Shown here piece after piece: positions 1 to 64,000 of a stretch of DNA of 64,000 nt (the first letter of the stretch is position 1; every line of letters starts with the position of its first letter). The notes under the pieces were generated by a model. It was not told the DNA's origin. It saw nothing but the letters and a program-made list of their open reading frames with translations, and did not search any database. The DNA is from Anolis carolinensis (taxonomy: Eukaryota): positions 264,407,971 to 264,471,970 of the forward strand of contig NC_085843.1 in the NCBI RefSeq assembly GCF_035594765.1, written 5' to 3'. Both the position numbers and the translations under genes were made by a program.

Positions 1-2537
1 CAACTTTTAAATTCTTTTACAGTATCACTCTGTACAATATTGGCCATGTTTTGTATTTCTCTATTCATCCTTTAAGAGTAATTGTGAATAATGCTTGGGT
101 GCTACAGGGCCAAGTAGGATTTCCTTTGGGAGAACATCAAGACAAAGAATGCAGTGAAATTGCAACATAGATCTTAATAGTTGTGCTTCACTTCATTATA
201 TTCTTCCAAGTATCAGCTTGCCATGTTATGGAGTTGCCCCAGTCCCTAGAGGCTCCTCCGTGGATTTTGCTTTTTCTTATGACATAAATGGGATGTAAGC
301 AGGTGATTGAGAGATTTTGCCCATACCAGGCACTGGCTTTCTTGTGGCAAGCAGTGGTCAGGAGGTTATGGAGAACACTTCCTCTTTGTATTCCCAACAG
401 ACTTGCTTCACTGCAGATTGTATTTTGATTATTCAAACAAGCTGTGATTCCCATTCACCCACTACTACTGTCTTCTCCTCTGTTCTAGTTGAAGAACAAA
501 TTCACTTCTTTCTCCTGCCCTTACTGAGTGTTTCTAAAGGAACTATGACATCAGAAAAACACACAAAATAAATCTTCATCTACATTGTCGGTTTTGATTT
601 CACTGCACAGCAGTCTTCATCTCCTAGAAGTGTGGTGGCTGAACTGACATCTTCCTAATCAGCTGCTATCCAAGATCAAAAAGCTGCCACTTATATCCAG
701 TTTGCTTCTCTACATAGATTATTTGCAAAACAGTGACGGTATTTGCTCTAGTGGGGAAAAAACCCCAATGCAAATGATTTGAGGATTATCTGGAACTGAT
801 CATGAAGAACTGGTGAAATAGAACTAGCACTTTAAAATGATACAGTGTATTTGTGAAGGGCAAACAATAGAGCAAATACTGTTCAGGGGACAACACCAGA
901 AAAACCAAACTAATTATGAGTATTAGTCCTGAAAATAATAAAGAAGGCTCTGCAGAACTTGCTGAAAATTTAATTTTTGAAATGTTGCACAAAATTTAGA
1001 TGTGACATGGGATCCATGGGATGGGAAAGAGCATAAAGGGGTGGAGTGAACAAAATCCAGGATATTTTATGAATATGAAGGTAAAATCAAAACAAAAAGA
1101 TATGGAACCTATCAAAACTTTTCCCTCTTCTGAATGAGCTCTCAGAATGATGTTTTCTTTGCGAATGTTGTGAGATATTCTATGTCCTATATATTACATT
1201 GTATTCTTAGTTATAAAACAAATGTAAAAAGTTATAGCATATTCATTTGGATTTTATAAGAAGAGGGAGGAGGAGAACCCTAGCCATTTAAAACTCTTTC
1301 TAATTTTCCTTCTACATATTCTTTGTTGTCTAGCCAGAAATTCATCAGCTTTATTGCTTTCATCATAACTTAAGAGGAATTTATTCAACCTCTGCTTTAT
1401 TGTAAACATCTACCAAACTTTATGTTGTACAATAATGATAATTAGTTGTCAAAACAATTTGATATATTGTCAAGAGAGGATTTGATGCTTTGATTCAACT
1501 GATTACTTGTCTTCATTTGGAGTGAGCCATAAGTACATATAAAAAGTAAATCACTAACAGGTTCCAAACTAATATTTGAAGGTGCACTTTCATTAAAAGT
1601 AATGTTATATCTGTTTTATAAATGAAAATGAACAGATAATCAAACTGAAATGTATAAGTCACATTAATGTATGTAACCATCTAATGTAATGTAACCATTA
1701 GGCTTGAGCGATCCATGAAAAAATTGATTCTAAACTCGTTTCAAAAGTAGGGGGCGCCAGCGTTTCGTTTCTGATGTCATTTCCAAATTTTGCCCCCCCA
1801 AAAATTCGAAATTAACAAAAATTCGTTATTTTCTAAATTAATTCGTTAATGGCGGACGCACATGCGCAGTGGCCAAAAAAAAAACAGCACGAGGGGAGAT
1901 TTTACAGGACTCTCCCGCCCTCATTTTTTGAGTGATCTTCTTCAAACTTGGTACAGTGGTAGAACACATTTCCCTTATCCTCTGATTTTTGGCGAATTTT
2001 CATAGCTTTTATAATAAACCATTTTTTAATAATTGCAGAAATCTGTTCCTGGTTTGAAAGTCTTATTTCCTGTTTCATTGGGTTGTCTTTACTGTGAAAG
2101 TCATTGTTCTACTTCAGAAACTTTGTTTTTGTGGCTGAAACTTTGTTAAATTGGTGGACCAAACCATAATATGTTCCATCCATGTCGCTTGCACAAAGTT
2201 CAGGCAGTGTCATAGATTTTGCCATGTTTCTATGACAGAACCAATTAGGAAATGACATTTATCACCCAGGAACAGAAATCATAGTACACCATCAAATCCT
2301 TCCTGACAGATGGCCATCAGCCTCTGAATAAGGAAATTAGTTCCTGGTTTGAAAGTGCTATTTCCTGTTCCATTGGCTTTTCTGGGCTGAGAGTGTGTGA
2401 CTTGCCCAAGTGGGTGGCAGAGTGGGGAATCATGCCACAATTGGAGTCCAAAATTCAAACCTCTTCCTCCCTCCTTCTCTCTAAACTTCTCATACCTTCC
2501 AAGAATTCACATACTGTATGAAAGTTTGGTCAAGATG

Positions 2538-2983
2538 GTCAGAGGAGGGCAACTAAAATGATCTAGGGTCTGGAGAACAAGCCCTATAAGGAGTGGCTTG
2601 AAGAACTGGGCATGTTTAGCCTGCAGAAAAGAAGGCTGAGAGGAGACATGATGTATAATATGTGAGGGGAAGTCATAGAGAGGAGGGAGCAAGCTTGTTT
2701 TCTGCTGCCCTGCAGACTAGAACACTGAACAATGGCTTTAAACTACAGGAAAGGAGATTTCACCTGAACATTAGGAAGAACTTCCTCACTGTGAGCTGTT
2801 CAGCTGTGGAACTCTCTCCCCGGGCTGTGGTGGAGGTTTCTTCTTTGGAGGCTTTTAAGCAGAAGCTGGATGGCCATCTGTTGGGAGGGATTGGATGGTG
2901 TCTTCCTGCCTGGCAGAAGGGGTTGGGCTGGATGGCCCACGAGGTCTCTTCCAACTCTACTGTTCAATGACGCTATGATTCTA
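2538..2983 (+). mobile_element. CR1 LINE 3' fragment inside hAT copy 1
   Basis: Encodes degenerate CR1 ORF2 C-terminus ([18 protein letters not shown]) and ends in ...CTATGATTCTA. Highly similar to the reverse complement of 59160-59600. Confidence 0.9.
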
Positions 2984-3107
2984 AGTGAGGACAAAAGGGG
3001 GTGGGGAATGTTAAGAGGAGAGAGGGCCTGGAACACCTGGGAATTGTAGTTTGCAAGTGGGCATAGTACTATTGGAGAAACGTTTGCTTCAGCCCAATGC
3101 TTTTATA

Positions 3108-3841
3108 AATGGTCAATATTCAGAGGCTTCCTTCTCCTGCATTTTGAAAGCTATTATGATGAAATTTGCCAGAATGGAAGCAAAAATTAAGTACTCTTAG
3201 CCTATCAAGTTTCATAATGTTTGACCCATCCACTGATTTTTGGGGATTTCTGAAGCAACATTTTTTTTAAATGTTAGCAGATCGATAGCCACGCCTCCCT
3301 GTCCTTCTTCCTTCCACTTTGATTAGCTTGCTAAGGCTTCTGGGAAATGGAGTTTTTTCTCTCGTTATGGCGAATTGCTTCATTAATGGTCAATATTCAG
3401 AGGCTTCGTTCTCCTGCATTATGAAAGCTATTATGATGAAATTTGCCAGAATGGAAGCAAAAATTAAGTACTCTTTGCCTATCAAGTTTCATAATGTTTG
3501 ACCCATCCACTGATTTTTGGGGATTTCTGAAGCAACATTTTTTTAAAATGTTAGCAGATCGATAGCCACGCCTCCCTGTCCTTCTTCCTTCCACTTTGAT
3601 TGGCTTGCTAAGGCTTCTGGGAAATGGAGTTTTTTCTCTCGTTATGGCGAATTGCTTCATTAATGGTCAATATTCAGAGGCTTCGTTCTCCTGCATTATG
3701 AAAGCTATTATGATGAAATTTGCCAGAATGGAAGCAAAAATTAAGTACTCTTTGCCTATCAAGTTTCATAATGTTTGACCCATCCACTGATTTTTGGGGA
3801 TTTCTGAAGCAACATTTTTTTTAAAATGCTAGCAGATCGAT
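3108..3841. repeat. 277-bp tandem repeat, ~2.6 near-identical units, inside hAT copy 1
   Basis: AATGGTCAATATTCAGAGGC recurs at 3108, 3385 and 3662. The duplicated 60-aa ORFs at 3319 and 3596 have the same 277-bp period. Confidence 0.95.
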
Positions 3842-4227
3842 GTCCATGCCTCTCCCTCCCTCCCTCTTCCGCTCTGATTGACTGAGAGGCATGCCAACAT
3901 GGCTTCTCCTCTCAGAGGGGCTACAGCTTCATCCGAAGACATCAGAAACAAACGAAAAAAGGTACTTTTATTATTCAAATTCGTAATATTTGTAAGGGCA
4001 GTGAGCAGATGGTTCAATATTAATTCAAAATTGCTTACGAAACGAATTTTTAACGAATTTAACGAAATAACGAAAAATTTGCTCTAGCCTAGTAACCATC
4101 TTTGGATGGTTAAAATAGTCATCATTATAATGGATTGAGCCTGGAATCTAAAGCAGGATTGGGAACCTTTGCCATAGAACTGAACCACATTTTGCAGTCA
4201 AAAAGGTGTGGCAAGAGGAAGTGATCT

Positions 4228-4325
4228 GGGGTTGTTGTGTGTTTTCCGGGCTGTATGGCCATGTTCCAGAAGTATTCTCTCCTGACGTTTCGCCCACATC
4301 TATGGCAGGCATCCTCAGAGGTTGT
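4228..4325 (-). mobile_element. Short Penelope (Poseidon-type) terminal-repeat insertion
   Basis: Same sequence family as 18973-19078 and 40258-40470. Flanked by a 13-bp direct repeat GAGGAAGTGATCT (4215-4227, 4326-4338). Confidence 0.85.
4281..4321 (-). ncRNA. Minimal type I hammerhead ribozyme motif (PLE-associated)
   Basis: Minus strand reads CCU-CUGAGGA-U-GCCUGC-CAUAGAU-GUGGGC-GAAAC-GUC-AGG: CUGAnGA and GAAAC core, 6-bp stem II, GUC cleavage triplet, minimal palindromic stem III typical of PLE hammerheads. Confidence 0.75.
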
Positions 4326-4644
4326 GAGGAAGTGATCTCTATATCTTGAGCTAAAATACCCAAATTGGTACGAATTATACCTTGTAACGCCACCCATTTT
4401 GCTTGCTCTGTGCTTGGCCTTGTCATGTGTTTAGTTATACTCTCTGTTGGAATGCAACTAAGCCTCTTCCTAAATTACAAATTCCCCTCTGGATTGTAAA
4501 AACCCTTCTCCAAGTCTTACCACTGCTTGCTTAATTAAAAATAAATGCATGGCAATCTGTTGGAATTGATAAGAATGTAAAGGAAGGCAAAATCATATGG
4601 TTTGGAATCGTTTTCTCTGGTAATTGTGTGTTTTGTGGGTTTTT

Positions 4645-5322
4645 TGTATCTACCTGCATAAGTCAACCTTGTGCATAAGTTGAGGACAAGTTTTGAGGCC
4701 AAAATTATGGATTTTGGTCTGACCTGTGGATAAGTCCACCACCACCATTTTCCCATCCAGGAATTCAAAAAGGCCCTTTGCCACTTTACTCAAATAAATA
4801 AATTATTCCTTTTCTTTGGGTAAAAATTGAGGTACAATGTTAACCCTTATCAAAAAGGAACCATCCCCTTATTTGAGTAGAGTGGTGAAAGGCGAGAGCT
4901 TAGCTTGTCCCAGTAGAACCAAAAGGAAGGACAAACTTCTCAATTCCCTTTGTACTCCTTTGAGGGGAAGCACCAAAGATCTGCCATTGCTGCCACCATA
5001 TCCCACAGGTAGTGAAGGGGTCTGTGCTTTCTTCAGCTTCTTCAGGAACAGACTAATTTCTCATTTTCCTCCACTCTATTCAAGGAAGGGTTCCTTTTGT
5101 TGATAAGAGTGAATACTGTATCTTAACAAACCAGTCCCTCTCTGAGTAAAGTGGCAAATGGCTTTTTTGAATGCCTAGGTAGGAAAATGGTGGTAGCTAG
5201 AGGTGGTTCCTTTTTAAGTAAGAGTTGAGGTGAAGTGTTTTCATTGGCCTATGGATAGTTTTGGTATGTGTGTGTGTCAATTTTTGACTAGAATGTCTAG
5301 AGTTATATATGAGGATATATAG
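4645..5322. mobile_element. Old palindromic MITE (probably Tc1/mariner-pogo type)
   Basis: Internal inverted repeats: 4738-4793 pairs with 5143-5195, and ~4845-4890 pairs with ~5065-5110. Degenerate ends; boundaries approximate. Confidence 0.55.
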
Positions 5323-8300
5323 TTCCTATTTTCTGAGGCCCTTCTGGGGTGCCTCCACTGAATGAGAAAAGCTACTTGTGAAAGTCTGCTCCTTGAGAAG
5401 CTGATCTTTTTTGGCACATCTTACCCATGTACTGATCTCGCTGTCAGTTCTTTGTGATCACACTTTGTAGCCTTCTGAAAAGGTGATTTCTTCAAGTTCC
5501 TGGCCTTGTCTATTCAATCAAATGCCATTGGCTTGACTAGAGCAGTTGGATTACTATAGTTGAAACTGTAGTAATCCAACGGCTGATCAATGAAGTGTAG
5601 ACTTATATAATGCAGCTAAATGGTGTTAAACTGCATTTTGAAACTGCATTATTTGACAATGTAGATGGGGCCTGAGAGACAGAGGTAAGTGTCCCCCATA
5701 CATTGTAATACCATGCTAAAAATCCTAGCATTTTATATAAGTTACCATTGGCCCACATGCAATTTTAGCATCCTTCTTTTGAGCTGCAAATTCTCCCACT
5801 GCCGAAGAATGGATGCCACCCTTGCCATTATCATGAAATTATTTTATGATTATTCAAAGAATTCTTGAATCTTTGCTTGGTGGTAGCCAGTGAAGATTTC
5901 TATATAACATACAAACCACAGCCAGAAATCTATTCCAAATCAATATTCATACAATGATGATATGCTGTCAAACATTAGTATTATGTTGTCGTCATGCTTT
6001 TTTCCAATGATCCAGCAAAGGGGGTATGCAATTAGCAGCCGGTCATATATATTTTTAAACTTCTAATCAATGCAGAGTTTTCATCAGTTGTCATTCAGAA
6101 AAGACTTCTATCTGATTATATTTCTCAAGTACTTAGCAGATTTCATATGAATGTAATACTTATCTGATTATTTTAAATGAGAAGAATGTCTCTAGATTCT
6201 TGAATATAAAATAGCTTCATTAATTGGCATTAGCTGTTTTTGAAATGTGCCCAATTAATCCACAGTGCACAAATATTTGTAGGTCTCTTCAATTTTAATT
6301 ATCTTTAGTTTATCCTCTTTTAAATGTCAAGACTCTATGATTTATCTTGAAAATCAAACTTCAACATTAAAATTATATTGTGTTGTGACTTCCCAAAGCT
6401 ATACATCAAACACAAACTCAACAAATGTAAAATCTCTTTTAGTACCTCTTATCTCATTCATTGGGGAGGGAGGGAGGAATCCATAAAAAACCCTTACATG
6501 CGCTTAACAGCTAAAACCAAATTACTTTCTAAATCTATGCTTTCTGCTCATGGGATATCCCTGCCTTGATGTTACTCTGAAGCACTCTTGATGAGCACTT
6601 TAATAGAAGCTTATCTTATCATCTTTGATCTCCCCATATCCTTTCTTTATAGCATATTCATTCCTTCATCCTTTGCAACCAATATCTGGATGGCTTCATG
6701 CTATAATTCAAAAAGGCAAAAGCCTAAGTCTACATCCTACATTGCTCCCTGTTGTGGAAAAAGGCAGGTTGTTTTTTTTCTGTATTACATCAGACAGCAG
6801 AAACAAAAATAGGTAACTAAACACATTCCAGGTTGGCTCTGAGTTGAATACCTGGGTATTGACACAGTCATAGAGTTTTGAAACTAGGGAGACAAATTTG
6901 AATGGGACCGCACTAGGGAACCAATGTAGTAAAGTGAAACAGCAGTAGCAATAGTGGGTCAAGACCAGAGCTTGGAAAATTACTTTTCTGGATCAAAACT
7001 TTCATAACCCCTCAACCACTACGAATTATAAAATATAAGGGAATGAAAGCAAAACCTTTTTTTCTTACCTGTCAGGCAAATGCCAAGCCAGGGCTCTAGC
7101 CACCTTTTTAATTCATAGAATTTGAAGACTATTAGAAGTTATCTAGCTCAACACCCAGGAGGTACTATGCAAGTCAGAGAGAAAGAGACTTATTCCATGA
7201 CTGGCTACCTGATCCTTTTTCAAAAAGACTTTTGGTGTGCAACTATGCATATCACTAGTCTATAATGTCACTTCCTAAGTATACAAAAGTTCCATGCGGG
7301 TGTAATATGGAATAAGTTGTGGGATACAACCAGTAGTTTCCTTATAACCATATGGTGTTGTGCTATACAGGGTCCATCATAGTGTTTTGCCCAGAGAAAG
7401 GGGAATGTAAAATCTCTTTTTATTTTATTTTATTTTAAAAATGTAAGCTCTTCTTTTTGTAAAGGAAAAAAAAACTATGTCCATTATTGTTCAGAATAGT
7501 GATTTGGATAGATCAGACATTCTCATACTGAGTAAACTAAGCATGTGAGGAAGGAGAGCATCATGTGGCGAGCCTCCACAGGTCAGAGTCCAAGTTTCAA
7601 TGGAAGACATAGGAAACAATAACATAAAAATTACATCACCCCCCTTATCATACCTTTAGCATATTCAGAATTCCTGAATAGGTCTACAGTCAAATCCTAA
7701 TGTAGAATTCACTGTGGTGGCAATCATGTCTTTCTGGTCAGTTGTGGCTATGTTTTTGAAATGTCTTTCCCCCCAATGATTTTCCTCTCAAAAAGAGTGA
7801 ATGGTACAGATAGTATTTGTTGTGCCCATATGGTTGATACTGACAACCTTTAAGCATCATATCTCTTCTCTTCAATCAAGGACAAGCTTTTCATTCACAC
7901 AGGCATCTTCTTGGTTCTAGTCATAGTCATCCAGGATGCTGACTATTGTTAACATACTACTTTCTCTTGGCTAGGTCATATATTTTGTTGCCTTGTGGGA
8001 TTGCCCTAGTGGGATCTGCAAAACAGTTTTGCAGTGTGGAGTATCACTCTTTGAGATATGTCATTACCCAGCCATTCCAATTTTTTTGTGTCATTCTTAC
8101 TCTCCAGTCTGTCTTCATTCTGTGGCCACTGAAGAACCTTTCCCTTAAAGATTTCTGAAGAGCATAGTATACTCTAGGTCAGAAGCAGAAACACTAATTT
8201 CTCACATCAGAAAAGGAGAGAAGGGTCCTTTCCATTTAACTTTCTTTTCCTGTTCTTTTTAGTGTTGTTTGGCTTCTGATCTAGTTTAGCATTTGTTTTT

Positions 8301-9348
8301 TCTTAAACCACAGAGGAACAGTTCAATACAGATTCAGTGAGGTGAAATATAGCAACTCTTTTCACACAGTTCCTCCACAAAGTATAAAATGAATTTTTTA
8401 TATGACTTTTAAGGTACCCTCCCTACCCATGTACTGAACCTCACCAGATCTTTCCAGTATATCAAAGTAAGTTATGTTTATAAACTTTGTGTGGAACATT
8501 GTAAAAATATTTAAACGCTACATAATAAATAGACGTTTAGCATTTTAGCCACTGAAACAACATGGTTCTTTCTTAAATTGAATACTCTGACACTTTTAGA
8601 AGAGTAAAGAAAAGCAGGAGGATTCCCCTCCCTCTAATATGAACAGTTTTTAAAAACCTGTAGTAATTCATTATTTTTCAAATGTGACTGACCTCATTGC
8701 CCAACAAAGATACTGTTCTTTCTGTGTATAAAAATTGGCTGGTACTGTTTTCTATTTGTATTCCCTAAGAGGAAAAGAAATTTAGCCATAATAACACAAG
8801 ATTGGCTGTAAAGCCACAAAATGCTGAATTGTGCATAATGTTTAATGTCTTAAGCAATGTAATTCCTCAAACCTGTATCAACATTTAAGTGAAATTGCAA
8901 TCAGTAATGCCACCAAGAATAAAAGTTAGCCAGTTTTGAAGTCAAATCTAGTGGATTTGTAATTCTCCACTGAATTGATATTGAGTAGGTAACATTTATG
9001 ATTTTACTACTCCAACTGTTTTTGTGTCAGAACGCTTGCATTAGTGTAGAACATAGGTACATACCGAGTTGACTACCTTCACTATCACACCTCACTTCAC
9101 TTACATAACTGTGCTGCTTTCCTAATCTGTGGTCTTACAATCAGTCTTCTCCATAGCCCCAACTTCCTCATTATCCCCAACTGAACATGCCTTGTGGTTT
9201 CTTTAATTTTTTAATTATTAATATCTTTGTGCAATTTTAGCATTAAAAAAGATTGCCAATATATATTGTAAAAAAGCAAAACAATTACCATTGGAATTGG
9301 GAGGGGAGAAGGGAGAGGAGGTGAATCCTGTCTCCTGACATTATGTGA

Positions 9349-9894
9349 TTTATTTATTTATTTTATTATTATTTATTTACATCACTTTTACCCCGCCTTT
9401 CTCTCCGAGGAGACTCAAAGCGGCTTACAGTAAATGGCAAAAATTCAATGCCTAAAAACAATGTAAAAACAACAATTCATAAAAAACAATCTACAAAACA
9501 ACAGTTCATATAAAACAGATACCATTACAAAATAAAATCACATTATATAAAAATTTAAGAATGTCCAAGATTAAAATCCATTCATCCAGAATCCTCAAGT
9601 CTTCGTACAGGTCATGTAAAGTCCATGTTCTCATTCATTAAAAGCTTGCGTGCACAACCATGTCTTTAAGGCTTTCCTGAAGCCTAGGAGAGTTGGTATC
9701 TGCCGTATGTTGCTGGGGAGGGTGTTCCACAGCCAAGGAGCCACCACCGAGAAGGCCCTGTCCCTCGTTCCCACCAGCCTTACCTGCGAGGCTGGTGGGA
9801 CTGAGAGCAGGGCCTCCCCTGATGATCTAAGAGTTCTAGAAGGCTCATAGGGGGAGATACGTTCGGACAGGTAAGATGGGCCAGAACCATTTAG
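9349..9894 (-). mobile_element. L2 LINE 3' end
   Basis: (TTTA)n tail, then CCCCGCCTTTCTC...GACTCAAAGCGGCTTACA stem. Minus strand encodes GTRDRAFSVVAPWLWNTLP (L2 ORF2 C-terminus). Confidence 0.88.
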
Positions 9895-10211
9895 GTGATG
9901 GACAGCATGTGCTCTAAGGTAGGTAATGGGAGCATAGTGGAAGCTAAGCTAAGAATGAGAGAAGCATAGAGCAGTGTGGAAAGCAAACCAATAGTAGGAT
10001 GCTAATGGCATTGTGAGATAGCCATTAACAGAAGTGATAGTCCAATTGTAATGCTGATTTACCTGCCTTGTGTGATAAAGACCTTAGAAATAGTTCATTG
10101 GCATTTAAACTCATATGTGTTCTTTGCTTCCTGAAATGTGGGAAGCAACCACCGTAGATCAAACCGTATGGTTGAAATTCAATCTGATACATTCTGATTC
10201 TGAAGTACATA

Positions 10212-10534
10212 CAGTAGAGTCTCACTTATCCAACATAAATGGGCCGGCAGAATGTTGGATAAGTGAATATGTTGGATAATAAGGAGGCATTAAGGAAAAG
10301 TCTATTAAACATCAAATTAGGTTATGATTTTACAAATGAAGCACCAAAACATCATGTTAGACAACAAATTTGGCAGAAAAAGTAGTTCAATATGCAGTAA
10401 TGCTATGTAGTAATTACTGTATTTATGAATTTAGCACCAAAATATCACGATATATTGAAAACATTGACTACAAAAATGCGTTGGATAATCCAGAACGTTG
10501 GATAAGCGAGTGTTGGATAAGTGAGACTCTACTG
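10212..10534. mobile_element. Tc1/mariner (Tigger-like) MITE
   Basis: Perfect 23-bp TIR CAGTAGAGTCTCACTTATCCAAC, TA on both sides, internal GTTGGATAA repeats. Confidence 0.93.
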
Positions 10535-11733
10535 TACCACTGTGTGCACCTACTATATGCTGAGAAAACTTGGTGTAAAGACCTAAACAGGGAAAAACCT
10601 GCATAGTGACCACCAGACCTATGCTTTTGGTTTCCCAGAGAGACAACTGAAAAGTATATCTTGAATAATCATTTGTAATTTTCACTAAACAAGTATTTAT
10701 TTCATTCATAGCTGAACTCCATCCAAATTATATAAAATGCAGTTTATTGGACCTTAAGTGCTCTAGACCTTTGGCTTGCAAAGTACTAGGTGCCTTGCTC
10801 CATTAGTACATTTGATGTCCCTAGAAAGTCTGTTCCATGAACTGGAAAGAAGCTTCTTGATCTGAAATGGAAGGAATTCAGAATGTTTTATATGGATTTG
10901 GCTGCAAGGGTGGCTGTTCCTCTGTCTGTATGAGGCCTTGGTTTCTTACCCCAAGGACCCCAAACCATTCTGCTTAAATGAGCCAAAGGCATTAAGCCCC
11001 TATTTTAAAATGCAGCAATTACACAAGGAAAGGATGATGAATAATGCATGAAAATAAGTATACTAAATTAAAACACTTCAGATAAGATGGAGGCCCATTT
11101 GTGGTATGTGTGTTGGAGTGCTCTTTGATTCTTCAAGCACTGATAACGTTGCCATTCCACATCCATAATACAGGATGAAATCTGTTACACATTTTAGGGC
11201 ATTTATTTGAAACTTTTGCTTTCCATTTTTATGTTCTGAAGAATCATTCTTGTTTTCTTATTTTTGCAGGGGCTTATGGGTAATTTGGAAATATCACAAA
11301 GCTTTAATTGTATAGCTTGAGACTTCCTGGATACTAATTCCATAGTATTATGGGTCTTCCTACCAATCTTAACCCTCAACTTCACTTTAATTTGTAGAAA
11401 ATCTAATAATCTGACATGGAACTATAAGTGATTTATTGCATGTGTTAGTGATCTTAATAGGACACATCAAATCATATTACATTGAAGGCTCTTGGAAATA
11501 AATGAGGAACAATGGAACAAGAAGTCAGAAGCATCAATTATAATGAGAAAAAATAAAGTGCACTAATACTGGAGCTTGCAAAAGTTACTTTTTGGATTAT
11601 AACTTCCAAAAGTTAGTAACTGGTGAACCTGGGATTTACACGTTAAAAAGGTAATGTTTGCTTGAAATAAAATTAAAGAGAATAATATATCACATCCTTT
11701 CCAATATCTGAATATAATATAATAATAATAATA

Positions 11734-11997
11734 AAGACTCTGGCACAAGCCAGTCAAGGTGGTCCCAGTGGTGATCGGCACACTGGGTGCAGTACCTAAA
11801 GACCTTGGCCTGCACTTAAACACAATCGGCGCTGACAAAATTAACACTTGCCAGCTGCAGAAGGCCACCTTACTGGGATCTGTGAGCATTATTTGCCAAT
11901 ACATCACACAGTCCTATACACTTGGGAAGTGTCCGACATGTGATCCAATACAACAGCCAGTAGACTGTCTGCTGTGGACTCATCTTGTTGTGTTTCA
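11734..11997 (+). mobile_element. R4/Dong-clade non-LTR retrotransposon 3' end in a (TAA)n array
   Basis: Encodes VVPVVIGTLGAVPK...CQLQKATLLGS (end of the RLE endonuclease domain). TAA repeats on both sides. Homologous to 36556-36947. Confidence 0.85.
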
Positions 11998-12047
11998 AAT
12001 AATAATAACAACAACAATAACAACAACAACTACTACTAGTAGTACTA

Positions 12048-12488
12048 CTTTATTTTTGCATCCCGCCTCCATCTCCCCAAAGGGACTTGGAGTGGCTCAC
12101 ATGGGGACAAGCCCAACAACACAAGTTAAAACATAGAACAATCAATTAAAAACATTATAACTATATAAAACAATAAAACACATCAACAGAATGAAAACCA
12201 AGACAATAATAATAACCAAACATTCAGAGGGTAAAAATTTGTAGAACTCTGGATAGGGCTCCTAGGAGGTATAAGGGTGATCAAAAATAGGGGCGGAGGA
12301 GCAATCTTAATAAACACTAAAACCATAAAGGGTAAAGAACAGTGATAAAGTGCAATAACTGATAATGAGACATAAGTGGGCTGAGTATCTGGTGGGACTG
12401 CTTACTCAAAAGCACACCGGAACATGCACATCTTTAAGTCTTTGCGAAAGGTGGACAGGGTAGGTGCCAGTCTGATCTCCCTGGGGAT
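12048..12488 (-). mobile_element. L2 LINE 3' end
   Basis: L2-type tail stem (TCCCGCCTCCATCTCCCC...GGGACTTGGAGTGGCTCACA) and degenerate ORF2 C-terminus near 12400-12488. Confidence 0.7.
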
Positions 12489-13767
12489 ATGGATATCATG
12501 TCACCTTAACATTCTCTTATCTGGGCTAAGCATACCCAACTCTCAATGGCATGATTTCCAAGCTTTTTACCATTTTGGACAAATAAACAAACAAATAATA
12601 CCATTTGTCAGTCTCATAGGTTTTGTTAACTCCCATCAATATGCAGGAATTTTGTTTGCAACTTTCTGCTTTATGTATCCTAGCATATTTTTTATTCCTA
12701 ATCAAAAAGTTTTAAAAGCAGAGGCTTGTCAAATGTTTTTAGAGGAACAATTTAAACTCAAGTTAAATTAAATTTTAACCTTAAACTCCAGCATTTTAAT
12801 CAGAAGCTGATAAAGTGAACATGGTGATTGTACTGAGACCAAGAGATAAAGAATCTCAAGGAAGTTGTTTACTTTTGATCCAGTTCTTCGACCATTGAAC
12901 TTAGTCTTCTGTGTCTAGCTGTTACCTATTTGCTTGTAATTTTCTGGTATATTCTTAGAGGAGAGGGTTGCATACCTCCAGCTGCTTAAAAGACAATAAC
13001 ATTTAGCATAATCTTCAGTTTAGTTTAGTTTCATTAGTGTTGCGTAAAATTCTGGAATTTAAACCAGTGCCTGGCTATACATTAAAACACATTATTGATC
13101 AGGCAAAGCAGGACGAAGAAAGGATTTCAAACATCCTTTATTTTATGTCTTCTAGAACTGAAATCACATCTCTCTGAAAGTAACCTAATCAAAATATCAA
13201 ATAATCAGTGGGGAGAAGTAGAGCGAATACAAATTTCAAGTGTGCTTGACGTCGATGAGAGAGGTCACAGAAGTGAAGAAAAGTTCACCTTGCTGGTGTG
13301 ATCAGTAGGATAGCCTGGCTCATCAAAAGAATTAATTTCCTAGAAGGATCAAAGCAATGTGTTGGAAAGAAAGAGACCAGTTTTCTTTGAGGATTGCAAA
13401 AGTCAGCAAGTTAAAGATGATGTTGCTAAGTGTATGCTACAGGGAAGACAAGCTTTAGACATCTCTTCTACACTTGTTGGGAACAGACCCTGTTCAGAGG
13501 ACTTGACTGTATGCCTGATAATTTTGAAATGTAGTGGGTTTAAAAAAAAATGAAACCACAGCACAGGCATTGTTCTTTTTCTATTTTAAAATAAAAGATG
13601 GAAAGATAATATTGAAATCTAAATGGCAAGCCCTATAAATTCTTTTATAGTTTATAGTTTTAAAGATGTATATAATTTATATATAGCATCTTTGTATGTG
13701 CTGAATTTTAAGAAAAACAATAGTTCTGATTTAAATCCATCCTGACCTAAAAAAGGATGGAGATCCA

Positions 13768-14050
13768 GTTGTTAACTGCCATCATATCAACTTTGACTTA
13801 TAGTGACCCTGTGAATAAGAGACCTCCCAGTTTGCCGGTTAAGAACCACCCTGCACAGGTCTTGAGATTCAGCGCTGTGGCTTACTTGATTCAGTCTATC
13901 AATCTGTTTTCCTATTGCCTTCTACCTTACCAAGCATGTCAGCCTTTTCTATTGAGTTATGGTTTCTCGTAATGTGTCCAAAGTACAACAATCTCCCTTT
14001 AGTCCTCTTGGCTTCTAGGAAGGGTGCTGTGTTGATTTGCCCTAAGACCA
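13768..14050 (-). mobile_element. Degenerate RTE/BovB-like LINE 3' fragment
   Basis: Similar to 25625-25870 and 45256-45510. Minus strand gives the RTE C-terminal L.YFGHI.R...EK..MLGK pattern. Confidence 0.65.
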
Positions 14051-15225
14051 ATTTAATGATCAGTCATGGAATAATGAGACCAGACCCAGAAAGATGGGTT
14101 AAAGAAAGAGCATTTTATTTGACCTACAACTTACTTAATTTGCATTGCACCTGGAAAGGGGAAAGAGGAGGAAGCAACCTGTTGTTGGTCCAGCTGAGGC
14201 CAGATGTCATCCCTTGACAACTTCCTCAGGCTTCCCTGGATGAGGGAAATCCAACAATTTTCCCCTACCTGCTGTTTAATGAAAAGTAAACACAGGGCAC
14301 TTCCACTCAATTACCAGGATTCTATAAATGTGAAACCTCACAAATAGACTCCTTCCCTCATCCCCTCCCCCCACCAGGTCCCAGAAGCTAAAGAGGCCAT
14401 TCCAGGGCTCAGCCTTTCACCTAACATGTGCCAAAATTTCACGTGTCATTCATTGTGGTTTCTCTTTCTTTTTGTCTGTAGATGAGTGTCTTTTTGCAGT
14501 CCACTTTGACAATGTCCTTGGCTTCAGTCCAGAGTTCTGGCTCGCAGCCATTAGGCTTAATAGTGCATTAATTGATTTGTCTCTTGTAGCCTAGGCCTAG
14601 CAATGCTAGGTATTATGTCCCGTAAGGCAGTCAGAATTATAACAAATGATTTCTACTTCTAATAATAGAGAATGCAATATTCCATTGAATCAGACCTTGA
14701 TCAATATTTTCCCACTATTACAAGCGAAAAAGGTTGACTGAGAAAAGAACATAACATCAAAATCTCATGAAGGTAATTTGAAGGCAAATTACAACTATTT
14801 TTGTTTATGTATGATTATATAACAAAGATTTGGGAACTTTTTGAAAAGAATTTTAAAGAAAAGGCAAGATAAGTAATTTTAATTACAGCAAATGTTTCCA
14901 ATCCCTCAGATATAGTTATAAATGTCCAAATTGTCACCTTTTGGCAGGCACTACATTGTCATTGTCTGGAGTCATCACTCCAGATCTGAAGAGTGGGCAA
15001 AAATAATTTTTGTTTCTGGACATTTACAAATTTTATCTGAAGCTCTTGTCAGCTTTGAGATAGTAAAGTCATATTAACATTTTGTAAAACTTTAGAAATG
15101 TAGGCTGCAAGCCAGTCCACGCTTAATTAAGAGTAAGTGCAATGGGGCAAAATAAGATTTACTTCTGAGTATATTGATATAATTAGGGCAAAAAACCACA
15201 CACACACACACACAAAGCGAAAGTC

Positions 15226-15375
15226 AGCATGGTATAGCATTGGACTCTTAGAGACCCGGGCTTGACTCCCTACTTGGCATAGAAACTATTGGGTGACCTT
15301 GGGCAAGTCACGTTCTCTCAGCCCTAGAGGAGTGCAAAGAAACCTTGCCAAGAAAAAACACTGTGATGGGTTTGA
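15226..15375 (+). mobile_element. MIR/CORE-like tRNA-derived SINE
   Basis: Degenerate A/B boxes and the CORE motif GGGTGACCTTGGGCAAGTCAC..TCTCTCAGCC. Confidence 0.65.
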
Positions 15376-18300
15376 GTTAGGCCTCATCTACAATGCCATA
15401 TGCTGCATTATATGATCAGTGTAGACTCATATTTTCATCCAAGGCACTTTTCTTACATTTCTATTGATACGGTATTTTTAATTTCATGTGCTATACAGGC
15501 AAAAAGAATATTTTATTTATATTGAACTAAATGATTTCCAGCAACCTTTTTGTTGAAAAGTCTTCTTTTGTTGGTAGTCTTCTTCCTTCTTCCTGAAAGC
15601 TCCTCAGAAATAGTTTTTGATGTGCAGCCTTAGCATTTTTATTAAGGATTTCAGATTAAATGCATTCCTGATCTTTGATCAGCCACAACTTTCATATTTG
15701 GGGTGGGGGGTTGGTGTTGGGGTAGAAGTGTCATTGCAGACATTAGATGAATAATCCTTGGCAACATCCTTTATATGTAGGGTGGCATCATATTTTGCAC
15801 CACGAGAGTGGATTTTATGAACAGTCATTAAAAGCAATACATATAATGCAGTGGCATCCACTAGTGATTAATAATTCATCTGAAAATCTAAAGGTGATAC
15901 TAATATGATAGAAAATCCCTTTAAAGCTGTTCATTTTCAGATCTATCTTTAATATCATTTTCCCATTTTTAGAAGGCAATTACATAGCACCCAAAGGATA
16001 AAGTGCTCCCCACTTACAAAGACAGATTTCAAAATACAATATGACCCTTGTATTCACAGAACCGATATCCACAACTTCACTTATCCATGATTTCACTTAT
16101 TCACTAATTCAGTTAGAGCCTGAGGTTTGCTATTATCTATGGTTTCATATATCCAAGTTCAGGAACATATCTCTGTGAATATATGGGTTGTTACACACAA
16201 TTTTTCTGTGTAACGTTTCATTTGAGTTGGTAACTGATGGACAGAAGCAAGATGAATCAAGCGGGGTCTTAATTTGCTTCTCTCTCCCATTTTTTTTTAA
16301 AAGTAAGAACATAAGAAGTGGAATGATGGGAGGAAGGGAATGGAGAAATCGGCTGCTCAAAGCTGGCAGAATTTGTTTGCCTTTACTTGCCATTGGCATG
16401 CAATCCTAGAAAAAAGTGAAATCTCTAGCATAGTGCTCTGATAGGATTCTGGCTATAGATTTTTCTTATTCCTAATGATAAACACATAAGGGCAGGACAA
16501 GGTTATCATTTGAACAGAGAAGCAGAATCCCATCTACAAATAATGTCAGTTAATCAGAAGATGGCAGCAAAATCTCATAAATCATGCGTGTGTACAATTT
16601 TTTTAAAATAAAAAAATCCTTCCTCTCAGCTGAGCAATCATATGTGCTCAGAATAAATCCAGACAGAGAATAGATGGTGATGTGGCTTAATGACCACGTT
16701 AGAATGAGGTTGGGATGCCCTTCTTTGAATGTCATCTCAAATAAGCCTCAGCAAAATATTTTCATACCACACCAGAAGGCATTCTTTGTCACTCCTCACA
16801 TTTATAGAACAGCTAATAAGGCTTCAGTCCTGCACATAGTTACATCTTATGCCAAAGCTCAATCCAAAAAAGAATCAAACTGGAATTCCTTTGGGGGAAA
16901 AAATTACTCAGCCAACCACACTCTTAGAATGGGAACAATATCTTAATCCTTAGACTATGAGAAATGGCAACATAATACTATATTGAATTCTGAGAGTTCT
17001 CTTATCTCTTATTTAAAATAAAGGCTTTTTAAATTAGTCATGGCCATACATGTCAACACGTTCTCTAGTGCTATTATATGTGCATCAGTTATCTGATCTT
17101 GCCATGGTGAATTTTTAGATTTGCATCTGCTTGAACTCCCAGGGCCAACGGAAACCCCGTTTTTATCAGGATTTAGCCAGAATGCAGTCCAGTTTAGCCA
17201 GAATGCAGGTGTGAAACTGGAAGTATTTCAAATATTCTTGGACTCCCATCAGCCGAGGAGAACTTGGCCAATGGTCACAGATGACAGACATAGCCAGAAA
17301 CATTTTGAGAGTTACAAATTTGGTGAATGTTTAAAGCTGTATGTGAAGTTAACAAATGCAGCACTAGGGAATTTGAAGAGTAATGTTCCCCCAAAGAGCT
17401 TTTCTAAGTTCTGGATTTATGTGAGGAGGTCAGATGGAATGGGAATCTGAAATGTACTGATAGGATAGATCCAGACTGGATGCAGATTTCCCCATCAGTG
17501 GGGGGATTTCTGCAGGGAGAAGATATTTCAGAGTCTGTGTGATTGTAATTGACTCTGAAATTGGACCAAAACAAACACATAAACACACCCAATAGCTGTT
17601 TAGGAGTTTTCAGTAAAGTTTAACAAACTTCAGTGGAAAGTTATAGACTTTTTACCTGAGAGAACACCTCTCTAGAAATCTTTAGATTTTCTAGGGAGAC
17701 TCTATTATGAACTTCCAGTGACGTTAACACAGTGTTGCACTAGAATATCTTGAGATTTCTAGAGACAGCATATTATCACAAATGATCAAATCCACAAAAG
17801 TAAACCCAGTAAATGTAGGGGGAAGACTGCTAATTATATCACTACATACTTCCTTAAAGAATTTGATGTTCAGTTTTCTTCCATTTCTCTTCTTTAAGAA
17901 GTAGAGATGTGGAGACATAATACGATTCTGTAAAATTTAAGTTTAATCATAAATACATAAGCCTACCATAAGAGGAGGATAAGTTTTAATACACCTACAT
18001 ACAGAAATCTTCCTAAATTTCTTTCCCAGAACTCAAAGACAACTCTTCTTTCTCCTTAATCTCACAGTAATTTACATTATACTGTAGCTTCTATGTTTCT
18101 CCACAGACACTGTGATTATATCAGTCTTAGCTATATGCACATTATTAAAGTATAGTCCTTTCAGGATGTTCTAGAATATTCCAGCTATTATCTAATTACT
18201 GGTGTGACCTGATCTGCTTGTTGGTTCGGCCACTAAAGCAGTCCTTCTCAAGCCATTTAGTATTCCACTTTACTGAAGTAGCAAAATTATAACAGGATGC

Positions 18301-18972
18301 AGTGAGGGATATGAGAAATAGATTGTTCTTTTTGATTATCTTGAGATGGCAAACCTACTCAATGAGGAATTTTTTAATCTCTGTGAGACTTTTCACCTCC
18401 AAAGTAAGAGCAAGGGAAGGAGTGGTTTTTAGGTATGGGGGAAATCTTTGCTATTTCCATAAAATATATCTCCCAAAGATGAGTCTCCTTTCTGTTTGAA
18501 AAGCAAAGTATATAAACAAAGAGCAATTATACAATATAATGACTGGTTTGTTCAAAACAATGAAAATAGGCCATGTGATGTTTCTAATCTCTCAAAATCT
18601 ATGCAGAAGCCATTACAGTTTTGCATAAGATTGTGATGCTTTGTGAAATGGTGCAGTCACATATTTTGTGCAAAAAAAAAATTCTTGTCAATGTGATAAT
18701 GAGAACACCATGAGGCCTTCTTAGAGGAGAAAATAATTGCAAAAAAGAGACAAGAGAAGATTTCCAAGCAGCAAGAGAAGAGTTCTAATGTATGTATGCA
18801 AAGCAGTGAAATGTATATTTGCCCATCCCAGTTTTTGGAGTAAGCCATGCCCACATGTGATATCATATAGTAAGCACACATTTAACAAATTTTATCTGAT
18901 GAGGACTAATGATAATTTTGCAGTCCTAATATATACGTTACACTTGCCTTACTGCCAGCAGAATATTTGAAA

Positions 18973-19078
18973 ATGCAGACAAAATGTCAGGAGAGAATGC
19001 TACTGGAACATGGCCATACAGCCCAGAAAACTCATAGAAACCCAGTGATTCTGGCCATGAAAGCCTTCAACAATACAG
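18973..19078 (+). mobile_element. Penelope (Poseidon-type) terminal-repeat fragment
   Basis: GTCAGGAGAGAATGCTACTGGAACATGGCCATACAGCCC...GAAAGCCTTCAACAATACA, the same family as 40361-40470. Hammerhead core truncated. Confidence 0.8.
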
Positions 19079-19196
19079 TTGAAAAGAAATTGGGGGAAGT
19101 GCATGGTGATAGTATTTCAACCAGTAGTTTGGGAGAATGGAGTATAACTATTGTGGTGTTCCAATAATACTTGGATCTATGCTCCACCTGCTTTCT

Positions 19197-19870
19197 AATC
19201 ATAGAATTGGAAGAGACCATGCGGACCATCCAGTCCTACCCTCTATCATGCAAGAACAACACAATCAAGGTACCCCTGAGAGATGGCCATCCAGCCTCTG
19301 TTTAAAGGCCTCCAAAGAAGGAGCTTCCGCCACATTCTGAGGCAGTGAGTTTCACTGATGAATAGATCTTACAGTTAGGAAGCTCTTTCTTATGTTCAGG
19401 TGAAATCTCCTTTCCTATGACTTCAGCCCATTTCTCTAAGTCCTAGTTTCCAGAGTAGCAGAAAACATATGCTGTTGCTGAACTGGGGCAGAAGCATTTT
19501 AGTATGCTTAAAATTCCTCGTGTGATGAGGTCTAAAGTCTCCATTATATGCTACATTCACAGCATTCCCTGCATCTACTAAGAGATAACATTAGTTCGGC
19601 ATGACCTGTTTTGAGAAATCCATTTTAACTTTTAGCAATCGCAGCATTATTTTCTAAGTGATTACAGACTGCCTCCTTAATGACCTGCTCCAGCATCTTT
19701 CCTGACCAGGGTCTTGAAGAGATATCTTCAAGACTGGTCTTGAAGATAGGGACAACATTTACCTTCCTCCAGTCTGCTGAGATTTCTCCCATTCTCCAAC
19801 AGTTTTCAAACTTTATTGTCAGTGGTTCTGAAATGACTTCTGTTAGTTCCTTCAATACTCTTGGCGGGTC
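19197..19870 (-). mobile_element. Degenerate, internally deleted CR1 LINE
   Basis: AATCATAGAATTGGAAGAGACC tail. Minus-strand LKELTEVISEPL...DWRKVNVVPIFK is the CR1 RT N-terminus. Confidence 0.85.
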
Positions 19871-22309
19871 CCAGAGACTTGAATTTGTTTAGAGTGTCCA
19901 GGTGTTCCTTGACTTCTTCTTTACCTTTAATCTACCTTGTTTTTTGCTAGCTTGTTTCTCTTTTATTTCTTTTCTTCTGCTCTTCCTTTTTTCTTTCTTT
20001 TGGATGATATTGTCTCAGTATCCCCAACGTCTAAGTAACAAAAATGTGGGCAGAGTGATGCAGAGTGATGCATCACTATTAAAAGTCTAAAGCCACTGAA
20101 ATTTTAATAACGACCAGTAATTTGGTTCCTTTGGATGTCTTTGAAGAGAGTTTTGTCTTTCAAATAGCTAGAAGACAAACTGCTCTTGCCTACATTTTAA
20201 TTCCAAATGCACCCAAGGCATTTCTTGGGGAAAACAAACACATTTTCATGCAGTCCTGCTGTGTGATAGTGAGGACCTGACAAGGTGATTTTGGTAGATA
20301 AACATCACAGTGTGCTCGACATCAAAGATTAAAAAGCCAGCTCTTTGACTGAGGGGGGAGGGATTCTAGTGATTTACATAGGAGGCGTATATGCTCCTTT
20401 GCCCCCAGAGATGCTTTTTACAGGAAAGTTAGCACTGGATTATACTGAGCACTTTGCACTGAACTACTGGACCACATTGTTCAGCAAGGTCTACTTCAAG
20501 TTCAGTACAAGAGTACAAGTTTAGCATCCCTTATCTAGACCTCCTAAATCCAAAATGATCTACATGGGTGGCTGAGAAAGTGACATCTTTACTTTTTGAT
20601 GGTTCTGTCTGCATAAACTTTGTTCCTTGCACAAAATTATTTTAAAATATTGCAAAAAATAATCCTCTGGCTGTGTGTATATAAAGAAAGAAAGAAAATT
20701 GTGTTTAGACTTGGGTTCATCTCTGAGCTATTTCATTATGTACTTCTATGTGAATTCTAAAATCTGAAAAACAAACCCCGAAATTCCAAAGCAACCTGAA
20801 CTTCCAACAATATTTTGTAGAGAGTTGTAGCCACTATTTGGGAAGTGGAGGTTGTTTTCTTAGAAATGTTTCACGAATTATCCCTACTTATCCAACTATC
20901 CAAATATCCAAATTCTTATTCGTTCTCTATGAAGAATTTCAAGGGAAATGCATAGGCTATATTTTAGCCTATGGCAGCATTCTGGAGGACTGAGTGTTTT
21001 CTACTGGAAATGTTAATTAATGGGGGTTTGAATGTTTTTATAAAAACAACCAACCAAAAAGAAGTGTCTTTCATCCATAAACCCATTTTCAAATGATGGG
21101 GTGAGTTTGTTTCAGGTGTCATGGAAAAGAGTTTAAAAATAGGGATGCAAAAAGAGAGGGAAAATCAGAAATTCAAGTACTGCAACTGTACAATTTTTAT
21201 TCCATAACAGTATACATTTTTATAATTGTTTTTGTAATTATTCTTGTTGTCTTTGACATTATTTATTATTTTTCTTGCAAATAACTATTCCTGTGTCATT
21301 ATATACTTCTGAGCCTCCACATTAGCTGACTTGTTAACAAACTGTTGGATTGGATTGTTGTCTTTGGGTATACATTATTGCAGCTTTCATTTTGCACTAT
21401 CCAATTTGTTTTGTGCCTTCAGCAAAATTCTATAGGGAAGTCGGCATAAAAATAAATGAAATGAGAATTTAAAATTTGAAAATCCCAACAGCTCAGTTGG
21501 AATGAACCTTCTTCTAAATTCATAGCATTTTATGGCAAGACATATTACATCTTCATCACTGAGTTCAAGCAGTTTTCAGAGTTGTGCAGCGTTGTGATTT
21601 CTGCATATACGGCTTTGGGAAGTATAACATAAAGGCGGTGTTAGACCAGATCCCCCCTTTCCCTTATCACATTGCTATATTTACCACCTTATCACATTGA
21701 GAAATTTCCCAGTCGTGGGACACTTCAGTCTCTTTTCAAGCATGAAGAGGCACTGAGCCCATCATATGAATTAAACTATTTCTGGCCATCAACCTCCGTG
21801 GTTGAAAAGAGGCAGAAGTAGCCTGAAAGGACGGAACTCCAGCAATCGACCCCATTACATTGAGAAATTTCTCCTTGTAGGCTCAGAGCTTGCCACATGT
21901 TCCAGAGTTGAAAAGAGGCAGACACGTCCTGAAAGGGGGGCACTTTGAATACAGCAGTCGTGCTCTTATTGCACTTTACTCCCATGCTTACTACTGAAAA
22001 ACAGGTGGGATGGGAACCATCAAAGTTTCCCATCCTGTTTCATTGCCCAATCATCAGCTGTCTCTTGTATCATATGGAGTTTGATGCAGAACCATAGGAT
22101 CCCATAGAATGAAATGTTTTAACCTGGATCACTGTCACTTATATCCTATGGGGTTTGGGGCAGAACAATAGGATCCCATGGAAAGAAGTGGTTTTAAACT
22201 GGTGTCAGTTGCCTTTAATTGAAGGGGCTTTGTCCTGGGCAAGAGATCTCCTGGATTTTGGATATTTTTTTCCTTGATTTAAAAACAAAAAAAGTAATTG
22301 GCCTCCAAT

Positions 22310-22728
22310 TCTAGCCAGTCTTGGATGACACACACTTCCTTGACCCATTTCAAACTGGCTTCAGAGCAGGATATAGAGTTTAGACTGCTATGGTTGCCTT
22401 AGTGGATGATCTTTGTCTTAACATCGACAGGGGGAGTGTGTCATTGTTGGTGCTTTTAGACCTCTCAGTGGCTTTCGATACCATCAACTATGGTATGCTT
22501 CTGGAATGCCTGGAGGGGCTGGGAATCAGAATCACTGTGTTGCAGTGGTTACGGTCATATCTTTCAGGCAGTTTCCAGATGGTGGCATGTGGGAATAGCT
22601 GCTCCTCAAAAAATGAGCTGTTATGTGGTATCCCACAAGGTGCTATTCTATCCCCAATGATCTTTAATATTTGCACAAAACCACTGGTAGAGGTCATCTG
22701 TAGGCATGGGGCAGGGTGTTATCAGTAA
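22310..22728 (+). mobile_element. L2 LINE reverse-transcriptase fragment
   Basis: LDPFQTGFR...LLVLLDLSVAFDTI...GIPQGAILSPMIFNI. An in-frame stop lies upstream of the annotated Met, and the fragment ends before YADD. Confidence 0.9.
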
Positions 22729-23165
22729 AGCTGACCTTGATGAATGTATTACTAGCCCTTAAGTTTCTACTTGTCAATGTGATGAAGAGGCAGAACTCGA
22801 AATGGGACTGCTGACTATATAGGAGGGGTGATTCTCTACTTTTAAAGGGATGGTCATCCATACTTTCACCCCTCAATGTGTTGAGGTGGTTTGAGGACAA
22901 CGGAGAACAGAGGATGTTTAAAGAATGTCTATTTCCCCATAGCTGGATCCAGATGAGGTCTTGTATGATGCCTTTGAAATTCTGCATCTAGCTAAAGGGA
23001 CAGAGGCAGATGCTTCTCCAAAGTCTACTGTTTCCCACCAAGCACCACATGGTTATGAAGGTGAATGCCAGCGGGAGGCAGGAGTGGCCTTAGGTTTTCT
23101 CAGTATGTAAGCAAACCTAGGGCCATGCCCCCCCCCCCAAATTACACCCCCACCCTAAACTTACC

Positions 23166-23328
23166 AGCGGCGGCAGCAGCAACCATTGGGTCACTTACCA
23201 CAGAATGAGGAAGTAATTGGTATTCTTGAGAGATTTCACAAGATTTCTGCAAGATCTCGCGAGATTTCTGTGAGATCTCACGAGAATACAAAATACTTCC
23301 TTGTTCCTTCCTTGCCGCCACCGCCACT
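23166..23328. repeat. GC-rich imperfect palindrome centred on a TCTCGCGAGA-type 10-11-mer array
   Basis: GAGGAAGTAATTGGTATTCTTGAGAGAT pairs with ATCTCACGAGAATACAAAATACTTCCTT. Perfect TCTCGCGAGA at 23255-23264, flanked by decayed copies. Confidence 0.7.
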
Positions 23329-25624
23329 TCGAGTGCTCCCAGGAAGGGCTGCGCCTGAAGCGGTGGCTTCATGGGCCTCAATGAAGAACCGGGCCTGGCA
23401 GGAGGAAAGTGAATCTTGAGGAGGTTGTGCACAAATCATTGTGCAAAGGAAGTTGTCAGTTGTCCCTCTTCAAGGACCATAACGACACACATGCAGGAAT
23501 AAATTGGACATGTGCCTGTGTATCTCACTAACAGAATACCAGACCATATTTTTCAGTTGTTTACATTTTTTGTAAATGTTTTACTTCTTGGAAAAGCCCT
23601 GTAACTCACAAATCTGGGTCAAAATGAGGAATTCAAATTTTGCAAGCAAGTCTCAGGGGTGTGAAATGTTTCTTTTTAAGTCTGTATAATGAACATTTTT
23701 TTCCATCCTTATTCAGCAATGGCTCTCAGGCACAGAACTCTTGCTATACTCATCCTCACAAGGATCAACATCCAAAAGATGCATTAATGTAACTTGTTCT
23801 TGTGCATGGAATGGATTTTCCAGACAGCATAGCTGGGGATTTCTCAGAGTTTATCTGTTCCAAGTGTTGCTCGACCACTACCCAATTATTGCCAGCAATC
23901 TCAATTAACACTTTAAAAATACTGCTATATTATAGAACCAACAGCTGCTAACTTCATATATTTCTTATTCTTCACAGTGATTCCTGAACTCTGTTGCTTT
24001 ATTTGCTGCATGCCAGCGCAAAGAAATACAATGCCTGTGAGTGAGGAAAAGGTACTTGTGTAATAAATAAGGATGTGATTACATATTTTGACGTTTATGT
24101 GGTTATATTCTGTGAGACTTAAATATTTTGTAAAGATACGTGAGGATCTTTCTACATTGTTCTTGTTATGCAAACTTCCATTCAAGTTCATGTACTGCCC
24201 CTCTGAACAAATCTTTCAAAGAAAACTTCACAATAGGTTTTCTGCAGATGCCATAAATTGGAAATCGCTTGATGGCTCACAACAAGAACAACATATTTTG
24301 AAGTTTATACAATGTTCTGTAAGATATGTATCTTTTAAAAATGTTTTTATTTCACCAACTTCCTTTCAAGTTCACATATTTCTGCTGTACGAATGTGTTT
24401 TCATTAGGTTCCATACTCTTAATCTGTCAGCAAAAAGTATGATGCCAAAAGCTCTCCTTTTCAGTGACTAGTAATCCTTTTGGCAGAGTCAATGATGGAA
24501 TGCTAGGATATTGGACATTTGACATTCTTAGGGATGAAGCAGAGATTTTTCATCAACACGATGCAGCTGCTCCTTTGGATGTAACAAAGCTTTGGAAACC
24601 AGGTATAATGAACACTATTTGCTTAGGACTTGATGTTGGCATAGAATATAGCAGTGTAAGATTGTTTTCCAAACACCTGTTTTCCAAAACAGTTCCCAAA
24701 ACAGAGAAATAATTTTGATACATGTCCCACTTTCAAGTTGTTGAGTGAACAACTTAAGAAATAATGGTATATTTGTTGCTATACTTCTTACTGCAGTCCC
24801 TGAGTAGACTTTAGAAATGAAAGGAAGTACAAATGCCTTCACTTACATCAGGAATGGGCCTCATCTAGCCTTCAAAACCAGGTTTGTGACCCTCCCAGTC
24901 CACAAACAGCAATGTTTGCAGCAAAATGCTAAAAGCCATATTTACATTTTCTGTAGTTGTAACTCTTTGCTGCCAAAATTAGGAGCAAACTAACCTGCTT
25001 CAGGCTTGCTCCTTATTTTACATAGCCGGGGGGGGGGGGGGAGGGGGGGGGGAGAGAGATGGAAGCTGGACCTATAGTGTAACTTGTGGGATGCAATAGT
25101 CCTTGGGCCCACTGACAGTTGCTCATCCCTGACTTCCTGAAAGACATCCCTGAAAGACACATGAAATAATTCTTCTTTCTAATATATGTCACTGGGCACA
25201 TATGGTCCATATGGATCTAAAATAATGGCTGGAACTCTGTTGGTTCATCTCAGTAGAATAGTGTAGACTGATTCCAACCAAATGATATAATAGCTTGACT
25301 CTACTCATTCTTTTGCAAGACTGTTGCAAGTTTTATTCTAAGTATTTATTATTAAGGCCAATGTTAATTATCTTTATATAGAGCTAGACATCTGAGAATG
25401 AATACATGGAAGCATGGTGCTAATGAAGTTGGTAAGCCAAACTTCCTAAAGTAGTTTGGGGTAAACAGAACACAATGCAGGGCAAACTTTCAAGAGATAT
25501 GGGCACAAAGCCCAATGGTCTAGAAGCCCTCTCAATTCCCCAAAAGATAATAAATCATTAACAAACATTTTTTATCCAGCCTTCTTTTTGATGTTATCTG
25601 AGATTAAGTCATCTTTAAGGGAGC

Positions 25625-25870
25625 CCTTGAATGAGAGGTCTCCAACAGCCTCAGTCCTCAACAACCCTGTTCACTAATGTGGGTTTCATCTTTCCCTATC
25701 AGTTTTGTCTTTACTAAATATTGTCATTTTTTAATGAATAATATCTTCTCATTGACATGCCTGAGGTATGATAGCCTCACCTTAGTTATTTTAGTTAATT
25801 CAATCTTGATTTCTTCCAGGGCCCATTTATTTGTTCATGGGATCCATAGAACTCTATTCTTTAACCACAT
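25625..25870 (-). mobile_element. Old RTE-like LINE 3' fragment
   Basis: Collinear similarity to 13768-14050. Confidence 0.5.
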
Positions 25871-28800
25871 TTCAAAGGTTAATTATTTTACTTTCATCCT
25901 CCCATGATGGAGATCAATGATCTAAGAATACAGTGTTTAGAAAACATTTAATCTGATCCTTAGTAGATGTAGAGTTCATTGAATTAATTAAATTTGCTTA
26001 TGCTTTGAACTGACATTTAATGATTACTTCAATGGGGCTACTCTAGTTGGTGCTAATAAATAGGTTTTAGACCATTGATTATACATGTCCTTTTTCCAAA
26101 ATATATTTCATGGTACTTGTATCTCCCCAACTATAATTAAACGGAAAACTTTATATAATTTCAGAACTGAACTTTAGGGGAGATACAATCTTTTACATGT
26201 ATTTTCTTTTCTAAAGCAGTGCTACAATATGTTGACAGTAAAATAAATAGGGAGATGTCTGGTGCAATCATCAAAATTACTGACAAAGCTTGTTTTTCTT
26301 CTGCATTACATGTCTCCAGCCCTGTTTGTTTTGTAATTATTTTTCTGGAATATCTGTTTGGATTTCTGAGCTATGAGAATCAGTAGACATTTCTGCCCAG
26401 ATAATTTTATTTGTTATTTCTAATTTTCTTGTAAGTTGTCAAAAATGTTTGTTCATATCCCCCCATTTTCCTTGACTGAAATATTCCCCAAGTGCACCTT
26501 ATTATTTGCTCAAACTGAGTGATAGCCAGTCCTGCTTCAGCACACCCAGGTCTCTGGAGTCTTCTGCACACAGACTGACATTTTGCTTAAGTTTCACAAG
26601 TCTGAGACCAAGATGTTAATTCACAAACTATTCTGACAGAAATCTAAGAAATCTTTAAGGACCTAATCTCATGAGTGGAGGGAAAACAGAAGGGATCATC
26701 TTACTTTGTTCCCTCCTATCAAGGTCCATCTTCTAGGAAAGCCAGCCATTCCATGTCCTTTTCCGTCGAGGTCCATCTTTCTTGTTTTTCTCTATTTGCA
26801 GTTGGGCAGCACCTGACTTCTCAAAATGCATTGTGGGTACAGTTTCCATGTGCTGTGGAAACAGAGTCCCATGGAGTCCTACTGGAAATGCCCTTATGTC
26901 ATGTGATGGCCTCTGTGGGACTCAGTTTCTATAATGTATGGAAATGGAGCCCAGAATGTGTGAGATGAGGTCTCTAGTTGAAGTTTTCAACTTTTGACTG
27001 CCTTATCTAATTTAGATGCATTAATGTATGGTTTAAAGTAAGCCTTACTGTCAGGAGCTGATTTTGATGTTCTGAAAGTCACCATAAATCTTCTTCCTGA
27101 AATCTCAGGATCAGCAGGGGGTGCCGGTAGAACGTTTTCAAAAGCAGATGAATGGACTGGTCTTTCTCCTGTGAAAAAAGACTGATAAGACTAATAAGGG
27201 GTTTTAGAGGTGGCGTCAGGCTGCGAGGAAAGGAGGGGGCTGATGGAAAATCACCATTAGCATTTTTTTTCTTGAGCTGTAGAGATCTTCTGAGTAATAA
27301 AAGCCAAATCCAAAAAGCTTTTGTGAGTGGCCTGCATTGCTATCTAGATCCTTCAGCAGTGACACTAGCAACCACTAATCTAATCCTTTTCCTGCTCAGT
27401 GACAACTAATGAAATCTGCATCAGAATTCACTGATGCTGGAATTCTCTGGTTCTTGTGAGGCCAGCTAATCTTGTAACAATATAATCTGTGACTAGTTGG
27501 AAAGGATCCACTGCATTTGAAATGTATGGAAGTATGTATACATATGACAGATGTCCACCTAGCCTCTGGAGTTGTCCACTCATGTCTGAATGGGAGAGGT
27601 GGTGAATGTTTTTTGTTTTTCTGGTTCTGATTGTGATCCAAGAGCTGTCAGTGAGAAAATGACAAAAATCGCTCTGAGTTTATAATGAGATAATCTAGAT
27701 CTGATGCAGATATTGTTAGATTAATACCTGCCAACACTTCACAGCTGAAACTCAGGTCAAGCAACATCAGAATGTGGTCATGAATGTGAAAATTATTAAT
27801 GAAGAAGAACAAACAAGCTTGGAGAGGTATCAGTAGTTTGATTTTGCTGGGACGGTCAAGATTCATCTTCCCCTTCTCTTCTCTGTTTCCCTTTGAATTC
27901 CATTTGCAACAAACAGAAGTTGAAAACAAAGGGGAAATGTGGGGCAAAGAGAGTGAAACTGGCACATTTAAAAGCAGCTGAAAAGTGGGAAAGCAAAAGA
28001 TTAATTGAACTCTCTCTGCCAAATTGGTACAGGTGGAAGGTATGTTAGGCTGCAAATCCTAGCAGCTCTAGCAAACATACAATTCACAATCATTCCCTAT
28101 TTTCTCTTTTCTGTGAAGGTAATTCTGACTTTTAGAAACAAAGCTGTATGAGGTTGTTAAGGTTAAACTACAGTTGAGATTGGAATTTTATTTGTTGGGA
28201 ATATTAGACAACCATCTAGAAAAAAATGCTACAATATATGATAACTGCCACAACATTTGTATATATTCAGAGATGGAAGGTATCAGTTAATCCAGGGAGA
28301 AAAGACTCATTTTAATTGAAGGTCACATCAGCCTTATGTTTGCCTTCAAAAAGCTAACTTCGATCCCAGCCAATTGAATATTTTTTCATAGTGGCTGATG
28401 CTCTTCAGTTTTTAGTTTTTACCCCATTTGGGTTTAAAAAGAGTGCAGTTTGTCTGTTTAGTCAGGATAGTGGGGTTTGAATTTAGACACAAGGCTTATA
28501 GATATGATATCTTACTTTAAAATGTCATTTAACATTTATCCAACTTCAGAGCCACAAGCGCTATTGTATTGTAATTCCCATTATGCCCAGTTCACATGGT
28601 GTATAATCAAAAGGAAAATAAACTAAGCTCTAACCACTGAACTCTCTCTCTGGGGGGGAATCCCTACTGGGGGAAAAAGATATTGGTGGGCACCGAATCA
28701 TATCATTACTGAGCTGGAAATAGCTTTCCCTCAACTTTTCATATATAAAACCAGTTTCAGCTAATGGAAACATAACAAACTAATGCCCACCCTATTGTTT

Positions 28801-31149
28801 CTGAATTACCAGCTTGAATGCATTTGTATCACCAAAGTCCCTTCTTGCTGCACATTCCTATACAGAAATGGAACTCTATTCTGCAACTTCAATCATGTTG
28901 AACAAAATATATTGATTTCTCCTCTTTTCTAACTGTGTATAGCACTAATGCCAATAAAACCTTAATAAAATGAAGCTGAACCTTATGACCTTTTTCCTTT
29001 CCAGTAATGCAAAACTCGGCAGAAAGCAAATTCTAATCAGTAGAAATGCGTCAAAAGAATAGTTTTGACAAAGTTCAGCTTGTACTCTCAGCAAAACATG
29101 AAGTTATGTGGATTTAAAACAAAGACAGACGTTGGGAATATGTTCGCGTATACACAGGCATTATATACCTGGTCAGAATGTTAATGAAGCTTGGCTTGCA
29201 TTACAAGTCTGCACAATGTAACTCCCACAAGCCAGGTACAATCAAACAGTCCTGTATTGCAACTTTATTTCTGTAGTTTCTGGCAGGTGGCAAATTTAGG
29301 AGATACATTGAGTCTTTCATGTGCTTCTTAATACTGTTTCTCCTTCTGGCAGTTTCCAAGCACTAAGTTGCCCACCTGCAGGGATTTTCTCCATGGAGGA
29401 GCTGTCTAGATACCATCAGACAGATCACATTTCAAGTCAGGCTTCATCAGTAAGCAGCTTCAGAGGATCTGGAGTTCTCACGTCACAGCTGGTGCACTAA
29501 CCTGGAACTAAGGAATCAAAACAAGTGGACATCTCACCCATCTGTTCCTGCTTTAAACCCACTATGAGGTTATGCCCCGAGGCTACAGTCCAGAACACAA
29601 TGATCTGGAAGCTGTTTCTACTGCCTTTCAAGTAAAATTAGTTAGAAGCAGGGATTGGAAGGATAATACTGAATTTGGATGGGGTGGTGTGAAGTTTGGG
29701 GTTTTTTTTGGCAGTTATTTGTGCAAAGAAAGCACATTTTATTTATCTAGGCATGCACACACATACATACATACACACCCAAAATGGGCAAATTGATTAT
29801 TTACAATTATTTTGCAGATTTCCTTAGAATAGAAGCTGAGAAATTCAAGTCTGACAAATGTGCCTGGCAGGAAAGAGAGAACATTTGGCACATGCATCCA
29901 AGGCAAAAATGTGATCAAAATATTCCTTGGCAACTTTAAAGAGTGTCTGCGAAAGACAGATTTATTTGCAGCCTTGGGAATTATTGTACTGCATTATATT
30001 CACTGGCAGAAGGTGAACGTTCATTCACTAAGGTGACACAAGTCTGGCTGTGATAGGCGTAGCTCTGAAGATCCACCAAACCTTGGGGCAGATGCCCATG
30101 ATAATCTTTCCCCATGATTTGCATAATTAGAAAAGTGAAACATACCAACAAACAAGCTAATTAAAAACCATATTTACACTTATGTAAAAGTAGTAAGGAG
30201 AAAATTATCTTCCTTTTTTAAAGGTATGACTGAGTTAGTAGAAACACACTGCATTTCAACACAAAAGGAAGTGAATATCAAACCAGGGAATAGTGAATAA
30301 AATATGGATTTTTAGATCAAGTTGACTGAATGTGTTAGCCTCATGTAGTTGCTGTTAAACTCATCTGTATTTAATGGAAGAAAAAGAACCTGATTTCCAT
30401 TGTCAGAATGCTGAACAACTACAGTTATAATATTAAGGTATGTTGGTGAAACTAATCAGTTCTTACCTGATTTTATGTTAGAGCCAGATAAAACATGGAG
30501 AGAATGCCCATGGTATCTGGTAGCTTCTGTCTTAGGACTTCATTCCACTATTGGGGGAAGCAGGAGGAAACCTTTTCACATGGTGTTTCATTTTTCTTCA
30601 TACTACAAGGAACTGGAGAATTTACTAACCCCATCACACATATTTGCCTCCTCTTTTTGTAGTGCAATCATCTGTTTATTGTGCCACCACAAAGAATAAT
30701 ATAGAGTCCTCTCACTGTGGTTGGATTTGAGCTATTTGCTAAGAGCACAGGTTGAGATCTGGGGTCCGGCATGCTCAGCTACACCAATGACCGAATTAAG
30801 ACACAAATTGGGTGACAACAAAGATCCAACATGAAGCATGTAGCAGAGTACAGGACACTGTATTCACTTTGACAGTCATTCAAAATACTCATGCCCTACC
30901 CTGATGGACTGAAAAGCTGGCTCGGCTAGGATCCAGGCATTTACTGGTTGGGAATTCCTCCTGATGTCACTGGTTGAGGTTTCCTCCATGGTAGGAAAAA
31001 TAAACAGCTGTCATTCATGGTTTTGAAGACTCAGTCAGTTGAAAAGTCCACCCTGAGAAAGATACAGATCTTTGGAATTCAATATACCAATATGCAAAGC
31101 AGTTAGTGATGAGATTAATTGCCCAATCCAGTTTTCACAAAGGGTGAGC

Positions 31150-31545
31150 TCCAGAGAACACAATGGGTTTTAATGTAACTATAAACAGTTCAATGAAAAG
31201 TAAACAGAGTGATGGGGCTGCTGCTCAACAAGCATGCTGAAATGCTAACAGATCACATTGAAAAGGCAGAATTGCTCATTACCTATTTTACCTTGATTTT
31301 TTCCCCAAAAAGGGGGCTGTGTGTTTCCATACACCAATAGAGACTTTGGCAAGGAATCCAGATTGCAAATCAAGATTGATAAGGAGTTAGCCAGGAATCA
31401 CTTAGTTAATCTAAAGACTTTTTAGTGCAATGAGTTGTACAACCAGTGTTCACTAGGTTTTGCAGATTTCAGCCCTCTCCCTGGAATATAAGAGGTGAAC
31501 CACACTGACCCGTGGGTACTTAAAATACATGGTTGATGAGATAAA
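31150..31545 (+). mobile_element. Old CR1 ORF2 fragment
   Basis: Conceptual translation EMLTDHIEKAELLITYF, followed by a PxVLK-like motif, matches the CR1 tether region. Confidence 0.6.
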
Positions 31546-32751
31546 TTTAGTTTGCACCTTCTTGCATCAATCATGATGCCTATCTAGGTCTTGTTTACAG
31601 AGAAGCAAAGGTGAAACAGCTCCCTCAATGTAAAAAAAGAAAAGAAAAGGGTGAGGGTTGTATCTTTGAATGATTTGGGCATCTTCAGGAGTTTCACACA
31701 AAGGAATATGTACCTGTACAGTATGGCCCCCCATATTTGTGAGATAAGTATCTATTGTTTCATTTATCCATGTTTGACAAAGCAAGTCATTGCCAGGCAT
31801 TTTCTAGATACTTCTGCATTACTCTTTCATATTTTTGGGTCAGAAGTCCTGCAACAGTTTCCCCATGGATAGGGGGTCATATTGTATTGTCATCTATGAT
31901 AATGAATGCACTTGTTTCCACCTATAAAGTGTTGGGTTTAGGCAAGCCCTTTCTTTCCCCCATAACTCTTTCATATGTATGCCTTTCTACAAATGCACAT
32001 CAAACTCTAAGCCAAAATAAAACTTCCTTGTTTTATTTCTGCAATCAGAAAACCTCCAGGATAAAACTCCTTTTACATAATTTTAAAGAACTTACTGGGG
32101 CCAATTATACACCATAAAATTCATCACCAAAGTATTAACAGTCAGTAATAATGAATTTGACAATACTAAGAAGTTCAGTTTAGAAATTAGGCTTGTCATC
32201 TTAAAAAAAACACTGTAGCCCTTTTTTTCAGTGACACTATGAGATGGTCCTGCTTTGATATTATGTCAAAGTACTGTGGAGCAGTAAAAGGTTTGAAGTA
32301 TTTTTGGTTTGTTTTTGTTTTTGACTGTTGCTGCAGCTGTTCCAAGCAGCTCCAGCTCTGTATAAAATCATTTCAAAGATTTGGCCTCCTACTGAGAAAC
32401 ATTGGTACAGCCAATCACTCTCAATCAATCCTTTTTAATAATTTCTCACTAGTTCCTATTATCACTAATAGCAAGGATGTCTCAAGGCACTATCTGAACA
32501 CTGAAGACTGGATTAGCTGAAAGAATTGGGCTTTTTTTTGAAAGAGAACATGAAGGACAAAAAAATTTAAAGGAACTAGGTTTTTCAGAATATAGAAGGA
32601 AACAAAACAGAAGAGAGAGAGAAGAAAATAAATTTCTTTCCTTCCTACCCCCCCCCCCCCCCCAAGAAGTTACAGAGGACTTTTCTCCAAAAATTAAAAC
32701 TTAATAACTTCAGTCACTCAGTTTTGATTCTCTTACAAGAAGTTATAGCTA

Positions 32752-33165
32752 CTGTATATACTCGAGTATAAGCCAATCTGAATATAAGCCGAGGTACCTA
32801 ATTTTACCACCAAAACACTGGAAAAACGTATTGTCTTGAGTATAAGATGAGGGTGGGAAATGCAGCAGCTACTGGTAAATTTCAAAAATAAAAATAGATA
32901 CCAATAAAATTATATTAATTGAGGCATCAGTAGGTTAAATGTTTTTGAATACTTAAATAAAACTATAACTTAAGTTAATAATAAGACTTTAATAAGATAA
33001 GACTGTCCAACCCTGACTACCTGTATAAGCCAACCCGAATATAAGCCGGACAGGACCTTCACTCAAGTATAAGCTGAGGGGGGCTTTTTCAGCCTTAAAA
33101 GGCTGAGGGGGGCTTTTTCAGCCTTAAAAGGCTGAAAAACTCAGCTTATACTTGAGTATATACGG
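32752..33165. mobile_element. Tc1/mariner (pogo/Tc2-like) MITE
   Basis: 22-bp TIR C(T/C)GTATATACTC(G/A)AGTATAAGC with TA TSDs. Internal TATAAGCC repeats and a ~29-bp tandem duplication at ~33073-33130. Confidence 0.92.
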
Positions 33166-34922
33166 TAATATGCTGGCTGCAAATTCTATACACTGTCGCC
33201 ATCATGCACTGAGTTATTGCCTTATACCAAGGTATATTCAATGTTCTGTCTTCTATGACTGGAAAGTATGGCCCATAAGGATTTTCTGCTAATACAAAAT
33301 ATACTGTACATGCTACCTAAGTGCATAAAAGTAGGAATCAAATCTGTAGCCAATCAGAAATCCAGTGAAACCTCTATCGTTGTTTGCCATGACTTGAATG
33401 GAGACCCTGGTTGGCTAGGACAAAGTTTAGAAACATTACTTTTTCAAGCTACAATTTCATAATCATCCAGCTGGTAGGGTTTTTGGGGAACTGTGATTTA
33501 AAAAAGGATCTGGGCTGAGTTTCCATTATGTTGAAAAAAAATCTATAAGTCATAGGGCCCTTGTGGCATATGCATGGACACCAGAGGATCAATGGGTGTT
33601 TGTGGGAATCAATATTCTTGTGTCTAACATATTTAGAAAGAGACATACATGATTCTGGCTAACTCATGTTTAACCTTGAGAATCAATTGTATGAGGGGCG
33701 ATATAGAAAGGGTTTTTATAATAGGTTTATGGTACTTCTGAATTTCAAATTTTGCTATCTATCTACTTCAGATTGTATGCTACTGTTCGAGACTTGTTCT
33801 TCCAACATATTAAAATGTAAAACTACGTATAGCATACCGCAATTCATAAAAACATTAGTACCAAATAAAGAGAGCAGTGAAAAGTAGTTAGGAATAGCAC
33901 GGGAGGAAGAAGCTCTTCAGTGCCTACAAGCCAAGCTATGTTACCCAGGAGCTGCTTTTTCTGCATGGGTTTACCTCTCCTATGAGCTTATTGAATGGCT
34001 GCCAGCTGCCTCTTAGCAGACTCAGGCCCATAAGTGTTCTTCCGCATCGAGCTGTGTCCTTTTGGGAGCTGGGGTACAAAAAGCAGGCCAGAATTGTTCC
34101 AACACCTTCTGCAAGGAAACTCCAGGAAATGTCTTTTGTCAGCTTGTTAAAGATCCTTGCTTTCATTAGTAGTGATATCAATGTCCTACACTTTTCTTCA
34201 AAGCATATTTGTTTTCCTTTTTTTGCTTTATTTATTCTTTTATTCATAACTCATTTTTCAATGTTCTGGTTTTTTTAATAGCTTTTGTTTTTTCCTGTTT
34301 CTTCTAATTTGATTTTTCTCCACTGTCTATCTGCTTTCTTCTCAGCTACTCTTTTCATGCTCCTTATGGTACTGCAGCTTGCTCCTTAGGTTGCTATTAG
34401 GCTTGATCGATCCACGAAAAATTTGATTCTAAACTCGTTTCAAAACTAGAGGGGGGCAGCTTTTCGTTTCTGATGGTATTTCCGAATTTGGCCCCCCAAA
34501 AAATTCGAAATTAACGAAAATTCGTTATTTTCTAAATTAATTCGTTAATGGCGGACGCGCATGCGCAATTCCCAAAAACAGCACAGAGGGAGAGGACTTT
34601 ACAGGACTCTCCCACCCTCATTTTTGAGTCATCTTCTTCCAACTTGGTACAGTGGTAGAACACATTTAACACTGATAGCTCACCAAAATTTGGAACGTTT
34701 CCCTTATCCTCTGATTTTTGGCGAATTTTCATAGCTTTTATAATAAACCATTTTTTAATAATTGCAGAAATCTGTTCCTGGTTTGAAAGTCTTATTTCCT
34801 GTTAAATTGGGTTGTCTTTACTGTGAAAGTCATTGTTCTACTTCAGAAACTTTGTTTTTGTGGCTGAAACTTTGTTAAATTGGTGTGTGTGTGATATATA
34901 CTGTGTATATAGTCCCTGCATA

Positions 34923-34923
<1 letters not shown>

Positions 34924-34960
<37 letters not shown>
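34924..34960. repeat. (TG)n microsatellite
   Basis: Read directly from the sequence. Confidence 0.97.
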
Positions 34961-34962
<2 letters not shown>

Positions 34963-34963
<1 letters not shown>

Positions 34964-35292
34964 GGTAAAGGTAAAGGTATCCCTTGACGTTAAGTTCAGT
35001 CATGTCTGACTCTGGGGGTTGGTGCTCATCTCCATTTCTAAGCCCAAGAGCCAGTGTTGTCCATAGACACCTCCAAGGTCATGTGGCCGGCATGACTAAA
35101 TGGAGTGTCATTACCTTCCCGCCAGAGCGGTACCTATTGATCTACTCACATTGGCATGTTTTCAAGCTGCTAGGTTGGCAGAAGCTGGAGCTAACAGCGG
35201 GCACTCACTCTGCTCCCGGGATTTGAACCTGGGACCTTTCGGTCTGCAAGTTCAGCAGCTCAGTGCTTTAACACACTTCACCATCAGGGCTC
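34963..35292 (-). mobile_element. Sauria SINE
   Basis: (ACCTTT)n tail seen as AGGTAAAGGTAAAGGT; tRNA-like head with B box GGTTCAAATCC on the minus strand. Highly similar to 46453-46772. Confidence 0.92.
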
Positions 35293-35402
35293 ATGTATAT
35301 ATAATATACATACACATACACACAATGTGGAGAATATGTGGAAAGGTAGATAGATAGATAAGTTGGGAGCCACAGCGAAGGCACCTTCCTGGGAGCAAGG
35401 TC

Positions 35403-35450
<48 letters not shown>
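35403..35450. repeat. (AAT)n microsatellite
   Basis: Read directly from the sequence. Confidence 0.97.
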
Positions 35451-35452
<2 letters not shown>

Positions 35453-35574
35453 CCCTTACAATATCCAAGATGGGTACCATTATTGGCAGAGAAAGCCAAG
35501 CTGTAGGAGTTGAAATCCAATCATTTATCCTCCCTATAGAATCAATTTTATATGCATTTTTAGCTACAGAAAAG

Positions 35575-35835
35575 CTAAAATCAGGACAGTAAAAGAACAA
35601 CACCCAGAAAATGGGAATTCCAGACAGGAAACAATCAGGGCCAGCTAATACCTCCCAACAAAGGATTCCCCCAGGTAGGAAGCAGCCAGGCTTTGAAGCT
35701 GCAAGGCTATTCAATGCTAATCAAGGTGACCAATTGCAACATTCACACTTGCCTCCCACAGACAAGAGTTCTTTCTCCCACCCTGGACCTTCCACAGATA
35801 TATAAACCCCACTTGCCTAGCTTCGCACAGACGTC
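35575..35835 (+). mobile_element. Penelope (Poseidon-type) 3' repeat fragment inside hAT copy 2
   Basis: AATCAGGACAGTAAA...GGAATTCCAGACAGGAAACAATCAGGGCCAGCTAA...ACAGATATATAAACC, recognised from memory as the lizard Penelope pLTR. Breaks off before the hammerhead. Confidence 0.7.
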
Positions 35836-36060
35836 AAAACCTCACCGCCGGGCCCCTCTCTGTCTCTCTCGGTCTCTCCATTCCCGGCTCCATCCGCCGC
35901 CTTCCCACCTCACAGAGAGACACCAGGCCTGAGCTGAGGCGAGGCAGCGGCGGCGGCGGCCATTTCCCCCCTCCGTCTTCCTCCTCCTCCTCGGCCTCCT
36001 TCCCCCTCGCCCCCTCCCATTGGCTGAGCCCGTGACGCCCCTTTTGCTGAGGGGCAAAAG
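35836..36060 (-). promoter_or_regulatory. CpG-island-like promoter/first-exon fragment inside hAT copy 2
   Basis: Abruptly GC/CpG-rich. Minus-strand order: CGTCA half-CRE (36033-36037), CCAAT (36019-36023), G-rich boxes, AAATGGCCGCC (YY1-like, ATG at 35961-35963), splice donor GAG|GTGGGA at 35909/35908. Confidence 0.55.
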
Positions 36061-36555
36061 GAAAGGGCCTGAATGGTGGGAGTTTGGGTGATTTGCAAAA
36101 GCTTTTTTTTCCTAACGAAAAAAACGACGACATAACGAAAAACGGCCTCTCGCAATTCGAAACCGCGATATCCAGACGTGTGGACAACCAATGCTTCAAA
36201 ATTGCTTCAAAACAAACGAAAATAACGAATTAATAACGGTTAACGGGGAAAACGAATTATTTGAGCAAGCCTAGTTGCTATTGTTCATGATTTATTTGTC
36301 TCCATATCTTTTCACTTTCTTGTTCTCACTGAAACCTATGACACTACTACTTCAGCTGCTCTCTCCTTCAGGGGACTTTCCTTTTCTCATTCAAGTCCTC
36401 AAGAGGAAGTGACTCTTTTGTTATCTAGCTTCTTCCATTTTCTGGTGTTTTTACTTTTCTTCCAACTCATTGTTTTTTTGAGGCCCATGCAGTGACTCCC
36501 CTAGGGGAGGTAGGGAGACAAATAAAGTATTATTATTATTGCTATTATTATTATT

Positions 36556-36947
36556 TTATTATGACACAGCAAACAAGACAGATTTGCTGGATTTCGTATC
36601 ACAAAATCACAAGTCGAACACTTCCCAAGTGTCTAGGACTGTGTGATGTATTTTCAGATGATGGGTGCAGATCCCAGTAGGGTCGCCTTTTGCAGTTGGC
36701 AGATTGTAATTTTGTCAATGTCTATTGTTTCCAAATGCCGGCTGAGATCTTTTGGCATGGCACCCAGTGTACCCATCACCACCGGGACCACCTGCATTGG
36801 TTTCTGCCAGAGTCTTTGAAGTTCAATCTTGAGGTCCTGATAGCGGCTGAGTTTTTCCTGTTGTTTTTCATCAATGTGACTGTCACCTGGGATGGCAACA
36901 TCAATGATCCAAACCTTTTTCCTTTCCACAACTGTGATGTCTGTTGT
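36556..36947 (-). mobile_element. R4/Dong-clade retrotransposon 3' part running into the gap
   Basis: IIDVAIPGD...EKLSRYQDLKIELQRLW...VVPVVMGTLG (RLE endonuclease). The 3' end abuts (TAA)n at 36528-36553. Confidence 0.9.
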
Positions 36948-37093
36948 NNNNNNNNNNNNNNNNNNNNNNNNNNNNNNNNNNNNNNNNNNNNNNNNNNNNN
37001 NNNNNNNNNNNNNNNNNNNNNNNNNNNNNNNNNNNNNNNNNNNNNNNNNNNNNNNNNNNNNNNNNNNNNNNNNNNNNNNNNNNNNNNNNNNNN
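36948..37093. other. Assembly gap (146 N)
   Basis: Run of N. Confidence 1.
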
Positions 37094-38467
37094 GATTGTC
37101 ATCATTTATTTACTGCCTCGCCCATTTCAACCTTTATTTTTGATTTTGATTTTAATTCTTGGTTGACTTTGTTTCTCTTAGGTGGTATTCTCAATCTTAT
37201 TATGAGTGGTTTTAAAAGCCACGTGGATGATTCAAGAATTCTGCTGCATTACATTTTCTTTCTTTATTGTTCTTCTTTTGGGCTTAAGATTTGTTTTGAC
37301 TCACCTACCCTTGGTATTATCTTGATCTTCTTCTTATTCAAAAATGTTCTGTCTTCTGATTTTCAGAAAGTGAATTTCCTTTGTCTGATGATCATCTTGT
37401 TTCCTTTGGGCTAGTTTATAATCCATCTCTTCAGTATTCTTTTGTTCTCTTCTTTCAAAAGATTTCTTCAGTTCATGCGGCGTCCTCTTCATAAGCAATG
37501 GTCTCTGTTGTCTTTGAATTCTGTTGCTTGCTTAGATTCATTTATTTCTGTAGCTGGACTTTGTCTTCAACCTTTAATACTTTTGTCAACATATAAGGTC
37601 CTTGCCACCAAACCTCAGCCTTGGCTTGTTCCCTTTATTCAGTATCTTCATTCCTGTGCACACACAGCTAAAGATTTGTGGAGGATTACTAGGAAATAGG
37701 TAGACCGCACTTATTATAAATTCATTTTTCTGTTTATTTGCTTCATTTTCAAGCAAACATAAATACTATATATCATTGATTCATACTACCGTGTAGCATC
37801 TGCAGCATCTTTTTGGTCGCTACAGATGATTTTTCTACTTTAATATTAAAATTGAAAGTCATATTGGTGTTTTTCTTTATAATATTGGCAAAATCTGACC
37901 TTTCCTATCTGTTTCCTCTGCTAAGGCCTTATCTCCTGCCCTTGTTATTTCCTACCCTAATTACCACAATCTTCTTTTGTCTGGTTTTCCGTTATCTTAG
38001 TCCTCTGGTTTTTATTCAACATTCTCTTGTTAAGATTATCTTTTTGGCCCATTGTTTTAATCATGTTACCCCTTTTAGGTATCACTTCATCGATTGCCTG
38101 ATCCATTTAGGATTGCCTTTCTGAATATTTGTGGCCTTGTTCCTCCCTCATTGCTTTTAAATCTCTGTTGAATACTTGTTTTCTAAAGCTATTAGAGGTT
38201 TTTTTTTAATATTGTGTCATCATCTTGCATATCTTGATATCTATTTGTCAATTTATGTTATTCTTTTGTATGATACCTTGATTATTTGTTTTACAAATGA
38301 CATGTATGCATTGTTATGTTTTTAAAAAAATATTTTCCCCTGTTTACAGACATGCACATTATATATATTAAATTATATGGCTTTGTCAGGGCAAGTTGTT
38401 TTCTAGTTTGTTTGGTTTCTTTACTTGCAAAATGTCATTGTTGTTGTTGTCGTTGTTGTTGTTATTG

Positions 38468-38853
38468 TTCTCAGTGGTGGCTCCTTGGCTGTGGAACTCC
38501 CTCCCTAGTGACATCAGGCAGGCTTCCATTCCTTCTGGTTTTTAGAAAAAAGCTGAAGACATGGTTCTGTGCACAAGTGTTTAAAGAATAAGTTTCTATG
38601 GCTTTGACACGGTCTGGATTAAAGATTATGATAAAAGTTTTTGGATGAATGGAACTATGCACTTTATATGCTTTTAAATTTTGTATACTGTTTTATGTGT
38701 ATTATTGCTTAATGTTAATCATTTTAACTGTTTTTACATTTTTATTGTTATTGTTGGATTTTTCCAGCATTGAATTTTTGCCAGACTTGTAAGCCACCTT
38801 GAGTCCCTTTGGATGAGAAAGGCAGGGTACAAATGAAGTAAATAAATAAATAA
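38468..38853 (+). mobile_element. L2 LINE 3' end
   Basis: FSVVAPWLWNSLPSDIR...FRKKLKTW, L2 tail stem, then (TAAA)n. Confidence 0.9.
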
Positions 38854-38854
38854 G

Positions 38855-39135
38855 TTGTTATTGTTGTATGCCTTCCAGTCATTTCTTACTTATGGCATCC
38901 TTAGGGAACCATATCATGCGTTTTTTTTGGACAAGTTTTGTTTAAAGGGGGAGGGGGGTTGCCTTTGTAATTGCATTATTCTGAGGCTGACAGAATGCAA
39001 TTTGCCCAAAGTTACCCAATGGATGTCCATGGTGCAGTGGAGATTCGAACCCTGGCCTCCTGAGTCCCCTCGGGGAGAAGGGTGGGGTAGAAATATTGGA
39101 AATAAATAATCCAATGCTAAACCACTCCGCCACAA
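38855..39135 (-). mobile_element. MIR/CORE-like SINE with a short L2-tail insertion (~39061-39108)
   Basis: B box GGTTCGAATCT on the minus strand, CORE motif, internal TGAGTCCCCTCGGGGAGAAGGGTGGGGTAGAAAT..AAATAAATAA. Confidence 0.7.
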
Positions 39136-40257
39136 TGGCTCTATGTGCATTGATGGTGCTATATAAATGTGGTGCTGGTGATGTTGCTGATTAATCATGT
39201 CTCCAGGGCCAAATGATAAAAGCAGCAATGTAGGGTCTGCATGTACTCAAGAAATTAATACTTTCAGATGTGAGCTAATTTAATTTCAGAACCTTGGATA
39301 GCTCATTTAAAATCTGGGATGAATCAACATGGATGCTATGCAACCCTGCATGGAATTCACTAGCATCAAACCATTTAGGCCTTTAATGGTACCAACTAGT
39401 GAGATCCCCCTTAAACTAGGTCCAGATTTAGTCATATTGGTAGGAGGTACATTTGGAAAGTGTTTAGCTGTACCATTAAGGTGTATCTGTCTATTTATTT
39501 ACCCATTAATCAATCCATTCACCGTTTTTTAAAATGGAATCTAAAGGAGCCTTCAGGATCTCCCTTCCCCTCATGTAGCTGTTACTTCTAAAATATAAAT
39601 TCCAGCTTTGTTTCAATTTCCACCTTCTCAGTATCCTACAGTAAAAGGCTGATGTCTGCAGAGTGTGTGAAATACTTGAGAGCTGCATTATTATTTTAGG
39701 CTGGCAGCCTGTGGTTTATGAGAGAAAGTTTAGAATGCCAGCATTAAGAGTTATGGAACCCAAAAGACTCTGCTAAATATTGGAATTCAGAGCCAAAATT
39801 CTGTGCGTACCATGCCAGATGTAACTCCAGTGGTTATAGCTTCTATTTGTGATGGAGGAAAAATAAAAAGAATACAATAGTGAGTGTCTGAATATGACAT
39901 TATGCCCCCTGAAAATTATGACAAACCATGAAAATATTAGTGACAGGCAGCAGCAAACAGTATTCTTAGGTCAAGATCTGGGTACTTATCACTTGTTGAA
40001 TGAAATTCTTGCTCGGAGAGGTTTAGAAATGATGTAAGAATCAGGTGGATAAATTATAGTCCTCGGGGCTCCATGCAGCTTCCTAGGCTATCCATTTCTG
40101 GTCCAAATACGAAGTATAAAAGTTAAATTACATTTTCTAAGAACAACAATTCATGTTGGGACAGATTGCATGTCATATCTGAACTCCTTACCATAAACAA
40201 AGCACCCATCCCCACCCAATGACAGGTGGGCTTCCAGCCACTGCAGTTTTTTCTTTT

Positions 40258-40470
40258 GTTGGATTGAGTCTTTCAGGCTGTATGGCCATGTTCCAGGAGC
40301 TTTCTCTCCTGACGTTTCACCCACATCTGTGACAGGCATCCTCAGAGGTGTGAGGTATGTTAGATGTGGGCGAAATGTCAGGAGAGAAAGCTCCTGGAAC
40401 ATGGCCATACAGCCTGAAATACTCACAGCAACCCAATGATTCCAGCCACGGAAGCCTTCGACAATACATT
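40258..40470. mobile_element. Penelope (Poseidon-type) inverted terminal-repeat pair with hammerhead core
   Basis: 40266-40328 is the reverse complement of ~40362-40425. Minus-strand CUGAGGA...GAAAC-GUC at 40308-40348. Confidence 0.88.
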
Positions 40471-42399
40471 TTCTTTTGTTGTTTGGAAGTTTGTCTGTCC
40501 TCAGTACCATGTTTCTCAGGGGCAAAAGATTGGTCCTTTGATGCACCACAGTTGCTGGCCCTGTTTAAAAGGGAAAACATGTATTGCTTCTCTTTGATTT
40601 ACGAAGTCTGGTTTCATTTTTTCTTTCCTACATTCTAAAACATACAATCGAACAAATCATAGAGTTGGAAGAGACCATAAGAGCCATTCAGTCCAACTCC
40701 CTGCCATGCATGATCATGTCCTGCTCATTTAGACGATGCCTTTGCAGCCTAGAGGAGCAATCATAGCTCTACAGATATTATGGGACTATAACTTCCACCA
40801 TAGTGACTGAGGCTGCTAGAATTCACCAACATACAAACATATTCTACCAATGAGTCACTGTGGCTCCATTATCTGTACAAATGGTGCTGCATAGAGAATT
40901 AAGTTATCACTGCCCCCCTTCCTTCATTGTTATTATTGATTACAGCTATATATTACCTTTAGTATCAGTGACCTCATAAGACCAGCTGCTGCACAATAAT
41001 GTGGGAGAGGAATATTGATATTATGTCTTATTTGGTCTTCATTGAGACTCAAGCAAAATGGCTGGTTACACTAGGGATCAGGATATTGGAATAGATAGCC
41101 CTTTAGTTGAATACAAGAGATCTTTTGTTGTGCTGTTAACTACATATATAGAGAGCTATGTTGATATTTTGGTTAAGATACATGTGTTGCCATGAAGCAG
41201 CAATGGGTTGGACTTTAAGTAGTTAGCTGAAATCATACTTGCTCCAATTAAAAGTGATCACAGTGATCGGGGGGCTGGAAACAGACTGCTCTTGATATTG
41301 TATTCATTCATTTTTTGATGATGTCTTTTCCTAGGTCCAAGGATCTTGGAACGGTGTTCTTTCTTGAGAGGTGTAATTGGAGCTTTCTGGATTTCTTTTC
41401 AAATAGACACATCTTCAAAAAGAGAGAGGTGGGGAGGAGAGAAGGATAATACACTCTTTAGATGGTTGTAACTTCTCAAGTTATAAACACTGTTCATCTG
41501 TAATTAGAAACAGATTGGGTAGGCTGCTGGCAACCTTTCGTTCAAACAAACCACTCCAGTGTTTGCTTGCTCAAGATACTTCTATGTCTATGTAGGATCA
41601 TGGCAACAGTGCTAGATAAATCGTTTAATTAAGCATTTAACATATCACTTGTAATTATTTCCAATTAGCTCTAATGAAACAAGGACTTCACAAACAAGCA
41701 ATATAATCTGGTGATAAGGGCTACTTAATTAACGTGAAGAACATGACCAGTACTAATTGATTCATACTTTGATGATAGGGTGCTTCTTCTTCTTTCTTTT
41801 TTCTTTCTTTCTTTTTTTTTTTAAAAAAACAAACACCTGGGGCTTGCTCACATGTCACACGTATCTTTTCTTTCTTTACCCTATCGCTTTCTGCACATCA
41901 TGTCATTTGCTAAATATCTTTCCCAGCAGTGTTTCATTGCAGATGAGTTCTGGGATCTTGTACTGTCCTTCTTAATCCATATCAGTTCTCCTTGTAAACA
42001 GTAAGTATGAGTTTGCTTAAAATTAACTCTGGCAAGGCCCTATTAGTAAGATAAGATCGAAGTTAACAGTATAGCAATGGTATTTAGTAGCTTTTAAAAA
42101 CCACTGTGTTTACTGGTTTGTTATTGAATTCCCAGGCTATTTACTCAGAAATAAATCCCAATGGGTTAAATGTGGGTTGCTTTCTTAGTATGTGTTGAAA
42201 TTAATGTACTTCAGACTTTCTTGCTGGATGGGGATGATGGAAATCAGGCTCCACACTTGAGAAAAGCAGACAGCTTTCCAAGTACTGGTCCTTTGCAATA
42301 CATTAGAGGGGGTTCAGCTACTCATCCACCAAAGAATATTGTAAATGGGGGGGGGGGGTTGCATAATATATATAATCCTCCCCTCTCTATTTCTTATTT

Positions 42400-43320
42400 A
42401 TGAAAAGAAACAACAACAGATGTTGACAACATCAGAAAAGAAAGGAAGAAAAAGACAAGCAGGAGAAAAAACCCCAAAACAACTTAACTCAAAAATAGCA
42501 ACATTGTCAATTAAGCAACACAAATCTTGCTGTTAAATTAGCTCTGTCATATTTTAATTGCTTAGTTGTATTAAAAGGTGCTTATATCTGTGATGGTAGA
42601 TCTGTGATGGTAGATGATTCTTGATTGTTTATTGATGAAATCAAAGAAGACCACACTGTAGAAAACCTGTTTTGTGTGTGTGTTCCCCTCATGATAAATT
42701 CTACAAGTCCCTATTTTTAAAAGATCAACTCCACAACATGTTTTATGCTTTCTTGACCTCTACTTTATTGAGAGACATGTACTCACTATCATACATTCTC
42801 CACCAATGTGTTCTCCTTCCTCCTTCTCGGGGGGAGAGAGGGAAAACCATAAAGACAGAAAAACATCACAGGAAATATATAATATCTTTATTGGGTCAAT
42901 TAAACGCATGTGCAAAAGTGTATAGAATTTTGAAATTACTTAATCAGGCAAGATGTTATGCAAAGCAATTGATGATAGTGAAGGCATGAGCTCTGATCAG
43001 GTGTAGGTCATAATGATTTCTTGACCACTGGAGTAGCACAGTTCCAGGTTCAATGCTCTTCATGGTGAGTTTCCTCCTGTGAAAATTCTGAATATAAAGA
43101 ACGGAGATTCTCCTTCACATGAGGTATCTCGAGGTGAGCAATATTCCTGAAAAAATCAAATTCTTGTTCACGTGCTTTATTTTCACATAAGAATCCCATG
43201 TTGGAATGACAAGAGGGCTAAAGCATGAAGTGTGATGAGCAATGCCTGAATAAGGTTGTGAGATCTGCATGTTGTCCTGTGATGAAATCAGTGTTCTGCT
43301 GGTGTCCAATTGAGGCTTTT
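42400..43320 (-). mobile_element. Possible highly degenerate L1/Tx1 fragment
   Basis: Purine/A-rich tail-like segment and weak ORF2-like translation (SPLVIPTW). No diagnostic catalytic motif seen. Confidence 0.3.
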
Positions 43321-43720
43321 ATAAATGTAATAGTTTTTGGTTTCACATAGAGTATATTCACCTAGGAATTTTATGAACAAGGAAAGCAACTAGTATTCGT
43401 GGCATTCTTCTCAATCTGGAAGTTGCCCATAGCTGTGATGACTAGTAGCTTTTGATATTGTCCTCCAAAAATTTGTTTAATACCAGGTTTAAAACACTTG
43501 ACTTAGTGATCACCACTATTTCTTATGACATCTCATTGCCATGCTCTCCTTATATGTTCAGCCATTATATATTGAATTGAAAAGACAAGGTATGCAAAGC
43601 TCTTCAAACTCTCTGAATTGTAACATAACATCAAGCATCCGTATATTGTATTAGGATGTGAAATGTGTAGTTTGTTAATGATTATTGGACTCAACTTTCA
43701 TCATTGGCTATGCTAGCTAA

Positions 43721-43830
43721 GGCCCTATCTACACTGCCATATAATGCATTTGACATCATTATATGAGTGCTAGTTCAATGCAGTTAAACTTCATCATGAA
43801 GCTGCATTATATGGCAGTATAAATTGGACC
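43721..43830. mobile_element. PIF/Harbinger-like MITE
   Basis: TIR GGCCCTATCTACACTGCCATATAATGCA with a degenerate complement; TAA TSD. Confidence 0.8.
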
Positions 43831-44340
43831 TAAGGCTGATGGGAACTGCCATTCATCAAAATCCATACATTTCCCACCCCTGGTGAACTCATTGTTGAAT
43901 GCAACTAAGGGTTGAAAGATTCAACTTCTGTTAATGTGTTGGATTATTTTCACACACAGTAAATCAGCAGTTGCATCATTTTTTTCTAACCCACAACAAA
44001 ATCTATAATTTATCCCATGTGTGCACAAAAAACTTGCACTGTTGGGGACACTTAGAATGCAGGAACTTGCTGTTCACATTATTGTCATTTGTTGTCTTAC
44101 TTTTCCAGTGAGATTCAGGTGTGAGAGTTACCAAAAGCAAAACACTTTTATTACATTAACAGCAGGACCTTCAGGGACAGACACTAGGAGAATGAATTCA
44201 TTTCCCAGCTTGTGGTAAAGAATTTTTATCCTTCACTATCAAATGAGAGGAATAACAACACAAAATGGCACAAAAATCTTACTAAACCCTAAATATCAAG
44301 ACCAGCTCTGCCATGCAGTGCATGGCACCATAAAAGCTGA

Positions 44341-44489
44341 GGCCCTTTCTACACTGCCCTATATCCCAGGATTTGGTCCCAGATTATCTGTTTATCCCAG
44401 ATTATCTGGAAGTGTAGACTCATATAATGCAGTTCAAAGCAGATAATATTGGATCAGATCCTGGGATATAGGGCAGTGTAGAAGGGGCC
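44341..44489. mobile_element. PIF/Harbinger-like MITE
   Basis: ~31-bp TIR GGCCC(T/C)TTCTACACTGCCCTATATCCCAGGA; TGA TSD. Confidence 0.9.
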
Positions 44490-45255
44490 TGAGACATACT
44501 CCAGGCTGAGTATGTTACCCAGCATTGTTCAGATGTCCTCCTCTCAGGAGATTCCCTTTCCATCCTTGACTCCTGTTCTATCCATCTATCAGTCATCCTG
44601 TTTAGTGGTTTCCCCCTTGTTTCAACTTAATTGGTTTCCGGACATAAATTTGGATTATCCAATAAGACAAGAGCATTAGTAGGAAGAGATTTTATTTTGT
44701 TTTTAATGGATTTTTTTTGTTTTTATGTCTTGTGGACATTTTGTAAGCCACCCCGAGTCCCTTCGGGGAGATGGTGGTGGGGTATAAGAATAAAGTTGTT
44801 GTTGTTGTTGTTAGATGATTTTTAGCAGTGGTCATCTTTCCTCCTTAGAATGCTGTTGAATAATGTAACTATGTTTAGACTATTAGCAGCTAACCTGGCA
44901 TAATTTAGTACAATATATTAATCAAGTATGGAGACCAGTAGCATGCTAATTGATTAAAACATTATAATTTCAATGTAGGTCTCAAATGACTGATTAATAT
45001 CACAAGATTTATTATTTCCCATATTTCAAGCAACCACAGAGGGTTTTAAGCAGCAGGTGTTGATGATTGATGAAGCTCAAAGTGGTAGCTAGTTTCCTTT
45101 GGTTGCTGTCAGGTTCTGATGTCCTTTGAGACCCCTTTCAGTTCTATGTTTTTGTTTAGAAAATTCTAAGTGGAAGTTCCAGTTTTTAAAATACAAAATT
45201 AATTCTATCTACATTTTCATTGTGCTGAAGAAAACTTTTTGTTGTAATTTGCCAT

Positions 45256-45690
45256 CACCTTAGATCAACAACCTTGCTCACATCCTTAAAATTCAGGATC
45301 ATGACTTCCTTGATCGAGTTAATCCATCTTCCTCCCTTTTTACTGCCTACTATTTTACCAAGAATTGTCATGGTTTCCATTGAGTCATGTTGTTTCAGAA
45401 TGCATTTAAAATATGAAAGTTTCAGTCTAGTCATGTTGGCATCTCGTGAAAACGTGTGCTTGATTTGGTCTAGGATCCATTTGTTTTTCTGGTCGTACAT
45501 GGTAGCCATAAAACTTTTTAAACTTTTTTACTGTCTAGCTTTCACAACCATATATAGACATTAGAAGTTCTATAGCATAACTGAATCTGACTTTGGCACT
45601 AATGATATGCTATTACACTTGAGGATATTATCTAGTTCTTTTATAGCTGCCTTTCAAGGTCTTAGCCTCTTCCTGATTTCTTGATAACAA
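45256..45690 (-). mobile_element. Degenerate RTE/BovB-like LINE fragment
   Basis: NKWILDQIK...MTRLKLSYF..ILK..DSMETMTILGKIVG.KKGGRW matches the RTE C-terminus. Confidence 0.8.
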
Positions 45691-46452
45691 TGGCCAAGCA
45701 AAGATGCCAAAAATCTTTTAACAATTGAAAAAAGTGTTACTAATTCATGCTGAAACATTTTTTTTTAAAAAAAATAGAACAATATTGTAATCACAACAGA
45801 GCAGCTGCTCTGACAAGGACATCATTGTAGCTTAAACTGGGTGAAAAAATGCAATCTTTTCTGTCCCTCTTGCCAATTGGAATGCATTCTATTTTTCTAT
45901 ATTGTGTCTTGAGAGAGGCTTCTTATCAAATATTGGTTACGTATCATGGAAATCAACTGTTCTCATGCACCAAGTTCCTCTAAAGTGAAAAGGTCTACAT
46001 AATGAAATTGTTTTTATTGCATGGGAAATTACCACAATAATAGGATGTTCCCTGATGCCTCTTTTCTTGGGGATCAGAAAGTATACTGCGGATTTCGAGT
46101 CTGTTCACCACTGTTTTCCATTTATGTTGGCAGATTTTTGTTAGAATTTAAGACAGCATATTTGTAAATAAACCAATGATTGCAAAAGTCTGCTTCTGAT
46201 AGCCTGCTGTTCAAAGAAAACCCAGGCTTAACAGTGCTTCCCCAGATTTTTCACTTCAAAGAAGTATGATATAGCGTATCTTTATGATAGTCATCTAGGG
46301 TCTCTTCACATGGGACTAAATAGCCTCGTTTTGGTGCTTTGACTGGGGCTTGGCCGGGGCTTGCTGAGCTCCATCAGATGATGCTTGGCAGGCCCCACCC
46401 ACATTTCTCCCAAAGTGGAGGGAAAGCGTTAGAAGCTCACTCTCCAATGTTA

Positions 46453-46772
46453 AAGGTAAAGGTTTCCCCTGACGTTAAGTCCAGTCATGTCTGACTCTGG
46501 GGGTTGGTGCTCATCTCAATTTCTAAGCCGAAGAGCCTGTGTTGTCCGTAGACACCTCCAAGGTCATGTGGCCAGCATGACTGCATGGAGCGCCGTTACC
46601 TTCCCGCCAGAGCGGTACCTATTGATCTACTCACATTGGCATGTTTTTGAACTGCTAGGTTGGCAGAAGCTGGAGCTAACAGCGGCCGCTCACGCCGCTC
46701 CTGGGGTTTGAACCTGGGACTTTTCGGTTTCCAGCTCAGTGCTTTAACGCACTTCACCACCGGGGCTCCTGA
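46453..46772 (-). mobile_element. Sauria SINE, full length, with TSD
   Basis: Minus-strand GGAGCCCCGGTGGTGAAGTGCG head, B box GGTTCAAACCC, (ACCTTT)n tail. 11-bp TSD CTCCAATGTTA at 46442-46452 and 46773-46783. Confidence 0.95.
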
Positions 46773-46797
46773 CTCCAATGTTACATGCTATAAGAAT

Positions 46798-46799
<2 letters not shown>

Positions 46800-46841
<42 letters not shown>
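46800..46841. repeat. (TA)n microsatellite at the PLE 3' end
   Basis: Read directly from the sequence. Confidence 0.97.
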
Positions 46842-46847
<6 letters not shown>

Positions 46848-47120
46848 ACAACAACTTAAATGTAAACTCTCGTGTAGGTTTTTGCGTGTGTATTGTGGTA
46901 TGCTAGTATATAGAGTATTTTCTTTACAGTCCCAACCGGGTACTAACTTATTGTGAAACATATAAAGCAAAACACACATAAACCTCCAACTGAAAACAGT
47001 CCACAATTATGGTATATATACAATTATACAACCTTATTGAGTAACATATAAAGTAAAGCATACATCAAACTCAACGGAAAACAGTCCACAGCTGTTGTGT
47101 GTATGTAGAACAAAACTATG

Positions 47121-47183
47121 CAACAACAAGTAATCCCGGGTACACTGCCTCGTTTCGGGAAGTCCTTCTTCAGGTTGTTGTTA
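47121..47183 (-). ncRNA. Hammerhead-like motif in the Neptune 3' region (non-canonical or degenerate)
   Basis: AACAACAAC-CUGAAGA-AGGACUUCCC-GAAAC...UUGUUGUU. Core and a potential stem I are present, but I cannot place a canonical stem III/NUH site. Confidence 0.4.
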
Positions 47184-47564
47184 TTTATGTAAGGTCTTAA
47201 ATAGTCTTTTGATGTATGGTATTTTTCTTCTTACTGAGATTCTCAGGATCTTCTGCGGTATGTTGTGGATTTATTGCTGTCTCTTTAATCTTAATTACTT
47301 GCTTGGTCCTGCTTCAGTTCAAGGCTTTTCAATGTAGTCCATTTCTAAACATAAACATAGGTACATACTAATAGTAACTATGATGGTTATACCAAAATAG
47401 ATATGTATAAACACCCCATATGTTTTCCAATTCCTAATCTAGTACATAAAAGAGTTTACAAAAATACAATTGACTTACACGTCGTTACTCTTGCAGGGCT
47501 CTGTGTTTTTTCTCAAGTTGCAAGTGCCCTATGGCTTGCATGGTGAACTGAAATACTCAATTCA

Positions 47565-49811
47565 CTAAAGATAACAGGTGAAATCAATCCTATCATTCAG
47601 TCCTTTGGGGAATACAGAGTTGAATTTAAAGGTCCAGAAAGACTCCCTTTGTAGAAGAAGTCTTTTATTGTCTCCAGTGGGTTTTACCTTCTCTATCACA
47701 AAGAACTTAAAACTCTCATCAGAATGAGCTTTTTCTTGAAAATGTGTGTATAGAGTAGAGTCTGTGCATCCATTCCTGATTCTGGATTTGTGTTCTTGTA
47801 TCCGTGTTCTCAATGCCCTAGAGGTCATCCCTACATATAAAAATTTACATGGACATATAATCAAATATATGACATTTTCAGATGCACATGTAGTAAAGTG
47901 TCTTAATGTGATGTGAAGATGGAGTATGGGGTATATATCATCTTGAATTCTTAGGGATTGCTTACAACAGTTACAATGGCCACATGGATAATGTCCTTTT
48001 TTGTTTAGGCTTACTGTAGTAGTGGGAGTAATGAGATCTGCATGTATTAGAAAGTTTCTGAAATTTCTAGATCTTTTGTGGGCTACCATAGGTGGTTTTT
48101 CACAGCCCTGGATCTCGTGTATTAGATGCCAATGTCTATTGACGATATTCTTAATTTTGGATGATAGTGGTGTGAGTGTAAGTGGCCAGATGATACGATC
48201 CTTACTAGGCTTAGTTTGTTCTTGTAGTAGGACACTTCTATTGACCCTTTGAGCTCTTTTGTCTGCTGAGTCTACAATTCTTTCAGGGTATCCCCTCATC
48301 TTCAGTGCCTGTTTGAAGGGGTCTATGATAGATTCGAAGTCTTCCTGTAGGCTGGTGTTGCGTTTTAATCTTAATAGTTGATTGTATGGTAAGTTAGATT
48401 TCAAAGAGTGATGGTGGAAACTGTTAAAGTGTAATAAGGAGTTTCTATCAGTAGGTTTGGTGTAGTTTTTGACGTAAAGTCTATTTGATTTCCTGAATAC
48501 ACACACATCTAAAAAATTGATCTTATTACGGTCACATGTATCTGTAAATTTAATGTGGTCATGTATGGTATTAATCCATGTTCTAAAATGTGATGCTGCA
48601 GTATCAGACCGGAAAATTGAGAAGATGTCATCAATGTATCGTCCATAATAGATCATGTCGGGGAGATCTAGATTGTATGTGCTGTTGTAAATGAATTTTG
48701 TCTCAAGGTAGGCAACAAATAGGTTGGCAATAGCAGGAGCCAGAGAACTCCCCATGGCGACTCCACATACTTGTAAATAAAATTGTGTGCCAAATTTAAA
48801 ATAATTGTTTTCTAGAACAATGTCTAATAGATCCATCAGAAAATGTGTTGGGGGTGACAATGATGCTCTAGTGTCCAATACATCCTTAATAACCTGCCTA
48901 GCTTCCTCTAAAGGAATGCTGGTATATAATGCTGTGATGTCTAAAGTCATGAGTATAGCACCTTCAGGTATATGGAGGGATTCCACTGTGTTGATGAAAT
49001 GTCTTGTATCTTTAATATATGATTTGGTCTGGGTAACAAAAGGTTGTAAAAAATGATCTACGTATTTGGCTATGGGTTCTAGAATGGATCCTATTCCAGA
49101 TACAATGGGTCTTCCAGGAGGAGGATGGATGCCCTTATGTATTTTGGGAAGCATGTAAAAGAGTGGTGTCCTGGGAAATTGTTTTATGAGAAATTCGTGG
49201 GTTTGTATGGAGATGTAGCCTAATGCCAGTCCTTCCGAGCATACTGTTCTGATTATAGATCTGATCTTGTCCACAGGATCTTTGTTCAATGTTCGATAAA
49301 AGTGTTCATTTGTGAGCTGCCTCTCAGCTTCTTTAATGTAATCTGTGGTGTTAAGTAGTACTATTGCACCTCCTTTATCGGCTGGTTTCCACGTGTATTC
49401 AGGCATATTAGCTAATCTCTTAATGATCTCTAATTCTGTGTTGGAAATGTTGTGATGAATTCTGTTTGTAGATTTAGAGAGAATGTCAATGTCCCTAGTA
49501 ACTGCTTTCTCAAAGGCTTTAATCATAAAGTTATCAATGTTAGGGCAAAAATGACTCTTGACTCTAAAGGGGTTGTGAGGTTCGGTTTCTGTTTTATTTC
49601 CAAAAAACTGTTTTAGTCTGATGGTATGAAATAAATGAAATAGTTCAATTCTAGTTTTGAAATGATCAAATTTGGGAGTGGGGACAAAGCTTAGTCCCTT
49701 GTTAATGACAGCGGCCTCCTGTGGTGAGAGTTGGTAATCAGAGAGATTGACTACTAGGGACGTGTCTTTTTTCTGTAAGCCCTTTGAAAATGGGGTATTG
49801 GCTGTTGACTC
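47565..49811 (-). CDS. PLE reverse transcriptase / GIY-YIG endonuclease polyprotein (748 sense codons; 653 aa from the first Met at 49526)
   Basis: Upstream of the Met the frame stays open and encodes VVNLSDYQLSPQEAAVINKGLSFVPT. Downstream motifs: PADKGG, LPKIHK..PPGRPIVS, TLDITALYTSI, GVAMGS..AP, RYIDD, Neptune-like CGHCNCC linker, VIY...YVG.T.R.L..R..EH, LLQRE, GLN. Confidence 0.95.
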   Translation of the reverse strand, partial: ESTANTPFSKGLQKKDTSLVVNLSDYQLSPQEAAVINKGLSFVPTPKFDHFKTRIELFHLFHTIRLKQFFGNKTETEPHNPFRVKSHFCPNIDNFMIKAFEKAVTRDIDILSKSTNRIHHNISNTELEIIKRLANMPEYTWKPADKGGAIVLLNTTDYIKEAERQLTNEHFYRTLNKDPVDKIRSIIRTVCSEGLALGYISIQTHEFLIKQFPRTPLFYMLPKIHKGIHPPPGRPIVSGIGSILEPIAKYVDHFLQPFVTQTKSYIKDTRHFINTVESLHIPEGAILMTLDITALYTSIPLEEARQVIKDVLDTRASLSPPTHFLMDLLDIVLENNYFKFGTQFYLQVCGVAMGSSLAPAIANLFVAYLETKFIYNSTYNLDLPDMIYYGRYIDDIFSIFRSDTAASHFRTWINTIHDHIKFTDTCDRNKINFLDVCVFRKSNRLYVKNYTKPTDRNSLLHFNSFHHHSLKSNLPYNQLLRLKRNTSLQEDFESIIDPFKQALKMRGYPERIVDSADKRAQRVNRSVLLQEQTKPSKDRIIWPLTLTPLSSKIKNIVNRHWHLIHEIQGCEKPPMVAHKRSRNFRNFLIHADLITPTTTVSLNKKGHYPCGHCNCCKQSLRIQDDIYPILHLHITLRHFTTCASENVIYLIICPCKFLYVGMTSRALRTRIQEHKSRIRNGCTDSTLYTHFQEKAHSDESFKFFVIEKVKPTGDNKRLLLQRESFWTFKFNSVFPKGLNDRIDFTCYL

Positions 49812-50005
49812 CTAATCCTGCTGGATCTACGAGGCAGTGATGAGTCCGTAGATGTTTTGGAACTGTCTGATGATCTTGTAATCTCTTCTTCTGTGTTAAA
49901 TGATAATTCTGTGGAGTCAGTCTCAAAGTTGACATTTCTCCTAGGGAATCGTGGTCTGTTGGTCCAGTTGTATACCCTGTTATTGTCATAATCCATTTTA
50001 TCCCG
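49754..50005 (-). CDS. 5'-truncated upstream ORF of the PLE (Ser/Arg-rich)
   Basis: RDKMDYDNNRVYNW...RRNVNF...RRSSRIR; the RD..DY...RVY.W pattern recalls Neptune N-terminal regions. The annotated Met at 50026 lies in flank outside the putative TSD. Confidence 0.6.
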   Translation of the reverse strand, partial: RDKMDYDNNRVYNWTNRPRFPRRNVNFETDSTELSFNTEEEITRSSDSSKTSTDSSLPRRSSRIRSQQPIPHFQRAYRKKTRP

Positions 50006-51439
50006 GTTACATGCCCCAATTTTCATCTACAAAATGTTGAAGGGTATTACAAGAAACCCATGCTTGCTATCTTGAGCTCGTTGGGTTAAAAAAGGTAGGC
50101 TATAATCAGAGCATAATAACCACAATCATAATCATAGATTTTATATGTGGAATGCTTTAGTACTTTAGAATAAATATGGCAGGGTCTAGAAGCTCACAAT
50201 CTAAATCAGATATAGGAAAGGAGTAATTAAGGCATGGAAAGGCAAGGCAAGAATATATGAGTGTTTCAATTAAAAACAATTTGCCCTGGTTACAATAAAG
50301 TAATGAGGAAATGCATATTAGACTTGAGTTACGGCAATCAATCACTTTATTTATATCCTGCCTTCTTCCCAAGGGTGTTTTACAGAATAAAAAGAGATAC
50401 AAGAAAAACACAAACTAAAACACTAAAATAATATTCAATATTAAAATAATATTTTAAATATCCATAGAACTACATAAAACATTAATTTGAAGGCATAGAC
50501 TGAAAATGGTACATCAGGGCATATGAGCTGAGGGACTAAGGGAAAAAATCAGTTGTAGCAGTTCATGACAGCTTAATTTGCTAATATTTTAGGATGACGT
50601 TGGTCTTAAAGGCACAAAATACTTTTTGCCTTAGCTATTTGAACAGGCATTGAGTGACCAACTGGCTGTACAGAAAGATCTTTAATCAGTTACTTAGTGC
50701 TGCATTTTTATTGTTCATGTTATGTTTTAAAATAGTTTCATATTGTTTTAAAGTTTTGAGGTTTTAATATGGTATTTTCTTTTATTCCCTTTTTTTCTTA
50801 ATGGGTCTGCCTTCATATACCTATTTTAATGTATGTTGTGCACCAGCTTGTGGGTACCACTAGGAGAAAAGGTGGGATATAAATAACGTATAATAGAATA
50901 TTTCATGTAGCATAACATTTATAAGGTCCAGTTCTGTGAATTGTGCAGAAAGATATTTACCTAAGTGCTGTCATTAAGCTGTTTCCCATTTCCCAGAAGA
51001 TGGGCAGAGTAGAAATTGACAAAAAGAAGTAGCTGTAAATCTGAATTGTTTATTAGACTCCAGTATTGATAGAACCATATGGCATTATTGATGGTATTAT
51101 AATAACGTGCAGCATAATTCTAATTTATATTTCTAGTTCATCCCCTCAGAGTTATGATTTTCAGTCCAAGGAAGCATACAAAGGATGAATTCCATCAGGA
51201 TTTTTGCCAAAAGCCAATCAATGATTGTCAGTCTATACTCATTTACATAAGCTAAAGTGAAGTTATTGACATGTGTTTAGATAGGACAGTTTCATACTGA
51301 GAGGAACAAAAGTGAGAAGAGTTGGGAAAAGTTTGCATGAAACATAATGACAGTGGTTTCTCACAACAAAACTTTCCATTAATACTGAAGGATGCTATGG
51401 GAAATATTTCCTATGGTGTTTGCAAAATATTTGATTATA

Positions 51440-52045
51440 GCCAGCATGTGTAGTGGTTTCAGTGTTGGACCCTGAGAAATCAAGCCTTGAATCTTCACTT
51501 AGCCATGGAAATCCACTGCATAACCTTGGGCAAAGCACACTCAATGGACATAAAAGTCAACATCAACCCCTATTGCCCACAAACAAACCTTGTCAAGAAA
51601 ACCCCAGGGCATGTTTGCCTTAGGGACATCTTAAGTTTTAAATGATTTGAAGGCACAACAACAATGCCATTTGCATAGTGTAGTGGTTTGAGGGTTGGAC
51701 TATGGACTAGAATACAATTTGCATCCTTGGTTAGCAAATGTGCAAGCTATACAGTCTTGAGATCTCCTCACATTAGAGTGCCTATCCACTTTAGGCACCT
51801 CCACTTTGTGGCTGCCTCCTACAGAATTCTGGGTTTGTAGTTTAGTGAAGTCCAGGACCACTCTGAACAGTTTAATGACCCCTTCCTAAACTACAAGCTC
51901 CAAAATTCTTCAGGAAGCAGCCACAGCATCTAAAGTGGATAGATACTCTATAGAGTGATGAGGATCTTACTCTCAGAAAATCATCTGATAGGTTTGCCTT
52001 AGAGTAGCCATAAACTGGAAATAACCTGAAAGGCACATGACAACT
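51440..52045 (+). mobile_element. Two tandem MIR/CORE-like SINEs, the second with a palindromic MITE at ~51765-51965
   Basis: Repeated TGTAGTGGTTT.AG.GTTGGAC heads and GAAGGCACA..ACAAC tails. Internal inverted repeat TATCCACTTTAG / CTAAAGTGGATA. Confidence 0.65.
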
Positions 52046-53796
52046 TCACACATAAATATAGTTTTTCATTTTAAGTGAAATCTAACATTTCTCTAAACTG
52101 GGGTAAGAAAAGTATGGCTTGTGGCAACATATAGCCGTCAACGCTTTTTTGCTGCCTCCAAGTCTTGTAATGTCCCCTCTCATTCCCCCCACCTGCCAGA
52201 AAAAAAATTAATATAAGTTGGTAGTGCAATTTCACTCTGTTTGGTTTGCAGATAGATATAAGAATTGTCAGTCAGGAGTGGAGGAAGATACGGAGGGAGA
52301 AATCCAAGTGCACATGGCAATGCCAAAGAAGCCCCGCTCTAGTAGCACAGTTATGGAGCCCTTCATCCAGTCAAAGATGTGGCAAAAACGTGATGGAAAT
52401 TGTGAGAGATAGTAGTGAATTCTCAATCAGAGCAATTCCTCTGCTATGCACAGGAGGAACAATTCACTCATGCCAAACAGGGTCTAGCAGAGTAAGAAAA
52501 TTAACTTCTTTGTAAGTTGTAAGAAATTGTAAGAAATTTTACACCCAAATATTAATGCATAATTAACATATGCCCGTCTTCTTGAAGAAAAGAAGGGGGT
52601 AAATAAAGTACTACTTGGTATGAGAAAAGCTGGAGAACCTCACTGAGAGAAACTCTTCTCTCATATTCTTTCTTGAAAAAGTGAGGAAAAAAGAAATTGA
52701 GAACAGATAAGACTCAAATGAAGGAAGGCTATATGATGCAGGAAGAAAGTAGCTGTGAAAAAACAGTTCAGCAGGAAGTTACAATAAACTTGTACTTGAA
52801 CTCTGAAAAAATTATATGTAACTTTGCTCTTAGTGAATACAAACATGCAAAACTCCAAAACAAAGAAGACAAAGAAACAAGTGTCTCTGTCTTCCTTCTC
52901 TTTGATGTAGGATAATCTTTTCTATTTTGCACATTTCTAAGAATAAGTGCCCTGCTTCAGTTCAAGAGGTAAAGCTATTCTTGTAATGGAGAGGACCATA
53001 CTATACTTGCTTGTCAAGTAGCTGTTAAAAGCAAAGAAGCAGTCAATAAAGAGCTGGCAAGTCTTTATGAAAAACACAAATATGGTGAGGAAAGAATATT
53101 AAAAATAATTGTATGAAAACTTTTCAATTTTTATTGTTGAGAAACAAAGGGCACATTTGCACAGGCCAGTGACTGCTGAGATGGTCTAGAGTGGCAGTAC
53201 TCCAGACTGGCCCCAGAAGTGGCTATACTGCCCACCTCTGCCCAGCTGCAGTAGTGATACAGAATATAGATTCTCCAGTGGCCACTCTTACTTCTTCTTG
53301 ATGTTGTTGTAGTTGTGGCCATGGAGCTCCAAATTGCTCTTGGTCACCACTAAACACCTTTGCTGATGTAAGCAAACACACACATATGAGTTGGAAAGGG
53401 GAGGGGGAAAGGAGGAGGTAGTTCATCATCTCTCTTCAAGATCTTTGTCACTCTGTGGTTGCTACTACATCAACATTGGCACAGGTATATGTCACCCAAA
53501 TGTAGATCGTGAGGAAAGGGACATGGTAGCACTGGCCTATGTGAACAGTGGGTCCAGTTCTGGATCAGAACTTGGGGAAGCTCCAGAGCATTCCCTAACT
53601 TTTCATAACATGAGGGATAACAGCATTAATTGGCTGTGCCCCACTTTGGGGATGAGACAGCTCTATGCATAATGTAAACACCCCAGACCTGATTCTAGCC
53701 CACTTTGAAGCATCATGCTTGTGAAGATGTGTCCTGATGAGAGGAGTCTGGAATGATGATAATCTTCACAGTGGGTATTATGTGCAAAATTTATAC

Positions 53797-55840
53797 ATGG
53801 CCACATTGGAGCTGCGATTCAGAAGGTTCTGGTAGTGCTCTTTCCAACGTAGTGCAATTGATGTTTTGTCCTTCAGAAGTTTGGTTCAATCTGATGAGCG
53901 TAGAGGCCATGGTTTCTTGGTCCGTAGATGATCTTGTGGCTTTAAAATATCCCCGAGCATCATGGGTATCTGAAAAGTGTTGGATTTCTTCAGCCTTCTT
54001 TGTCCTCCAGATGTTCTTGATTTCTCTGGTTCTTCTTTGGACCTCAGCTTTTGCACTAGCATAGGCCCTTTTTTTAGCAGCACAGCTGGTGTCTCTCTGC
54101 CATGTTTGGAAGGCTTTCCTTTTGTTATCAATTAACTGTTGGATCTCTTTGTCATTATCGTCAAGCCAGACTTAATGTTTTTTAGTTCGATATACAATAG
54201 TTTCTTCACAAGCTGTGATGATGGAGGTCTTCAGTTTGTTCCAGTGTTCCTCAACGTTTTTGGGGTGTTCTATGGGTAGATGGTCCTTGAGTGTTGTTTG
54301 GAGAAGAGCTCGTTTGGAGGGCTCCTGAAGGGCTTGGGTGTTCATTTTGCGCCTTATTTTTCTTCCTTGGAGTCTGCATTTGGGGACGATCTTGATAGCC
54401 ATCATGGATTGGATTAACCTGTGGTCTGTCCAGTAGTCATAAGCACCTGTCATGACTCTTGTGAGAAGCACATTGTGGCAGTCTCTGGCACGTGTAATTA
54501 CATAATCCAAGAAGTGCCAATGCTTTGACCGGGGGTGCTTCCATGATGTCTTGAGCTTGTTTTTTCTGGCAGAAGAGCGTGTTGGTGATGTCAAGGTTGT
54601 GTTCTCTGCATTTGGTGAGAAGCAAGGTTCCATTTGAGTTGCTGTTTCCAACCCCGTCTTTTCCTATGATCCCTGGCCACAGGTCGGAGTCCTGTCCGAC
54701 TCTTGCATTAAGGTCCCCCAGGAGGATAATTTTGTCCTCCTTAGGTATCTCCGATAGGATGGTGTCCAGCTGACAATAAAATTTTCCTTGATGTCTTTGT
54801 CAGCATCTACTGTTGGTGCATAGGCACATATGATGATTTCCTGTTGGTTTTTGGAAAGGTTAATTCAGAGGGTTGAGAGTCGTTCGTTGATGCCAGTGGG
54901 TGCTTCAGTCAGGTGCTTCACCAGGCCATTTCTGATAGCAAAGCCAACTCCGTGTATTCTTTGCTCTTCTTCAGGCAGTCCCTTCCAGAAGAAGGAGTAG
55001 CCTCCTTTTTCTTCCTTCAGCTGTCCCTCTCCTGCTCTCTGGGTCTCCTAAAGGGCTGCTATGTTGATGTTAAAGCATCCCAGCTCCCTTGCAATGATAG
55101 CAATCCTGCGTTCAGGATGTTCACTGTCAGTGTAATCCAACAGTGTCTGTACATTCCATGTTCCAAAGTTCATTTTAATTTTTTGGCCGCAGAGTGGTGA
55201 CCCCTCTGGAGGCGGCAGTCCAGTCAGGGATAAGAGAAGCAGACTATGTTTAGGACACCTTTTCTAGCCCCTTCCCCTTGTGGGGCGAGCAGAGCGAATC
55301 CTAAAAAGGGCTGCTCAGTCATGGATACAGCTGCTGGACTACTCAACTGCCTCGGACCTTGAGGTAGAGCGACTGAGTCCGTATCCACTGCCCATGTGCC
55401 AGTCTGTGACTAGGGGCTTCCAGATTTCACAGTCCTGCCTCTGTCACCACTTGCTGATTACTATGGGACTTTTGTTGGTTCGTTTTTATTTTTCTTGGAA
55501 GACGGCTGTGCGTGACTATTTTTAATGTGTGGAGGTTAGTGCATGGCCGGTCAACACACAGTCTTCACAGAGTGAGGTCCCAGCCAGTGGCATGATTAAC
55601 ACGATGACGGTGGCTTCTCAGTCTGTTGCAGCCTTCTTCCGCCTTCACAGCTGTTGTAACATGTACCATGTTATCCTCTGCCTGCTCTGCCGTTGAGGTC
55701 TTAGGGTCTTCAGATTGTTCTTGGTCTGGATCCTCCCCTGTGGCCCCTCCTGGGAGTACATGACTCCAGTGGTTGTGCCTACAGGTTCTTTGGAATACGC
55801 AAGCCCCCTCACCACGGCAAGGTGACAATTCTTCGAGGGA
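53797..55840 (-). mobile_element. RTE-clade LINE: 5' UTR plus AP-endonuclease region, RT absent
   Basis: 5' end CACCTTGCCGTGGTGAGGGGGCTTGCG typical of RTE leaders. MNFGTWNVQTL, IAAL*ET, YAPT, LGDLNARVG, TSWKHPRSKHWHFLDYVI, WTDHRL. Contains stops and frameshifts. Confidence 0.9.
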
Positions 55841-57017
55841 TTAGCTTTATCATATCTACAACTAATATGTTAGACTTAGAAATTGCAACGTGAGACCATC
55901 CTATACCCTTCTTAGTGATGAGAAATTTCCTCTCCCAAGTCTAATAATATTGTCTCCAAATATTAAGTGGGCATGAGCTTGGACCTTTGGGTTTCCCCCA
56001 GTGTGACTTAACACATTAGTTTTCCTGATTTAAACTGAGGTTAATCCTGTAGTTTTTGAAGTTAATTGACTCTTGGTCATTATCATTCATTAGAATGGTG
56101 GCGATCCTTCTCCCAGATTAAGTGAAACTGCAAACAGCGAGGCCTCAGGAGAAGAAGGATTAAGTTAAGAGAAAATGTATCACATTGTTTTGTTGCTAGG
56201 AAAGCTGTGTATTTTTGTTGGGAGCATTTCAACTATACTTGGGCCAGGGGTATATGATAGACTCGCACTGGAGGACCTAAAGAATCCAACAAACACTTCT
56301 GGAAGAGAGATAATTATTTTTGGAGTATGGATAAGTGAAACCATGGACATCAAATTTAAGGATATGGGGATTTTACTGTATATGTTTATTTTGTTTTACA
56401 ATGTTAAAGACCTATCTAAGTAAGTGAAGTTATTTCCTCACTATTTTCTTTTCTCTTTCCCTTTCTTCCCCTCTTTCAACCAAGCTTTTGCTGTTTTTCA
56501 TCCACCCACTTCTTCAATGAGTCAGATACTTTTATAAGCTCGTTAGGTTTTTAGATGTCTAATCTTTTAAATTTTAGGTACTAACTTGGGATCGCCGTTT
56601 CCTGCATGTAAAACATTTTGCCCTGCCATTGATCTTTGCTGGGTATTTTTTAAAATTGAGAATGGGAATGCAGAAACAATGCAGCTATTCAGTTATATAG
56701 AAACATGTTCAGCATATGCTGACAGGGATTCAAAATATTTCAGAACAGAAATGTTATCCTTAATTTACTGACTGATCTTTACTACTGTACCAGCATCTTC
56801 TGGCTGAAATAAACACATAATTCTTTACTAACCTTCTGCATCACTCCTGATTAACCTTTAGCAACCAAAAATTAAGTGACTAGTATAAGTGGGTTAGAAA
56901 CAAAGAAGAGAAATGTGGATCAGTAAAAAATGTAAAGAAGTTACAAACTGCAAGAGCCTGGAGTGTGTTGGTTCAAGTGTTGGATTAGGACAGGTTCAAA
57001 TTCCTGTTCATCCATGG

Positions 57018-57152
57018 CAGTGGTTCTCAACCTGTGGGTCCCCAGGTGTTTTGGCCTACAACTCCCAGAAATCCCAGCCAGTTTACCAGCTGTTAGGATT
57101 TCTGAGAGTTGAAGGCCAAAATATCTGGGGACTCACAGGTTGAAAACCACTG
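57018..57152. mobile_element. hAT (Charlie/MER5-like) MITE
   Basis: TIR CAGTGGTTCTCAACCTGTG / CACAGGTTGAAAACCACTG. Degenerate 8-bp TSD ATCCATGG / ATCCATTA, with the second copy displaced beyond the L1. Confidence 0.88.
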
Positions 57153-57154
57153 AT

Positions 57155-57726
57155 GCAGCTAGAATAGTCTATGCCAGGAACTTGAGACAAAAAGAAATAC
57201 CGAAAAAAGAAGATTGGTTACACAAAGTGCTAGAGATTATGATTATGGACTGTCTTACATATTGGTTAACGCCCAATCACGGCTTACCCAAGAAAGAAAC
57301 TAACTGGGACCTTGTAAAAGATTATCTGAAACAGATGAAGATAGATCTCGTTTGTTGAAAGGATGCAATCTCAAGTAACAGAAGAAGACAGTGGGGAAGC
57401 AGAACTGAAACAAGAATATATGGATCGGATTTAAATTATAGAACCATCAAAGTAAGAAGGAATTTAACAAACCTTTTTTTTCTTTTTTAACTTTTTTTTC
57501 CTTTTTCTTTTTTTTCTTTTAGAATTCATTATTGTTAGAATCTTCATTTTAAATATATACTTGTATATATCTTTTTGCTCATTTTTTCCCCTTTCTCTCT
57601 TTTTTAGTCTCTTTTTTCTTTTGTATTCCTACTTTCTATACAACCAAAATGTTCTCACTCTTTCATTGTAACTTTATTTTATTCTATAAGATTAAAAGCC
57701 CAATAAAAAATTTAAAAAAAGAAAAA
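57155..57726 (+). mobile_element. 5'-truncated L1 LINE 3' end
   Basis: AARIVYARN..QKEIPKKEDWLHKV (L1 ORF2 C-terminus), T-rich 3' UTR, AATAAA and A-rich tail. 13-bp TSD GAAAACCACTGAT at 57142-57154 and 57727-57739. Confidence 0.9.
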
Positions 57727-59141
57727 GAAAACCACTGATCCATTAAAACCCACTGGTTTTACTGATATTGAGCAAGTCAAATTTTCCCTGCCTCAGAGAA
57801 AGGCCATGAAATTTCTAAACAAATTTTTACCAAGAAAGCTCTCACAATAGACTTGCCTTAGAGCCACCACAAGGCACACACAATAAATACAATAAGGTAC
57901 ATACTTTAGGACACCCTTTCCTAGCATAACAATTTCTTGATATGTTGGACTCTCATCTTTCCACATAACATCAACATTAAGTGGTCAATCTGGGGGGGGG
58001 ACTCAGTTGGGGGCATCACTTTTAAATAACAAAGATAGCACTTCTGAAAGTCCCCATAACAAAATGTAACTGTGTGCAAAATGTGATAGCCTCTCTGTCA
58101 CTCTCTGTTAATCCTGTTCTCTGTTTTGAGAAATGTTTCAGTTAATGTATTAATTAGCAGGAAATTATACAACTAATTAATTTCAGTATCATTGTTGATG
58201 GAAACAAAGGAAGTCACCGTTTTTTAGTCTTTAGGAAATTGTTTTCAAAATTATTTTATATCCCCCATTGAGAATGCCATCACCCTTGATTCATTTCCTT
58301 TCCAATAAAGCAAATTTGCCTTCAGAAGCCATCTGGGGATGTGATTCTCCCTTGAAACAAAAATAAGGACCCCACATCTTGTTTTAGCAATCTACATTTT
58401 TAAAAGTTTCTTTTGACCATCAATGCATTGGAAATAGAATGTATGCTGTACTTCAGGGATGAGACAATATTCAGGCAGAAAGAGCCAATTTTAACACTGT
58501 GCCCTTGCAGACTGCACTTTCATCACATCACATCTGGTCACCATTTTAAACCAATCTATAGTCAAAATTAAATACACCGATCTATCCCCAGTTACTCATG
58601 GAGCTGGCTGGCTCCCATCCAATGATGTTGTGCCCTCTCCATAGGTGAAGGAGGGTGGAACTGGTGTTGACTTTAATGGGGGGAAGCCACGCGGCACCAC
58701 ATACAACACCAAATGCAGCACCATACTCTCCATACTTCCCCCTATGGGATCAGCTGCTGGAGGTTGTAAGACTAGGAAGTTGGGTGTAGCACAGGGCAAA
58801 CAACCATGCTTTAAGGAGGTTTCTGGTGTTTTGGTGTGGTTTCTAGTTAGAAAATTACCTCCAAATTATATTCGTTATTCAAAGTGGCTTCCAAGGTCAA
58901 AAATGTGCCCTACAGGATACATTCCCGTCCTATAAAATGACTATTTGGTGCAGTTGTAAAGTAGCCCAACATTATATCATGTTGACATTATGCATAAAGA
59001 AGTACAACCAGTTTTGAGACTGAAGTCATGATGACAAAGAAAATATTTATGTTCAAATATAGAAGAATGCAAGAATTGAAAAAAATGCATCATTGATATA
59101 GTAAACTGAAAGCCTATCTAGAGGGTCAAAAGCAATACTAA

Positions 59142-60345
59142 TAGAATCAAAGAATCATAGAATAGTAGAGTTGGAAGAGACCTCATGGGCCATCCAGTCC
59201 AAACCCCTGCCAAGAAGCAGGAAATCGCATTCAAAGCACCCCCGACATATGGCCATCCAGCCTCTGCTTAAAAGCCTCCAAAGAAGGAGCCTCCACCACA
59301 GTCTGGGGCAGAGAGTTCCACTGTCAAACAGCTCTCACAGTGAGGAAGTTCTTCCTGATGTTCAGGCGGAATCTCCTTTCCTGTAGTTTGAAGCCAGTGT
59401 TCCCCGTCCTAGTCTGCAGGGCAGCAGAAAACAAGCTTGCTCCCTCCTCCCGATGACTTCCCTTGATGTATTTGTACATGGCTATCATGTCTCCTCTCAG
59501 CCTTCTCTTCTGCAGGCTAAACATGCCTAGTTCTTTAAGCCGCTCCTCATAGGGCTTGTTCTCCAGACCCTTGATCACTTTAGTTGACCTCCTCTGGATG
59601 CTCTCAGCTTGTCAATATCTCCCTTCAATCGCGGTGCCCAGAATTGGACACAGTATTCCAGGTGTGGTCTGACCAAGGCAGAATAGAGGGGTAGCATGAC
59701 TTCCCTGGATCTAGATGCTATACCCCTATTTATGCAGGCCAGAATCCCATTGGCTTTTTTTTTTAGCAGCCGCATCACATTGTAGGCTCATATTTAACTT
59801 GTTGTCCACGAGGACTCCAAGATCTTTTTCACACTTTCTGCTGTCGAGCCAGGAATCCCCCATTCTGTATCTTTGCATTCCATTTTTTTCTGCCAAAGTG
59901 AAGTATCTTGCATTTGTCCCTGTTGAACTTCATTTTGTTAGTTTCAGCCCATCTTTCTAGTTGTTAAGATTGTTTTGAATTCTGCTCCTGTCTTCTGGAG
60001 TGTTGGCTATCCCTCCCAGTTTGGTGTCGTCTGCAAACTTGATGATTGTGCCTTCTAACCCTTCATCTAAGTCGTTAATAAAGATGTTGAACAGAACCGG
60101 GCCCAGGATGGAACCCTGTGGCACTCCACTCGTGACTTCTTTCCAAGATGAAGGCGACGCATTGGTGAGCACCCAACGTTAGCTAAAAAGCCTTTTTTGT
60201 TGTTTTTAATGTCCCTGGCATGCCTGAGCTCATTTTGTGCTTTAGCCTTGCGAACCTTTTCCCTACAGGAGTTGGCTATATGTTTGAATTCTTCTTTGGT
60301 GATTTCTCCCTTTTTCCACTTCTTGTGCATGTCTTTTTATTGACT
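59142..60345 (-). mobile_element. CR1 LINE, 3' ~1 kb joined directly to an upstream ORF2 segment
   Basis: ATAGAATC tail; [22 protein letters not shown]...[10 protein letters not shown]; [17 protein letters not shown]. Jumps at ~60176 to [23 protein letters not shown]. Confidence 0.93.
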
Positions 60346-63300
60346 TTTATCCTGACACATTACATTTATGTCCATTTGCATCCTAACCAGTGTTTTGGCC
60401 CTTAAACCACTTTAAAAAGAATGGCTTTTTACCCCACATTCTGGCTGAAAATCTAAATATGTTTCAGTTTTTCCATGTGGTTATTCTGAACAGATGGCTT
60501 TGCACTGGAGGTGTAGCAGTAGTTAGGAATGGGCTGAACTGGTTGGCAGGAACTGACAAAGGCTCAGTCATGGCTGAATGTTTAATTTGAAATTTGTAGC
60601 CTCTATATGTACATGTAATTATGTATGCATATATAGAGCTGAAATATGTACATTTCTATGTATTTTGGGAAGAAGAAAGTGATGCGGTCACTGCTCTGTG
60701 ATGTTCTCTGTGTGATTTGAAGTGGAATAGTTTGGGAAAGATGAAGCTTTGAACTCTTGCTTCCCTTGTTTTAAAGAGGGAATAACGTTTCTCTATTTCG
60801 CTCACACCTCTTATTTCTAGGGCAAGCTGAGTTGGTTCCCCAAAGAGTCTTTTATTTAAGTGGCCTTTCTGTTTCTTGGGATGAAATTTTTAACTCCCAG
60901 GTAAGCTGTGAAAGGAATGAGGCATTATCCCCTGCATTTCCAGTGTGATACAGTCCTCAAAGCTGTACTAAAAGTCCACTTTTGTAGCTTTGCTTCAGCA
61001 GTCAGCTTTGCTGATACTGATTCCTGTCCCACTTTTCATCAGCCCTGGCACTTGAGGGTTACAGCTGGATTTTAAAAAGAGAAGCAGTGTTTAATTCCAC
61101 ACCTGCCACCAGCCTTCAAAGCCAGTATATCACACCCATCATAGGGCATTTATTTCCTATTAGGAGAATGCCTGGAGACAGACTGCACGTATTTCAGACC
61201 AGCAGACCTTGTGTGTGTATATGTGTGTTCTGGATTCTCTCTGCTCAAATGCAGTCGTAGGTCACCACTTGCATTTGTCCTGCTTCGCACTTCTTCACAT
61301 GAACAAAATCAATACCCAATTCAACATGAATGGCAGCTATTGTTCAAGACTTGGGAAATAATGAGGGTTTCAAGCCAGCCGGAGCTGAATGACGGAAGTA
61401 GCAGGGGAAAGTAGTACTGGATTTGCTTTTGTCTTGGCTAGTACTGCTATAGCTCCTGATTTTCACATTAAAAGAAAAGAGAAATTGAAATATATAACAT
61501 TTTGTCTTCTTTTAAGAAAAAGAAGAGCCATTATAAAAAGAATGCCTAATTGTGTGCTGATGGGATATTGATTTATTTTATTTTAAAATAAGAGCTAGCC
61601 CATTCCCTCTTTCTCTGAAATCATTTAATTCCCTCACAACTGAAAGAATTCCAGGGTTGGGGAAGACTTTTGTTCAGAGCAATGGTGGCTATATTTTAGA
61701 TCAAATTTTAAAGAAGCTATCTAAGTGTCACTCAGAAAAAAAGATGCCAGTACACTGGGATTGCAAGACCTGAGTAGGACTGTTGATGGCTGGGGTCCTT
61801 CGAGCTTTCGTAATCACAACAGCTCAAGGACACTAACCCTGTTTTGGGAAGAGGGTCCTGTGCCTTAGATTGATCCTTTATAGTATGGACTAAACCCCAA
61901 AGTGAAATCACTGCTATACTTACAAAGGAGGTTCACTGACTGAAAGTTCTGCTTTTCCCATGCTCTGCTTCATCATCTTTCTTCTTCTTTTCTCTCCCTC
62001 GCTTCATGTTCTTCCTGTTCTCTAGCCAACCCACCTTCATGCCATGCCCTATATTCTTGTGATCCTTTAAGATACCTTAGGTATTTCTTCAGATATTTTG
62101 ATCTATACTTCCCATCCCCCCTGAACATTAATTACACTAACTGAGGCTGAGTTGTAGCCCATCTGAAGGGACCCATATTGGAGATAGCTGGCATAAAGGA
62201 TGTAATGAAATTTGTGGGTGGGTTGTGGATGTAAGTATTGGGCTATTAATTTTACCAGGCTGATTCCTTCCCTTTAGGTTGATTTCAGGAAGTTTAAATA
62301 GTGTGTTTTTTATTGTTTGCCTTTCAATGCTTGTTTTAAATGTTTTAATGCTATGAATACTTTTGTTACATTTTAATGAATACTTTTAATATGCTTTTGC
62401 TTATGCTTTTGTAAGTACTTTTAACTGTGTTTGTTTTAATTTTTCTAAACTGCCTTGAATTACAGTATTGGGAAAAGACTGAGATATAAAGGAATGAATC
62501 ATCATCATCAACAGTGGGGAAAGTCAGTAGGATATAAATGGATCATATTAATCTAGTAATTAAGGTCATCAGATAAATGGATAGCAGACTCTTGCTTTGC
62601 TTTAGTTTAATGATGAGCATTCTCAGTCAAAGGCTTATTCCTGTTACTATGGTTCCAGGGCACCAGGAGAGCAGTCTATGTGCACAGTCTATGTGCACAT
62701 GCAACAGTATCCAGCAGTTCTGGAGCTTGAAGAAATATTGTGGGAGTGAGGGAAGACTGCTGCAAACCTTGTAGATTCTTATGTTGGTAGACATTTGCTA
62801 TGCTTGCTTCCTGACCCCGTTTTGACAATCCAGCACACTTGGCAAGTGACATTTTGATATATATTAAAAATAGAACAAAATGATATACAGTCATTTCTCC
62901 ATATCCATGGGATCTTTGTCCACAGATTCAGCCATCAATAGCTTGGAAAATTTCCAAATCCCCACAAAATCCCTTCATTTTGTCATTTATATAAGAGGTG
63001 ACATTTTTCTATGTTATTGTATATGATGATACTTAAGCATCAATGGATGCTGATATAACAGGAGGATCTAAAACCAAACCTCAGCTGTTACCATTGTACA
63101 CGTTGAATGTTATCTTTCTGTGGTGGATGGATTTGAGGGGTCAAGTGGACTTTCTTCTGATCTCCTCCTTCACTGATGGACTGTGGTGGTTTTATTATGT
63201 AACAGGGTCTGCCATGGGCAGCAGTGTTTGGACCACCCCTTTGGAACCCATGGCTGGGTGAGAAAGACCAACAGAATTTGAACTTTATGGAGACTATGAC

Positions 63301-64000
63301 ATAAACGTGTCTAGAATGTTCCCATTTCCACTGCTCAGGTAAAATTGAACAGGCAGACAGATCTGCTGTCACATGTGTAATGAGGATAAGAAAATATTAC
63401 CTTTTTCTTCAGTAGCAAAGTGTCTCTGAGTGGCCCTGAAATTGACCCTGTACTCCGATTCTGCTTCTCTTCCATGTACGAAGTTTGCCTGAAGGTGGAA
63501 TACTAAAGTAGACCTAAACATGTCGTACCATCACTGGTTTGTGATGTCAGTGTGGCATGTATCCCCTTAAGGTTTTTTTTTTTAGGCTTTCGAAAATGGG
63601 GGACCCTATGCCCCTATTTTTTGGAAAAATAAGTCACAGATTTTTAAAAGGAAAAATGCTATGACTAGCTCAAAATTTTAATGCCCAAGTGAGGGCATTA
63701 AACCAGGAAGTAAAGCAGAAGAGGACTGAGATCTAACAGGTGGTAAATATGGGCCCCTAGCCTGTTGCTAAAACTAAAGATTTTTTTCTCTCTCTCTGGC
63801 TGGATCAACACTACCATATAATGCAGTTTCAGAATGCAGATTAACTTCAGTGAACGAAATTATATTGAGGCCAGAAATTTGAAGCTTTTCTAAGTACCAT
63901 GGATACCAAGGGACAACTGTCAAGCTTTACTAACCACTGATTATAATTCATACAGCAACGGGTGCTCAAAGGGTGTAAAAGCATAATCGTAAGCAGGCAT

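Follow-up and report, generated by a model that had tools for sequence, protein, structure and literature searches.

The closest described relatives of the element reported here are the hAT transposons of Anolis carolinensis known as hobo_AC and hobo-N1 to N15_AC, for which Novick et al. (PMC3014272) reported 15 non-autonomous hobo-N families with 3,272 copies. According to that article, both hobo_AC and hobo-N take up extraneous genomic DNA. Group A of hobo-N holds a Penelope piece and a SINE, and is thought to have been derived from autonomous copies through deletion. The terms promoter, exon, CpG, intron and host gene do not occur in the part of the article that was searched. A leader module with a retroelement-derived GC donor in hobo-N was not found in print.

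Related systems are the Pack-TIRs (Tan et al., PMC8277862, available in part), such as Pack-hAT-N8_XT with the CAPSL 5′ UTR and Ssk-FB4. Captured DNA is often GC-rich in multicopy Pack-TIRs, and in a frog 291 bp of host 5′ UTR were moved to three sites by a hAT. For transposase genes, 8 of the 9 cases of Cosby et al. (bioRxiv 10.1101/2020.05.07.082677) have an acceptor immediately ahead of the transposase frame.

We analysed a 64-kb stretch of the A. carolinensis genome (hereafter the window), in which a GC-rich patch at 35836-36060 is embedded in a hAT element. With hobo_AC and hobo-N this element shares the 11-bp TIR, the 8-bp duplication, the length range, the high copy number and the low divergence. 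It also carries, as they do, a SINE of about 330 bp and a truncated Penelope-like segment. Where the listed hobo-N families combine a complete SINE with a truncated Penelope, as N2, N3 and N5 do, they are 2.2-2.4 kb long, and none of these has a length that fits 1,876 bp. Like the Pack-TIRs, the element has a GC-rich non-coding internal segment between paired hAT TIR ends, many copies and possibly chimeric RNA. However, a Pack-TIR needs a parent outside transposons, which the patch has not been shown to have; moreover, the frog family consists of three copies, whereas the patch belongs to a very high-copy family and part of it appears to be common to a sister transposon lineage. A putative acceptor shortly before the ATG, implying a spliced leader, is the likeness to the cases of Cosby et al., but there the host gene gives the upstream exon, whereas in hobo-N it would be given by the transposon.

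As in transposon-derived alternative promoters and first exons, a longer transcript would obtain its promoter, its leader and its splice donor from a mobile element. The hobo-N case differs from these in general in being a composite cassette, made of a DNA-transposon arm, a GC-rich module and a retroelement-derived GC donor, in a recently active family.

Results

The patch is embedded in a hobo-N element

The features of the element are collected in Table 1. The patch had originally been placed inside a hAT transposon, beside its right arm, and this was confirmed by the 8-bp target duplication on both sides, as in hobo_AC and hobo-N, and by the TIR ends (TAGGCTTGATC and TAGGCTTGCTC). Both ends fit the 11-bp hobo_AC TIR TAGGCTTGMTC (Table 1 of PMC3014272); the group-A form TAGGCTTSATC given in that source fits the left end only. 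Compared with the group-A target pattern NTRNNYAN, which is a consensus, GTTGCTAT is off at one defined position in either orientation. The length lies within the 1.3-3.4 kb given for hobo-N group A, and a Pfam search of the reading frames of the element found no transposase family, in line with a non-autonomous member. Judged from these sequence features, the hAT family itself is already known, namely as hobo_AC/hobo-N of A. carolinensis.

Table 1. Features of the hAT element and of the group-B copy used for comparison (window positions; a slash within a motif marks the exon end).
Feature	Position	Strand	Remarks
Group-B hobo-N copy	1699-4091		duplication GTAACCAT
Left target-site duplication	34390..34397	+	GTTGCTAT
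Non-autonomous hAT, anole hobo-N group-A type	34398..36273	.	1,876 bp, without transposase frame
Left arm	34398..34885	+	ACGAA/TTCGT subterminal words; YY1-like and NRF1-like motif pair at 34547-34566
Embedded SINE	34966..35295	+	330 bp; 89% to free copy at 46451-46771
Penelope-like terminal-repeat fragment	35571..35843	+	right limit measured, left limit tentative
Likely functional GC-type splice donor TAG/GCAAGT	35811..35819	-	exon end 35817
GC-rich promoter-like and leader segment	35844..36060	-	half-CRE, CCAAT, purine tract, YY1-like motif, GCC repeat, 17-codon short ORF
Originally predicted donor GAG/GTGGGA	35903..35911	-	near-private variant; family GC at +1/+2
CCAAT box and purine tract	35989..36028	-	colinear with group-B copy, window about 3848-3886
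Right arm	36061..36273	-	AT-rich, CpG-rich, subterminal words, TIR
Right target-site duplication	36274..36281	+	GTTGCTAT

The left arm matches window positions 1699-2156 at 87%. We take the 330-bp repeat to be a Sauria/ACA SINE, also by the published group-A description, and the second high-copy repeat to be a Penelope terminal repeat with a tentative left limit. Its right limit is marked by a step in depth and by loose ends behind 35843 in four of four runs. Under these tentative names, the 330-bp repeat and the repeat ending at 35843 correspond to the SINE (333 bp) and the Penelope piece that characterise group A. Short motifs of the embedded repeats had no match in the available text and three supplements of PMC11167929.

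An assembly gap of 146 N lies at 36948-37093, 0.7 kb to the right of the element. One contig of run X1 (record 8, depth 24.9) ceases to match exactly at the element's edge, 36274, and goes on for another 20 letters. This points to an allele in which the site is empty, and hence to a polymorphic insertion of the window's copy.

Composition and motifs of the patch

The original prediction of a GC/CpG-rich island in an AT-rich window was borne out. The patch (225 bp) has 67.6% GC, 16 CpG and a CpG o/e of 0.70, against 38.4% GC and an o/e of 0.21 for the window, and it overlaps the highest-GC 225-bp segment of the 64 kb. It passes the sequence rules for a CpG island (at least 200 bp, GC at least 50%, o/e at least 0.6), and 75 overlapping 500-bp segments pass the stricter rule as well. 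The CpG o/e of the AT-rich hAT arms, 1.57 and 1.74, exceeds that of the patch, so that the element's young age accounts for its CpG content no less than an island would.

All the motifs that had been proposed were found on the minus strand in the predicted order: a half-CRE at 36037, CCAAT at 36023, a GC-box variant at 36013 and AAATGGCCGC at 35965, followed by the ORF MAAAAAASPQLRPGVSL with its stop (17 codons) from 35963 and by GAG/GTGGGA with the exon end at 35909. The motif names used throughout (half-CRE, YY1-like, NRF1-like and so on) are tentative. The half-CRE, CCAAT and YY1-like motifs co-occurred in 0.12% of 5,000 dinucleotide shuffles, in a test whose motifs were picked after seeing the patch sequence. 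A donor-like AGGT[AG] turned up in 32% of the shuffles, which puts the 35909 donor, taken alone, at chance level.

We considered the 17-codon ORF as a real coding start and rejected it, since it stops ahead of any donor in the family. When longer proteins were searched for the 99-aa frame of the patch, none of 153 candidates reached E 0.001 or better in what was a weak search. Rfam gave no match on the whole 64-kb window, and a bacterial promoter scan, irrelevant to the patch sequence, returned none.

The patch recurs across a high-copy family

We searched public runs with the words of 35836-36075. Among the 24 runs listed, 20 hold 64-95% of these words, with 10 studies among the holders; all holders are contigs, none is on record as RNA, and they give no evidence on expression. 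Four runs were compared over 35780-36400, with types that we guessed: X1 (DNA) and X15, X17 and X20 (RNA). In X1 the patch had a summed depth, which is not a copy number, of 1.0-2.4 million and the arm one of 0.9-2.2 million, against about 25 in the far flank. The patch thus belongs to the element's high-copy family as a whole. The depth implies many copies, which may lie at distinct sites. A metagenome scan with a 21-mer of the arm gave no match.

The element had been proposed to package a GT donor ending an exon at 35909. At 35907, the +2 base of this donor, the plus strand reads G in 996,142 of 1,018,254 X1 depth units (98%), and likewise in the three presumed RNA runs, each of which has one contig over this base. 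The family thus reads GAG/GCGGGA, and the 35907 site is a CpG in the family, which indicates that the GT of the window's copy arose by CpG decay. The near-fixed differences of the window's copy from the family are those at 35907 and 36154, both CpG to CpA, which hints that this copy was methylated (n=2). The site matches 6 of 9 donor consensus positions, and among the joints and loose ends listed in the four runs none falls at 35909. These results speak against both a packaged GT donor, which is a near-private CpG-decay variant, and splicing from 35909.

Ten joints were listed, eight of them in or at the patch. All ten are present in the DNA run, which makes them deletions among copies and not splicing. 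Some family copies are without 46-89 bp of the patch (35844-35923), and the 80-bp form occurs in X1 and X15. A further donor-like site, GCG/GTGAGG, lies at 35846 (minus strand), where the patch ends on its inner side; neither a family variant nor a junction is listed for it. In eight X1 contigs, different GC-rich letters precede 35840; these contigs were examined as a donor locus and rejected, as these letters number at most 20 and are multi-copy. They begin with letters like those of the Penelope piece and are more likely a junction-length variant.

A transcript-like contig leaves the element at a probable GC donor

Record 29 of run X20, whose organism label (C) differs and whose type was guessed as RNA, is a contig of 3,486 nt with a depth of 166.6. 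It begins at 36163 in the arm and follows the minus strand to 35816, over 345 nt, with seven substitutions and one 3-base gap relative to the window; its variants also occur in X1. After 35816 it runs into unrelated sequence, of which 30 letters are visible. The departure falls exactly at TAG/GCAAGT inside the Penelope-like piece, 92 bases beyond the 35909 site. Among 127 GT/GC sites on both strands of 621 bp this is the best, with 8 of 9 consensus positions. A strong AG/GCAAGT at the exit is what a GC-AG intron would have, as seen in one contig. Manual reading places an ATG 24 nt into the new exon, in a GCC-ATG-G (Kozak-like) context and in the same frame as the TAG closing exon 1. The exit would be, from the sequence, a GC-AG splice joining a non-coding leader to an exon with a start codon.

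The 35817 exit was seen in one contig, from one of the three presumed RNA runs, and contigs carry no strand or start-site information. Record 29 is the only listed piece of X20 over most of the patch, next to two listed arm pieces at depth 5-18. In X15, the contig that spans 35815-35945 keeps following the DNA beyond the 35817 donor. Since record 29 starts at 36163, upstream of CCAAT, it places no start site in the patch.

A stretch of 20 letters from the next exon was absent from the window at up to three mismatches. Pfam on the 394 frames of at least 52 aa in the window, a search that would miss short exons, gave no host-gene family above the cut-off; the only domains above it were reverse transcriptase and GIY-YIG, with three weak matches below. 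With no host exon recognised in the window and the next exon absent from it, record 29 stems from another copy. The expectation that the element splices into neighbouring exons thus found no support at this insertion.

A CCAAT core appears to be shared with a group-B copy

The window also holds a group-B hobo-N copy, which contains 2.7 tandem copies of a 277-bp unit (3108-3852) with CAAT-like, GGAAG and GC-box-like motifs, and presumably a CR1-like piece. Between the group-A and group-B copies, the right arms can be aligned for some 150 bp (score 67, shuffles 23 +/- 4). Inward of the arms, the CCAAT box and purine tract gave a 40-column local alignment (shuffle p 0.007) that 2 of 1,610 control windows equalled, an alignment that is short and purine-rich. 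The core lies 250 and 212 bp from the element end in the two copies. The group-B tandem unit did not align with the patch (p 0.35), and the YY1-like/GCC-repeat part, 35844-35985, has no counterpart in the group-B copy.

This comparison suggests that the CCAAT core may predate the split of groups A and B, and its colinearity makes a module that has long resided in the transposon more plausible than one newly captured from the host. The YY1-like/GCC-repeat part could be captured. No donor locus for the patch was found among the loose ends listed in the four runs. Host capture of the patch is unproven; the colinear core in group B weakens it, and we consider it doubtful.

A pair of YY1-like and NRF1-like motifs is conserved in the left arms of both hobo copies, at 34547-34566 and 1848-1867, and faces inward; two matches were found, against none in 100 shuffles. 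This pair makes a second promoter-like module and may be the true transposase promoter.

Other elements in the window

At 47565-49811 (minus strand), an open frame of 748 aa with reverse transcriptase and GIY-YIG domains marks a Penelope-like element. It does not match the Penelope piece of the hAT at the DNA level and belongs to another family. An element at 32750-33167 has TACTCGAGTATAA-type inverted ends, like TcMar-N4/N6_AC, and a 29-bp internal tandem. A MITE-like inverted repeat of 71 bp, 92% complementary, lies at 40258-40432 and has relatives at 4229-4329 and 18982-19080.

Discussion

We give an even chance to the reading that the patch is a family-wide piece of the right end of hobo-N group A and acts as an inward-facing promoter with a leader exon that is spliced from a GC donor in the Penelope-like piece. 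Transcription would start in or near the patch and head inward on the minus strand, and the non-coding leader exon would be spliced at the 35817 GC donor, within the Penelope-like piece next to the patch. The CCAAT core would be an old part of the hobo lineage, common to group B, and not a recent host capture. The idea of a mobile promoter and first exon, put forward in the original prediction, stands in part: there are many copies, and one contig is consistent with a minus-strand spliced leader, but its exit is at 35817 and not at 35909. The window's own hAT copy is probably a silent passenger.

Who supplied the module, and for which transcript, can be read in two further ways. In the manner of a Pack-TIR, a group-A ancestor may have copied a host promoter and 5′ UTR beside its arm and amplified them, with the exon now using the Penelope-derived donor. 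The recorded uptake of extraneous DNA by hobo_AC/hobo-N, the GC-rich cargo of multicopy Pack-TIRs, the 5′ UTR moved by the frog hAT and the YY1-like/GCC-repeat part without group-B counterpart all fit this history; the lizard count of 0 in PMC8277862 was obtained with 0 hAT consensus for anoCar2. It has to account for the colinear core in group B, for the absence of a donor locus among the listed loose ends, for the GT at 35909, the supposed host donor, that is missing from the family, and, weakly, for the lack of a longer protein beginning with the patch's frame, and we regard it as unlikely. Alternatively, as a sub-case of the preferred reading with the downstream partner fixed, the autonomous hobo_AC would transcribe from its right end, remove a long, cargo-filled first intron and so link the leader with the transposase exon, and the hobo-N elements would keep a relic of this. 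The 3.1 kb of unseen length would suit a hAT transposase mRNA, the acceptors of Cosby et al. and the deletion origin of group A agree with it, Ac has an untranslated leader and introns, and an intron would explain how elements of 9-15 kb (PMC3014272) stay active. Against this, the 35817 donor sits in cargo DNA, the TIRs published for hobo-N14 and N15 would imply that the right end is the authors' 3′ end, and the left arm carries the conserved YY1/NRF1-like motifs in both copies, and this version too we hold to be doubtful.

It is rather improbable that the patch is non-functional, GC-rich low-complexity filler in a young element, with the X20 contig a read-through RNA or a DNA-level variant. 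The CpG excess of the arms over the patch, the DNA deletions running through the patch among copies, the CpG decay in the window's copy and the poor power of computed islands to predict unmethylated promoters in the lizard would agree with filler; it sits badly with an exit at the best of 127 donor sites, a well-contexted ATG right after it, a motif co-occurrence rare in shuffles and a conserved CCAAT core. The exact model first proposed, a first exon ending at 35909 whose packaged GT donor splices to exons beside the window's copy, is largely refuted for the family and hardly credible: a GT does exist in the window's copy, but the family has GC, the site matches 6 of 9 consensus positions and has no listed joint or loose end, and no host exon was recognised in the window. 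As for the unseen 3.1 kb of record 29, it could well be, at a little under an even chance, a host gene or host non-coding RNA beside one insertion; almost as likely, it may be the transposase mRNA of an autonomous hobo_AC. That the exit is a DNA-level junction seems improbable.

At its most far-reaching, though we think this quite unlikely, a host-derived GC-rich promoter and 5′ UTR with the Penelope donor would form a portable first exon in hundreds to thousands of partly polymorphic copies. One or more host mRNAs would by now begin chiefly with this exon, and it would rewire expression differently among individual anoles. If the leader drives the transposase, the cargo would sit in an intron, explaining the tolerance of hobo_AC for up to 15 kb of cargo. 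If it drives host genes, the birth of new first exons could be followed in a living vertebrate, in a DNA transposon that is young, present in many copies and probably segregating to this day.
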